50,601 nt of DNA. Origin: a virus. Taxonomy: Duplodnaviria > Caudoviricetes. The first letter of the stretch is position 1. The number at the start of each line of letters is the position of its first letter. Of this stretch, positions 1 through 50,601 are shown piece after piece. The DNA lies in the IMG/VR virus record IMGVR_UViG_3300007276_000069, positions 1 through 50,601 of that record. One strand, written 5' to 3'. Position numbers and translations under genes: made by a program. The notes under the pieces were generated by a model. It was not told the origin of the DNA and did no database searches. It was given only the letters and a program-made list of their open reading frames with translations.

Positions 1-882
1 AGGCTAGCAGGTTCCAGTGTCTCTGACTTTGTTCTGCAACCTGTAACACGAAACATTGGTTGCGTCTCCCGATTTAGCATACAGGAAATAGGCGGTGATC
101 TAATCTATCTTGCACCAGACGGCCTACGTACAGTTGCAGGTACTGAAAAGATTGGCGACACAGAACTTGGAACGATATCTAAACAAGTACAGTCTAGATT
201 AAATGATCTTAGTGCTGACCAGATATCTAATATTAGTTCTCATGTTATAAGAAGAAAGAGCCAATACCGACTGTACTACCCTACAACATCAGGCACTGAG
301 GCTAACTCAACAGGGCTTATAGCCGTGTTAAAACGGAGTTCTGAGACAGGGCAGATAGGCTGGGAGTATTCAGATTTAAAAGGCATTAAGCCTATGAGCG
401 CCGATCATGGAGATATTTCTGACGAAGAACATGTTGTTCACGGAGATTATGATGGCGGTTATGTTTATAAGCAAGAATCAGGTTCTACTCTTGATGGAAC
501 TAATATGGCCTGTATATATAGAACTATTGACTACAACATGGGAGATGTTGGAATACGCAAGAACATGCAGAGAGTAGTTATTAACTACATCGGGACAGGA
601 ACTGTATCCTCTGTAGATATGAACCTTGAGTATGACTACGGCGACATACTTCTACCAAGCCCAGCTTTGTACGACCTGTTAGACCCCTCTGGGTCTGCTT
701 TTTACGGCAGTGCTACAATGGCAACAGCAGAATACGACGCTGCTGTGTACACGCCGCTATACAGACAGTCTGTAGAAGGATCAGGATTTGCCGTGGCGCT
801 AAAATTTACAGATACAAGCACAAACCCTACGTACACACTTAAAGGGTTTTCATTAGAATTTACACCGGGAGCTAGAATGTAA
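1..882 (+). CDS. Tail tubular/nozzle (head-tail stabilisation) protein, 5'-truncated
   Basis: Frame 1 is open from base 1 (RLAGSSVSDFVLQPVTRNIGC...IGGDLIYLAPDGLRTVAG) into the 325..882 ORF; lies directly before the tail fibre gene. Confidence 0.55.
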   Translation, partial: RLAGSSVSDFVLQPVTRNIGCVSRFSIQEIGGDLIYLAPDGLRTVAGTEKIGDTELGTISKQVQSRLNDLSADQISNISSHVIRRKSQYRLYYPTTSGTEANSTGLIAVLKRSSETGQIGWEYSDLKGIKPMSADHGDISDEEHVVHGDYDGGYVYKQESGSTLDGTNMACIYRTIDYNMGDVGIRKNMQRVVINYIGTGTVSSVDMNLEYDYGDILLPSPALYDLLDPSGSAFYGSATMATAEYDAAVYTPLYRQSVEGSGFAVALKFTDTSTNPTYTLKGFSLEFTPGARM

Positions 883-2933
883 TGGGTACAGCATACACAA
901 CAACAAGCCCAACAAATTTTGTAGATGGAGAGACGATTAATGCGTCTGACTTTACTACAGAGTTTAACGCTATTGACGCTGCGTTTGAAACGGGGGGTCA
1001 TCAGCATGACGGTACAGATGGTGAAGGGGGGGCGATTGAGAAGCTTCTTAGCAACGCTATTACTTTCGGTACTGGCGCTGATACAGATATAGCCGTAACC
1101 TTTAACGCTAATACATCAGATGGCGTTCTGACATGGATGGAGGATGAAGACTACTTTCAGTTCTCAGATGACCTGCTGATTAGCAGCACGGAGAAGATAC
1201 AGTTCCGCGATACAGCTATTTACATCAATTCATCTACTGATGGGCAGCTAGACCTCGTTGCTGATACAGAGATACAGATAGCTGCTACTACTATTGACGT
1301 AAATGGCAATCTTGATGTTTCAGGTACTATTGTCTCCGGTGGCACTTTAACTGCAACAACTTCAATTGGCATAGGCAGCGCGGTACTAACAGAAGCAGAG
1401 CTAGAAATGCTAGACGGCATCACTGCAGGTACTGCAGCCGCTAGTAAAGCAGTTGTTCTAAGCGCGGATAAAGACATAGCTACTGTTAGAAATGTCACTT
1501 CAAATGGCACTGTGCAGTTTGGAAGTTTGTCAGATGGGACTATAACTGCAACGGCATTCGTTGACGAAGACGATATGTCTTCTGACTCTGCTACTCTAAT
1601 TCCCACGCAGCAGTCTGTGAAAGCTTATGCAGACAGTGTAGCGGGCATGACTAGTTGGGTTTTAGAAGACGGAGATGGGACTGAAGTATCTATCACTAAT
1701 TCTAAAGAGGTTAAGTTTGTTGAAGGCGGCGGTATTGATATTGATTGGACCGATACTGATAACGGAACTGATGGCGACCCCTATGACCTAACCTTTACCA
1801 TAGTCGCTGCACAGACAGGCATTACTTCTGTAACAAATACCAGCCTGACTGTTGGCAGGGATGCTGACAACGATATTGATTTTGCAACAGATAACAACAT
1901 TATATTTAGAGCTTCAGGTGCAGATCAGGTTAAGATAATTGACGGCGTGTTATCCCCCGTAAGCGATAACGATGTAGACCTTGGCTCAAGTAGCTTGCAG
2001 TTTAAAGATGCTTATATACACGGCACACTTGAAGCGGATGCTATCACTATTGGCGGTACGGCTATTGCTGCAGCAGGTACTTCAAGCATTACAACTACTG
2101 GCGCTCTTAATTCAGGCTCTATTACCAGCGGATTTGGCACAATCGATACCGGGTCGTCTGCTATTTCAACTACAGGTGCAGTTTCTGGTGGTAGCTTTGT
2201 TGTTCCTGATGACGGAGATATAGGTTCTGCAAGTGCTACAGACGCTATGCAGATTTCCTCTGCCGGTATTGTTACCTTTAAAGATGATATCATAATCAAA
2301 GATGCTGGCACCATTGGCTCTGCCAGCGATACAGACGCGCTTGCAATCGCCTCTAATGGCGTGGTTAACTTTACACAGGCTCCTACAGTTGCAAGTGCTG
2401 CAGTTAAGACTGCTGGTAAAGAGACTATATTTGTTCCTGCAGCAGCTTGCCAACCCACTGCCTCCAACGGGTGTGCGGCTCTGGCAAATGTAGAAACAAC
2501 CTCTGGTCGTCCTGACATGCAGGTTCTTGACTTTGATAATGGCTCAGATGAACACGCTCAGTTTCAAGTTGCATTTCCAAAAAGTTGGAATGAAGGCACG
2601 GTTACTTTTCAGGTTTTTTGGACAACCACTGCAACGGACACGGATGGTGTTGCTTGGGGACTTCAGGGCGTTGCTGTTTCTGACAATGATACTATCGACG
2701 TAGCATACGGTTCTGCAGTGGTTGTTACAGATGACGCGCTAAGTGCCGCTGAAGACCTCTGTGTAACTGCAGAGAGTGGTGCAGTAACTATCGCTGGTAG
2801 CCCTGCTGCGGCAGATATGTGCTTCTTTAGAATATTTAGAGATGTTTCTGATGGTAACGATGATATGGCAGAAGATGCCCGACTAATTGGCCTCAAGTTG
2901 TTCTACACGACAGATGCAGCCAACGACGCTTAA
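882..2933 (+). CDS. Tail fibre protein
   Basis: N-terminal anchor-like segment (DGETINASDFTTEFNAI...GHQHDG), T/S/G/D-rich beta repeats, tandem IGSASxTDA repeats. Confidence 0.75.
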   Translation: MGTAYTTTSPTNFVDGETINASDFTTEFNAIDAAFETGGHQHDGTDGEGGAIEKLLSNAITFGTGADTDIAVTFNANTSDGVLTWMEDEDYFQFSDDLLISSTEKIQFRDTAIYINSSTDGQLDLVADTEIQIAATTIDVNGNLDVSGTIVSGGTLTATTSIGIGSAVLTEAELEMLDGITAGTAAASKAVVLSADKDIATVRNVTSNGTVQFGSLSDGTITATAFVDEDDMSSDSATLIPTQQSVKAYADSVAGMTSWVLEDGDGTEVSITNSKEVKFVEGGGIDIDWTDTDNGTDGDPYDLTFTIVAAQTGITSVTNTSLTVGRDADNDIDFATDNNIIFRASGADQVKIIDGVLSPVSDNDVDLGSSSLQFKDAYIHGTLEADAITIGGTAIAAAGTSSITTTGALNSGSITSGFGTIDTGSSAISTTGAVSGGSFVVPDDGDIGSASATDAMQISSAGIVTFKDDIIIKDAGTIGSASDTDALAIASNGVVNFTQAPTVASAAVKTAGKETIFVPAAACQPTASNGCAALANVETTSGRPDMQVLDFDNGSDEHAQFQVAFPKSWNEGTVTFQVFWTTTATDTDGVAWGLQGVAVSDNDTIDVAYGSAVVVTDDALSAAEDLCVTAESGAVTIAGSPAAADMCFFRIFRDVSDGNDDMAEDARLIGLKLFYTTDAANDA

Positions 2934-2946
2934 TTTGGAGTAGGTT

Positions 2947-3663
2947 ATGAGTTTTGGCTACAACGTTTTAGGTTTTGGTTCTTTAGGCGGATCAAGAATT
3001 ACCACTATAACATTAAATATAACATCTAACGCTAGCGAGTATAATATCCTAACAGCAGCTAACTCTGCAGGGTATGATGCTCCCTCCGGTCAGCCTATCG
3101 TAGTTAATGTTGCTTCTGGAGTTACCGTAAGCGGCAGTAGCACTCATGCTATGAGAACAGGCGCAATAAATGCAGCATCTCCACTAACTATTAATGTTAC
3201 TGGTAATATAGACGGTTATACAGGTGCTAATGGTAGTGCTGGACGGCCCGGAGGAAACGGTTCAGTAGGCGGCGATGCTATATATTGGGAATCAAGTACA
3301 CCATATACAGGAACTGGTATTGTTAATATTCTTTCTGGTGGTAAAGTTCGTGGTGGCGGCGGCGGCGGTGGTGGTGGCGGTCTAGGCCAAGTTAGACAAG
3401 GTGTTGGGCCAGATGATAAAGGTAATCCTCTTTGTGGTGCTGCTCCTAATATAACAGGTAGTACAGGTTCTACAGGTTCTGCAGGTGGTTTTGGTGCGGC
3501 TGGTGCTAGTGGTGGTACTGGGGGTGCTGCATCAGGATCATGTCCTCAAGTAACAGCAGCCAGTGGTGGGGGATCAGGAGGAGCAGCAGGTTTTGCTGTT
3601 AGGAAGAACAGCAGAACTGTTACTGTTAATAACTCTGGTACAATGAACGGATCGGCGGGCTAA
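2947..3663 (+). CDS. Glycine-rich distal tail fibre/adhesin-like protein
   Basis: Poly-Gly runs (GGGGGGGGG, GGSGGAAG) after the tail fibre gene, as in phage receptor-binding adhesins. Confidence 0.5.
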   Translation: MSFGYNVLGFGSLGGSRITTITLNITSNASEYNILTAANSAGYDAPSGQPIVVNVASGVTVSGSSTHAMRTGAINAASPLTINVTGNIDGYTGANGSAGRPGGNGSVGGDAIYWESSTPYTGTGIVNILSGGKVRGGGGGGGGGGLGQVRQGVGPDDKGNPLCGAAPNITGSTGSTGSAGGFGAAGASGGTGGAASGSCPQVTAASGGGSGGAAGFAVRKNSRTVTVNNSGTMNGSAG

Positions 3664-3664
3664 A

Positions 3665-4486
3665 ATGAAAGTTTTGATACCTATTAGCGGCGGAATAAAT
3701 TCTACGTATGCTGTATGGCGTTGGCTTTCTCAGACAAGCCATGAAGTTATCTCTGTGTATTTTAAAGAAAGTAATTTGTCTGATGCTGATATTCAAGCAG
3801 GAGAAGACGCTGGAATTGCAATTAGAGATTGGTTGAAAGCTAATGTAAGAGATTTTACGTGGCTTTCTCCTGTATCAGTTGATCCTATTGCTGAAGAAAA
3901 ACTTCCCATTAGAAATGGAGTAACTATTGAAGCTTCTAAAGGAAGTGTTAGTTTAATATTAAATAGAAGAAATAAAATAATAACTGCAGCAAAAGATAAT
4001 AGTTGTGACGGAATAGTTAGTGGATACAGTCTTGAAAATACATCTACAGATAGAATTTGGGATGTTAGAGAGCATAGCTCAAAAGTAAGCTGGTCAGGTA
4101 AAAACTTTTATGGCGGTGCGTCAGATATAGAATTTGAGTCTCCTGACCCCTTCCCGTCAAGAACAGATACAGGAACTTTCTTAGAAAATTTATCTGGTAG
4201 ATTTGAACAGTATGAAGCACTGCCATCTGCTTTGAGAGATTTAGTGTACAAGGGAACTTTTAAAGACGATATAGATACATGTTGGCGGCGTGGCACATGG
4301 GACGCATATGAAAAGTTTAGCGGCACAGGGGCAGAGTTTGATCAGTGGATGGCTGAAAAAACTTTTGCAGGTAAGTGGCGTCCTGATGCTTTTGATGCGT
4401 CAAAAGTAGAAGGCGAGGAGTATTTTTACAGAAATAATCCTATTACGTGGTTAAAAGCATTACGAGATGGAGGATATAATTTCTAA
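3665..4486 (+). CDS. PP-loop (adenine nucleotide alpha-hydrolase, QueC-like) protein, copy A
   Basis: N-terminal MKVLIPISGGINST matches the SGGxDS-type PP-loop. Confidence 0.6.
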   Translation: MKVLIPISGGINSTYAVWRWLSQTSHEVISVYFKESNLSDADIQAGEDAGIAIRDWLKANVRDFTWLSPVSVDPIAEEKLPIRNGVTIEASKGSVSLILNRRNKIITAAKDNSCDGIVSGYSLENTSTDRIWDVREHSSKVSWSGKNFYGGASDIEFESPDPFPSRTDTGTFLENLSGRFEQYEALPSALRDLVYKGTFKDDIDTCWRRGTWDAYEKFSGTGAEFDQWMAEKTFAGKWRPDAFDASKVEGEEYFYRNNPITWLKALRDGGYNF

Positions 4487-5006
4487 AGCTCTTGCTCTCT
4501 TCTACACGGTAGTAATCTTATGTGCAGCTATTAGCTCACAAGTTAAGGCTGCAGACACTAATACTGTATCTTCTACTGTAGTTACAGACAAGACGCCCCC
4601 AACTGCTTCTGCACCCTCTGTAGTGATTAACAATACAGACGTATGTAAGAGCGCCAAGAGTGCAGCAATACAGACACAGATATTCGGCTTTGCCAGCGGC
4701 ATCACAGTAACGGACAGCACATGCGAACTGCTAAAACTTAGCCGCTCTCTGTACGGCATGGGAATGAAGGTAGCTGGTGTTAGCCTACTCTGTACAGATC
4801 ATAGAGTGTTTGACGCTATGTGGATGGCGGGTACTCCCTGTCCATACAAAGGCAAGATAGGTAACGAAGCGAGGGTAGCATGGGAAGCTAACCCGAAGGA
4901 TGCACCGGAGGGGAACACGGTGCTAATTGAAAAGAAAGAAGTATCTAATTATTCAGCACGGGATGAGAGCTACGAGTTCCCAGATCAATATGAGTCCTAT
5001 GATTAG
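4467..5006 (+). CDS. Hypothetical exported Cys-containing protein
   Basis: Signal-peptide-like N-terminus, several Cys, overlaps both neighbours. Confidence 0.6.
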   Translation: MEDIISKALALFYTVVILCAAISSQVKAADTNTVSSTVVTDKTPPTASAPSVVINNTDVCKSAKSAAIQTQIFGFASGITVTDSTCELLKLSRSLYGMGMKVAGVSLLCTDHRVFDAMWMAGTPCPYKGKIGNEARVAWEANPKDAPEGNTVLIEKKEVSNYSARDESYEFPDQYESYD

Positions 5007-6333
5007 GTGGATACTTTTTCTGTGTGTTGTGTTTGCAGTTATGGCAGTCACCTTTAGTTCCCACGCAGAAGAGACAGAGATTGTAACGGGACAGGAGACT
5101 AGCCCTAACTACATACCAAACATGAGCGAGTTTACTAAGTCGGGTGGAACTAACACAGGCGGCGGCAGAGGGTGCACTTCAGGCAACTTCTGCACTGCAG
5201 GTACACAAGGACCGGGAGGGACATATACAAGCACTTTTGATCTAGAAGATAACATGACAATAGACCAGATCAATCGGGGCTTCGATATGGATTATGGAGT
5301 AAATGTTGAATCGCATCAAAGCAACTCGGTACTCTCTACCTGCGCTAATGGCAACGTCATGCAGAACAGTGACTGCAGAGACATATTCAATCTTACTGTT
5401 TCTCTGCTAGATGCAGACAACATAGTACATAAGTTTGAACATGAAGTTGAGTTAGACTTTACAGGCACACGGCCCTTTGCTTTTTCACAAGTCATACCAG
5501 AGAACGACTTTACAGGACTAAGGGGGGAGTTTGAGCTATTCGGCATAGATGCTGGGTTTCCAAGCGGGTTTTTCGGTCCAAGATTTGACAATCCCTTCCT
5601 CACTACGACTTTCGATCTGGTTACGATTTTAGAGACTGAAGTGCTTAATATTATTGATTTACAACAAGAGGTAGAGGTTGTTGATATACAGGAGATAGAA
5701 GTAGAACTTGAGCCTGTAGAACCAGAAGAGATAGAGCTAGCTGCTGAGATAGTGGTTGAAGAAATTGAGACTGTAGAATTGCAGATAGAAGTGCAGCAGC
5801 CTGTAGAGCCACAGGCAGCGGAAGAAATGGAAGTCGCTGTTGAAGTTGAGCAAGAGATAGAAGCGGAACTAGAAGATGTTAGTGAGCCTGAACCAGAGAG
5901 AGAAGAGGTTGTTGAGGAATCCGGCGGAGAAGCAGAAGACGCTGGAGAAGCTAATGAACCTGCACAAAATGAAGAACCTGCCGAAGAGACAGTTCAGGAA
6001 GAAGAAGCATCCGAAGAGCCAGAGCCTGAAACCAAAAAGGCCGTAGCCCAGAAAGTAAAAGAAAAAGTAGCAAAGAAGATTATGAGCAAGATGGGTGATA
6101 AGGGCAAGTATGACTCGACTAATCAGATTAGGACGTTAGCCGTAATGGGCGTGCTTGGTAACAGTCGCAGCTTCTTTGGTACACAGGCAACTCTGCAGGA
6201 CACTCCCGGTTTCTTTAGCGGGGCTAAAATACCGGATAGCTCTATCCCTACAAACAACGTGGCGCAGTATTTGATGTTTGGTGGCAGCAATCAATCGCAT
6301 TCTGAGATGGTGGACAGTCAATGGCAGAGGTAG
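4990..6333 (+). CDS. Hypothetical exported protein with long Glu-rich linker
   Basis: Likely start MSPMIRWILFL (signal peptide), globular N-domain, E/P/V-rich middle. Confidence 0.6.
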   Translation: MSPMIRWILFLCVVFAVMAVTFSSHAEETEIVTGQETSPNYIPNMSEFTKSGGTNTGGGRGCTSGNFCTAGTQGPGGTYTSTFDLEDNMTIDQINRGFDMDYGVNVESHQSNSVLSTCANGNVMQNSDCRDIFNLTVSLLDADNIVHKFEHEVELDFTGTRPFAFSQVIPENDFTGLRGEFELFGIDAGFPSGFFGPRFDNPFLTTTFDLVTILETEVLNIIDLQQEVEVVDIQEIEVELEPVEPEEIELAAEIVVEEIETVELQIEVQQPVEPQAAEEMEVAVEVEQEIEAELEDVSEPEPEREEVVEESGGEAEDAGEANEPAQNEEPAEETVQEEEASEEPEPETKKAVAQKVKEKVAKKIMSKMGDKGKYDSTNQIRTLAVMGVLGNSRSFFGTQATLQDTPGFFSGAKIPDSSIPTNNVAQYLMFGGSNQSHSEMVDSQWQR

Positions 6334-6860
6334 AAGTTGGCGGTGTAAAGTTTAAAGGGGGCAGGATGATGGCCTTGCTTGCCCTACTATCCACTGCAGG
6401 TGGCGGTTTGTGGGCTGGCTTTGAGTTTTACAAAGACTACATGAACATGCGCGAGACAATAGAAGAATACACAGCGCCAGACCTATCAGGGTTTGACAAG
6501 AAGTTAGCCGTGCTACGACAGGACATGAATAATCTCAAAGAGCTAGAGAAGATTATAAAGCAGTCAGCCTTAGATGCCAGAGATTATGCAAGGGACATTA
6601 AGAACGACTTGAAGGGTGAGATTGTACGAACAGAAAAATTAGTCGAGGGAGTAGACCGTAGGACCAAGACTATACAAGATGAAGTTCGTAGTATGGTAGA
6701 TAAAGAGAATGATCGTAACAGCACTCTGCGAGATAGGATAAACTCTCGTATGGATAGTTTGGATGATTCTCTATCTAACAAGATGAAGACACTACAAGAA
6801 GAAACAAACGCTAAGATTAGAAAAGCATTAGATAATCCTCTCTCTAAAATGCAGAAATAA
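6321..6860 (+). CDS. Membrane-anchored coiled-coil protein
   Basis: One N-terminal hydrophobic helix followed by a charged heptad-like region. Confidence 0.6.
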   Translation: MAEVEVGGVKFKGGRMMALLALLSTAGGGLWAGFEFYKDYMNMRETIEEYTAPDLSGFDKKLAVLRQDMNNLKELEKIIKQSALDARDYARDIKNDLKGEIVRTEKLVEGVDRRTKTIQDEVRSMVDKENDRNSTLRDRINSRMDSLDDSLSNKMKTLQEETNAKIRKALDNPLSKMQK

Positions 6861-6861
6861 C

Positions 6862-6890
6862 TTGACTTTTTCTTTAAAAAAGGGTATAAT
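6862..6890 (+). promoter_or_regulatory. Sigma70-type promoter
   Basis: TTGACT-N17-TATAAT in an intergenic gap. Confidence 0.7.
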
Positions 6891-6893
6891 ACT

Positions 6894-7091
6894 ATGGACC
6901 TAAAGTCTCCTGATACATTAAAGAATATTACAGACACTACTATTGCTACTGGTTTAGTGTCTACACCTATCTGGTTGCAGTGGGTGGAACAGGGCCTTCA
7001 ACTTTTTATGCTGGTTGGCGGCTCCATTCTTTTACTTTTCAGGTTGTGGGCAATGTACCAAGAAAGGAAAAGCAAGAGAGATGGAAGTTAA
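6894..7091 (+). CDS. Small membrane protein (holin-like)
   Basis: 65 aa, hydrophobic segment(s), basic C-terminus. Confidence 0.45.
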   Translation: MDLKSPDTLKNITDTTIATGLVSTPIWLQWVEQGLQLFMLVGGSILLLFRLWAMYQERKSKRDGS

Positions 7092-7248
7092 CATTACAGA
7101 AAATTTAGTCAAAGTGCTAATCCGTCAGCGGGATGTAGCAATGTCAAAGTGTGCAGAGCTAGAGGCTAAACTATTGTCTCTAGGCGAAAAACTAGCTGAA
7201 TTTGAAAACAAAGAACACGCCGAGGATTTGTTTAAAGACAAGGAATAA
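7081..7248 (+). CDS. Small coiled-coil hypothetical protein
   Basis: ATG at 7081 (MEVNITENLV...) coupled to both neighbours. Confidence 0.55.
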   Translation: MEVNITENLVKVLIRQRDVAMSKCAELEAKLLSLGEKLAEFENKEHAEDLFKDKE

Positions 7249-7251
7249 AAT

Positions 7252-8664
7252 ATGGCAGAGGAAAATGAAGAGGTTACGGAAACACAAACCGCTGAAGAAC
7301 TACAAGCGGGACAGTTTACTCCTCCTGAAGCAACAAAGAACCTTCTAACGCGGGTTACAGAAGAGGCAGCACTCGACACAGATACGCCGCCCTCGTTAAC
7401 GGCGGGTACTACTGTGCCGTTTCAGCAGCAGCAGGTTCAGCAGGAAGAGTTATTTACTCCTACAGATACTGCGGCAGCTATTACAGCGCCAGTAACTCAA
7501 GCTTCTGTAACTGGGCTAGAGCTTCCTACTCCTCCACGCACTGCAGCGGCTACCTATCAGTCCTTTGTAGAAGCGGATACTCCAGAGTTTGCTGCAGCCC
7601 AAGGGCAGGTATCTGCACAGTCTCTTATAGGTGACATTGAAGGTGCAGTATCGGAAGAGTCAATTGCACAGGGAGTAACTGAAGAGCTAGACGAGAAGGC
7701 TACTCTCAAGTTCCAGATGGGCGAACTCTTCAAGTCCTTTGAAGAAGGTAAACCCCCTCCTCCTTGGGCAGCACCTGCGGTCAGGCAGGTTGGTGGTATG
7801 ATGGCACAAAGAGGACTAGGCCGGTCCTCTATGGCCGCTGCAGCCATCACACAATCTATCATGGAGTCGGGCATACCGATAGCGGCACAAGACGCTAACA
7901 AGTACGCCACCATTCAAATACAGAACCTGAACAACAGGCAACAGGCTACTCTGCAGAACGCAGCTACTTACGCAGCTATGGATAAGGCTAACCTTAGTGC
8001 TAGAATGCAAGCTGCTGTAAGCAATGCGCGATCCTTTCTGCAGATGGATACACAGAACCTAAACAATGAACAGCAGCTAAAGACTATCGATCTGCAGTCT
8101 AAATTTCAGAAGCTATTTACTGATCAGGCGCAGGAGAATGCGGCTAGGCAGTTCAATGCAAAGTCTCAGCTACAGGTAGATCAGTTCTTTACCGAGTTAG
8201 ATACGCAAGTTCAGAATGCTAACTCTAGCCGCATGGCAGCTATGGAACAGTTTAACGCTGACCAGACTAACGCAGCGACACGCTACTTTGCAAAGATTAA
8301 CGATGCAAGAGAACGGTTTAACATCTCTAATGAAAACCTGATCCAACAGTCTAACTCAGTGTGGCGTAGAAACATAAACACGGCTAACACGGCAGGGCAG
8401 AACGAGACTAATCGTACTAACGCCCTTAACCTGCTAGGAGTTACACAAGCGTCTATGGATAAGCTGTGGCAAAGATACAGGGACGAGGCTACTTGGATGG
8501 TTGAGATATCTGAGAATGCTGCACAGAGAGCGCACAATGCAGCTATCTTAGCCCAGACACAAGACTTCAATGCGGAACAGTATGAAGTAGAACGTGAGAA
8601 TCAGTTCTTTAGTGCGCTTGGTAGCACCGTGATTAACGGCGTCTTTGGTATATTGGGAGCTTAA
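7252..8664 (+). CDS. Putative internal virion (ejection) protein
   Basis: Q/N/A-rich helical repeats (QFNA motifs); position in the structural operon. Confidence 0.55.
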   Translation: MAEENEEVTETQTAEELQAGQFTPPEATKNLLTRVTEEAALDTDTPPSLTAGTTVPFQQQQVQQEELFTPTDTAAAITAPVTQASVTGLELPTPPRTAAATYQSFVEADTPEFAAAQGQVSAQSLIGDIEGAVSEESIAQGVTEELDEKATLKFQMGELFKSFEEGKPPPPWAAPAVRQVGGMMAQRGLGRSSMAAAAITQSIMESGIPIAAQDANKYATIQIQNLNNRQQATLQNAATYAAMDKANLSARMQAAVSNARSFLQMDTQNLNNEQQLKTIDLQSKFQKLFTDQAQENAARQFNAKSQLQVDQFFTELDTQVQNANSSRMAAMEQFNADQTNAATRYFAKINDARERFNISNENLIQQSNSVWRRNINTANTAGQNETNRTNALNLLGVTQASMDKLWQRYRDEATWMVEISENAAQRAHNAAILAQTQDFNAEQYEVERENQFFSALGSTVINGVFGILGA

Positions 8665-8665
8665 A

Positions 8666-9334
8666 ATGAGTTTAACTGGTTTTTTTGATGACTTTGATTT
8701 TTCAAGCTTTAATGATGACTTTGGGTTTGATGATGATTTTGGTGGTTCTTTTACGGATTTTAATGTTCCTTCTTCTGCCTTCTCTTTTAGTCAAGAGCAA
8801 TTTGAGTTAGAGGATGACTTTGCCCCTCAAAGTTTTTTTCAACAGGACGCTGACTTAGGTGGGTTTGATGATTTTTTAGGTGAAGAGCGAGAGATATCTC
8901 TTCCAGAAACTACCTTAAAAGAAGATATATTTAAGCTTTTTGGCGTAGGCGAAAAAACAGCTAAAGCAATCAGCGCGTTTGCAAAGGCGGCTAATAAGGG
9001 CGGCGGTAAACAGGGGCAAGCACAGGGCAGAGGTAGAACTGGTCCTGCACTTCCTACATCAGCCCGTGCGCCAACGACAGCAGCGGGTAGAACATCTAGG
9101 GCTAGACAGGCTACTAGCGGTGAACGTGCAGTACAGGCGGCTATACAACAATCAGAACGTGCAACAAGCGCAGCCAGAGCAATTGCTAATCAGATGGCTA
9201 GGGCTGGCACTGTTACCAGTACAAACGACTTAGCCGACATGATCTCAGGCTCGACTAAACCTATGGGTACTAAACAAAAGCTTCCCGGTTCAAACTTACG
9301 GCAGCTAGCAATACCACGAACACAAATGGCATAG
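8666..9334 (+). CDS. Hypothetical protein with F/D-rich N-terminus and basic C-terminus
   Basis: Likely start MSLTGFFDDFDF at 8666. Confidence 0.55.
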   Translation: MSLTGFFDDFDFSSFNDDFGFDDDFGGSFTDFNVPSSAFSFSQEQFELEDDFAPQSFFQQDADLGGFDDFLGEEREISLPETTLKEDIFKLFGVGEKTAKAISAFAKAANKGGGKQGQAQGRGRTGPALPTSARAPTTAAGRTSRARQATSGERAVQAAIQQSERATSAARAIANQMARAGTVTSTNDLADMISGSTKPMGTKQKLPGSNLRQLAIPRTQMA

Positions 9335-9344
9335 AGGAAATACA

Positions 9345-9947
9345 ATGGCGTTAAATCCCGATCCATATTACAGCGATCCCAAGATAGAAGAGTCGCTTCG
9401 CCCACAGGAAGGCAGCATTGATGCTATTGACAGGTTCAACGCACCTCCTCCCGGCCACTCGTTAACAGGCGAACCTCAGAAGTGGGCTTGGGAAAAACCT
9501 GCAGAATACTCTAGTCCTGAAGAGGCTATGGAGTGGGTGGTTAGCCGTATTGAACAGCCGGAAGTAGAAGAGAACTTTCTGCGACTAATGCTTAGTGGTG
9601 TGCCTATCGAAGCTATGACTAACACAATTACCTTTACAGGTTTTACGGAGGGCTATTGGAGTCCTGACATGTCAGAGATACTGAAGATGCCTATTGCCAT
9701 GCACTTCATGGGATTAGCCCTAGAGAACGGCATACCTGCAACTATCTTCAACAAAGACCCTGAACTTGCAAAAGAAGAGGGCAGAATACCTGATAACAAA
9801 GTTATGGGTATCATGGAACAAAATAGGCCAGACATGTACAACAAAATTATGTATGCGACCGATCTTTTGCTAGAGGAAGATGAAGAGATGCCTGAAGAGC
9901 AAGAGGATGTTAGCTTTATGGAAATGGAAGAAGGGGAGATGGTCTAA
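9345..9947 (+). CDS. Hypothetical virion-associated protein
   Basis: APPPGHSLT...WAWEKP segment, acidic tail, GAGG RBS. Confidence 0.6.
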   Translation: MALNPDPYYSDPKIEESLRPQEGSIDAIDRFNAPPPGHSLTGEPQKWAWEKPAEYSSPEEAMEWVVSRIEQPEVEENFLRLMLSGVPIEAMTNTITFTGFTEGYWSPDMSEILKMPIAMHFMGLALENGIPATIFNKDPELAKEEGRIPDNKVMGIMEQNRPDMYNKIMYATDLLLEEDEEMPEEQEDVSFMEMEEGEMV

Positions 9948-12418
9948 TGGTATCACCTTTTATGAGTTTTGCAACGGGTGCGCTGCAAGCGGTTGATAAA
10001 AACATTGATAGGTATCGTGCTGAAAAGGCTGCAGAGGAAGAGCGTGCAGACGCCGCTGCACAACGCATGTCAGAACTTGCGTTTCAAAGAGAGACTAGAC
10101 TAGACGTACAAGAATTAGCAGGGAAGCAAAGTAGAGAAGCTGCAGAGATAAAATATAATGGAGAGCGAGGTAACAAAGGTCAAACCTTTGGATCAAAAAA
10201 TAATAGCTTTTATGTTAGAACTGGTGCTACTCCCGACAAAACTGCTATAAATTTAATTAATCAAATCAATGCGAATCCTGAAAAAACTTCTGCAATATTA
10301 AACGATGCTGTAGAAGGTCCAAGGTTAGTGGCTGCAATTAATGGTATGCTTGGACAGGTGAGAAAAACCCAAGGTGAGTTTGGAAGAGCGCAAGAGTTTG
10401 GTGAAGGATATCAAGGTTCAGTACCCTTGAACAATCCTGAAATGTACCTCCGTGCTTTTCACGGAATGAAAAATAAAGATGTGCTAAACTTAGCCCGTCT
10501 CTTTAGCGAAAATACTGCTAAAATGAGAAGCCCAACAGGGAATGTAAATGAAAGCACTCCTCCTCCTCCGGGGACAGATGTAAGTGTTATGGAAAGAGGA
10601 AAGGTTGTAGATTTAGGAGGTTCTGAATTTCCTAATTTTAATACTGCTGCAGAAGCTTATCGCTCTACTAATCTTGGCTTCTCTAACAAACCTTTAGAAT
10701 TTTCTAAACAAAGCTTACTAAAAAAGCTACACACAAATGGTGTTACAGAAGACGAAGCAAAAAACCGTATTTTTCGTGCTGCTTCAAACAAAAGTCTCAT
10801 GACTGTAATATCTGGAACTCTCGCTCCAAGTCAAAAGCAAAAGGATGAAGCTTTAGAGTATGTATTGAATCCAGATAACGGGTTTACAGATAAAGATACC
10901 GGAGAACTTAATATTAATAATTTCTCACAATTTGTTGACTTGTTTGGTAGAAAAATGGCGGGTTCAACTATGTTAGGCTCGGACCCTGCAGAAATAAAGT
11001 TTCAAGGAAATGAAACTTCCGCACAAAAGAAAGAGCTTGAATCTACTATGGTTTTAGGTAGCACGGCCCGTGCAGCGCGTTTAGTCTCTAAAGAGATGAG
11101 AATAAATATTGAACGTTCCGGCGCTGGAGGTAGTATCATTCAAAGAGCTACAGCACTAACGGCTGAAATTCCTGAATTTATTCAATCTAGTGGACAAGTC
11201 CTTAACAGTATCATGCGAGATCGTGGTCTAGGTAATAATATTATGATCGATGCGGCTAATAGAAAAGTAAAGGCTATATCGCAAAAAGCTCAAGATAGGT
11301 TTACAAACACAGCAGCAAAAGCAGAAAAAGCGCGGATAAATTTTCAAAACAATCAAAGTGAAGCAAATCAAGAGGCGCTAGCAGCGTCAAAGCTTGAGAT
11401 GCTTGAGCTTACTTTTGCCTATCAGCTTACGGGCATTCTACAGGGAGGCACTGGTGGTCGAACCATATCAGACCAAGACATTACCAGAGCTATGGCTATG
11501 TTTAGGTCTAAGACAGGAACTGTCCAAAGTCGCCTACAAAAATTAGATTTCATAGACAAGATGTTAAGTGGAGCAGTTAATAAAGAAGTCCTTTTTAATA
11601 TTCTTCAACGTGGAGGAACTAACAAGGATATGTTTGAATCTGTTAAGAATGCTGCTAGACTATTTGAAACGGGTGCTAATTTAAGTAATTTTGACACTGA
11701 AGCTAATAGCTATGCAAAGAAAAATGTTGGGGAGCAGCCCTCTAAAGTTAGAACAAACAACGCTCAAATGATTGTACAATCTGCAGCGCAGATACCTGCT
11801 GTTGCTGATTCTCCAAACTATGTAAAAGGTAGGTATATAGATGGTATTAACATGGTACTTACTCAGGGTGATAAAATAGCTCCCGGTATGATTGTTGGAA
11901 ACAGGTATGTTATTAATGCAAATGCCTTCGATTTATCTCGTAGAATGATACAGCAGTTTCCTAATCAAAGAACACCGGAGATGGCAAAAGGTAGAGAAAC
12001 TGCTCAAAAAAGAGTTAATAGCATGGTTGACTCAGTATTTGATTTAATAACAGGCGAGGTAGTTCCGGCACGATTAGGAACAGAGGTTCAGACGCAAGGC
12101 AAAAATAAAGGTAAAGAGTTTCCCTCTATAATTAGAAATGACGAAGATGTAGCGCCTAAAACTAACCCTGTAGCTTCACCTGTACCTGTAGGGCCTGAAA
12201 CTAACCCTGCAGTTTCACCTGTACCTGTAGCACCCGAAGCTCCAGCAGTACGTTCTACAGTTGGTAGGTCTTTAGAAGATCGAAGAGCGTCAACGCCTTT
12301 GGAAGCATCTACCGTATCAGAAAGAAACACAGAGTCTCAACGAAATGTTAAAGTTATGGAACAAAACAGACAAAGAGCATTGCGTAGCGGTTCTAAACTC
12401 TTTAGCGGGAGACAGTAA
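9947..12418 (+). CDS. Putative internal virion protein
   Basis: 823 aa helical protein, TAATG-coupled, in the internal-core gene position. Confidence 0.5.
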   Translation: MVSPFMSFATGALQAVDKNIDRYRAEKAAEEERADAAAQRMSELAFQRETRLDVQELAGKQSREAAEIKYNGERGNKGQTFGSKNNSFYVRTGATPDKTAINLINQINANPEKTSAILNDAVEGPRLVAAINGMLGQVRKTQGEFGRAQEFGEGYQGSVPLNNPEMYLRAFHGMKNKDVLNLARLFSENTAKMRSPTGNVNESTPPPPGTDVSVMERGKVVDLGGSEFPNFNTAAEAYRSTNLGFSNKPLEFSKQSLLKKLHTNGVTEDEAKNRIFRAASNKSLMTVISGTLAPSQKQKDEALEYVLNPDNGFTDKDTGELNINNFSQFVDLFGRKMAGSTMLGSDPAEIKFQGNETSAQKKELESTMVLGSTARAARLVSKEMRINIERSGAGGSIIQRATALTAEIPEFIQSSGQVLNSIMRDRGLGNNIMIDAANRKVKAISQKAQDRFTNTAAKAEKARINFQNNQSEANQEALAASKLEMLELTFAYQLTGILQGGTGGRTISDQDITRAMAMFRSKTGTVQSRLQKLDFIDKMLSGAVNKEVLFNILQRGGTNKDMFESVKNAARLFETGANLSNFDTEANSYAKKNVGEQPSKVRTNNAQMIVQSAAQIPAVADSPNYVKGRYIDGINMVLTQGDKIAPGMIVGNRYVINANAFDLSRRMIQQFPNQRTPEMAKGRETAQKRVNSMVDSVFDLITGEVVPARLGTEVQTQGKNKGKEFPSIIRNDEDVAPKTNPVASPVPVGPETNPAVSPVPVAPEAPAVRSTVGRSLEDRRASTPLEASTVSERNTESQRNVKVMEQNRQRALRSGSKLFSGRQ
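12155..12232 (+). repeat. 39-bp in-frame tandem duplication
   Basis: Encodes PKTNPVASPVPVG / PETNPAVSPVPVA. Confidence 0.85.
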
Positions 12419-15400
12419 TGGGATTTATTATTGAGCCTGAAGAGGACGAAGAACAGCCACAATTTGCAGTTACGCAACCAATTGTTCCCTCTGAAGAGAT
12501 GTTAGAACAAGTAGAAGCAACTACAGTTAGCGAAGACTCAGAAGATGTAAGGGATATTGCTGCTGCTCTTAGGAGAGCGTACCTTGGAGAACAAGCAGAG
12601 GTAGGAGGTGCACCATCAATTACAGGAGTAGAGCAGCTAACTCGTAGGTCAGAAGATATTGAACGTGCTATTGAAAGGCTTCCGGGTGAAGAGAACACAT
12701 TAGGATTAGCCCGTACTGCGTTTTCAATAGGTAAATTTTTTGTAGACAATATGGTTGGCGTGGCTAATACCCTTGCAGTCCCACTTGGTCTTGTTGATAC
12801 CAGCAGTGCTGATCCTAATGCTCAAGAAACACTTCTCACAAAACCTCAAAAACAATATGAGAAAAAAAGATATGTAGATTATTACGATAGACTTCGTGAA
12901 AAAGAAAACAGGTCTATAGCTGGTGCCGTGCTATCTACTACTAAAAAAATCTTTGACGAGTCTCCTGAGTTAAAAAATGAGGGTGAGTTTGTAAAAGGTG
13001 TTATTGATCGTCTTGCTGGGCAGGTAGGAACGATAACTGCCAGAGAGGCTAACGAACTTACAGGCTACTGGCGACCAGAGGCTAGCACCACAGAACAAGT
13101 TGTTCGGGCTATCCCAGAGTTTATTGGTGGCACAACTTTAGGCATAAGATTTCTTACTCGCAACAAAAGAGCTATAATTAAAGAGTTTGAAGATTTGTCT
13201 GGAGTATCAGTTCTTAAAGCAACAGAGTCTGACATAGTAGAAACCACTGCAAAAATGATGGACAAAGCTGCTTTTCCGTTAGCCAGTGCTTTGAGGCTAG
13301 GTGGAGTGCGTAGAACTATGTATGGCAAGCGTATAGCCAGCAACATTAGAATAAAACAGATGAACCAAAAGTTTCGATCTGCTAATAGGCAGGTAGAGGT
13401 TGCAAGAAGAAAGGTACGGTCTACTAGAAATAAAGCAGATAAAACAGCACTAAGACAGGAAGAAGCTGCGTTACGCGCAGCCCGTTCAGAAAGAATCAAT
13501 GCAATACCAAAGGAGTTAATAGAAATTCCTATTACAGAAGCGGGTGCTATCACTGGCGCTATGATAGGCGGCAACTATTTTGGTGAAGAATATGGCGCTT
13601 TGCTTGGGGCTTTGGGTGGAGGCTTTGGTTCTGTGGTTGGTTTCAGCAGGGTCTACGATTTAGCCGCTGGTTCTGTGAGAGGTGTAGGCTCTTTAATTAC
13701 TAGTTTAGGTGGGAGCATAGGTCTTCTTACAGATGACCAGTTAAGCTCTCTTGCAAAAAAAGGTATTATATCAGGCACATCTAATTTGCCTAAAAGAGAT
13801 CAGAAAGCCCTTGAAGACTTTGCATACTTCATTCGATCTTTGCCTGAACAAGCTAGAGAAAATGCGTTTGCACAGCTAAAGTTTTTTAGAGAAATTCGTG
13901 ACGATCTTGCAGATGCTGGTGTAGACCCTGAAGTTCTTGAAACAACCTTGGGTAAAGCAACAGGACTAGTTCCTTTAATGATGATGAAGAATACGATTAC
14001 AACGTATAAACTTGATTTAGCAAAAGGTGTTGGCAAGGTAGACAAAGAATTAGAAGACTTGTTAAAAAATGAAGACAATATTAATAAAACTCTTGGCGAG
14101 TTTAGAGGTCTTATTGATAATCTTTCTGGTGCCGTTGAGGGAGCGGGAGTACAGAATGAAAAGTTTAATTCTTTTGTAGCAGCCGTTCGTGGAGTGGCTA
14201 CAGAAGAAAACGTCAAACTGACTGCAGACTCCTCCACACTTAAAAACTTAATAGATGATTTTATTGATAAGGCTAGTAATCCAACTATAGGTGGTGCTGC
14301 AGCAGATAAAGAAGCTCTCGAAGAGATTATTGAAATGGCTGTGAAGCAGGGTACACTACAAGCAGATTCTCTTGGTGAAGACGCTTCCCTCATAGCTTTA
14401 AGACAAGAGGCATTGCCTGAATTAGAACGGGCAGGAGTAGAGGCATCTAGTCGGGCAGAGCGTGCAGCCATAGAACGTGAATCGGATGTGTTAAATTTTT
14501 TAACAGACTATTTAGACCCACAAACATATCAAAATAATGCAAAAGAGGCTGCTACAAATCTCTTAGAGTATGCAAAAAGTAGACGGCGCGATATTAAAGG
14601 AAAAGCTAGCGCAAAGTTTGAAGAGTTAAAAAACCTTGATCTGCAGGTAGACATCACTGATTGGTTGAGAGGTCTGTATTCTGATGATGCGTATTCTTCT
14701 GTAATACCCTACGGAAAAAAAGCTAAAGTAAAGCAGAGATTAGCTCAGACTAGAATTGCTAAAGCGTCTACTTTAGATAGTCTTGCTAAAATTGAAGGGT
14801 CTACAGGAGCGCAAAAAGCAGTAGAGAATAGTCCTGAGTTACGACAGGCTATTAGATCAGAAATGTTAGAGGATGGGGTAGAGGTAGGAAATGATGTAAC
14901 CTACAGAGAAGTACGAGATTATATCAAGGATCAGGCAGGTGTAGAAGATATGTCTGACTTTGATGTGTTTATGGTTCTCCGTGAAATATCTGAAAGCTTA
15001 GACCTACCAGAGTTAAAAATAACTGCTAGCATAGAAGATATTCAAAAACTATCTTCATCCTTTTCTACTGATGCTGCCACATATTATAAACGAGGAAAAC
15101 TAGATTTAGCTAAAAGCTCTGATGATCTTGCTCAAGGATTAGTAAATCAAGTTCCTGAAACTGGCGATGTAAACATAAGACAAAAGATAAGAGCGGCTAA
15201 AGAGAACTATATTAACAACGTCATACGCAGGTATCGGGATAAAGACGGAAACCCTATTGGTTTTGAGTTAAACAAAAACATCGATCCTGAAGACGCTGTT
15301 AAAATAATTGACATGAAAAAAATAGTTGCTGGAGACGCGCAGTATGGAACAGATGTAATAAATCAAATAGGTAAAAGTTTTGGTGGATACTACAGTGAAA

Positions 15401-16620
15401 CTGGAGAGTATGTTTTAGGAGATAAAGGAAGATTGATCGTAAGAAACTTAATGAACGATCTTCTGGCTAAACATATTTCGGAAACGGGTACTGTAAGAGC
15501 CGCAAAAAGATTAGCCTCTGGGCCGAAGATGCCTCTCAGCGTGGATCAAAGAGAGCTTTTATCTGGAGTAGGGACGCCGGGGCTTGATCCTGCTAGACAG
15601 GCTGAAAAAGCCAGAGCAGGTCGAGCGTTACAAGAAGAAAGGGTTTTGAAAGAAGCAAGACCAGTTGAATACAGCCCTGCTATGGAGATGTTAGAGGACG
15701 CGGGACTGATAGATTATAATCAAGTTGTACAATACAATAAACATATAGAGATCGCTGAAGGGGTTGCTCCAATTCTATCAGCGACAGATCGTAAAGTAAA
15801 AGCGGATACTCTTAGGGCTGCACGTAAAGTTAAATCTCTGCTGAACGAAAGAGAAAAGTTTCTAAGCGAGTCTATGCGCTATCTTCCAACTCAGGAAGGC
15901 GCTAGAAGTATTGGTGATTATGATAGGTTCTTAGAATTTTTTATCACTAACCCACAAGGAGGACAGCGTTTTGAAGCTATGTTACCACAGATAGCTGACA
16001 AAATGAATAAAAGCCCTGAAGAGGCTCGTAAGATTTTTAAAGATATTACTATTGAGTCTTTATCAAGAGCAACGTATGGAGACATGAGAGAGGTTGCACC
16101 GGGGAGGTATAATAGAGACTTTGATTATCAGGCATTTATTAACTATGTAACCGATCCAAATACTTCAAGTGCTATTCAAAACATAGTAGGAGAAGAGTCT
16201 TTCAATACAATTGCTAGGATGGCTGATTTTATGAATGTGCAGAATCGAGATTTAGCAGCTAGGCTACGAGATTCTGGCATACAAGTTTCAACACCAAAAG
16301 GGTTGTCTGTAGAGTCTCTTCTATCTCGTACCTACAGCATCTCTCGCGGAGTTATTAGCCCTAAATATGTAGCAACAGAGGTTGCACTTCTTAGCTTCAG
16401 AAAACAAAAAGCAAAGGCTCTTTCTCGTATTCTAAGTGACCCAAAAATGGTAGATGCCGTTATTGATATCATTGAATCCGAAGGCACAGACATAAGAAAA
16501 TATAATGGTGATCTGTTTACTGCTTTAATAAACGGACTTGGATACCATGAAAATATGAAAAAAGAAGAAAGAACTAGAGAACAAATTACACAACTAGAAC
16601 TTGATCAATTTAGGAGATAA
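12418..16620 (+). CDS. Large internal virion protein (T7 gp16-like position)
   Basis: 1400 aa, Gly-rich hydrophobic stretch (GAITGAMIGG...GALLGALGGG), last large gene before the lysis cluster. Confidence 0.55.
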   Translation: MGFIIEPEEDEEQPQFAVTQPIVPSEEMLEQVEATTVSEDSEDVRDIAAALRRAYLGEQAEVGGAPSITGVEQLTRRSEDIERAIERLPGEENTLGLARTAFSIGKFFVDNMVGVANTLAVPLGLVDTSSADPNAQETLLTKPQKQYEKKRYVDYYDRLREKENRSIAGAVLSTTKKIFDESPELKNEGEFVKGVIDRLAGQVGTITAREANELTGYWRPEASTTEQVVRAIPEFIGGTTLGIRFLTRNKRAIIKEFEDLSGVSVLKATESDIVETTAKMMDKAAFPLASALRLGGVRRTMYGKRIASNIRIKQMNQKFRSANRQVEVARRKVRSTRNKADKTALRQEEAALRAARSERINAIPKELIEIPITEAGAITGAMIGGNYFGEEYGALLGALGGGFGSVVGFSRVYDLAAGSVRGVGSLITSLGGSIGLLTDDQLSSLAKKGIISGTSNLPKRDQKALEDFAYFIRSLPEQARENAFAQLKFFREIRDDLADAGVDPEVLETTLGKATGLVPLMMMKNTITTYKLDLAKGVGKVDKELEDLLKNEDNINKTLGEFRGLIDNLSGAVEGAGVQNEKFNSFVAAVRGVATEENVKLTADSSTLKNLIDDFIDKASNPTIGGAAADKEALEEIIEMAVKQGTLQADSLGEDASLIALRQEALPELERAGVEASSRAERAAIERESDVLNFLTDYLDPQTYQNNAKEAATNLLEYAKSRRRDIKGKASAKFEELKNLDLQVDITDWLRGLYSDDAYSSVIPYGKKAKVKQRLAQTRIAKASTLDSLAKIEGSTGAQKAVENSPELRQAIRSEMLEDGVEVGNDVTYREVRDYIKDQAGVEDMSDFDVFMVLREISESLDLPELKITASIEDIQKLSSSFSTDAATYYKRGKLDLAKSSDDLAQGLVNQVPETGDVNIRQKIRAAKENYINNVIRRYRDKDGNPIGFELNKNIDPEDAVKIIDMKKIVAGDAQYGTDVINQIGKSFGGYYSETGEYVLGDKGRLIVRNLMNDLLAKHISETGTVRAAKRLASGPKMPLSVDQRELLSGVGTPGLDPARQAEKARAGRALQEERVLKEARPVEYSPAMEMLEDAGLIDYNQVVQYNKHIEIAEGVAPILSATDRKVKADTLRAARKVKSLLNEREKFLSESMRYLPTQEGARSIGDYDRFLEFFITNPQGGQRFEAMLPQIADKMNKSPEEARKIFKDITIESLSRATYGDMREVAPGRYNRDFDYQAFINYVTDPNTSSAIQNIVGEESFNTIARMADFMNVQNRDLAARLRDSGIQVSTPKGLSVESLLSRTYSISRGVISPKYVATEVALLSFRKQKAKALSRILSDPKMVDAVIDIIESEGTDIRKYNGDLFTALINGLGYHENMKKEERTREQITQLELDQFRR

Positions 16621-16622
16621 AA

Positions 16623-16793
16623 ATGGAGTTCATTATTACTATCGTAGTGCTAGCCCTTGCAGTGTTTGGAGGCTTTTCCATCCTTGCGGCTATCACGCCC
16701 AATGAAGCGGACAACAAAAAGGTGCAAGCTATCCTTACCGCTATCAATGTATTTGGTATGAATATTATCAAAGCTAAAAACAAACTTGGCTAA
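16623..16793 (+). CDS. Small holin-like membrane protein (not in ORF track)
   Basis: MEFIITIVVLALAVFGGFSILAAITPNEADNKK...KAKNKLG; AGGAG RBS. Confidence 0.6.
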   Translation: MEFIITIVVLALAVFGGFSILAAITPNEADNKKVQAILTAINVFGMNIIKAKNKLG

Positions 16794-17040
16794 ACTATAT
16801 ATAAAAAAAGAACCAGTGACACTGCGCGTGTACTATTGGATGCCAGACTACAATAACATACTGCAGGAATTTATGTGGCAGTTGCACGATATTGTACCTG
16901 AGTATCCAAGAGTACACCGCTTTCTTAATCACTGGCACCACAACATAGAGGCCGTTATAGAAACGGTGGAGGTATCACATGGGAGAGCAAAAGAAGCTGG
17001 AGCCAGACAGCGAGTACAGCGCACTGGACCTCGACAATGA
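16786..17040 (+). CDS. Usg-like protein
   Basis: YYWMPDYNNILQEFMWQLHDIVPEYPRVHRFLNHW resembles the alphaproteobacterial Usg pattern YxxPDxPxxLQxxxWQxxDxAPxFPxLxxFLxFW. Confidence 0.7.
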   Translation: MAKLYIKKEPVTLRVYYWMPDYNNILQEFMWQLHDIVPEYPRVHRFLNHWHHNIEAVIETVEVSHGRAKEAGARQRVQRTGPRQ

Positions 17041-17293
17041 CGGGGTAGTGAGCGACAAGGAGTTAGCCGTTATGGAAGCTCTGGAGAAAAAGGAAAAGAT
17101 GGAAGCGCAGAAGAAGATGGCGTGGGTAGCTATGGTATCCATGCTTGTGTTCACTGCCCTTGTGTTTTTGCCTATATTTCCTGACACCCGGATTAAAGCA
17201 CTTTCCGACCTGTTTGGGCTTTTCTACATTGGACAGGCAGGTGTGGTTGGAGCGTACATGGGAATGACCGCGTACATGAGTGCTAAGAAGTGA
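16979..17293 (+). CDS. Two-TM membrane protein with EF-hand-like loop (holin candidate)
   Basis: DLDNDGVVSDKE loop followed by two hydrophobic helices. Confidence 0.55.
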   Translation: MGEQKKLEPDSEYSALDLDNDGVVSDKELAVMEALEKKEKMEAQKKMAWVAMVSMLVFTALVFLPIFPDTRIKALSDLFGLFYIGQAGVVGAYMGMTAYMSAKK

Positions 17294-17724
17294 TCAAGAT
17301 ATACATACTTATAGTCGTGCTAGGATTAGTCGGCGGTGTGTGCTATGGCGGATACTATTACTACAAAGATACCCAGGAGAGGATACAGACCCTCACTGAG
17401 AACAATGCCAAGCTAGAAACTGCAAAGCAACTGCAGGACGATACGATCAACGCTATGATCGAAGACCGTGAGAAGTTTGAAGAGCTAAACAACGAACTTC
17501 AAAAGAAACTACAGGCGGCTAATAACTACAGGGACACATTAATTGGTAAGCTGCGTAAGCACAACCTATTAGTCCTTAGTCTGAAGAAACCAAAACTTGT
17601 AGAGAAGAAGATTAATAATGGAACGAAGAAACTCTTTGAGTCCTTTGAAGCTATTTCTGGTGCTATTGCTCCTCCCGCTAGTGGCGACGGGGTGCAGCAG
17701 CTTCCGAAAAGTTCTACCCCTTGA
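17290..17724 (+). CDS. Inner-membrane spanin (Rz-like)
   Basis: N-terminal TM helix plus coiled coil; overlaps the following lipoprotein gene. Confidence 0.65.
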   Translation: MIKIYILIVVLGLVGGVCYGGYYYYKDTQERIQTLTENNAKLETAKQLQDDTINAMIEDREKFEELNNELQKKLQAANNYRDTLIGKLRKHNLLVLSLKKPKLVEKKINNGTKKLFESFEAISGAIAPPASGDGVQQLPKSSTP

Positions 17725-18019
17725 AATAAAAACAGTAGAGGTAGAGCGCAAAATTCCTGCACAGGCTAGACCAAAGAGTGTTAGCCTGAACAACATATAT
17801 TTCTATGTGGTTACTGACAGGAACTTTGGCGATTTTAAAAAGACATTTGAGAAAGAGAACGGCGACTTGGTATTTTATGCCGTGAGTGTGCGCGACTACG
17901 AAACACTAGCACTGAACATGGCAGAACTGAAAAGATATATACAACAACAAAAAGAACTCATAATCTACTATGAGAAAGCTATTAAACCAAAAGAGAAGAA
18001 AGAGACGCCTAAAAAATAA
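17618..18019 (+). CDS. Outer-membrane spanin lipoprotein (Rz1-like)
   Basis: Hydrophobic stretch ending in lipobox-like VATGC; overlaps the i-spanin 3' end. Confidence 0.65.
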   Translation: MERRNSLSPLKLFLVLLLLPLVATGCSSFRKVLPLEIKTVEVERKIPAQARPKSVSLNNIYFYVVTDRNFGDFKKTFEKENGDLVFYAVSVRDYETLALNMAELKRYIQQQKELIIYYEKAIKPKEKKETPKK

Positions 18020-18239
18020 AACTCTGTAAGTCTCTGTGTTGTCGATCACTATAGTCTCGTAGGTATTTTACCAGCGAGACTATTTTTTTTGTGTTTTCAA
18101 AGTCTGGGTTCCACGCATCGAACGCTTCTTCTATATCTTCTGGAGAGGGTGGCCCCTCAAAGTCAATAGATATGTTGCCGTCCTGTGTTAGAGATACAGA
18201 CATCTTATATAATAACGCATCACGCTTCTGGGACATCAT
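18009..18239 (-). CDS. Hypothetical protein
   Basis: Last gene of the leftward operon. Confidence 0.55.
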   Translation of the reverse strand: MMSQKRDALLYKMSVSLTQDGNISIDFEGPPSPEDIEEAFDAWNPDFENTKKIVSLVKYLRDYSDRQHRDLQSFIF

Positions 18240-18381
18240 ATAAAACCTTTAATAAAACTACTATAGATACTATAAGTATCGTTGTAAGCACCCTGTTGCC
18301 GTGTGAGTTTGTTACCGGCAAGGCTAAGTATACGCACAGCCCTAATAAGAATACCATAAGATTTATTAAAAAGTAGGACAT
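18220..18381 (-). CDS. Small two-TM membrane protein (not in ORF track)
   Basis: MSYFLINLMVFLLGLCVYLALPVTNSHGNRVLTTILIVSIVVLLKVLYDVPEA fills the gap between coupled genes. Confidence 0.55.
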   Translation of the reverse strand: MSYFLINLMVFLLGLCVYLALPVTNSHGNRVLTTILIVSIVVLLKVLYDVPEA

Positions 18382-19201
18382 TTTAAAGACTGTTTCATTT
18401 CATGCAAAATGTGGTTGGGGCTTTTGGGCCTGATACCACTATTTCTGTATGTTGTACTTTGTGGGTCTGCGTTTGGACGCCACTTACCGCAAATATTCTT
18501 TCGGCTAACCACTGGTCGAACTCATAGCCTGACATTCCGCTAGTTTCATAGGCTTCCATAACAGCACAATGCCAGCACTCGGATGTGGGATGGGGCAGAG
18601 GAGTCGCTTGCTTACCAGCAGGGCCAGAACAGGTTACAACTAAAGATCGTAACTCTTCAGGAAGTGCCTCAAGTTGCTCCCACCTACCTGATATTGTTTC
18701 TATAAAAGTTCCTGTATCTTCAGGCTCTGGAAAAGCCCACTCTTTAGGTATTTCAAGTTCTCTTATTACAGTTGATCCCCAGTAAACTTTCTTACCTGTT
18801 CTCTCTAGTATACTTTTTATAGCCCAGTAGCAATCCGTGCTAGTGTTCTCTAAGCTATATCCATAGACTATGGCATCACAGTTCTCTTTAACAAGAACGT
18901 CAGCCATGTTTTCAAATCTATCTATCAAGTTTCCATAGTTAGTTAAATGCCTAAAGCCTTTACGTATTGGTCTGTAGTCATAGTAAGTCTGTCTGCTTAT
19001 GGGTGGGAGCAAAGTGAAAGAACGAGTGTTTTTTTCTAGCCACTCTTTAACTCGCATTACAGCAAGCTCCTCTACAGAGTAGAGTTCGTATCCATACTCT
19101 TTAAAAAATATAGATACTATTTCATGGTCGCTTTCTTTAAGCCATCTCCATAGAGCATATGTAGAGTTTACACCACCAGACATGGGAATGAGAACTTTCA
19201 T
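18366..19201 (-). CDS. PP-loop (QueC-like) protein, copy B, with apparent 1-nt deletion near the 3' end
   Basis: MKVLIPMSGGVNST at 19201 (ATGA overlap); paralogous to 3665..4486; homology changes frame at 18488/18489; as sequenced the ORF stops at 18395. Confidence 0.65.
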
Positions 19202-19671
19202 GGGCCTAGCTCTTCTATTGGCAGGTTGTAACAATCAGCACGAAATACAAAACCATTGCTGGGGTCATAGTCGCCTCTCTTATGTTCTGTGGCTTTTAGA
19301 AAGAAATCATTCTTCTTTATAACACCTAAGAACCAGCCTACGGATAGATCGTATTTCACTCGTACAAAAGCATAGGCATCACACTTTTGTGATGTATTAA
19401 ACTTAGCTACAGAACAGGAATAGTAAGGTAGGGGGGGAGAGGATGTTCTCTTAGTCTTTACATCTACTTTTGTACCGTCATCAAGAACAACATCGTAATC
19501 AAAGGTGTTATCTGGCTTGCCACCCAGAACGCTTACGACTAGCATCTCCCCCAGATATCCAGATTGAGAACCACCGCTTCGCATGATCGAGTTGTTTAGC
19601 TCTCCAAGCATGAAAGCTTTACGATCAGCCGCCTGTCGCATGTCCTCAGTTATCTGGATTTCTTTTATCAT
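19198..19671 (-). CDS. PD-(D/E)XK-like nuclease-fold protein
   Basis: GYLGE...DYDVVLDDGTKVDVKTK. Confidence 0.5.
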   Translation of the reverse strand: MIKEIQITEDMRQAADRKAFMLGELNNSIMRSGGSQSGYLGEMLVVSVLGGKPDNTFDYDVVLDDGTKVDVKTKRTSSPPLPYYSCSVAKFNTSQKCDAYAFVRVKYDLSVGWFLGVIKKNDFFLKATEHKRGDYDPSNGFVFRADCYNLPIEELGP

Positions 19672-19997
19672 TAGTCAGTGCTATGGAGAGGGTGTACTTC
19701 TACTTCCCTCTTTTTTCTTTCTTCTTGTATGCGCGTGTTAGTCTGGCGTAACTCGTCTGCCTCACTCTGCGTGCTTTCATCACCAAGGCTACCAAGGCGC
19801 TCTGCGACTACAGAGGGCAGAATACCTTTCATAGCACATTCCTTGGCGTCTTCCCATGTCCCACTCGCGGCTACTTGGCCGTTACCGAGACGGAAGTTAC
19901 CATCTTCATCGTAACCACAGTCACTACTAATAGTAGCTGCAGCCGTAGTTAACGTAAGTGCGGCTATTGCAACACCCGATAAAACTATCTTCTTCAT
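19671..19997 (-). CDS. Hypothetical exported protein
   Basis: MKKIVLSGVAIAALTLTTAAA signal peptide; two Cys. Confidence 0.55.
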   Translation of the reverse strand: MKKIVLSGVAIAALTLTTAAATISSDCGYDEDGNFRLGNGQVAASGTWEDAKECAMKGILPSVVAERLGSLGDESTQSEADELRQTNTRIQEERKKREVEVHPLHSTD

Positions 19998-19998
19998 T

Positions 19999-21915
19999 CT
20001 ATACTCCTATATCTACAACTTCACAGACTTCGCCTGTGCAGCTAAGTTCTTGAGAACCCGTTGTGGTGTCCTCTACTTCCATTTCTTTTAGCCCTTCCCA
20101 TTTGATTGTTTCAGGCATCTTCTCTACTAAACTCTCATACTCTTCTTTACTACACTCTGTATAAGGTGCTTGTTGATAGGTGTGGTCGGAGTGCGGCAAG
20201 AACGATACACCAGAGATGTAGTCAAAGTTCTTGTACACCCAATCACCAACCTCAAGCCACTCATGTTCCTTTACAGAGATGGTGATTGACGGCTTATGCT
20301 CACACCAGTTCTCTGCGTAGGTTTTCCATAGCTCCAGATGTTCTATAGCAGTTAGGCTATCCCGTGTAAGTGCGCCCTTTGGAGACTTAACAGGGAATGA
20401 GAATACAGTCATGTTATCTTCATTGCCTATAGCTGGCTCTGAAGGAATACCACACTGTATCATAAACTGCGTAAGCGGGTCTTTGTTATCTCCACGAACT
20501 GTACGAATATAGTGTTCGCTGTGCCGGGGGTGGATACCCGATGCACTATCGACTAGCTGGGATACAGTGCCGGAAGGTTTAACACAAGTGATAGCAGTAG
20601 AGGGGCTTACTCCCATACTCTTAGCCAGCTTTTCATTAGTCTTTACAGCTACCTTTCTCCACCCAACAAGCAAGTCTACCAGACCACAGTTGTTAGATGA
20701 CAGCATCTCATTGTCTAAGATACCTGTAAGGCTAACTCCTAGCAGCCGCTCTTCTTCTGTATTCTGCTTCCATATCTTTCTAAGATACTTAAAATCAGTA
20801 AGAGAGGATTGATACGTGCCAAGCTGTGTAGCCCACTCTATCTTTTTAGTTAGTGTGACTACTGTGTCCTCTGCTCTGACAACGACTTCTGTGAGGTTGC
20901 AGAATTGGTAGGGACGTAGGATGATTTCAGAGCAAGGGTTAGTTCCAAATACATGATCAGGATCACGACGACCAATACTAGCCACTTTATTTTGTGCTGA
21001 TTCACGGTTAAAGATTCCTCTCTCTCCAGACTTGGACTCATACAACGAGTACCACTCTTTCAGAAACGTGTTCATGTCTGGGCGTTCTGAGTATACTGCA
21101 GAGTTATTTGCTAGCCCACGGTGCGGGTAGTCTCTGAACCACTCACCTGACTTAGCAACTCGCATCCTGTTTGAGTTAAGATCAGATAGAGATATCAGAG
21201 CGGACCTGCGTACACCGCCTACAACAATTACGCTGGCTATCTTACATACAAGATCATGGCATTCTAACGGAGATAGCTGCCTACCAGCAGCATTTTTAAA
21301 CAAAGCCACTGTAAATTTAAGAAGGTCGTCAAGAGGCGCTGGCCCGGACGATCTACCGCCAAACGTCTTTAAACGCGCTCCAGCAGGGCGTAGACGCGAT
21401 AAGTCCCATTTTGGCACCTGACCTGCGTACAGACAGGCAATTAGCTCACGAAGGCCCCTAGCCCATCCTGCCTTACTATCCTGTACAACGATGGTTGTTT
21501 CTGTAGGTTCAAAGTGTTCGTTTACACTAGGCAGACTTTCTGTGTATCGTCTCTCTGCAGAGAACCCTACACCAGTACCACACATGAGAACATAAAGTAT
21601 CTCATCAAATGAACGTGGTGAGTCTACAGGAATGTATGAACAGTTGTAGCCCGATGTGTGGTCACGTTCTAGGGCTAGCCCTGCAGTCATCAAGGCCCTC
21701 ATTGAGGGCATAATTTGCAGACTAAGTACAGCCTCTTCAAGCTCCTGCCTGTTAGGTATCTTGTGACCATACCTCTCCTTCAGGTGGTGCGACATAAAAT
21801 CAAAGTAACGCTCAACCGTTTCCGGCCAAGTCTCACGCCTATCCCCTAACCAACGGGCATACCGGGACAGATGAATAAACTCTTGGTAGTCTGTTGGGAA
21901 ATAATTATTTTTCAT
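19999..21915 (-). CDS. nrdJ: Class II (adenosylcobalamin-dependent) ribonucleotide reductase
   Basis: GGVRRSA, GTNPCSEI...FCNLTEV, TCVKPSGTVSQL, C-terminal CTGEVC; no beta-subunit gene nearby. Confidence 0.9.
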   Translation of the reverse strand: MKNNYFPTDYQEFIHLSRYARWLGDRRETWPETVERYFDFMSHHLKERYGHKIPNRQELEEAVLSLQIMPSMRALMTAGLALERDHTSGYNCSYIPVDSPRSFDEILYVLMCGTGVGFSAERRYTESLPSVNEHFEPTETTIVVQDSKAGWARGLRELIACLYAGQVPKWDLSRLRPAGARLKTFGGRSSGPAPLDDLLKFTVALFKNAAGRQLSPLECHDLVCKIASVIVVGGVRRSALISLSDLNSNRMRVAKSGEWFRDYPHRGLANNSAVYSERPDMNTFLKEWYSLYESKSGERGIFNRESAQNKVASIGRRDPDHVFGTNPCSEIILRPYQFCNLTEVVVRAEDTVVTLTKKIEWATQLGTYQSSLTDFKYLRKIWKQNTEEERLLGVSLTGILDNEMLSSNNCGLVDLLVGWRKVAVKTNEKLAKSMGVSPSTAITCVKPSGTVSQLVDSASGIHPRHSEHYIRTVRGDNKDPLTQFMIQCGIPSEPAIGNEDNMTVFSFPVKSPKGALTRDSLTAIEHLELWKTYAENWCEHKPSITISVKEHEWLEVGDWVYKNFDYISGVSFLPHSDHTYQQAPYTECSKEEYESLVEKMPETIKWEGLKEMEVEDTTTGSQELSCTGEVCEVVDIGV

Positions 21916-22162
21916 TTTCTCTCTGCTCGCTAACTAGTCGTTGTAGATACCACTGTGACTTCATCAAGTCTTTGAGTGGCATCCCCTTATGTTTGTACCG
22001 GCACACATACTTCAGTATGTTTCCTTTTAGGTAGCCGCTAAACTCTTCCTCTGTAAGAGACTCCTTGATCATGTCTATAGTCTCTATACCATTTTGTGTG
22101 TAGTGTGACGGACTGTTCACAGATTTGGTTAATTCAGCTAGATACTTTTTCTCATTTGGCAT
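21905..22162 (-). CDS. DUF3310 / T7 gp1.7-like nucleotide kinase
   Basis: VNSPSHY..GIETID...GNILKYVCRYKHKG..DLMKSQWY. Confidence 0.8.
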   Translation of the reverse strand: MPNEKKYLAELTKSVNSPSHYTQNGIETIDMIKESLTEEEFSGYLKGNILKYVCRYKHKGMPLKDLMKSQWYLQRLVSEQRENEK

Positions 22163-22536
22163 CAGTTGTCCTCGCTAAACTTAACTTTAATAACATTATC
22201 ATATACTTCTTCTACTACTAGACTCTTAGAATCTCTTTTGTCTTTTGACTTATCAACTATCTGTTCCATAGTTGCTTCATGTCCTAGCTGCATAAGATAG
22301 TCATAATCAGACTCAAGTAGACTAAGCATACCCTGCTGCAGAATATGCGCGGCAGATACGTCCTCAACCTCTGACGTATCATATGCTCTGACGTTCACTT
22401 TGTCAAATCCCTCTGGATCAAAGACAATGTACAGTCTATCTTTGGCTAAAAAGAATGTCTCTTCTTCTATCCTGTCTCTCATCTCATCATCTATGAGATC
22501 ATCTTCCGGCTCAAAAGTAAAACCATCATCATTCAT
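22162..22536 (-). CDS. Hypothetical acidic protein
   Basis: Likely start MNDDGFTF at 22536; ends with NVIKVKF. Confidence 0.6.
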   Translation of the reverse strand: MNDDGFTFEPEDDLIDDEMRDRIEEETFFLAKDRLYIVFDPEGFDKVNVRAYDTSEVEDVSAAHILQQGMLSLLESDYDYLMQLGHEATMEQIVDKSKDKRDSKSLVVEEVYDNVIKVKFSEDN

Positions 22537-22888
22537 CAAACCACTCCACAGGTAACTTTTTATGCGCCCAATCAAAACCGTGGCGCTCTGCCCAATCTGC
22601 GTGTGTAGTCTTTGAGCCTTTGTATATTTTTTTATTGGCATTTGCAAAGAAGAACTTCACTTCAAAATCAGGATTCTGCTTCTTAACAAGCAAGTGCTTT
22701 ACTCTGTCTTGCTGTGTTAGTCGCCCCTTAACCTCAATGTACATATCGTTTCTAGGTATGTAGAAGTCAGGTATGTATACGCTAGGCTCACGCTGATAGG
22801 GTATCTTATCAGGCTCGAATTCAAAATCAATACCTCTGCGGCCAAGGGCTACAGCTACTTCAGCTTCAAACTTTGATCTAAAACGCAT
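22529..22888 (-). CDS. T7 gp3-like endonuclease I (Holliday junction resolvase)
   Basis: MRFRSKFE...YIPDF...IEVKG...WAERHGF. Confidence 0.85.
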   Translation of the reverse strand: MRFRSKFEAEVAVALGRRGIDFEFEPDKIPYQREPSVYIPDFYIPRNDMYIEVKGRLTQQDRVKHLLVKKQNPDFEVKFFFANANKKIYKGSKTTHADWAERHGFDWAHKKLPVEWFDE

Positions 22889-23294
22889 AGTAATCAAACT
22901 TATTGTCATTGCCGGGATTTGTATTTGCTATCTCTATAAACTTTCTTTCCAAATCCGTAGAAATTTCTTCTGCCACTGTACTTTTAATAACGCCAAAAGA
23001 CCTCACTGGAAATATAACCAGCTTATTATCTCTAAGTCTACTTTTAATATTATCAAAACACCTATTTAATATTTTTTTTCCATACATACGGTACTCAATA
23101 CTATCCCAATCTCCTTTAGGAGCCATGCTTGATCTATATATGATAGCCTCTCTTTGCTCGTTAGGTAACGCCTTTACACGTAAGCTTTCTACGTGAGTAG
23201 AGTTTTCTTTTGAGCAGTCAAAATATACAAACACAACATCTGGATTATACTGTAATTCAAAGTCGCTTATAGTTTCTGTAATGTACAGGGGCAT
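22878..23294 (-). CDS. Hypothetical protein
   Basis: Coupled ORF, visibly AT-rich. Confidence 0.55.
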   Translation of the reverse strand: MPLYITETISDFELQYNPDVVFVYFDCSKENSTHVESLRVKALPNEQREAIIYRSSMAPKGDWDSIEYRMYGKKILNRCFDNIKSRLRDNKLVIFPVRSFGVIKSTVAEEISTDLERKFIEIANTNPGNDNKFDYYAF

Positions 23295-24184
23295 CAGATT
23301 TCATCCTTTACATGCTTTGTATACCACACGCGAGGTTTGGTATTTGCTGTAGAAGTTACTTTCTGCTTGTAAGCAGCATCGGGCCAGCAGTGCATCTTAA
23401 AGCCACAGTAGCCACACGTTCTATCCATTAGCCGGTTGCCTGTTCTTTTAACAGAACCTGTAGCCTTGTCCTTGTAAGTCTCAGGCTCATCAGAGAAAGA
23501 ACGCTCAAACTTCTCTTTGCCAAGAACACTGCGTATGTTTTTATCGGCTAATTGTAGTGCAGCCTGTCTGTCTTCTTCATGTACCAGCGGTGTTTCACAC
23601 ACCGCCCACTCACCTGTAGCCTTGTTGATAGCTATCCAGCCACCAAACGTAGAGTTAGCAGCCTCTGCGTACAGGTAGCCCTGCGGCACGTAACCAAACA
23701 CATCATCCTTCTTGATGTTGTTGTAGCCACGATTAGCCGCAAACTTCATAGAGAATGCGCCGGGAGCGGCACTCTTTATGTCATATATCTTATCATCTAT
23801 CTTTACATCATACGTGCCGTTAAGAGTAGTGCCACCTATCTCTAGGCTAACACCCTCTTGCTCACTCTGTATGTCTATACCCGCGCCTTTCATAACTGTA
23901 ACAGCTATCGCTTCTATGATGTCTCCAAACAGAAACTTCATAACCAGAGTATAGTCTACATCTTCTTCTATGCCATCTTCAGCAGACAGCTTCTGCTGGC
24001 ACAAAGGTTTTCCTACACCGGACATGCGAACCTTTGAGCCACGCTTCTCACTAAACTGCCTCTCAATAGCGAAACCACACATTTCCTTAAACTCTTCGAT
24101 AAGGTGAGGGGGAAGGCCGTCGCCCTCTCCCCTCGACGCTTTCTCTAGGAAATGCTGTACTTTATGTAGCAGCATTGAGGTCAT
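23294..24184 (-). CDS. Cas4-like PD-(D/E)XK exonuclease
   Basis: MSGVGKPLCQ, GDIIEA, GTYD...DIKSA, C-terminal CGYCGFKMHC. Confidence 0.75.
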   Translation of the reverse strand: MTSMLLHKVQHFLEKASRGEGDGLPPHLIEEFKEMCGFAIERQFSEKRGSKVRMSGVGKPLCQQKLSAEDGIEEDVDYTLVMKFLFGDIIEAIAVTVMKGAGIDIQSEQEGVSLEIGGTTLNGTYDVKIDDKIYDIKSAAPGAFSMKFAANRGYNNIKKDDVFGYVPQGYLYAEAANSTFGGWIAINKATGEWAVCETPLVHEEDRQAALQLADKNIRSVLGKEKFERSFSDEPETYKDKATGSVKRTGNRLMDRTCGYCGFKMHCWPDAAYKQKVTSTANTKPRVWYTKHVKDEI

Positions 24185-25020
24185 TAGCTGGCCTCTGCTG
24201 TTTCCAACGCTTTTGCTACATCGAGATCATCCATAGCAAGAACATTTTCTTTGCGCTCATTGTACTGTTTAAGCACACGCACGTTCCACTTCTCAATGTC
24301 CTGCATGAAGGTGTTAAGAGTTTCTACATCTTCATCCACGATCTTGACAGGCTGTGGCTTATCAAAGGCAGGGACATAGTAAACAATACCACCGTTCTTA
24401 TTACGCTTAGTAGCAATGCTTACCTTCTGACCAAAAATAATCTTATTGGATGGCACCTCACGAATGTAGTTAGCCACTGGCATAAACGCAGAGCCACGGG
24501 CTGACCAGATGAAGGGCGTACCTGCGAGGTCAACCTTGTCACCAGAACCATCTGTAGCATCTTTAGCACCAGTGATGATACCGTAGACAACTTGAGTACA
24601 CTTGATACTCTTCTGTTTAGCATGTTCGAGAGAGTTGGTAGAAAGACCTTCTACTTCCTGCTTACTCAGCTTACCACACTTCATACCACCACTAGTATCA
24701 AAGAAGTCGTCGCTAAGAGAAGGTGTGAGAACAGTCCTGATACTATCTTCAGGAGACTGCTGGTTCCACAGATCATAAGAGTAGTACCGAATAAACATAC
24801 GCACGGTAATCTCTTTAGCATAGACTGTGCTGCTATCCAGACGAATGCGGAAGCTACCCTTTGGTAGTGGCTCTCCCTCATCGTTCTCGCTCTGCTGCTC
24901 AATGGCTAGCCGTGGTAGTCCCTGCTGTGATGCAGGGCGCGTCTCAGTCTGACCGACCATGGCAGCAAGCTTTGCCATGTTTTCTTCGTTCAGATCGTCC
25001 ATAGTAATCATATCGCTCAT
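24184..25020 (-). CDS. Putative ssDNA-binding protein
   Basis: Position between polymerase and exonuclease; GLPRL motif; acidic end. Confidence 0.5.
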   Translation of the reverse strand: MSDMITMDDLNEENMAKLAAMVGQTETRPASQQGLPRLAIEQQSENDEGEPLPKGSFRIRLDSSTVYAKEITVRMFIRYYSYDLWNQQSPEDSIRTVLTPSLSDDFFDTSGGMKCGKLSKQEVEGLSTNSLEHAKQKSIKCTQVVYGIITGAKDATDGSGDKVDLAGTPFIWSARGSAFMPVANYIREVPSNKIIFGQKVSIATKRNKNGGIVYYVPAFDKPQPVKIVDEDVETLNTFMQDIEKWNVRVLKQYNERKENVLAMDDLDVAKALETAEAS

Positions 25021-26555
25021 ATTTTTAGCTCCTCTAAATTTAACCAATCAGTGCCTATTTTCATCTCTATCTCAATAGGCATATCAAAAGTAACACCAAA
25101 CACTGTACTACACTCTTCAGGGATACACAACATACTCCTTTTTAATAGTTCAATCATAGTATTTTTTTCGTCGGGGTGTACGTCCATTATGATTGAGTCG
25201 TGGACGGTATTGATAATTCTACTCTGTGGTTTTGGCTTCACCATCGCCTTCAGACATTTGTGTAGCCGTATCAGGGCTAATGGCAACAGGTCTGCAGTAG
25301 CAAAACCTTGGACGGGGTAGTTCTTAATTGATGTAGCACCTACCGTTGTACCATAGCGTGTGTACTTTGCATAGGGAAATGCGTACTCTCTACCAGAAGG
25401 CAGTGTTACAGTCTTCTTAGTAACAGCTTCTTCCTGTAGTTTATCGTGCCACTCGGTCACGCCTTGGTACTTGTTACGGAAGGCTGAGTAGTATGCCATC
25501 TCCCGATTAGTCCCAAGCACACCACCGTACAACGGCTTGAAGGTGTGGGCCTTTGCGTCCTGTCTACTCACGCCCATGATCTCTGCGGTGTAAGAGTGAA
25601 CGTCAAACCCGCTCTCTACCTCTTCATAGATTACAGGGTCTTTTGACAAGTAGCCAGCTACACGAAACTCTAGCTGTGAGTAGTCTCCTTCTAAAATGTA
25701 ACCACCTTCATGCCTAGAAACAATCGCTTCTCTTGCAGGGAATGTTGCTCCTCTCGGCATATTTTGAAAGTTTGGTCTACTTGACGACAGTCTTCCAGTA
25801 GCAGTGACGCACTGATTAAAGTTAGGATGAATAAAACCTCTATCATCTTGGTACTTCTCCAAGCTATCTACAAACGTATTAAGATACGTTCTTATCATTG
25901 AGTAGCGTGTGTACTTGTCCACGAACTCTCTTGCCTTGCCCTCTAACTCCAACCTGATCTGCGACATAGTTTCTTTATCTGTCTTAAACCCTGCTGCAGC
26001 AGTGTCCTCTGGCCCTCTGGGAATGACGCGAAGCCCTGCAGCTTCTCTGAGATGCGTGTAAACCACTCCCGTGCCGCTACATACCTTGCATTTAGTCTGT
26101 ACCTTACTAAGCGCACCAGACTTCAGCCGCGATCTAATCTTTCCTGTGCCATTACAATGAGTACACCTCTCGCCCCTAGTCTTTAATACTACAGGGGCTA
26201 ATTGTTTTACTGTATCCTTGAACAGTGTAGGCGACATTTTTGTTTTGCGTTTTTGTTTCTTGGTGTGTCCGCGCTGCTCAGTTCCTATGTTGAACGCTTC
26301 TTTCCAAGCAGTCTTATCAGTAACCTGTCTCGAATAAAGCAGCTTACTCCTATCGTCAGGGCTATCAAGATTGATAGGAGTATCACCCATAACATGTTCA
26401 GCAATATCCATAAGATCATCATACAACTGATCGTACTCTGACTGATAGTCTGCCTTAATCTTTGCAAGCTTTTCATTGGAAATCTTTATCCCCGCTCTCT
26501 CTATATCGATTAGGACATCAAGCATATCCATGCTTAGTTTTACAACCTTATGCAA
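25017..26555 (-). CDS. polA: Family A DNA polymerase, polymerase domain with DnaJ-type zinc finger
   Basis: TATGRLSS, NFQNMPR, DYSQLEFR, AKAHTFKPLYG, NYPVQG, TVHDS; CTHCNGTG and CKVCSGTG. Confidence 0.92.
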   Translation of the reverse strand: MHKVVKLSMDMLDVLIDIERAGIKISNEKLAKIKADYQSEYDQLYDDLMDIAEHVMGDTPINLDSPDDRSKLLYSRQVTDKTAWKEAFNIGTEQRGHTKKQKRKTKMSPTLFKDTVKQLAPVVLKTRGERCTHCNGTGKIRSRLKSGALSKVQTKCKVCSGTGVVYTHLREAAGLRVIPRGPEDTAAAGFKTDKETMSQIRLELEGKAREFVDKYTRYSMIRTYLNTFVDSLEKYQDDRGFIHPNFNQCVTATGRLSSSRPNFQNMPRGATFPAREAIVSRHEGGYILEGDYSQLEFRVAGYLSKDPVIYEEVESGFDVHSYTAEIMGVSRQDAKAHTFKPLYGGVLGTNREMAYYSAFRNKYQGVTEWHDKLQEEAVTKKTVTLPSGREYAFPYAKYTRYGTTVGATSIKNYPVQGFATADLLPLALIRLHKCLKAMVKPKPQSRIINTVHDSIIMDVHPDEKNTMIELLKRSMLCIPEECSTVFGVTFDMPIEIEMKIGTDWLNLEELKI

Positions 26556-27105
26556 AGGAACTCTCCTCTGTAGGCCAGCACATCTTTAATTCATCTAGTT
26601 GGGCTTGGGCTAGCTCTGTCGTAGTCTGCACATCAGCGATACAATACTCCCGCACTATGTCAGGCGGCATGTCTTCATAGGACACCTTGTCCTTGATGTA
26701 CTGGTCCGTGAGGTCTGTTCTCTTCTCAGGTAGGCTTCTACGTTTAGCACACTCTGCAAGGCTAATTGATTTCTTTATACCACGGTGGGAAAGATACTCA
26801 GCTATCATTGTATCCCATAGTATACCATCATACTTAAAGCCACACTCTCGCAACCACTGCAAATCAAACTTCAGGTTATGCCCGACTAAACATGTTGTTT
26901 CGTCTAGCTTGTCCTGTAACTTCTTAGCAGCATCTGGTGTAGTCTTACATTGGTTATGATAGAAAAACAATTCATGTGTTTCTACTACAGATAGATCAGG
27001 CATGAAACTCCTGTACCCTACAAAGACTATCTGTTGTCCGTTGTAGGGCGACGATGTAGAGTTATCGAAGTCCATCGTAGTTTCTATGTCAAGCACGGTG
27101 ATCAT
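26548..27105 (-). CDS. Stand-alone 3'-5' proofreading exonuclease domain of PolA
   Basis: ExoI LDIETT, ExoII GHNLKFD, DTM, ExoIII YCIAD. Confidence 0.85.
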   Translation of the reverse strand: MITVLDIETTMDFDNSTSSPYNGQQIVFVGYRSFMPDLSVVETHELFFYHNQCKTTPDAAKKLQDKLDETTCLVGHNLKFDLQWLRECGFKYDGILWDTMIAEYLSHRGIKKSISLAECAKRRSLPEKRTDLTDQYIKDKVSYEDMPPDIVREYCIADVQTTTELAQAQLDELKMCWPTEESSFA

Positions 27106-28292
27106 GAGAATATATCTCTATCACCATCTCTGCGTAAAACCAACGACCCGTGCCAGCCATTTACTTTATTTTTTGAGAACTTAATGGTTCGGAACTCCTC
27201 ATGTTCTGCTACACCTATGCCTATAATTATGTCAGCCTCGCCAGCTTTACCTGTCTTACTGCCGTCCAGCATGGAGTAATCTATACTTTCTCTTCCGTGG
27301 GCGTCGTAGGACGCTTGCGATATTGCCCAGACTGCTACGTTGTGGCGCTTGGCAAGCTCTCTGGATCGGCAGTACAACTCCTTCAGCCGCTCATCCCCGC
27401 GTGAGAACTCACCGTCAATCCTGATCTTATCAAGCTGGTCAATGAATATTACATCAACTTCATTGCGAGAGCAATAGTCCTCTATTTCCTGTATCGATGT
27501 TCCTACGCAATCCATGAAAGATATGTAGGGTAGTACATCCTCTTGGTACTGTGTGATAAACTCTTGTTTATCCTGTAGCACCTCTAGTCTAGACTTCTCT
27601 GTAATAGATTTAGCCACGCGCATACGTGTCTTCTTTACAGGTTCTTCATTACCCCAGTAGGCTACATGGTGCTTGTTCTTAACATACCAGCCAGACAACC
27701 ACGCTGAGAAGCTTGTCTTGCCTATCTCTGGCCGTGCAAAGATCACACCAAGATTTTGTCGGTCAATGCCCGGTACGTAATCACGTATCTGTGTAGGAAA
27801 GATAAACTCAGGGTCGCGCTCAAACTCCTCTAGACTGTCAGCTATATTGTCTTGTAGCAGTGTATAGCTTTTAGTTCCCTTTACTTCATTGTTTTTTAGT
27901 TCTTCTACAATGCCGAGCAGAGAATAAGTATCGCTAGATTTACCAAGAAAAATGTCAAGTGCTTGTTCTCCTATCTCTTTTGCTTTCGCTCTCTTCCAGA
28001 AGCTGTGTAGAACATCTCCTGCTACCTGCGGGTTTACTGTGATGCCTACTAACTCTTGAAACTGCTGTTGTACCCTTTGTTTAGTAGCTTCAGGTAAAGC
28101 AGGGTAACGCTCTTCATGAGCGAGTGACACATCAGAGAGGGACAAGTCGCCCTCGTAGTTCTTATGTAGATAACTTATCGTCTCTACAATAGTGCTTACT
28201 TCTTTGGAGAAGTATTCTTTTTGAATTAAACCAGATACTCTGTTAAAGTTGTCTTTTTGCAGACATGCTACAAGTACAGACTTATCAATCAT
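27102..28292 (-). CDS. SF4 (DnaB/T7 gp4-like) replicative helicase
   Basis: Walker A ARPEIGKT, NEE, IFIDQLD, SQA, ADIIIGIG, KNK. Confidence 0.88.
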   Translation of the reverse strand: MIDKSVLVACLQKDNFNRVSGLIQKEYFSKEVSTIVETISYLHKNYEGDLSLSDVSLAHEERYPALPEATKQRVQQQFQELVGITVNPQVAGDVLHSFWKRAKAKEIGEQALDIFLGKSSDTYSLLGIVEELKNNEVKGTKSYTLLQDNIADSLEEFERDPEFIFPTQIRDYVPGIDRQNLGVIFARPEIGKTSFSAWLSGWYVKNKHHVAYWGNEEPVKKTRMRVAKSITEKSRLEVLQDKQEFITQYQEDVLPYISFMDCVGTSIQEIEDYCSRNEVDVIFIDQLDKIRIDGEFSRGDERLKELYCRSRELAKRHNVAVWAISQASYDAHGRESIDYSMLDGSKTGKAGEADIIIGIGVAEHEEFRTIKFSKNKVNGWHGSLVLRRDGDRDIFS

Positions 28293-29077
28293 ATCTTTAA
28301 TACCTCCTTTGCTTCATCCTCAGTAAGTCTTTTTAAGTCTCTGTCTAGTATTGCTATATCAACTATATCTCCATACTCATTGTTTATTCTTAGTGATATT
28401 TCAACTGCCTTGTCTGTAGCATCTTTGTCCAGTGCCACAGTTATACGCTTGAAGCTGCCTAGCCTGTACAGTACATCCTCTTGTAGGTACGTTCCAAGTA
28501 GCGCAACTCCCGTTGCAAAGTTAGATATAGAGGCTGCAGAAGCGCAGTCTTCAACTACTACAGCATGTTTGTGTTTGCCGCATACAAACGGTATCTTGCT
28601 CTGTCCGTATCTGTACCACTTTGGACCTGCGTGTAGTCCCTGTCCAATGTATCTTCCCGCTGCATCAACGCTTTTGTTACCATCCTTAATAACAAACACA
28701 GCCCTGTCTCTCTTGTAATCATAGCGTATGTCGGCTAATCCATTCGACCAAGCTGCAGAACAGTTGTTTGTTTTGAGGTAGTCATAGTAATGTTGAGGGC
28801 AGTTATTCTTGCGCCAGTTCTGCTTTTCTACTTCAAGCCCTACAGGTAAGCTTGGCTTTACCATATCATCAACTACAGAGAAAGAGTTTAAGTTAAGTCC
28901 CTCTTTAATTACACCACCTACAGAACAGCTTGCATGGAAACAATAATACTTAATACAATCTGTAAACTGAGTAACTGAAAGAGTGTTAGTACCATTACAT
29001 ACAGGACAATCTAATCTCTTAGAAGTACCTAAAGGTATATCTAGATTATATATATAATCTTTAATTATATTAGTCAT
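28289..29077 (-). CDS. DNA primase (zinc-binding plus TOPRIM)
   Basis: CPVC...CFHASC, KWYRY, VVVED, ALDKDA. Confidence 0.85.
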   Translation of the reverse strand: MTNIIKDYIYNLDIPLGTSKRLDCPVCNGTNTLSVTQFTDCIKYYCFHASCSVGGVIKEGLNLNSFSVVDDMVKPSLPVGLEVEKQNWRKNNCPQHYYDYLKTNNCSAAWSNGLADIRYDYKRDRAVFVIKDGNKSVDAAGRYIGQGLHAGPKWYRYGQSKIPFVCGKHKHAVVVEDCASAASISNFATGVALLGTYLQEDVLYRLGSFKRITVALDKDATDKAVEISLRINNEYGDIVDIAILDRDLKRLTEDEAKEVLKI

Positions 29078-29115
29078 TAATATAATATCCTCAATATCGG
29101 GACACGGCAACATGC

Positions 29116-29186
29116 CTCTTAGCATGGATAAAAAACACTGTCAACAGAAAATAACGCTTGACCGCAAATTAATTTTAGTGTACGGT
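29116..29186. promoter_or_regulatory. Divergent promoter pair
   Basis: Minus strand TTGACA(29144-29139)-N17-TAAGAG with TGn; plus strand TTGACC(29158)-N17-TACGGT; located at the strand switch. Confidence 0.55.
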
Positions 29187-29215
29187 GATCTTCCCTTCAA
29201 CAATAGAGGTGAGCC

Positions 29216-29509
29216 ATGTTCACCATATTCAACCGCAGACTATCTGATCCTGACCTGATGCGGCGGGTTGTCGAGGCCACAGTGCAGGACAGGTTTTTCA
29301 CTGTATCATTTACAAAAGCGGATGGTTCTTACCGCCAGTTAAACTGTAGGCTTGGTGTTAACAAGCACAAGAAGGGTGGTAGAGATTGTAACACTAACAA
29401 ACAAATGATGACTGTGTGGGACACTGGGGCTAAAGGCTACAGGAATGTCAACATGAATACCATAACAAGTATTACAGTAGATGGTGTTAGGCATGAGTTC
29501 ACAGAGTAA
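29216..29509 (+). CDS. SH3 beta-barrel (WYL_2-like) protein
   Basis: FFTVSFTKADGSYRQLNC...VWD...GYRNVN. Confidence 0.65.
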   Translation: MFTIFNRRLSDPDLMRRVVEATVQDRFFTVSFTKADGSYRQLNCRLGVNKHKKGGRDCNTNKQMMTVWDTGAKGYRNVNMNTITSITVDGVRHEFTE

Positions 29510-29903
29510 GTTGCATAGTGATGAGTTCATAACAGAAGTATTTGAACTGAGTAGGAAAGAGGGACTAACAGCCCGTGAGATAGCAGAAGCTATGTCACCC
29601 AAGTACAACACAAACAACTGTGGCAAGATGACTAGGAACTCTGTGATAAGTATCCTGAACAGGTACAAAAACAGGTTCACACACATGGGCAAAGTAGAAG
29701 TTAAGCGTATAGACTTCGCCAATGTAGCAGAGCAGCTTGAGCTTGAGCGTGATAGGCTAAAAGACAAAGATCAGTACAAGATCAAGAAGTGCTTGTGCTG
29801 TAGGAAAGAGAAGCTATTGCACAGAGTCTCCTTTGTGTGTGATACCTGTAAAAGCAGTGTTGCCTACACTTCTCCTGTAGATGACTACAGCGTGAGATAC
29901 TGA
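29493..29903 (+). CDS. GcrA-like transcription regulator with C-terminal Cys4 motif
   Basis: EGLTAREIA...MTRNSVISILNR resembles GcrA EGLSASQIA...VTRNAVIGKVHR; CLCC...CDTC. Confidence 0.65.
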   Translation: MSSQSKLHSDEFITEVFELSRKEGLTAREIAEAMSPKYNTNNCGKMTRNSVISILNRYKNRFTHMGKVEVKRIDFANVAEQLELERDRLKDKDQYKIKKCLCCRKEKLLHRVSFVCDTCKSSVAYTSPVDDYSVRY

Positions 29904-29904
29904 T

Positions 29905-30207
29905 ATGAATATCAAAGAGAAGAAGGGCCTACAGTCTAAGCTAGGCGCTATGCGATACTATGCTGATAGCGGCTACCATGTGTACAACGAGACTAACAAC
30001 ACAGGCCCTGTAGATTTCATAGCTATAAATCCTGATACAAAGGACGTGAAACTTGTCGAGGTTAAAACAATGTCGTTCCGTTCCAAGAACGCTAACTGGA
30101 AGCCGGGTACAATGATTAACCGTCAGCTTTCACCTATACAGAAGCAGTTAGGTGTGGAGCTTGTATACTACAATATTAATACAGGACAGGTAAAATGTCG
30201 GAAGTAA
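29905..30207 (+). CDS. Small PD-(D/E)XK nuclease
   Basis: GYHVY...GPVDFIA...LVEVKT. Confidence 0.65.
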   Translation: MNIKEKKGLQSKLGAMRYYADSGYHVYNETNNTGPVDFIAINPDTKDVKLVEVKTMSFRSKNANWKPGTMINRQLSPIQKQLGVELVYYNINTGQVKCRK

Positions 30208-30398
30208 AAAAGAACAAGCATTTTGTCAAACGTAGCAAGCGGCCACAACCGGAATACTCTACTCGCGCATATGATGGTAAAACACTGCGTTGGGAGTGGA
30301 AGTATGAAACTGAATTGAACATTTACCCTAAAGATTGGTCTAGACGTTTTCCACATTTAGCAGAACGTGGGCGTTGGGTTATAACCGAGGTAAAATAA
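30195..30398 (+). CDS. Hypothetical protein
   Basis: Coupled ORF. Confidence 0.5.
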   Translation: MSEVKKNKHFVKRSKRPQPEYSTRAYDGKTLRWEWKYETELNIYPKDWSRRFPHLAERGRWVITEVK

Positions 30399-31514
30399 AT
30401 GTACAGCTTTGTATACATTGATGATGCTTTTCGTAAGCTGATGGATATACATGTGGGTGAACACTCTAAGATTGATAGAGAGTGGAAGACTGATTATGTT
30501 CTGGCTAGGACTAGAGAAGAAGCCTTTATGGAGTATAACAGGACACCTGCTAGAACAACGTGTATTAATGATTCTCTAGGAAAACGCAGTTTCATATGGC
30601 CTATGGATAATATGTCAAAGTATTTTGGTGATATTGATTACAGGTACTATGATGAAATAGATAGGTATGACTTTAGTGATTTAATGCTGATGCGAGCGCA
30701 GGAGTTTGCTAGAAAGAATAAGCAGATTGATTTCTACTACTCCGGTGGTTTAGATAGTGTAGCCATGCTAGTTGCTTTTAGAGAAGTCCCTATCAGGCAC
30801 CAATTACACATAATAATGGGTGGCAGTGACCCTCTCAGTCTAGGACCGGACAATCTGAAAGATTACATTTTATCGGGTAATCATACGATAGACAGTACAG
30901 GTAATTTATATGGTATGGCTGACCCCTCTAAAAATATAGTTACTACAGGAATAGAGGCCGACCCTCTTTTTGGTTCTGTCGGTAATCCTATACTAATGAA
31001 AAATATTAAAAGAGATAAAACAGATTTGTTTGGCTATAAGTTCGCCTTAGATGCCGAGCCGGACTTGCATCTTTTGGTTAACGAAGATTGGAACTACGAT
31101 TTCTGGTGGCACAACCAGAGATACTTTAGCAGAATGAGATCATTCCGTATTATAAAAAACTTCTCTGGTGAGAAGATGGATTTGTCAAACTACTGCCCGT
31201 TCTACATGGGGGACAACATATTTAAGTGGTGTATAAACCAGCACTACAACAAACAAATAAAGTGGTATCACGGCAACCCAAAATTCCACAAGAGTAACTT
31301 CCTTGCATCAAAACCTATGCTAAGACAATTTGTCGGAGATTTTTGTGACAGGGATTGGGCTTACAACATTGGTAAGACTAGAACAGAGTGGTCTAAGGAT
31401 AATTTAGTTAGTCAAACAAATAGAGTTCTTGCTGTAACTGCTGACGGAACTGTTGTCACTAGAGATAATGTCGGAGATTATCTCAATAACTTTGAAAAGA
31501 TAGTTCAACTATGA
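30399..31514 (+). CDS. PP-loop / asparagine-synthetase-like ATP pyrophosphatase, copy C
   Basis: FYYSGGLDS; TGIEADPLFG resembles the AsnB SGEGADELFG motif; PF...K..LR C-terminal pattern. Confidence 0.6.
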   Translation: MYSFVYIDDAFRKLMDIHVGEHSKIDREWKTDYVLARTREEAFMEYNRTPARTTCINDSLGKRSFIWPMDNMSKYFGDIDYRYYDEIDRYDFSDLMLMRAQEFARKNKQIDFYYSGGLDSVAMLVAFREVPIRHQLHIIMGGSDPLSLGPDNLKDYILSGNHTIDSTGNLYGMADPSKNIVTTGIEADPLFGSVGNPILMKNIKRDKTDLFGYKFALDAEPDLHLLVNEDWNYDFWWHNQRYFSRMRSFRIIKNFSGEKMDLSNYCPFYMGDNIFKWCINQHYNKQIKWYHGNPKFHKSNFLASKPMLRQFVGDFCDRDWAYNIGKTRTEWSKDNLVSQTNRVLAVTADGTVVTRDNVGDYLNNFEKIVQL

Positions 31515-31690
31515 GACAGATAAAACTAGAAACGTCTATGGATGATCTAGACAAACTACATCAAACTGTAAACGGCGATGGACGTAAAAAAACTGTAATC
31601 GTTTCTAAGAGTATGTTGTCTAAGATACTAATAGACCATACAAGGTTAGTAGCATATTTAGGACCAGTGGTTAAGGAGCCAGAAGATTAG
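31511..31690 (+). CDS. Small hypothetical protein (not in ORF track)
   Basis: ATGA-coupled 59-aa ORF MRQIKLETSMDDLDKLH... Confidence 0.55.
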   Translation: MRQIKLETSMDDLDKLHQTVNGDGRKKTVIVSKSMLSKILIDHTRLVAYLGPVVKEPED

Positions 31691-31712
31691 TCTGTGTGGA
31701 TTAAAAAAACAT

Positions 31713-31742
31713 TTGACGGACGCTAGACGGATATGCTAGGGG
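31713..31742 (+). promoter_or_regulatory. Putative promoter upstream of the tRNA-like RNA and denV-like gene
   Basis: TTGACG...ATGCTAGGG preceded by an A-tract. Confidence 0.45.
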
Positions 31743-31754
31743 TCAATTCTTCAA

Positions 31755-31868
31755 GAGGGGCAAGGCTAGGCGAATGCTGTATAACTTGAATAAGGCATGG
31801 CATAGGATTGCGAAAGCAAACGTTTCAAGTGTGCCAAGCAGAAGGTTCGATTCCTTCTCCCCTCACCT
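31755..31868 (+). ncRNA. tRNA-like structured RNA without a canonical anticodon loop
   Basis: GAGGGG/CCCCTC acceptor-like stem, T-arm AGAAGG-TTCGATT-CCTTCT, 3' ACC, internal ACTTGAA/TTCAAGT stem, TTGC-GAAA-GCAA hairpin. Confidence 0.6.
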
Positions 31869-31889
31869 TATTTACATGGAGAACCAACA

Positions 31890-32423
31890 ATGAATATATT
31901 CTATCTAGATAAAAACCCCAAGATTGCAGCGCAAATGCACTGTGACAAGCATGTAGTCAAAATGGTGCTGGAGTATGCACAAATCCTATCCACCGCACAT
32001 AGAGTAATTGACGGTGATGAAGTTGCTGACCGTGAGGGCTTGTACAAGATAGCTCACAAGAACCACCCCTCTACTGCATGGGCAAGGCTAGGCCGTGGCA
32101 ATTACAATTGGTTGTCGGACCTATGGGGATATCTTGGTATTGAGTACACGCACCGCTACAACAAAGTACACAAGGCTGCTACGAAAGAATGGTTGTTCTA
32201 CGCGCCTGACAACATACCACACAGAACAGTCTTTACAGGATTAACTTCAGCACCACCGCAATGTATGCCTGACCACTACAAATGTAATCCTAACTCTGCG
32301 TCGTTAGACGATGCAATCTCTGCGTACAAGGCGTACTACATTGGTGATAAGGCATACTTTGCTAAGTGGACTAATCGTCCTGTACCAGATTGGTTTACCG
32401 AAACTGTGAAAGAGGTAGCATAA
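31890..32423 (+). CDS. Pyrimidine-dimer DNA glycosylase / T4 endonuclease V-like protein
   Basis: MNIFYLD...HCDKHVVKMVLEYAQILSTAH, HKNHPS, PQCMPD, AYKAYY. Confidence 0.75.
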   Translation: MNIFYLDKNPKIAAQMHCDKHVVKMVLEYAQILSTAHRVIDGDEVADREGLYKIAHKNHPSTAWARLGRGNYNWLSDLWGYLGIEYTHRYNKVHKAATKEWLFYAPDNIPHRTVFTGLTSAPPQCMPDHYKCNPNSASLDDAISAYKAYYIGDKAYFAKWTNRPVPDWFTETVKEVA

Positions 32424-32515
32424 TGCACGCACTTGAAGATGTACTATACAATGAAGAACTACATCCAAACAGTGTGTTTTGGTACACTTGGATGATGGAA
32501 CATTATACGCAGTAA
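32423..32515 (+). CDS. 30-aa peptide (not in ORF track)
   Basis: TAATG-coupled, GAGG RBS: MHALEDVLYNEELHPNSVFWYTWMMEHYTQ. Confidence 0.4.
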   Translation: MHALEDVLYNEELHPNSVFWYTWMMEHYTQ

Positions 32516-32545
32516 ATTTGTCGGCCCTTAAATTTTGTCGGCCTT
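32513..32545 (+). repeat. Tandem direct repeat TAAATTT(T)GTCGGCCYT x2
   Basis: TAAATTTGTCGGCCCT followed by TAAATTTTGTCGGCCTT. Confidence 0.8.
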
Positions 32546-32556
32546 TAGATTAGTTT

Positions 32557-32646
32557 GTGCAGGGTTTTGTTGGTTCTCCCCCTGTACTCCCCGGCGGTGA
32601 GCGGCGGTTCTAGTCTCCCTGACCACTGCTCCCGCCGGTTTTTATT
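32557..32646 (+). ncRNA. Two-hairpin RNA with anti-SD loops; second hairpin also looks like an intrinsic terminator
   Basis: GTGCAGGG/CCCTGTAC with loop TTTTGTTGGTTCTCC; long GC stem 32591-32638 with loop CTAGTCTCCCT followed by a T-tract. Confidence 0.65.
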
Positions 32647-32729
32647 CTGTTTAGATTAAAATGAGTGTTTGACATTGATCGCGGTTTAGTTTATGCCAGC
32701 TTTGTTTCATCAACAAAAGGACGAGAACC

Positions 32730-33794
32730 ATGAACCAGATACAGATTATCGAACCCGCCCACAACGTGCCGGAAGTAGCGCAGATTAAACCTGCCGCCGT
32801 TCGCGAACACAACGACGTGTTTGACCTCAGCTTTTTTGAGCCGCTCAAGGTCGATAAGTTTCACATTTACACCGCCGACGGTACGGAGATAACTGGTAGC
32901 AGAGCTTTGCGGTATCTTCACGATGGAAGCTTAGCCGATACCAGCGCGGTATCATCCAGCTACACACTGGAAAACCACGTAGACTTGTTTGGCAAACACG
33001 CCGACATTCTCAAAGACAGTGAGCTTCCTACCGACAACGTGCTAGTCCGTGACGAATATTCCGACTTCGGCATGAAGGCTAAACGTTCCATCCAGTATTT
33101 GGACGAGGCCGTGGACATGTCCGGCGGCGGTGACATGGTTTATTGCCGTTCTGATCAGATTAATTCAGTTAATAGCAAATGGGCTTTCCAGCAGTTTGCA
33201 GGTGCCTATCGTTCATATTGTGAAAACTCAATGGTTTTTGGTGGCGATAAGGCAGTCTACAACAAAGTGAAACATTCCAAGCACTTTGACGCCGCCAGTT
33301 TGTTGCGTACAGCCAATACAGTGTTTGGTACTTTCCGCGATAACATCGACCGCTTTAAAGAATGGAAAGCCACGCCTGTTGAAGATGCTACAGCGGGAGC
33401 GTTTATCAAGCATATTTGCCCGAAGGATGTTACAGGACAGAAACGGCTAGAACGTGAACAGCAGCACGGGATTGAGAAGGCAGAAGACTTGAACATTAAG
33501 AAGTTCCACGCCTTGTACGACTTGTGGGAAGAGTACAGCCGGGATTACTCGCAGGGCGGTGGCTTGGGCAAAAATAAATGGGCTTTGTACAATGTGCTGA
33601 CCCACTACGCCACGCATACCCATGACAGCAGAACGTTTGAGATTAATGGTGTAGAAAAAACTCATACGTTTGGTCGTGCAAATGACAACATGGTAAACAC
33701 TGATCGCGGCGGCTATACGCTCAACGAACAAATGGATCGCGCACGCGGTATCTGGGCAGTGCTTTCCGCACCGGCTTGGGCTTCGATTAACTAG
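32730..33794 (+). CDS. DUF932-family protein
   Basis: RSYCENSM...KHS and NKWALYNVLTHYATH. Confidence 0.7.
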   Translation: MNQIQIIEPAHNVPEVAQIKPAAVREHNDVFDLSFFEPLKVDKFHIYTADGTEITGSRALRYLHDGSLADTSAVSSSYTLENHVDLFGKHADILKDSELPTDNVLVRDEYSDFGMKAKRSIQYLDEAVDMSGGGDMVYCRSDQINSVNSKWAFQQFAGAYRSYCENSMVFGGDKAVYNKVKHSKHFDAASLLRTANTVFGTFRDNIDRFKEWKATPVEDATAGAFIKHICPKDVTGQKRLEREQQHGIEKAEDLNIKKFHALYDLWEEYSRDYSQGGGLGKNKWALYNVLTHYATHTHDSRTFEINGVEKTHTFGRANDNMVNTDRGGYTLNEQMDRARGIWAVLSAPAWASIN

Positions 33795-33899
33795 TGCAGG
33801 AGATGTGCCATCGAAATCATAGAGGCAGCTTATAGAATATGCGTAGTATTAGCAGTTTGTCTAATCGTTTATCACTTCATATTGTAAGGAAATAGAACC

Positions 33900-34121
33900 A
33901 TGACGACCAAGAAAACAGCGACCACGACTAATGGCGGGAAACAGGTTTTTGTGTCTCAGGAAGCACTCGACGCTATCGAGGGTTTGCAGTTCAAGATGCA
34001 AAATATTGATATTGAACATGCCCGGCTCTATGGCATAGGTGCGAAGGGGGCTTTTTCCCGCGTGATTGAGAAGCTTGCGAAACAGGGGCTTTTTACCCCT
34101 CAAGTGAAAGAGGCAGAATAA
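33900..34121 (+). CDS. Small hypothetical protein
   Basis: AAGGA RBS, 73 aa. Confidence 0.55.
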   Translation: MTTKKTATTTNGGKQVFVSQEALDAIEGLQFKMQNIDIEHARLYGIGAKGAFSRVIEKLAKQGLFTPQVKEAE

Positions 34122-34158
34122 TTAGTTGACGCCCGGTACTCCCTGCCGGTAAACTCTA

Positions 34159-34188
34159 GCCGTCCCCTTAATTGGGGGCGGTTTTTTT
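34159..34188 (+). terminator. Intrinsic terminator
   Basis: GCCGTCCCC-TTAATT-GGGGGCGG followed by T7. Confidence 0.7.
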
Positions 34189-34212
34189 AACTCTAATTAG
34201 GAGATCGGACTA

Positions 34213-34539
34213 ATGGCAAGCTTTACACAAAAGCACTATTACAAAGTTGCCCACGTACTGAAAACCAATTTGATGCGGTATGAATATGACTCTGCGGAGC
34301 ATAACACTGGTAATGACGACGACGACGTGAACGAGATTTATGCTACCGCGACGGCGCGGGTTGCGCTTAAGGATACGGCGCTGGATTTCCACAACTTGTT
34401 CAGAGTGGATAACCCACGTTACGATGCAAATAAATTCATGGGCGCTTGCGGCATTGATGATTGGAAAGACATCACAGAACCAACGGAGCAGGACGTGCAA
34501 CCATACGAAACGCCTGACTTTTACGGGGAGCAGGGCTAA
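34213..34539 (+). CDS. Hypothetical protein
   Basis: AGGAG RBS; FTQKHY...DNPRYDANKFMGACG. Confidence 0.65.
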   Translation: MASFTQKHYYKVAHVLKTNLMRYEYDSAEHNTGNDDDDVNEIYATATARVALKDTALDFHNLFRVDNPRYDANKFMGACGIDDWKDITEPTEQDVQPYETPDFYGEQG

Positions 34540-34637
34540 TGGCTAGACCAACCAAAAGCGATTATTTCGCGGTATATGGCGCATTCTTGATCGGCTTCTT
34601 GGCCGGATGTATTGTGGGATCGGAGTTGCTCTTATGA
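34539..34637 (+). CDS. 32-aa hydrophobic peptide (not in ORF track)
   Basis: TAATG and ATGA coupling: MARPTKSDYFAVYGAFLIGFLAGCIVGSELLL. Confidence 0.45.
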   Translation: MARPTKSDYFAVYGAFLIGFLAGCIVGSELLL

Positions 34638-34828
34638 AGCCCCTGACCAGAAAACAACGCGAGGCCCTGCTAAAGGGTTACGGCAGAGGATGGGGAGGAA
34701 ATCCCAAACCTAAGACTTATCTGCAGTTCAGGCGCACCGCTTACAATGATGTTATCGCTAATTGCGTGATTGTGCCGTGGTGTGGAATGTGGCTGGGCAT
34801 AGAACCCGATGGATACACTCACAGTTAA
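34634..34828 (+). CDS. Small hypothetical protein
   Basis: Start MKPLTRKQREAL; ends WLGIEPDGYTHS. Confidence 0.6.
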   Translation: MKPLTRKQREALLKGYGRGWGGNPKPKTYLQFRRTAYNDVIANCVIVPWCGMWLGIEPDGYTHS

Positions 34829-34847
34829 CACAACCCACAATAAACTG

Positions 34848-34873
34848 AGGCCCCTTAACTGGGGCCTTTTTTT
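34848..34873 (+). terminator. Intrinsic terminator
   Basis: AGGCCCC-TTAACT-GGGGCCT followed by a T-tract. Confidence 0.75.
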
Positions 34874-34874
34874 A

Positions 34875-35380
34875 CCTGCAATAATACTTAGCGTCTGGAT
34901 ATTGCTAGCGTTTCGGATATGGCTGCCGGGTTTGTGTGCGCTGTATTGCACGCCCATGCCACCCCAAAGCACCACCAAAAAGGCCGCCGGGGGATCTTGT
35001 CGGCATGATTAGAACAACGCGCGCGGGAGTGCGGATATATGAAAGGGATCGCGGAACTATTAGCCGGGGTATTAGTGCCGGAAAGCATAGTCTCATAGTG
35101 TATATTATGGATACTAGTCAAACTTAATAAAAACAAAGACTTAGCCATGCAGGGGCGCGCATGGGCCACCGGGGGTGGGTATATATCTATATGCAATCCC
35201 GGTATATTTTTACTATTTTTTACCCTTTCTAGAATAAATCTTCTTGTTTTTCAATACCTTATGGCCTAACTGGGCTAATTCCTTGTAGTAAGGATTGCGT
35301 TTTAAGGGTACTTTTTTATTTTTTTTATCCATATCGAGTATTACTGCGTATAGATATCCAAGTGAAGTCATTATTTTAAT
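34875..35380. other. Non-coding region, candidate genome end / packaging region
   Basis: About 500 bp without a credible gene; GC-rich CCACC-GGG-GGTGG hairpin followed by TATATA and T-tracts. Confidence 0.4.
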
Positions 35381-35381
35381 A

Positions 35382-36011
35382 TTATTTCCACGCTGGTCCT
35401 GTTACCCAGCCTACTAGAGAGTGCCGCACCCCCTCAGTTACAGGTGTAACTTCATGCAGTGTAAAACTTGGGAATACGATCAGGCTTCCAATCTCTCTGG
35501 GTGCAACTGTAGGCGTCATGTCGGTGTGTAAGAGGAGATCACCCCCCTCGTAGGAGTCTGCAGGGCTTAACTGCACACTGAAACTTAACTTTCTAACTCC
35601 TGTAGCGGCAGAGTTTGTCATAGTATCTATATGCTTTGTATAGAAACCGTCATATCCAGCGGAGTAGGTAGAAAACTGCACAGCTTCTATATCAAAAATA
35701 TCATATTCAAAAAAGGATTGATTAGCGTTTATCAGAACTTCGGTTAATTTTGAGTATAGGGGATTATTTGCTGGGTTATGTGTCTTGAAGAAACACACAT
35801 CAGAGTTTCTTACCTCAAAGTTAGTGTTGGCCTCTGCATTACCAACCTCACCCTTCTTTAAGACAGTAGTCCGTTCATTTTCTTTCCCGTCGCGGATGTA
35901 CTGTTTACACTCATCGGCATTAAAGTATTGAATATACTGGGCAAAAGTATTAAAGGTGTACGAAGTCAACGGCCACGGCCTTATAACATCCTCTGAGGGG
36001 GTAACAAACAT
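35382..36011 (-). CDS. 2OG-Fe(II) oxygenase (prolyl-4-hydroxylase/PKHD-like)
   Basis: FYTKHID, RKLSFSVQLS, YEGGDL, FPSFTLHEVTPVTEGVRHSLVGW. Confidence 0.88.
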   Translation of the reverse strand: MFVTPSEDVIRPWPLTSYTFNTFAQYIQYFNADECKQYIRDGKENERTTVLKKGEVGNAEANTNFEVRNSDVCFFKTHNPANNPLYSKLTEVLINANQSFFEYDIFDIEAVQFSTYSAGYDGFYTKHIDTMTNSAATGVRKLSFSVQLSPADSYEGGDLLLHTDMTPTVAPREIGSLIVFPSFTLHEVTPVTEGVRHSLVGWVTGPAWK

Positions 36012-36106
36012 ACTGATACTGAGTCCTTTTGGGTAATTATATTACAATGAGGGCTAATAGTAAGGGGATATATGTATATTAAACCCCCGGAGAAGAGTTA
36101 ACTCTT

Positions 36107-36193
36107 ATTATACAGCTCATATCGGATTTGTCAAGCATAAAATGCACTATTTTATAATTTTTTACTTGACAACTTCGATATAATTGTTATAAT
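36107..36193. promoter_or_regulatory. Back-to-back consensus sigma70 promoters
   Basis: Minus TTGACA(36134-36129)-N16-TATAAT; plus TTGACA(36166)-N16-TATAAT(36188). Confidence 0.75.
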
Positions 36194-36202
36194 AGATAGT
36201 TA

Positions 36203-36286
36203 GCAGCTATTAGTCCGTCTACACCCTATCAAAAATAGTATTATATTTAACCCTAGAGGGTTGGGAGACAAGACTGTAGTAGCTGC
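36203..36286 (+). ncRNA. Structured 5' leader of the packaging/head operon
   Basis: GCAGCTATTA/TAGTAGCTGC, GTC/GAC and GTCT/AGAC nested pairings. Confidence 0.45.
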
Positions 36287-36304
36287 ACCCCCAAAGAATT
36301 TACA

Positions 36305-36535
36305 ATGCCTCAATATCAAGGGCCTTATGCAGCTTTTACAATGATATCCAACGCGCCTGAAAAACAGCCGGAGGATGACACCTGCCTAACCTGCGTGTGT
36401 CAGCCGAGAGATTGTCATTGTCCAGAGCCTTGCGCTCACTGTGACTGTGGAGACTGTCACTGTAAGAAGATGTACACAAGAACCACTGGATTTGGAACGA
36501 GTGGATGGGGAGAACCAACGGTGGAGATGGAATAA
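36305..36535 (+). CDS. Cys/His-rich metallothionein-like protein
   Basis: CLTCVCQPRDCHCPEPCAHCDCGDCHC (10 Cys, 3 His). Confidence 0.55.
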   Translation: MPQYQGPYAAFTMISNAPEKQPEDDTCLTCVCQPRDCHCPEPCAHCDCGDCHCKKMYTRTTGFGTSGWGEPTVEME

Positions 36536-36837
36536 TGGCAAAGAAACAAAAATCAACTTATGAACTTTACAAATCTATTAATGAAAGAGATTCTGCAGAT
36601 CGTAAGAAAGCTATAAAAAAGTACTACGATACTAAAGAAGGTGATCGCGGAAAAGCTGCTGAAGATGTGTATAGCGCTGATTTGGATAGACGAATAAAGG
36701 CTGTAAAGCGAGATAAAGAACTTGTTTATCAATATGGCAGAGACGCCCCCAAGGCCCGTAGCTTTGGTACTGATAAACAGTATTCAGTGTCTCGCACCAA
36801 AACCGCTCCCGCCAAAAAACCCAAAGCAGCAAAATAA
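36535..36837 (+). CDS. Basic hypothetical protein
   Basis: TAATG-coupled start MAKKQKST. Confidence 0.55.
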   Translation: MAKKQKSTYELYKSINERDSADRKKAIKKYYDTKEGDRGKAAEDVYSADLDRRIKAVKRDKELVYQYGRDAPKARSFGTDKQYSVSRTKTAPAKKPKAAK

Positions 36838-36838
36838 A

Positions 36839-37237
36839 GTGCCAGCCAAAGAACAACTCCAGCAAATCTCCAAGGAGCTAGTCAAAGCCTCACAGATGCA
36901 CAAGCGGCAATCTAAGAAGGTAGCAGCGATTAGTCGTAAGGAGTATGCAAAGGGCGGTGGAGTTCGTAAGCCCAAGATGCCTACAGGTTCAGGAATGAAG
37001 CGACCTACTAAACAGGGCGCTGGAATGACCGAGAAGGGTATCAAGGCTTATCGTGCGGCTAACAAAGGTTCAAAGCTAAAAGGCGCAGTGACCGGCGAGG
37101 TCAAGGCGGGAAGTAAGGCCGCAAAGAGGCGTAAGTCATACTGCGCTCGTTCTGCAGGTCAGATGAAGAAGTTTCCCAAGGCAGCGGCTAATCCCAATAG
37201 CCGTATTAGGCAAGCAAGAAAAAGGTGGAAGTGCTAA
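36839..37237 (+). CDS. Basic protein, DUF6321-like C-terminus
   Basis: RRKSYCARSAGQMKKFPKAAANPNSRIRQARKRWKC; GTG start. Confidence 0.6.
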   Translation: MPAKEQLQQISKELVKASQMHKRQSKKVAAISRKEYAKGGGVRKPKMPTGSGMKRPTKQGAGMTEKGIKAYRAANKGSKLKGAVTGEVKAGSKAAKRRKSYCARSAGQMKKFPKAAANPNSRIRQARKRWKC

Positions 37238-37569
37238 TGCCAGAAAAAAAAGGACTATATTATAATATTCAACAGAAGCGCAAGCGGATAGCCGGTGGCT
37301 CTGGAGAGAAGATGCGTAAGGTAGGGGCTAAAGGTGCGCCTACTGCCAAGAACTTCAAGCAAGCTGCAAAGACGGCTAAGAAAGCTTATGGTGGCATGGC
37401 TACTACAGGCACCCCGGACAAAGATAAGATTATGGGTGCAGCTTCCATGCAGCAGAACCCGCAGCAGAGCCTGATGCAAATGAACCGCAACAAGGTTACA
37501 GGCATGATGGGTGGCGGTAAGGTTAAAGAATATGCTCATGGCGGTGGAGTACGTAAAGTACGTTACTAA
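37237..37569 (+). CDS. Basic hypothetical protein
   Basis: GLYYNIQQKRKRI...GAPTAKNFK; TAATG coupling at both ends. Confidence 0.65.
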   Translation: MPEKKGLYYNIQQKRKRIAGGSGEKMRKVGAKGAPTAKNFKQAAKTAKKAYGGMATTGTPDKDKIMGAASMQQNPQQSLMQMNRNKVTGMMGGGKVKEYAHGGGVRKVRY

Positions 37570-37997
37570 TGGCACAGGAAGGACTCTTACCCTCACAGAA
37601 GAAGAAGAAACGAGAGCTAACTGAGATGCAGTCTGCATACTTAGACGCTCTCATGGACAATGGCGGCAATAACGCTGCAGCACTGCGCGTAGCCGGATAC
37701 TCCGAAACTACTGGCAAGGCGGTTATGAACTCTCTTGCAGACGAGATAGTAGGCAGGGCTAAGAATATGTTAGCCGCTAATTCAGTAAAAGCGGCAGCAG
37801 GTCTTGTACAAGCACTAGACGATGATGGAACCATCCCACGCGCTGAACAGCGTATAAAAGCAGCGGAATCTATTCTTAATCGGGTAGGAGTGGGCAAACA
37901 CGACAAAGTTGAACATAACGTTACTGCTTTACATGGAGTGGTTCTTCTTCCCGCAAAGTCTGGGCAGGATGATCCTATTATCATAAATCATGAATAA
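37569..37997 (+). CDS. terS: Terminase small subunit
   Basis: LTEMQSAYLDAL...AALRVAGYS HTH; AAESILNRVGVGK; GVVLLPAK; upstream of TerL. Confidence 0.75.
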   Translation: MAQEGLLPSQKKKKRELTEMQSAYLDALMDNGGNNAAALRVAGYSETTGKAVMNSLADEIVGRAKNMLAANSVKAAAGLVQALDDDGTIPRAEQRIKAAESILNRVGVGKHDKVEHNVTALHGVVLLPAKSGQDDPIIINHE

Positions 37998-38178
37998 GAT
38001 ATTCGTAGAAGTTAAACTGTCGCGGACCAGAAAGCCCTTGAGCCAGCCCTGCTACATCCGTGGCAAGGGCCAGTTCTATAAGACGGTAGAAGTAAAAACT
38101 GTAGAAGATTTCGTCGTACAAGCTTACGCAATTGATCGTGGGCTAATCAAAGAGAACCAGATCGTACAAAATGGCTGA
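37990..38178 (+). CDS. Small hypothetical protein
   Basis: Overlap-coupled ORF. Confidence 0.45.
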   Translation: MNKIFVEVKLSRTRKPLSQPCYIRGKGQFYKTVEVKTVEDFVVQAYAIDRGLIKENQIVQNG

Positions 38179-38740
38179 TGATTTAAAAAGAGCAGTAACA
38201 ACAATCAGGGATGGACTAAAGTCTCAGATTGATAGATCAGAGAGAGGCAAAGAAACAGCCTTTACTGCTCGTTCCCGTGATCTTGGTATTGCTAATCCAG
38301 ACATACAAAGAGATGTGAGTAATGCACAATTAGCAAAGGGTGCTATGGGTGCCGCCTATTTAGCCGCAGATTATTTTCTTGATCCTGATAAGTACAGTGC
38401 AGAGGCGTTAAAAGATAAAGCGTCTAGAACTGCAGTTGCAAGAGTTGTACAAGAAGGTGAGAAACTTATTAATCGCCAGTTACCAGAGGGACTAAACCTA
38501 AATATTAACTACAAGGGTTTGGGTTTTGAAGATGTAGCGGAGGGAAGAGTACCCACTGTAGGAGCATCCTTTGAAAGGCCCGTCGAGCTAGGCAGGTTTA
38601 AAGGAACTGCAGGTGTTAGGGGCAGCTATGATCCTGAAAGCGGAGAAGGGCGTGTAGGCGCTAGAGTTACAGGACGATTTGCAAAAGGCGGACACGTTAA
38701 ACAATACTCCAACGCCCCAAGGAAACCACGACTAAAATAA
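38171..38740 (+). CDS. Hypothetical protein ending in a FAKGGHV motif
   Basis: Coupled ORF, 189 aa. Confidence 0.55.
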   Translation: MADDLKRAVTTIRDGLKSQIDRSERGKETAFTARSRDLGIANPDIQRDVSNAQLAKGAMGAAYLAADYFLDPDKYSAEALKDKASRTAVARVVQEGEKLINRQLPEGLNLNINYKGLGFEDVAEGRVPTVGASFERPVELGRFKGTAGVRGSYDPESGEGRVGARVTGRFAKGGHVKQYSNAPRKPRLK

Positions 38741-38874
38741 TGGCAGTAAAAAAGAAGAAGACTACAGGGAATACCAAGATAGTATTTCACAAAGGTAAAA
38801 CACTTGGACGATTTAGATCACCAGAGCGAAGGCACAAGAAAAGTATTAGACGAAAGCCCCCTGCCTTTGGTTGA
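38740..38874 (+). CDS. 44-aa very basic peptide (not in ORF track)
   Basis: TAATG-coupled MAVKKKKTTGNTKIVFHKGKTLGRFRSPERRHKKSIRRKPPAFG. Confidence 0.45.
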   Translation: MAVKKKKTTGNTKIVFHKGKTLGRFRSPERRHKKSIRRKPPAFG

Positions 38875-40573
38875 TAAGGCGGATGTAAGAGAAGAGCCTG
38901 TAAAGCGCCGGGGTCGCCCAAAGTTAGCCGAGGGTGAAAAGGGTAACTACCGCACCTCCGCAAAAGAACGTGCGCGGAGAGCATCCGCAGCCGCCGTCCG
39001 TAATGCAGACAGGGCTAAGAAAAAGGCGCAGAAGAAAGCCTCCAAGGCTAAAGAAAAGAAAGACAGCATCAAGAAGGTTGAACAGGCTCTGTTCACCAAG
39101 AATGGTGCTAAACTTATTGAAGATACTACACTACAGAATGTACCAAAGCCCGTAAGGGAGTTAGTAGAGGATGAAGCAGAGGTTATCTTCAAGCCCAATT
39201 CAGGGCCACAAACGGACTTTTTGGCAAGCCCTGAAAGGGATGTGTTTTATGGGGGCGCTGCTGGCGGCGGGAAGTCTTACGCTCTGCTTGCTGATCTTCT
39301 TCGCTACTGCAGCAATCCCAATCATCGCGCCCTTATTATTCGTCGCACACTGGACGAGCTTACAGAACTGGTTGACAAGAGTAAACAACTCTATCCAAAA
39401 GCTTTTCCCGGTGCCATCTTTCGGGAGTTGAAAGCGATGTGGCAGTTCCCGTCCGGGGCTACGGCATGGTTCTCCTACCTCGACAAGGACAAAGACGTAA
39501 CACGCTACCAAGGACAAGCCTTTACTTGGATTGGCATTGACGAGATCACGCACTACCCGACACCCTACGTATGGGAGTATCTGCGTTCTAGGCTTCGTAC
39601 TACTGATTCTGAAATTAATGCGTACATGCGCTGCACAGGAAACCCCGGAGGGGTAGGCGGATGGTGGGTCAAGAAGATGTACATCGACCCTGCACCACCT
39701 AACGCACCTTTTGCAGCTACTGATGTTGATACAGGTAACGCACTTTTGTGGCCTGACACAGCAACTAACGGTAAAGCAGGTCAACCGCTTTTTCTTCGTA
39801 AGTTCATTCCGGCGCGATTGACCGATAACCCCTACCTCGCTGAAACTGGTGAATATGAAGCCATGTTGAGGTCGCTCCCAGAAGTCGAACGAAGGCGGCT
39901 TCTAGAAGGGGATTGGGATGTCGCAGAGGGAGCGGCGTTCCCAGAGTTTTCCCGCAACATTCATGTTGTGGAAGCCTCACAGACACAGATACCCCACAAC
40001 TGGTTGCGCGTCCGCGCAGCGGATTACGGGTATGCCGCCCCCTCATGTGTTCTGTGGGGCGCAGTTGATTGGGATGATACTCTGTGGATTTACAGGGAGT
40101 TCTACGGCAAGGGCCAAACGGCAGAGATGCTGGCAAATACTATCGTAAGCCTAGAGGGGGATGACCCCGGCATGTATTACTCTGTGCTTGACGCTTCTTG
40201 CTGGAACAGGACAGGCACTGGCCCTTCCATTGCAGAAACCCTTATTCGTAGAGGTGCTAGGTTTACTCCTTCTGATAGAAATAGAATAGCGGGTAAGCTG
40301 GAGTTGCACAGCCGGTTAAGGGTTGATGATTTTACAGGCGAGCCAAAGATAAAGATACTTTCTACGTGTACACATCTGATACGCACTCTCTCAGGACTAC
40401 CTCTGTCAAAGACAAACCCTGAAGATGTAGATACGAAAGCAGATGACCACGCCTACGATGCTTTGCGATACATGTGCATGACCCGCGCAAGAGGTCATCT
40501 AACTATTAATTCTATGATGAATAAGATGAAAGAAGCAAAGCCTAAAGCATTTGACTCTACGTTTGGTTACTGA
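38804..40573 (+). CDS. terL: Terminase large subunit (true start may be TTG 38867)
   Basis: YGGAAGGGKS Walker A, IGIDE Walker B, TGNPGG, ADYG, DDHAYDALRY. Confidence 0.93.
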   Translation: MDDLDHQSEGTRKVLDESPLPLVDKADVREEPVKRRGRPKLAEGEKGNYRTSAKERARRASAAAVRNADRAKKKAQKKASKAKEKKDSIKKVEQALFTKNGAKLIEDTTLQNVPKPVRELVEDEAEVIFKPNSGPQTDFLASPERDVFYGGAAGGGKSYALLADLLRYCSNPNHRALIIRRTLDELTELVDKSKQLYPKAFPGAIFRELKAMWQFPSGATAWFSYLDKDKDVTRYQGQAFTWIGIDEITHYPTPYVWEYLRSRLRTTDSEINAYMRCTGNPGGVGGWWVKKMYIDPAPPNAPFAATDVDTGNALLWPDTATNGKAGQPLFLRKFIPARLTDNPYLAETGEYEAMLRSLPEVERRRLLEGDWDVAEGAAFPEFSRNIHVVEASQTQIPHNWLRVRAADYGYAAPSCVLWGAVDWDDTLWIYREFYGKGQTAEMLANTIVSLEGDDPGMYYSVLDASCWNRTGTGPSIAETLIRRGARFTPSDRNRIAGKLELHSRLRVDDFTGEPKIKILSTCTHLIRTLSGLPLSKTNPEDVDTKADDHAYDALRYMCMTRARGHLTINSMMNKMKEAKPKAFDSTFGY

Positions 40574-40575
40574 TT

Positions 40576-42057
40576 ATGGTTGATAGTTCAGGAAGATCAT
40601 CTTTTCCAGAAAGAAAAGCAGGTGTAGGGCCGGGAAGTCAGTTGCGCCCTAACGTGACTGATTTGCCTGAAGCCGAATTAAAAAAGCTGGGCGTTAGAAA
40701 TCCTATTACTATAACTGATAGGGGTGTCAGTCTTATACTAAAGATGATGCAGGAGACAGGGCTTCCTGTACAAGGGTCATTACGCCAGCTACAAAAACGT
40801 TTAGATGCTTTTAGAAAAGCAAATCCTGACAGAGCATCCGATCTAGGCAGGTACATCACTCAAGCATTTCCAGATGGTATTGAAGGCACTGAAAAAAGTC
40901 TTACTGAATCTAGAGCGTATGAGCAGTTTTTGTATGACAATGGTTTTCTCCGAGATGCTGACCCAGATTTTAAACAGCTAGATGAGAAATTTAAAAGTCT
41001 CCCTAAGAGTGGTCAAAATAGACGCTCTAGGCAGGGCAGAGAGATACTAGATATAAAAGATAGAGGCGGTGTTCCTGTTGTAGTCGGTAGGGATGAGGAT
41101 GGAAGGCCCGTTGAGGATAAAAGTAGATCACGTCCTTACAAGCTTAATCTTTCTGATAAAGGCATAGAAGAAGCTAAAAAATCATCTCTTCCTGTATATG
41201 CACAGACAGAAATTACTCCTCAGATTGAAATGCAAGACAGGCAAAGAAAAGCTGTTGCGCGAAGAGAGGCAAGAGTCCCTTCTACTGTTGATACTCCAAG
41301 CATACCGGGTGGAGAGACTGTAGAGCCAAACAGAGGCGAAGTTTCACGAAAAGCAAAAGGGGCAGTGATTGTACGAAGCGATGTTAATACGTTTAAACAG
41401 GCAATGGGCAAGGCTGTTAGCAAGGGCGGTAAAGTAAATCTGTTTACAGAGATTGTAGATGAAGCCCGTAAGATCGATCCTAAAGTGTCTATGAACGCGA
41501 TGCAGGACATCAAGGACTATTTGTTTTTTACAGGTCATTTAGAAGCCGATGCTGCAGTATCAGAAAAGATGGGACCATCTCGTTTGTCAGATGCTGATGT
41601 GCCAGAGTACGTTAAACCTAGTCAGAAGTATTATAAGCAAGGTTTAAAAGTGTTAGACGCTGGAGGATCAAACGAACCTTTAGTCATTAGAAAGCTGAGT
41701 GCAGAGCCTGATCCGTATGTTCAACATGTCCGTGCTAAATCAGTGCCAGAGATAACTGGCCCCCAATCCGCAACTCCTGATAGGCCCGTATCTGAAAGGA
41801 CTAGCCGCCTACTAAACATCATTAAGAGTGGCGGTAGAAAAGGACTAAAAGTTCTTGTTCCCGGTGTTGGTTTAGCAGCAACAGCAATAGAGGAAGCTGC
41901 AGCAGCAACGCCTACAGCTAGATCATCTTTTTCTGAAATAGAATATGATAGAATGATGGAAGAAGCTAAAAGAGAAGAATTAATCCCCGAAGAGAGTGAA
42001 GTAAGGGGGAGAACTATGGAAGAGGTAAAAAGCAGAACCTCTTTTATGAACCAATAG
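40576..42057 (+). CDS. Hypothetical protein between terminase and portal
   Basis: 493 aa ORF, no motif recognised. Confidence 0.6.
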   Translation: MVDSSGRSSFPERKAGVGPGSQLRPNVTDLPEAELKKLGVRNPITITDRGVSLILKMMQETGLPVQGSLRQLQKRLDAFRKANPDRASDLGRYITQAFPDGIEGTEKSLTESRAYEQFLYDNGFLRDADPDFKQLDEKFKSLPKSGQNRRSRQGREILDIKDRGGVPVVVGRDEDGRPVEDKSRSRPYKLNLSDKGIEEAKKSSLPVYAQTEITPQIEMQDRQRKAVARREARVPSTVDTPSIPGGETVEPNRGEVSRKAKGAVIVRSDVNTFKQAMGKAVSKGGKVNLFTEIVDEARKIDPKVSMNAMQDIKDYLFFTGHLEADAAVSEKMGPSRLSDADVPEYVKPSQKYYKQGLKVLDAGGSNEPLVIRKLSAEPDPYVQHVRAKSVPEITGPQSATPDRPVSERTSRLLNIIKSGGRKGLKVLVPGVGLAATAIEEAAAATPTARSSFSEIEYDRMMEEAKREELIPEESEVRGRTMEEVKSRTSFMNQ

Positions 42058-42075
42058 CTACAGAAAGGAAAAACT

Positions 42076-42288
42076 ATGTACGCATATGGTAAAGACTACA
42101 TCATGGGTATGATGAAGAAACAGGGCGAACTAAGCCCTGCCCCGGAAGGTGCTTTGCACCGCGAAGGACTAGATCAGATGCTGGTCGGCAAGATTGACCG
42201 CGATGCTCTGAATGTTGATATGCCCCGTCCGAAAAGCAATACGGTTGACCCGGCTGTATTTCGTATGGCAGACGAAAAAGACTACTAA
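42076..42288 (+). CDS. Small hypothetical protein
   Basis: AAAGGA RBS. Confidence 0.6.
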   Translation: MYAYGKDYIMGMMKKQGELSPAPEGALHREGLDQMLVGKIDRDALNVDMPRPKSNTVDPAVFRMADEKDY

Positions 42289-42301
42289 GTAAGGAAGTCC
42301 T

Positions 42302-44398
42302 ATGGACGATTCACCTTTAGGCGATATCACAGCGGCTGCTTTTGTTGATGACGCTTCTACTAACGTAGTTGGCACTGTTAAGTCAAAGTTTGAAGAAGCT
42401 GAACATGGCCGTTACCAGCATGAACAGCGCTGGCTAAAAGCCTATAAAAACTTTAGAGGTATCTACGACTCAACTACTCAGTTTAGAGAGTCTGAGAACA
42501 GTAAAGTTTTTATTAAGATTACAAAGACAAAAGTTCTGGCTGCGTATGGGCAGATAATTGACGTTCTTTTTGCAAACAAGAAGTTCCCAATTGTTGTTGA
42601 GCCTAGCCCTGTGCCTGAAGGTGTAGCAGAGTTTGCACACCTTAGTAAAGTCCCTATGCCTCCACAGCAACAAGAAGAGCCTGTTGAAGACCCCTACGGT
42701 TTCCCCGGCGATGGCCGGGACATGGCACCGGGGGCTACAGAAGCTTCCCCTCTAGCCGGATTAGCCGACAAGTACGAGGGAGTTGATCTGCAGGAAGGCC
42801 CAAGTCGCATGGGCGAACCACAGATTAATCCTTCGCGTGAGACGGCGCGACACATGGAAAAGCTCATCCATGATCAGTTGCATGAGAACAATGCCACGAA
42901 TATCTTGCGTCACTCCCTGTTTGAGTGCGCCCTTCTTGGCACGGGTATTGTAAAGGGACCGCTCAATGAAAGTAAAACTCTTCACCGCTGGGATAACGAA
43001 AAAAACTACAGCCCGTACAAGAAGCTTGTACCTCGGCTTGAGTCGGTTTCATGCTGGAACTTTTACCCAGACCCCACCGCTACTAACGTGGATGATTGTT
43101 CCTATGTAGTACAGCGCCACCGGCTAAACCGGTCGCAGATGCGTGACTTGATGGACAAACCATTCTTTAATGGTGAGGCCATTGCTAAATGTCTTAGTGG
43201 CGGCCCTAACTACACGGATAAATACTTTGAAGACACTATCCGTGCAGAGAGCCTAGAAGACTTAGCCGCTGTTGACAGGTACGAAGTTCTTGAGTTCTGG
43301 GGCAATCTAGACAGCGATCTTATGCGCGATATGGGCATTCCTATGGAAGTAGACGATCTTTCAGAGGTTCCTGTAAACGCATGGATATGTGGTAACGAAG
43401 TGCTACGATTAGTCCTAAATCCGTTTGTACCATATCGTATTCCTTACTTTGCAACTCCGTATGAGATTAACCCCTATCAGTTGTTTGGTATAGGCATACC
43501 AGAGAACATGGAAGACGCCCAGCTACTAATGAATGGTCATGTAAGAATGGCTATTGACAATCTTGCATTAGCTGGTAATGTAGTATTTGATGTAGATGAA
43601 GCATCCCTTGTACCCGGACAGAACTATGATATCTATCCGGGTAAAGTGTTTAGGCGGCAGTCTGGCGTTACTGGCACAGCTATTAACGCTGTTAAGTTTC
43701 CTAATACTGCTGGTGAAAACATACAAATGTATCAGGCTGCACGACAATTAGCCGATGAAGAGACAGGGCTACCTAGCATCATGCACGGTCAAACGGGTGT
43801 GTCTGGAACAGGACGTACCGCTGCGGGACTTAGCATGTTGATGGGCGGTGCTAATCTAAGCGTAAAAACAGTTATTAAAAATGTTGATGACTTTCTTCTC
43901 AAGCCGCTCGGTGAGTGCATGTTCTTTTGGAATATGCAGTTTACTGATGACCGTCCTGAGATACAGGGAGATTTGGAAATCAAGCCACAGGGAACCTCTG
44001 CAGTCATGCAGAAAGAAGTTCGCAGCCAACGCCTTACCGCGTTGCTACAAACAGTGGCAAATCCAATGCTCGCTCCGTTTATCAAGATTCCAAACCTTGT
44101 ACGTGAGCTAGCCATTGCACAGGACATTGATCCTGATTTGTTGGTAAATGATATCAATGATGCACAAATCTTTGCAGAAGTATTGAGAGGATTAAATGCT
44201 CAACAAGGAAACATGCCAGACCCTGCTGCCGCTGGTCAACAATCAGGCGGCATGGGACAGTCTGGAGGACTACCTAGCGGACCTGAAGGAGCGCCATCAG
44301 GCCCTGCTGGCGGTGGAGAAATCGGACTTAGAGATGCGCTTGCTGCAGGGCAAGGTGCAGGTGGTGGACCACCTCCTATCCCTGAAGACGCAGGTTAA
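42302..44398 (+). CDS. Portal protein
   Basis: SKVFIKITKTKVLAAYGQI, GTGIVKG, WNFYPDP, RMAIDN, RTAAGLSML; downstream of TerL. Confidence 0.88.
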   Translation: MDDSPLGDITAAAFVDDASTNVVGTVKSKFEEAEHGRYQHEQRWLKAYKNFRGIYDSTTQFRESENSKVFIKITKTKVLAAYGQIIDVLFANKKFPIVVEPSPVPEGVAEFAHLSKVPMPPQQQEEPVEDPYGFPGDGRDMAPGATEASPLAGLADKYEGVDLQEGPSRMGEPQINPSRETARHMEKLIHDQLHENNATNILRHSLFECALLGTGIVKGPLNESKTLHRWDNEKNYSPYKKLVPRLESVSCWNFYPDPTATNVDDCSYVVQRHRLNRSQMRDLMDKPFFNGEAIAKCLSGGPNYTDKYFEDTIRAESLEDLAAVDRYEVLEFWGNLDSDLMRDMGIPMEVDDLSEVPVNAWICGNEVLRLVLNPFVPYRIPYFATPYEINPYQLFGIGIPENMEDAQLLMNGHVRMAIDNLALAGNVVFDVDEASLVPGQNYDIYPGKVFRRQSGVTGTAINAVKFPNTAGENIQMYQAARQLADEETGLPSIMHGQTGVSGTGRTAAGLSMLMGGANLSVKTVIKNVDDFLLKPLGECMFFWNMQFTDDRPEIQGDLEIKPQGTSAVMQKEVRSQRLTALLQTVANPMLAPFIKIPNLVRELAIAQDIDPDLLVNDINDAQIFAEVLRGLNAQQGNMPDPAAAGQQSGGMGQSGGLPSGPEGAPSGPAGGGEIGLRDALAAGQGAGGGPPPIPEDAG

Positions 44399-44435
44399 CA
44401 CGCAGCAGAAAGAATACAGCAAACGTGGCAACTAA
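44196..44435 (+). CDS. Small helical protein overlapping the portal 3' end
   Basis: GAGAGGA RBS; LLPLVNNQAAWDSLEDYL...RLLQGKVQVVDHLLSLK; stop overlaps the next start. Confidence 0.7.
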   Translation: MLNKETCQTLLPLVNNQAAWDSLEDYLADLKERHQALLAVEKSDLEMRLLQGKVQVVDHLLSLKTQVNTQQKEYSKRGN

Positions 44436-47211
44436 TATTGAAGAAGCACTGAGCGGCGGAAGTCTATCCGTCTCTGCTAAACCTGTAACTATGGAAGCTC
44501 TTCCTGAAGCTACCATAGATGTAGGTGGTGGTTCTCAGTCTCTTGCAATTGAAGGTCTTGGTGTAAAACGCAAGAAAGACGATCTTTCTGTAACAACATC
44601 CTCTACATCTCAGATTGCTATTCAAGACTTATTTGGTGATCTTCTTGATGAGGTAAACTTTTCTGATCCTAGCAGTGTAGATGCTTTTAGAAGTAGCGCA
44701 CAGACACGCATTGATGAGATGGACCTCGACAGTGTTAATAGAGTGTTAGGAACAGCTTCTAGTGTAGCAAGCGATATTAGTACGTTAGCTAGTCCTTTTT
44801 TAGATAGAGATAGTTCACAAAACCAGTTTCAGCAAGTTTTTGGACCTCCTGCGCCTACAAGCGTAACGGATAGCGGGGGTTCTGGCGATGTTAGCACGGG
44901 ATCAGCAAGCGGGTTTGATACTGAAGGAATAGGCTCTTCAAGAGATTTTGCAGATTTGTCTGCTTTGGGCGATCCTTCTTTTGCTGCCTCTGCTTTTGGT
45001 GGGGCTTTTGGCGCTCTTGGTCCGGGGGGTAGCCTTGGAAGTTTTGCTGCAGGGCAACTAGGCTCAATTGGAAGTTTATCATCAGCAGCACAGGCATTTG
45101 GTGGCTTTCAGAGCCTTCAAAATGCAGACATAAGTAACCCTGCGGGGGCGCTTGCTGCGGTAACGTCAGGTTTAAATGCGGCAAAAGGCGTTTCAGGTCT
45201 TCTTAGTCAAGCAAAGAATATACCTGATATTTTTTCAGATGTTGAGAAAACCATCTCAAAATTCGCACAGAATGCCTATAATACGCTCACAAATCCTGCA
45301 TTAGCTATGGAGGCGTATGGCAGGAGCATGGCGTATGGGACACAGTTTCCCGACCTATATTCTTTTGAAACTAATCAAGGTCTTGCAACCTTTGCCTTTG
45401 ACGCTAAAACAGGAGCAATTGCTACTCCCGGTTTTTTAGCTATGATGATGCCGGGACCACTAAAGGCGGCGTTCAGTCTGAGTCAACAGGCAATGAAAGA
45501 GCTTGGTTATAGTGCACAAATGCAAGCTCGAAATGCAGCGGCTATTGAGGCGTATACCGCGCCAGAATTTGAAACGCCAAACACTTCTGTTTCTGTATAC
45601 TCTTCTCCTAACGCGACAGTATCTTTTGACGCAACTACAGGTGACACAAGTATCTCAGGTGCCTTTGCATCTATGGATTTAGGACAACAGGGCTATGGTC
45701 AAGTAGGTTTTGATTTAGGTGCTTTATCAGAGGCTATGGGACCAGACGGCACTGTTGGTAGCATTAGTTTTGAAGATTTTCAAAGTTCAGCTATAACAGG
45801 TATGCTTGGTCACGGACCTCTGGGGTTTGATGCTTTTAATGAAGAAGAGGCGCTGGCTGCAGATATTGCAGGACAACTTTCAGCAGCAGGACTAGGAACT
45901 AAAGCAGATATAGCAGATTATGCTGATCGTTCTGCAAGTCTATCATCTTTGTTTGGAGAAGCCTTTGGTCTTGAGATGGGTATGGACTTTAGTTCAAAAG
46001 GTATTGAATCTCTTGCTGCTGATCCTTTAGGCGGAATGGATAAACAACTGTCCAATGCTCCTCCAGCCGCATCGGGTTTAGATTTTGGTATTGCTAAAGC
46101 TGCTAGAGAAGACCCTGCTATGGCTGCGTTGTACAGCATGTACACTTCAGTGTATGTTGATATGGTGAAAGCTGAACCTTTAAGTGAAATGGCAAACGAA
46201 CTTGGTATGGCAGGATCAATTCATAGTATGGCAAAGGAAGCGGAGGGCAAACAAACCCTTGCAATGATAAGGTCGCAGATTCAGGCGCAGCAAGCAGCAA
46301 GAGGTAGAGCGTATGGCCGGACTTTAGGGGGGAATACGGGAGAAGGTTATAACAGTCAATCCCCAAGCTTCGACGCTGTAAGCATGGCAGATTATGCTAT
46401 GGGCATAACGGGTAAAAATACGTTTGACACTGTAAACGATGTAACTGATCAAGCTATAGCAGATCACGTAAGTGGAATAATGAACGCGTTTGGCTTTGCT
46501 TCAGTCCACGCTACGACTGAAGCAATAAACAACGAGCAATTAAGTGGTATGGATGCTGACTTATCCAGCGCAGTCGGTTTTGATCCGGCTGGTGAAATAG
46601 CAGCGGGTTATGATATAGGCTTTTCTGCAGCCGCCCAAAACGCAAGTGCTGCTATGGCTGCTTTGGGTGGGTATGGGCAGCGAAACGACCCTACAAGCGA
46701 TCTCGGAGAGATGCCCGGTTATCACTCGCCCGAATTTGATCCTTTTGGGGGCGATAGTCAAGTCAGTGGTGGTTTTGGCGCTCCCGATGCTCCCGGCGCT
46801 CCCGATGCGGGGTTTGAAGGGCTGGGCTATGGTTATGGCTATGGCGAAGAGGACAGCGGCGGCGGTGATGGCGGCGGTGGCGGCGGCGGCGGCGGAACAA
46901 CATATATATGCACTGCAGCCTACGCTAATGGAGTAACAGATTACAGCACATTTAGTGCTAATCGCAAGTATGGAATAAACCTACGTAGAAACGATCCGTA
47001 TCTTATGAAAGGTTATGACCTTGTAGGGCCAACGCTAGCTAATATGCTTGGCGGAACTAAAGTTGCAAAAGTCCTAACAAATTATTATAAAATGGATTTG
47101 GATAAAAAAGTTGTTTCTTTTCGCTATAAGCTCTTGCAAATCTTTTTGAAAGGCGTCATGAGGCCAGTGGTCAGAACTATAGGTTATTTAAATGAGCGCA
47201 TCTTTAAATAA
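44425..47211 (+). CDS. Large G/A/S/D-rich protein with CFI-box-CTERM-like C-terminal domain
   Basis: Poly-Gly linker then TYICTAAYANG...LRR...GYDLVGP..A and basic amphipathic end. Confidence 0.55.
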   Translation: MATNIEEALSGGSLSVSAKPVTMEALPEATIDVGGGSQSLAIEGLGVKRKKDDLSVTTSSTSQIAIQDLFGDLLDEVNFSDPSSVDAFRSSAQTRIDEMDLDSVNRVLGTASSVASDISTLASPFLDRDSSQNQFQQVFGPPAPTSVTDSGGSGDVSTGSASGFDTEGIGSSRDFADLSALGDPSFAASAFGGAFGALGPGGSLGSFAAGQLGSIGSLSSAAQAFGGFQSLQNADISNPAGALAAVTSGLNAAKGVSGLLSQAKNIPDIFSDVEKTISKFAQNAYNTLTNPALAMEAYGRSMAYGTQFPDLYSFETNQGLATFAFDAKTGAIATPGFLAMMMPGPLKAAFSLSQQAMKELGYSAQMQARNAAAIEAYTAPEFETPNTSVSVYSSPNATVSFDATTGDTSISGAFASMDLGQQGYGQVGFDLGALSEAMGPDGTVGSISFEDFQSSAITGMLGHGPLGFDAFNEEEALAADIAGQLSAAGLGTKADIADYADRSASLSSLFGEAFGLEMGMDFSSKGIESLAADPLGGMDKQLSNAPPAASGLDFGIAKAAREDPAMAALYSMYTSVYVDMVKAEPLSEMANELGMAGSIHSMAKEAEGKQTLAMIRSQIQAQQAARGRAYGRTLGGNTGEGYNSQSPSFDAVSMADYAMGITGKNTFDTVNDVTDQAIADHVSGIMNAFGFASVHATTEAINNEQLSGMDADLSSAVGFDPAGEIAAGYDIGFSAAAQNASAAMAALGGYGQRNDPTSDLGEMPGYHSPEFDPFGGDSQVSGGFGAPDAPGAPDAGFEGLGYGYGYGEEDSGGGDGGGGGGGGGTTYICTAAYANGVTDYSTFSANRKYGINLRRNDPYLMKGYDLVGPTLANMLGGTKVAKVLTNYYKMDLDKKVVSFRYKLLQIFLKGVMRPVVRTIGYLNERIFK

Positions 47212-47950
47212 AGTACGATACCTTTTTATAATAAATTTAATTTCAGCAGTTTTACTTTTTAATTTTGTTGATTTTACATTTTCCGCCATACTTTTAAGTT
47301 TGCTTATGTATTTTTTGTATGACTGTCTTGGAATTGTAGTAACTAATCATAGGTATTGGGCGCATAAAAGCTTTAAATTTAAGAGCAGGGGTATAAAATA
47401 TTTATTTTCTACTCTTGCATTATTATCAGGCACCGGAAGCTCATTAGGCTGGGCAGGAATACATATAATCCACCACAAACATTCTGATAGTGGAGAGGAT
47501 GATCCGCACGACCCTTCGCGTGGGTTTATCAAGATGTTGTTTTTAAGGTACTCGCTAAATGAAATGAAGATGGTTAGACAAGCACTACCACTATCCCGCG
47601 ATCCTTATATTAAATACACTAATAGATATTGGGTTTTAATTATTACAACGTATGTTGGATTGCTTTTATTGTTAGGGGGGTTTCAACTCTTATATTTTAT
47701 GTTTATTATACCCTCTGTTTTAGTAATGTTAGTACAGGCGCTTACAAACTACGTAAACCATCTTGATGTGGGCTATAAAAATCACACTATTAAAGATAAC
47801 TCATGTAATTGTGTATGGTTGTCTCTAATTAATTGGGGAGAGGGGTGGCATAACAATCACCACGCTAATCCAGCAAAAAGCAATCTTCGTGAAAAATGGT
47901 GGGAAGTAGACATCTCAGGAATGATTATAGACGTTATTAAGGCTAGGTAA
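47192..47950 (+). CDS. Membrane fatty-acid desaturase (delta-9/DesC-like)
   Basis: Three His boxes HRYWAH, HIIHH(KHSD), GEGWHNNHH; TM helices; DPHDP. Confidence 0.9.
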   Translation: MSASLNKVRYLFIINLISAVLLFNFVDFTFSAILLSLLMYFLYDCLGIVVTNHRYWAHKSFKFKSRGIKYLFSTLALLSGTGSSLGWAGIHIIHHKHSDSGEDDPHDPSRGFIKMLFLRYSLNEMKMVRQALPLSRDPYIKYTNRYWVLIITTYVGLLLLLGGFQLLYFMFIIPSVLVMLVQALTNYVNHLDVGYKNHTIKDNSCNCVWLSLINWGEGWHNNHHANPAKSNLREKWWEVDISGMIIDVIKAR

Positions 47951-47952
47951 TT

Positions 47953-49350
47953 ATGGAAATAACACAAGATCAATTTACAGCTAACCTAGAGCAGATGCCT
48001 GAAGGGGCGCAGGTGCAGGTTGTACAGCTAATAGAGCAGAACGAACCTCCTGTACTACAAGCGTTTGCTGCTAGCTTGGGTGTCACCCTTTCGATGGGTG
48101 AAGAGCCAATGGCAGAGGAGCCAATGCCGCAGGAGCAACCTTCTGTGCTTGATGAAGTAATGGCAGAAGAGCCGGTAGCACCAGAGGAACCTGCCCCGGT
48201 AGAGGCACCTCTGCCAGAAGCGTCTCCCATGCAGGACCAGATGCAACAGTTAGCCCTTGGTGATCAGGTAGCAGGTATGATTGATCAGCCGGGTGCAGAA
48301 GATCAGACAGGTGTGGCTGATGATGTACCCATGAAGGCAAGAGAAGGCGCATTTATTGTAAACGCAGCCGCTATTGCAAAGGTGGGTAAAAAGGACTTTG
48401 AAGAGCGTATCATTGAACCTGCTATTGAATACCTAAAAGAAAAAGAAGGTATAGAGGTAGATAAGGGTACTATTACAAGGCCAGCACAGCAGGTAAAAGG
48501 CGATCAGCAAATACTTGCCTCAAATAAAGAGTATCACATTCCTCCAGAGTTAGCGGAAGTAATAGGCACAGACCTGCTTGAAAAGATTAACAAGCGTGGT
48601 GAGGCAGAGACAGAGAAGAAGCTAGAAGAGCAAGAGCAGCAGCCCCAGCAGCAACAGCAACAGGACTTTGCACAGAAGCAAGTTCCTGTTAGGGCTGCGA
48701 AAGGGACGCAAGTACGTAAAAAAAAAGCTAGTTCAAAAGAAATAGATATGCTTGCAAGGCTTTTAATTTCTGAAGCTGGCGGTGAAGGTAAAGAAGGTAT
48801 GCAAGTTGTAGCTAATGTTGTTGGAAACAGGTTATTTGATAGAAAAACAAATTTTGTGGCTCAAGATAGTTATCAGAAAGTAATTAGTGCAGACCTTCCT
48901 AGCAAAAAAGGCAAAGAGTTTACAGGCTATGACAATGATAACTATAAAGATGCCCCACAACATCCTAAATGGAAAGAAGCTTTAGATTTAGCTGAAAGAC
49001 AAATAGCAGGAAGTTTAGATGATGTAACTGAGGGCGCAACTTTTTACAGAAATAAAAATATTAAACCCGGAAAAGAGGGTTCAACTGCACAAGGACAAGA
49101 GTTTTTTGATAAACGGGTTGCTAGTGGAAGATTTGAAATATTTAAAACAATAGGCGGTCATACTATTTATAAAGATAAAGATTCTTCTACTTATATTAAA
49201 AATGCTATACCCCGACCCAAAAGAAAACCCGCTCCCCCAGCGCAGCAAACACAAAACAGTTTTATGGGGTCTGCTCCCCCCATAGGTTCTCCTGAAGATG
49301 AAAGGGAGAATCAAATAGCAAGAGAGCAACTTGAAGCAGCCACCCGTTGA
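47953..49350 (+). CDS. Virion-associated protein with SleB/Hydrolase_2-like cell-wall hydrolase domain
   Basis: LARLLISEAGGE..GMQVVANVVGNR, DVTEGATFY, IGGHTIY; N-terminal ADDVPM...GAFIVNA domain. Confidence 0.75.
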   Translation: MEITQDQFTANLEQMPEGAQVQVVQLIEQNEPPVLQAFAASLGVTLSMGEEPMAEEPMPQEQPSVLDEVMAEEPVAPEEPAPVEAPLPEASPMQDQMQQLALGDQVAGMIDQPGAEDQTGVADDVPMKAREGAFIVNAAAIAKVGKKDFEERIIEPAIEYLKEKEGIEVDKGTITRPAQQVKGDQQILASNKEYHIPPELAEVIGTDLLEKINKRGEAETEKKLEEQEQQPQQQQQQDFAQKQVPVRAAKGTQVRKKKASSKEIDMLARLLISEAGGEGKEGMQVVANVVGNRLFDRKTNFVAQDSYQKVISADLPSKKGKEFTGYDNDNYKDAPQHPKWKEALDLAERQIAGSLDDVTEGATFYRNKNIKPGKEGSTAQGQEFFDKRVASGRFEIFKTIGGHTIYKDKDSSTYIKNAIPRPKRKPAPPAQQTQNSFMGSAPPIGSPEDERENQIAREQLEAATR

Positions 49351-49508
49351 TACAACGGCCCTGCTAGACTAACCCAACTGCGGCTACCCCTTAGAGGCCC
49401 CGCAAGGAGGAAAAATGAAAACCCAAGAACAGGAAAATCTAGGCCCCTATCGTGGCAAGTACCGCTCTGACTTACAGGACGATGCACAAAACGAACAGGC
49501 TACCCTAG
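49336..49508 (+). promoter_or_regulatory. Triple RNA internal-loop motif around the scaffold RBS
   Basis: Three helices, each with a G-CYAC-CC / GG-CC-C internal loop. Confidence 0.65.
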
Positions 49509-50251
49509 AAGATAGTGAAATTGAAAGCGAGGTTGTTGATGATGAAACCATTTCCGTCTCTACAGAAATAAAGACGGAGGAGCATGACTACAAAAAACGC
49601 TATGATGATCTCAAGAAGCACTACGACTCCAAACTCTACGAGTGGAAGGAGGAGCGCGAAGAGCTTCTACAAAAGCCGCAGCCTATGCAGGAATACCCTG
49701 AAGAGAATGCGGACATTGAAAACTTTAAAGAGAACTATCCTGACGTTTATAATGTAGTTGAGGCTATGACTACTAAAAATTCTGCAAAAGAAGTTCAAGA
49801 ACTTAAACAAGAGATAGAACGTCTTTCACAGAAAGAAGAGCAGTTACAAGCTAAAAGTGCTTACCAAGCGTTGTTAGCCCTGCATCCAGACTTCTCTGAT
49901 ATCAAGAAGTCAGACCAGTTTAAAGAATGGTTAGGAAAGCAGCCACCCAACATTGCTGATGGAATCACCAAAAACAACAACGATGTTCAGTACGCTTCTC
50001 GCGTTCTAGATTTGTACAAAGCCGATACAGGCAGTGCAAAAAAAACTAGAGGTCGTCCCTCCAAGAAACAGTTAGAAGCCGCAGCAGAGGCTGTTACTCG
50101 GACTAGTCCGGTTAATGTCTCTACAGATAGCGGTGGTAACAAGAAAGTGTGGACAACCTCAGAGATACGTAAACTCAAACCGCATGACTTTGACAGGCTT
50201 GAAGCAGAGCTAGATCAGGCGAATGCGGAGGGTCGTATCGTTAATGGCTAA
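49415..50251 (+). CDS. Capsid scaffolding protein
   Basis: Acidic coiled coil, YKKRYDDLK, HPDF, C-terminal AEGRI; immediately before the capsid gene. Confidence 0.75.
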   Translation: MKTQEQENLGPYRGKYRSDLQDDAQNEQATLEDSEIESEVVDDETISVSTEIKTEEHDYKKRYDDLKKHYDSKLYEWKEEREELLQKPQPMQEYPEENADIENFKENYPDVYNVVEAMTTKNSAKEVQELKQEIERLSQKEEQLQAKSAYQALLALHPDFSDIKKSDQFKEWLGKQPPNIADGITKNNNDVQYASRVLDLYKADTGSAKKTRGRPSKKQLEAAAEAVTRTSPVNVSTDSGGNKKVWTTSEIRKLKPHDFDRLEAELDQANAEGRIVNG

Positions 50252-50274
50252 ACTTATATAGAAAGGTTAAGGAA

Positions 50275-50601
50275 ATGGCTGTTGGTGTATCCTCCGGTTA
50301 CGGTAATCTTCCGTCCGGTAATTTCCAAGCCGAAATCTATAGCCAGAAGGTTCTCAAGTTTTTCCGCCGTGCGTCAGTTGTAGAAGATATTACTAACACT
50401 GACTATGCGGGGGAGATTGAGAATTTCGGTGACACGGTTCGCATTATGAAAGAACCCACTGTCTCGATTTCAGCGTATACCCGTGGTGCTGTGGTTACTC
50501 CGCAGGACTTGGCAGACGATGAAATTCAATTGACTGTAGATCAGGCTCAAGCGTTTGCGTTCAAGGTAGATGATATCGAAGAACGTCAATCGCACGTTAA
50601 C
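50275..50601 (+). CDS. Major capsid protein, 3'-truncated
   Basis: MAVGVSSGYGNLPSGNFQAEIYSQKVLKFFRRASVVEDITNTDYAGEIENFGDTVRI. Confidence 0.85.
   Translation, partial: MAVGVSSGYGNLPSGNFQAEIYSQKVLKFFRRASVVEDITNTDYAGEIENFGDTVRIMKEPTVSISAYTRGAVVTPQDLADDEIQLTVDQAQAFAFKVDDIEERQSHVN

What the first reader, a model, noticed from the sequence alone, without database searches (positions are those of the whole stretch)
31878..32646. Anti-Shine-Dalgarno hairpin RNA whose loop exactly complements the RBS of the upstream denV-like gene
Seen: hairpin 1 (GTGCAGGG 32557-64 / CCCTGTAC 32580-87) has the loop TTTTGTTGGTTCTCC. Bases 32567-32579 are the exact reverse complement of GGAGAACCAACAA (31878-31890), which spans the SD through the A of the ATG of the denV-like gene. 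The starts of two nearby genes carry shorter matches (GAGAACCA 32723-30, AGAACCA 33894-900). Hairpin 2 also exposes TCTCCC in its loop and ends in a T-tract. Known: alphaproteobacterial sRNAs (AbcR1/2, cuckoo RNAs) repress translation through anti-SD hairpin loops, and type I toxin mRNAs such as hok use long-range 5'-3' pairing. Inference: either a 3'-UTR-derived phage sRNA that shuts off a set of early genes (and possibly host mRNAs), or a cis 3'-to-5' loop that silences its own mRNA.
Basis: partly seen in the sequence, partly recalled or inferred. Interest (0 to 1): 0.8.

Follow-up and report, generated by a model that had tools for sequence, protein, structure and literature searches.

The report
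Phage 3'UTR hairpins complementary to RBS
Two conserved RNA hairpins at the end of an early operon of an uncultured marine phage show a loop that can pair with the ribosome-binding site of that operon's first gene, which suggests but does not prove an RNA switch that shuts early phage genes off.

Summary
GGAGAACCAACAA (31878-31890, SD through the A of the ATG) is the exact reverse complement of 32567-32579, which lies in the loop of hairpin 1. Hairpin 2 exposes TCTCCC and ends in TTTTT.

The window is a ~97% complete HMO-2011-type marine podovirus. The two-hairpin element recurs in about 25 distinct uncultured relatives. Pairing is 99.7%, four stem pairs show compensatory changes, and the loop core UGGUUCUCC does not vary. 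No Rfam family matches.

The interpretation needs correcting in four ways:
- The conserved partner is not the denV-like gene. It is the RBS GGAGAACCA of whichever gene comes first after promoter P1, and more weakly the RBS of the DUF932 gene after the paralogous promoter P2.
- Only the 9-nt core is conserved. The 13-nt match occurs in two lineages, and loop-RBS covariation beyond the core is not significant (p 0.09-0.16).
- The RBS is also kept in relatives whose hairpin 1 differs or is missing.
- Most relatives lack the T-tract after hairpin 2.

No data show a discrete transcript.

Best reading (about 0.45): a 3'-UTR anti-SD RNA that represses early-cassette translation, in trans or in cis. 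Main rival (about 0.3): a terminator/stability cassette with incidental complementarity.

The parts
31699..31741 (+). Promoter cassette P1: A-tract GATTAAAAAA, -35 TTGACG (31713-18), -10 region TATGCTAGGG (31732-41)
   Evidence: The same cassette (..CAGATTAAAAAA-N-TTGAC-N-GTGCTAGG..) precedes the first RBS in relatives.
31752..31868 (+). About 117-nt tRNA-like insertion in the 5' UTR, with a T-arm-like GAAGGTTCGATTCCTTC and a 3' CCCCTCACC
   Evidence: Present in the window, L006, L140 and L238. Absent from L004/5/19 and from the M-loop relatives. ARAGORN finds no tRNA. This belongs to another finding (e1-6288639).
31878..31892 (+). SD, spacer and ATG of the first gene of the P1 unit (GGAGAACCAACAATG); proposed target of loop 1
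   Evidence: The duplex with loop 1 is -21.8 kcal/mol against a window-wide mean of -5.8, sd 2.6. The core GGAGAACCA is exact in 13 of 15 lineages, and the other 2 differ by one transition that keeps a G-U pair.
31890..32423 (+).
   Evidence: E 2.6e-53. No Pfam family. No PDB relative. Some GenBank homologues are annotated 'putative endonuclease V'.
32423..32515 (+). Conserved 30-aa ORF (MHALEDVLYNEELHPNSVFWYTWMMEHYTQ), the last ORF before the hairpins
   Evidence: tblastn finds it in 14 related loci at 46-91% identity. No Pfam family.
32518..32551 (+). Two tandem ~17-nt direct repeats (TTGTCGGCC at 32518-26 and 32535-43)
   Evidence: Other relatives carry different repeat pairs in this position. 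One run's contig carries a third copy (table 4).
32557..32587 (+). Hairpin 1: 8-bp stem (32557-64 / 32580-87), 15-nt loop UUUUGUUGGUUCUCC with the invariant core UGGUUCUCC
   Evidence: The loop is conserved in 18 of 18 distinct aligned sequences apart from 0-2 nt between UUUU and UGG.
32591..32637 (+). Hairpin 2: long GC-rich stem (CCGGCGG.. / ..CCGCCGG) with UCUCCC (32613-18) in the apical region
   Evidence: 11 pairs counted, 3 of them with changes on both sides, 100% of cells paired.
32638..32642 (+). T-tract after hairpin 2 (intrinsic-terminator tail in this phage)
   Evidence: The 8 nt after hairpin 2 hold 6-7 T only in the W and A5 loop lineages, and 2-5 T in most others.
32653..32697 (+). 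Promoter cassette P2, a paralogue of P1: AGATTAAAA, -35 TTGACA (32669-74), -10 TATGCC (32692-97)
32723..32732 (+). RBS/start of the DUF932 gene (GAGAACCATG), an 8-nt complement of loop 1
   Evidence: In M-loop relatives this RBS reads AGGAAA(A)CCAGAAATG, giving 9 contiguous nt (12 of 13) complementary to their loop.
32730..33794 (+). DUF932-family gene, first gene of the P2 unit
   Evidence: PF06067, E 4.2e-13. It was the anchor for finding relatives.
36508..36521 (+). Second strong complement of loop 1 (GGGGAGAACCAACG). It lies at the end of a Cys-rich ORF, 14-27 nt before ATG 36535.
   Evidence: (-23.0 kcal/mol, the best sense-strand hit in the window). It is kept in L012/L013 but not in L002/L015/L019, and it is in coding sequence (G-E-P-T).

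Best explanation
The stretch 32557-32642 is the 3' untranslated end of an early transcription unit: promoter P1 at ~31713, the first-gene RBS at 31878, the den-like gene and a 30-aa ORF. It folds into two adjacent hairpins whose loops are pyrimidine-rich.

The loop of hairpin 1 (invariant core UGGUUCUCC, preceded by a U-run) base-pairs with the SD and spacer (GGAGAACCA + A-rich) of the first gene behind P1. It pairs less well with the related RBS of the DUF932 gene behind the paralogous promoter P2. This blocks 30S binding and so limits translation of the early cassettes.

The pairing could happen in trans, from a stable 3' fragment left after mRNA processing, as with CcsR and other 3'-UTR-derived sRNAs. 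It could also happen in cis, with the 3' end pairing to the 5' end of the same mRNA, as in icaR. In cis it would work as a self-timer: translation stops once the transcript is complete.

Shown: the structure, its conservation and stem covariation, the + strand reading, the loop conservation, and the complementarity and where it lies.

Inferred: transcription through the element, any processing, the pairing itself, and repression.
For: (1) Exact 13-nt complement between the loop and the SD/start. The duplex is -21.8 kcal/mol against a window-wide mean of -5.8, sd 2.6. It is the second-best sense-strand site in the window.

(2) The element is a real conserved structure. There are 19 distinct full-length sequences, 18 of them aligned. 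99.7% of cells are paired. Four pairs show changes on both sides, against 0.4 +/- 0.6 in shuffles (0 of 500). Slid controls give 43-59% paired. G-U pairs (13 of 18 sequences at one pair, 5 of 18 at another) fit only the + strand.

(3) Loop 1 is nearly invariant while the stems, the linker and the hairpin-2 apex vary.

(4) In all 15 lineages with enough upstream sequence, the first RBS after P1 carries GGAGAACCA (13 exact, 2 with a G-U-compatible transition). This holds although the first gene differs between them: den-like, MSVPETEG.., MQNRLRIIS.. or MLEQLD...

(5) Some loop variants match their own RBS better: window and L140 13 nt, L006 and L163 12 nt, L010 10 nt.

(6) P1 and P2 are the only two cassettes of this promoter type in the window, and both are followed by a loop-complementary RBS.

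(7) In 4 relatives' records with a type-A hairpin, the sense-strand matches to the loop complement with up to 2 mismatches include the first RBS in all 4, and the DUF932 RBS in 2.

(8) Precedents. The icaR 3'-UTR anti-SD motif pairs with its own SD (PMC3868564, abstract seen). [quoted passage not shown]
Against: (1) Shuffling RBSs among the 15 lineages gives no significant cognate advantage (p = 0.16 by energy, 0.09 by contiguous length). L152 and L137 are mismatched combinations.

(2) The RBS GGAGAACCAAAATG is equally conserved in relatives with a different hairpin 1 (type B: L004/5/19) or none of this kind (L017/18/20). It is therefore maintained without this loop.

(3) For the type-B loop, the first RBS is not among the 10 best sites in its genome. 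For the common M loop, the first RBS (-15.9 kcal/mol) is only about ninth.

(4) A 13-nt inverted repeat within 1.5 kb is about what chance gives once per window (plus my own estimate).

(5) The linkage of loop G/A with the DUF932 RBS G/A splits into just two clades 150 nt apart, so it may reflect a single event.

(6) No transcript ends or small RNA are shown. RNA-library material consists only of read-length Logan contigs, which cannot show strand, ends or level and may be DNA.

(7) No own promoter is recognisable before hairpin 1, and most relatives lack a U-tail. A canonical stand-alone sRNA gene is therefore not evident.
Confidence: 0.45

Rival explanations
1. The two hairpins are a terminator and 3'-end stabiliser. 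They belong to a conserved 'stem-loop plus early promoter' regulatory cassette at a module boundary. The loop is conserved for another reason, such as protein or RNase recognition or folding, and its complementarity to the RBS is incidental to both being built around SD/anti-SD-like and A/U-rich sequence.
For: - The element sits between the last ORF of one unit and promoter P2. In this phage hairpin 2 is followed by TTTTT.
- The block hairpins-P2 is conserved as a unit.
- The RBS is conserved without the hairpin.
- There is no significant covariation beyond the core.
- A 13-nt inverted pair is within chance expectation per window.
- Flanking genes are mosaic, as expected at recombination-prone cassette boundaries.
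Against: - Most relatives lack a U-tract after hairpin 2 (2-4 T in the next 8 nt), so termination is not the conserved property.
- Hairpin 1 never has a U-tail.
- 14-17-nt loops with an invariant 9-mer are not needed for termination or 3' protection.
- A chance 9-mer complement to one given RBS is about 2e-5 by my estimate, and here it fits two paralogous RBSs.
- There is only one copy per genome, unlike cassettes repeated at many gene boundaries.
Confidence: 0.3
2. The element is a phage small RNA aimed mainly at host mRNAs. Its two anti-SD loops occlude host ribosome-binding sites (host takeover), and the match to phage RBSs is a side effect.
For: - Two exposed C/U-rich loops (UGGUUCUCC; UCUCCC or UUCCUCCC) and a C/U-rich linker are seen in all type-A members.
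- The architecture resembles alphaproteobacterial anti-SD sRNAs (PMC4615179, passages seen).
- The likely hosts are alphaproteobacteria.
Against: - The host is unknown, so no target could be sought.
- The invariant part of loop 1 extends beyond an SD complement (UGGUU pairs with AACCA) and fits the phage's own early RBS context, which is over-represented in the window.
- No copy or homologue exists in 185,579 representative bacterial and archaeal genomes. The 5 string matches score at most 12.2 bits with the model.
Confidence: 0.1
3. The region acts at the DNA or protein-binding level. The paired 17-nt direct repeats plus GC-rich hairpins would be an origin, an operator or another protein-recognition site, and RNA pairing plays no part.
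For: - Tandem 17-nt repeats lie directly upstream. They differ in sequence between relatives (TTGTCGGCC.., AAAAAAAGTGTAT.., AAACTTCTCCGGTTAAA.., TGTAAC..) and vary in copy number.
- GGAGAACCA / TGGTTCTCC could be read as dispersed sites for one protein.
Against: - G-U pairs in both stems would be C-A mismatches on the other strand. This favours a single-stranded + strand structure.
- The repeats vary while the hairpins stay constant, so the two are separable modules.
- There are only two repeats, and no AT-rich unwinding region was identified.
- The motif copies are not arranged as a palindromic operator.
Confidence: 0.07

Closest known systems
CcsR / cuckoo (RSs0680, alpha-r14-type) sRNAs of alphaproteobacteria
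   Same: Both have two or more adjacent hairpins with large loops that carry an anti-SD-like pyrimidine motif. Both lie in the 3' UTR of a small upstream ORF and are followed by a terminator-like hairpin. The lineage matches the likely host group (PMC4615179, passages seen; PMC8034643, abstract seen).
   Different: The defining loop motif CCUCCUCCC is absent. Here the two loops differ from each other (UGGUUCUCC against UCUCCC/UUCCUCCC). There is no Rfam hit. The element is phage-borne, and loop 1 complements the RBS of its own operon well beyond the SD.
icaR mRNA 3'-UTR/5'-UTR interaction in Staphylococcus aureus
   Same: A C/U-rich anti-SD motif in the 3' UTR is complementary to the SD of the same mRNA. 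In icaR this blocks initiation and creates an RNase III substrate (PMC3868564, abstract seen). This is the closest model for the cis reading.
   Different: The organism is unrelated and there is no sequence homology. Here the transcript is polycistronic, the motif sits in a hairpin loop, the complement is longer (9-13 nt), and a second, paralogous RBS downstream is also matched. Nothing has been tested experimentally.
c4 antisense RNA of phages P1/P7 (recalled from memory, not looked up here)
   Same: It is a phage RNA cut out of the same transcript as its target, and its loops pair with a ribosome-binding region to shut off downstream genes.
T4 RegB endoribonuclease (recalled from memory)
   Same: It is a functional analogue of the proposed outcome: early phage mRNAs are silenced by attacking their GGAG Shine-Dalgarno sequences.
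   Different: RegB is a protein nuclease, not an RNA. The comparison is of logic only.
Intrinsic (Rho-independent) terminator
   Same: In this window hairpin 2 is a GC-rich stem followed by TTTTT.
   Different: The stem is long with a large apical loop, and hairpin 1 has no U-tail. Most relatives have no U-tract. The simple terminator scan did not list it.

Membership tests
Cuckoo / CcsR anti-SD sRNAs | 2-4 adjacent hairpins of about 24-50 nt with loops of 9-27 nt | tested here: met
   Two adjacent hairpins of 31 and 47 nt. Loop 1 is 15 nt. The size limits are taken from PMC4615179 (passages seen).
Cuckoo / CcsR anti-SD sRNAs | Every hairpin loop carries CCUCCUCCC | tested here: not met
   No match to CCTCCTCCC, even with 1 mismatch, between 32550 and 32650. 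The loops are UUUUGUUGGUUCUCC and ..UCUCCC.., with UUCCUCCC in some relatives.
Cuckoo / CcsR anti-SD sRNAs | [quoted passage not shown] | tested here: inconclusive
   The position fits: a 30-aa ORF ends 41 nt before hairpin 1. But that ORF has no Pfam family, and transcription and processing could not be shown.
Any Rfam family (including AbcR and other alphaproteobacterial sRNAs, if present in Rfam 15) | Covariance-model score at or above the gathering threshold | tested here: not met
   0 matches in the whole window at gathering score. In 31650-32750 only 3 matches with E of 3.3-5 to unrelated families, none on the hairpins.
icaR-type 3'-UTR/5'-UTR anti-SD interaction | Pyrimidine-rich motif in the 3' UTR complementary to the SD of the same mRNA | tested here: met
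   13-nt exact complement in the window. 9-13 nt in 13 of 15 lineages, and 9 nt in the other 2 (L014, L138) if their single G-U pair is counted. That both sites lie on one mRNA is inferred from the promoter and terminator positions.
icaR-type 3'-UTR/5'-UTR anti-SD interaction | Demonstrated pairing that blocks initiation or triggers RNase III cleavage | not testable with these tools
   This needs toeprinting, EMSA, reporter fusions and compensatory mutants.
Intrinsic terminator | GC-rich hairpin immediately followed by a U-tract, conserved among homologues | tested here: inconclusive
   Met in the window, L140, L006, L137, L146 and the L003 type (6-7 T of 8). Not met in most M-loop relatives (2-4 T of 8; tails GGGTCCAT.., GGATTTACCC).
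hok/sok-type type I toxin mRNA with 5'-3' fold-back | A small toxic membrane-peptide ORF and an antisense RNA gene in the same locus | tested here: not met
   The ORFs of the unit are a 177-aa phrog_624 protein and a 30-aa ORF with no hydrophobic stretch. No antisense promoter or terminator was found. Only the idea of 5'-3' pairing is shared.
Stem-loop-plus-early-promoter cassettes repeated at gene boundaries (T4 PeSL type; recalled) | Many copies per genome flanking mobile gene cassettes | tested here: not met
   The covariance model R1 finds one copy in the window and one in the complete relative G001. The promoter cassette occurs twice in the window.

The most novel reading that the evidence does not exclude
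An RNA-only early-gene shut-off. The 3' end of the first early mRNA of an abundant group of marine phages carries an anti-RBS hairpin. Once it is transcribed, or released as a stable fragment, it closes the ribosome-binding sites of the phage's own early promoter cassettes (P1 and P2). Early translation would then be self-timed without any protein factor. This would be an RNA counterpart of T4 RegB and the first regulatory RNA family described for HMO-2011-type phages.
Probability: 0.15. Interest if true: 0.75.

Novelty: new member of a known kind. Interest (0 to 1): 0.5.

Why it matters
HMO-2011-type podoviruses infect SAR116, Roseobacter and SAR11 bacteria. The abstract of PMC9038755 describes them as a dominant and broadly distributed marine viral group. 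A term search of that paper found no mention of sRNA, stem-loop or noncoding, and my literature searches found no regulatory RNA described for the group.

A conserved structured RNA supported by covariation, with a loop that mirrors the phage's own early RBS, would give a first handle on post-transcriptional control in these uncultured phages. It would also add a phage example to the small set of bacterial 3'-UTR anti-SD regulators.

If instead the element is only a terminator/stability cassette, it is still a useful marker of early-unit boundaries and of mosaic exchange points in this clade.

Tried and rejected
- tRNA or tmRNA at or near the element: ARAGORN finds none in the window.
- Known RNA family: none at gathering score. 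Only E > 3 noise appears in a permissive scan.
- Close cultured relative: none by megablast or blastn in INPHARED. HTVC115P, which has a den-like homologue, has tightly packed genes and no such element.
- Strict covariation of the loop with the den-like gene's RBS: rejected, because the den RBS in 18 relatives differs.
- Covariation of the loop's variable part with the first RBS: not significant.
- Inverted-duplication relic: no similarity beyond the loop, by eye, in the sequences shown.
- Own sigma70-type promoter in the 17-nt repeats: the spacing does not fit. The TTGTCGGCC motif is not repeated elsewhere in the window.
- Minus-strand ORF or RBS reading of GGAGAACCA in the loop: no start codon follows.
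- Bacterial or prophage copies: 5 string matches in MAGs, all at most 12.2 bits with model R1.
- More distant den-carrying phages: I gave the model 62 of the 80 loci. The other 18 were contigs already examined. Only L288 (type B) scored E < 0.01, so 0 of the other 61 have the element.
- Promoter-cassette scan of IMG/VR: 91 stretches were reported and 80 were listed in the visible output. Of the 68 newly numbered loci (L197-L264), 5 had an RBS-like motif downstream under my filter, and only 2 of those (L198, L238) belong to this clade. No new hairpin type was found.
- RNA runs: 4 runs hold 10-13% of the sampled words. When laid, they give read-length contigs over 31699-31991, 32074-32224 and 32440-32581, the last with 0 differences and running from the small ORF into hairpin 1. 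Contigs cannot show strand, ends, level or RNA origin, so this is neither support nor refutation. Parts without cover mean nothing.
- GcrA-like regulator as a host clue: Pfam gives only a sub-threshold WH_GDS1 match (E 0.006) for 29481-29900.
- Supplementary files of papers were not consulted.
Full report
**What is there.**
GGAGAACCAACAA at 31878-31890 runs from the SD to the A of the ATG of the 177-aa gene at 31890-32423. Its exact reverse complement lies at 32567-32579, inside the 15-nt loop of hairpin 1 (stem 32557-64 / 32580-87, one G-U pair). Hairpin 2 (32591-32637) has TCTCCC at 32613-18 in its apical part and is followed by TTTTT. The 151 nt around the two hairpins fold at -51.3 kcal/mol, z = -4.39 (0 of 200 shuffles). 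The shorter matches at 32723-30 and 33894-900, each abutting a start codon, are also real.

**Is it more than chance?**
A 13-nt exact inverted repeat with arms within 1.5 kb is not remarkable in itself. The window holds two such pairs, and I estimate about 1.1 by chance. Three things exceed chance:
- The placement, with one arm on an SD/start and the other in the loop of the strongest intergenic hairpin.
- The over-representation of the motif. GAGAACCA occurs 9 times against 1.46 expected, and the 13-mer with up to 2 mismatches occurs 5 times against 1.29 expected, each with 0 of 100 shuffles reaching the observed count.
- The duplex energies. In an RNAduplex scan of both strands of the window with loop 1, the den-gene RBS (-21.8 kcal/mol) and a site at 36501-36524 (-23.0) stand far outside the background (mean -5.8, sd 2.6).

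**Context.**
- The window is an IMG/VR virus record of 50,601 bp, estimated 97% complete.
- Its terminase is 52-55% identical to those of Puniceispirillum phage HMO-2011, Roseobacter CRP phages and Pelagibacter HTVC phages. It is therefore an uncultured HMO-2011-type marine podovirus with a probable alphaproteobacterial host.
- No close relative is in INPHARED.
- The 'denV-like' gene is phrog_624 ('DNA binding protein', E 2.6e-53). It has no Pfam family and no PDB relative. Only some GenBank homologues are labelled 'putative endonuclease V'.
- It is followed, overlapping by one base, by a conserved 30-aa ORF (32423-32515). Next come two tandem 17-nt repeats, the two hairpins, a promoter-like cassette P2 (TTGACA 32669-74), and a DUF932 gene (32730-33794).

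**Relatives.**
Anchoring on the DUF932 protein gave 22 IMG/VR loci. Of the 21 that include the upstream region:
- 15 have the same two-hairpin element (type A).
- 3 have a two-hairpin element with a different hairpin 1 (type B, loop UUUUUCUCCCUGUUUA).
- 3 have neither.

Pattern scans added members from IMG/VR and from metagenome contigs (21 of 35 stretches). That gave 19 distinct full-length sequences. I aligned 18 of them, leaving out L154, which differs from L153 only in the tail.

On that alignment:
- 99.7% of 324 cells are standard pairs.
- 4 of 18 pairs show changes on both sides, against 0.4 +/- 0.6 in 500 shuffles (0 reach 4).
- Slid controls give 43-59% pairing.
- G-U pairs are frequent (13 of 18 sequences at one pair), so the structure belongs to the + strand, the sense strand of all neighbouring genes.

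Loop 1 is invariant (UUUU, then 0-2 nt, then UGGUUCUCC), while the stems, the linker and the hairpin-2 apex vary. A covariance model (R1) finds exactly one copy in the window and one in a complete relative. It detects type B only weakly (24 bits, E about 0.01). It finds nothing convincing in five bacterial MAG contigs that share the string (at most 12.2 bits). Among 62 loci of more distant den-carrying phages, only one, a type-B contig, passes E < 0.01. The family is therefore confined to a narrow clade. No Rfam family matches.

**What the loop is complementary to.**
In relatives the den-like gene usually has a different RBS (GGGAGGAACAACAATG, GGGAGGACCAGCAGTG and similar). The conserved partner is another site: the RBS of whichever ORF comes first after a conserved promoter cassette P1 (..CAGATTAAAAAA-N-TTGAC-N-GTGCTAGG.., then a short 5' UTR ending ..CACAAC GGAGAACCA AAATG). 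That first ORF is den-like in the window, L119 and L138. Elsewhere it is one of three unrelated small ORFs.

Among 15 lineages, 13 carry GGAGAACCA exactly. The other 2 have one transition each (GGAGAATCA, GGAGGACCA) that would keep a G-U pair with the loop.

Contiguous Watson-Crick complementarity is:

| Length (nt) | Lineages |
|---|---|
| 13 | window, L140 |
| 12 | L006, L163 |
| 10 | L010, L119, L137, L152 |
| 9 | the five other M-loop lineages |
| 6 and 4 | the two variant RBSs (9 if G-U pairs are counted) |

P2, the cassette directly after the hairpins, is a paralogue of P1. Its RBS reads AGGAAA(A)CCAGAAATG in M-loop relatives, which gives 9 contiguous and 12 of 13 positions complementary to their loop. 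In the window it reads GACGAGAACCATG, an 8-nt complement. P1 and P2 are the only two cassettes of this kind in the window. So the loop mirrors the RBS of both early cassettes that flank it.

**Evidence against a pairing function.**
- Shuffling RBSs among the 15 lineages does not make cognate pairs significantly better (p = 0.16 by energy, 0.09 by contiguous length). There are mismatched combinations: L152 has a W loop with an AAATG RBS, and L137 has an A5 loop with an ACAATG RBS.
- GGAGAACCAAAATG is equally conserved in type-B phages and in phages without hairpin 1.
- The type-B loop has no outstanding complement at that RBS. For the common M loop, the first RBS (-15.9 kcal/mol) is only about the ninth-best site genome-wide.
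- The apparent co-variation of loop G/A with DUF932-RBS G/A splits into two clades of tightly linked sequence and may be a single event.
- The strong second site at 36508-21 lies in coding sequence (G-E-P-T) and is not kept in all close relatives.
- A U-tract after hairpin 2 exists only in the lineages with W or A5 loops (6-7 T of 8). Most others have 2-4 T, so the element is not consistently a terminator or a classical sRNA 3' end.
- No promoter of its own is evident before hairpin 1.
- Marine RNA libraries hold only read-length contigs over parts of the unit. One runs from the small ORF into hairpin 1 without differences. These cannot show strand, ends or RNA origin.

**Interpretation.**
The best-supported reading (about 0.45) is a 3'-UTR element whose exposed pyrimidine-rich loops pair with the SD and spacer of the early-cassette RBSs and limit their translation. 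It could act in trans, as a processed stable 3' fragment, or in cis, by 3'-to-5' pairing.

The structure, its conservation, the strand, and the location and extent of the complementarity are shown. Transcription, processing, pairing and repression are inferred.

The main rival (about 0.3) is a terminator/stabiliser plus promoter cassette in which the complementarity is incidental. Lesser rivals are a host-directed anti-SD sRNA (about 0.1) and a DNA- or protein-level element linked to the variable 17-nt repeats (about 0.07).

**Comparison with known systems.**
- In architecture and genomic setting it works most like the alphaproteobacterial CcsR/cuckoo RNAs. [quoted passage not shown] It fails their defining loop motif CCUCCUCCC and has no Rfam match, so it is not a member.
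- In the cis reading it works like the icaR 3'-UTR/SD interaction (PMC3868564, abstract seen).
- P1 c4 RNA and T4 RegB are recalled analogues of the logic only.
- I found no paper describing regulatory RNAs in HMO-2011-type phages. The main genomic paper on the group contains none of the terms sRNA, stem-loop or noncoding. The library covers only open-access papers and preprints.

**Verdict.**
The 9-nt core is the conserved feature and the 13-mer is lineage-specific. The element is a new, narrowly distributed structured RNA family of a known kind (3'-UTR anti-SD hairpins), and its function is unproven. Interest is moderate (0.5).

Noticed in passing
window 31752-31868: About 117-nt tRNA-like insertion (T-arm-like GAAGGTTCGATTCCTTC, 3' CCCCTCACC) between promoter P1 and the first RBS. 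It is present in the window, L006, L140 and L238, and absent from L004/5/19 and the M-loop relatives. ARAGORN does not call it a tRNA.
   Followed up: partly
L017 3-79; L018 1600-1676; L238 14222-14298: A bona fide tRNA-Arg(tct) gene sits directly upstream of the P1 cassette in three relatives. The window has no tRNA gene.
   Followed up: partly
window 32518-32551 and the same position in relatives: A pair of ~17-nt tandem direct repeats lies between the small ORF and hairpin 1. Its sequence differs between relatives (TTGTCGGCC..; AAAAAAAGTGTAT..; AAACTTCTCCGGTTAAA..; TGTAAC..), and one run's contig shows a third copy. It is a swappable module of unknown role, possibly a protein-binding site.
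   Followed up: partly
window 31699-31741 and 32653-32697: Two paralogous promoter / 5'-UTR / RBS cassettes (A-tract, TTGAC..TGCT(GT)AGG....CACAAC..GGA(G/A)AACCA..ATG). A weaker third look-alike precedes the gene at 33900 (GAATATGCGTAG, then ..AGAACCATG).
   Followed up: partly
window 39466-39474 (- strand), inside the terminase gene: GGAGAACCA (context GAGGTAGGAGAACCATGCC in the relatives, TAGGAGAACCATGCC shown for the window) is conserved antisense to terL in the window and in 4 relatives. On the terL mRNA it reads like the loop, not like its target. It is probably kept by coding constraint.
   Followed up: partly
window 3180-3192 / 4012-4024 and 28760-28775 / 29606-29621: Two other inverted repeats with arms 819 and 830 nt apart (13 nt exact; 16 nt at 94%). 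They were not examined.
   Followed up: no
window 31890-32423: The 'denV-like' label rests only on the annotation of some GenBank homologues. There is no Pfam family and no PDB relative by sequence, and PHROG names it 'DNA binding protein'.
   Followed up: partly
window 36305-36535: A 76-aa Cys-rich ORF (CxxC/CHC repeats) with no Pfam family. Its last codons carry the second-best complement to loop 1.
   Followed up: partly
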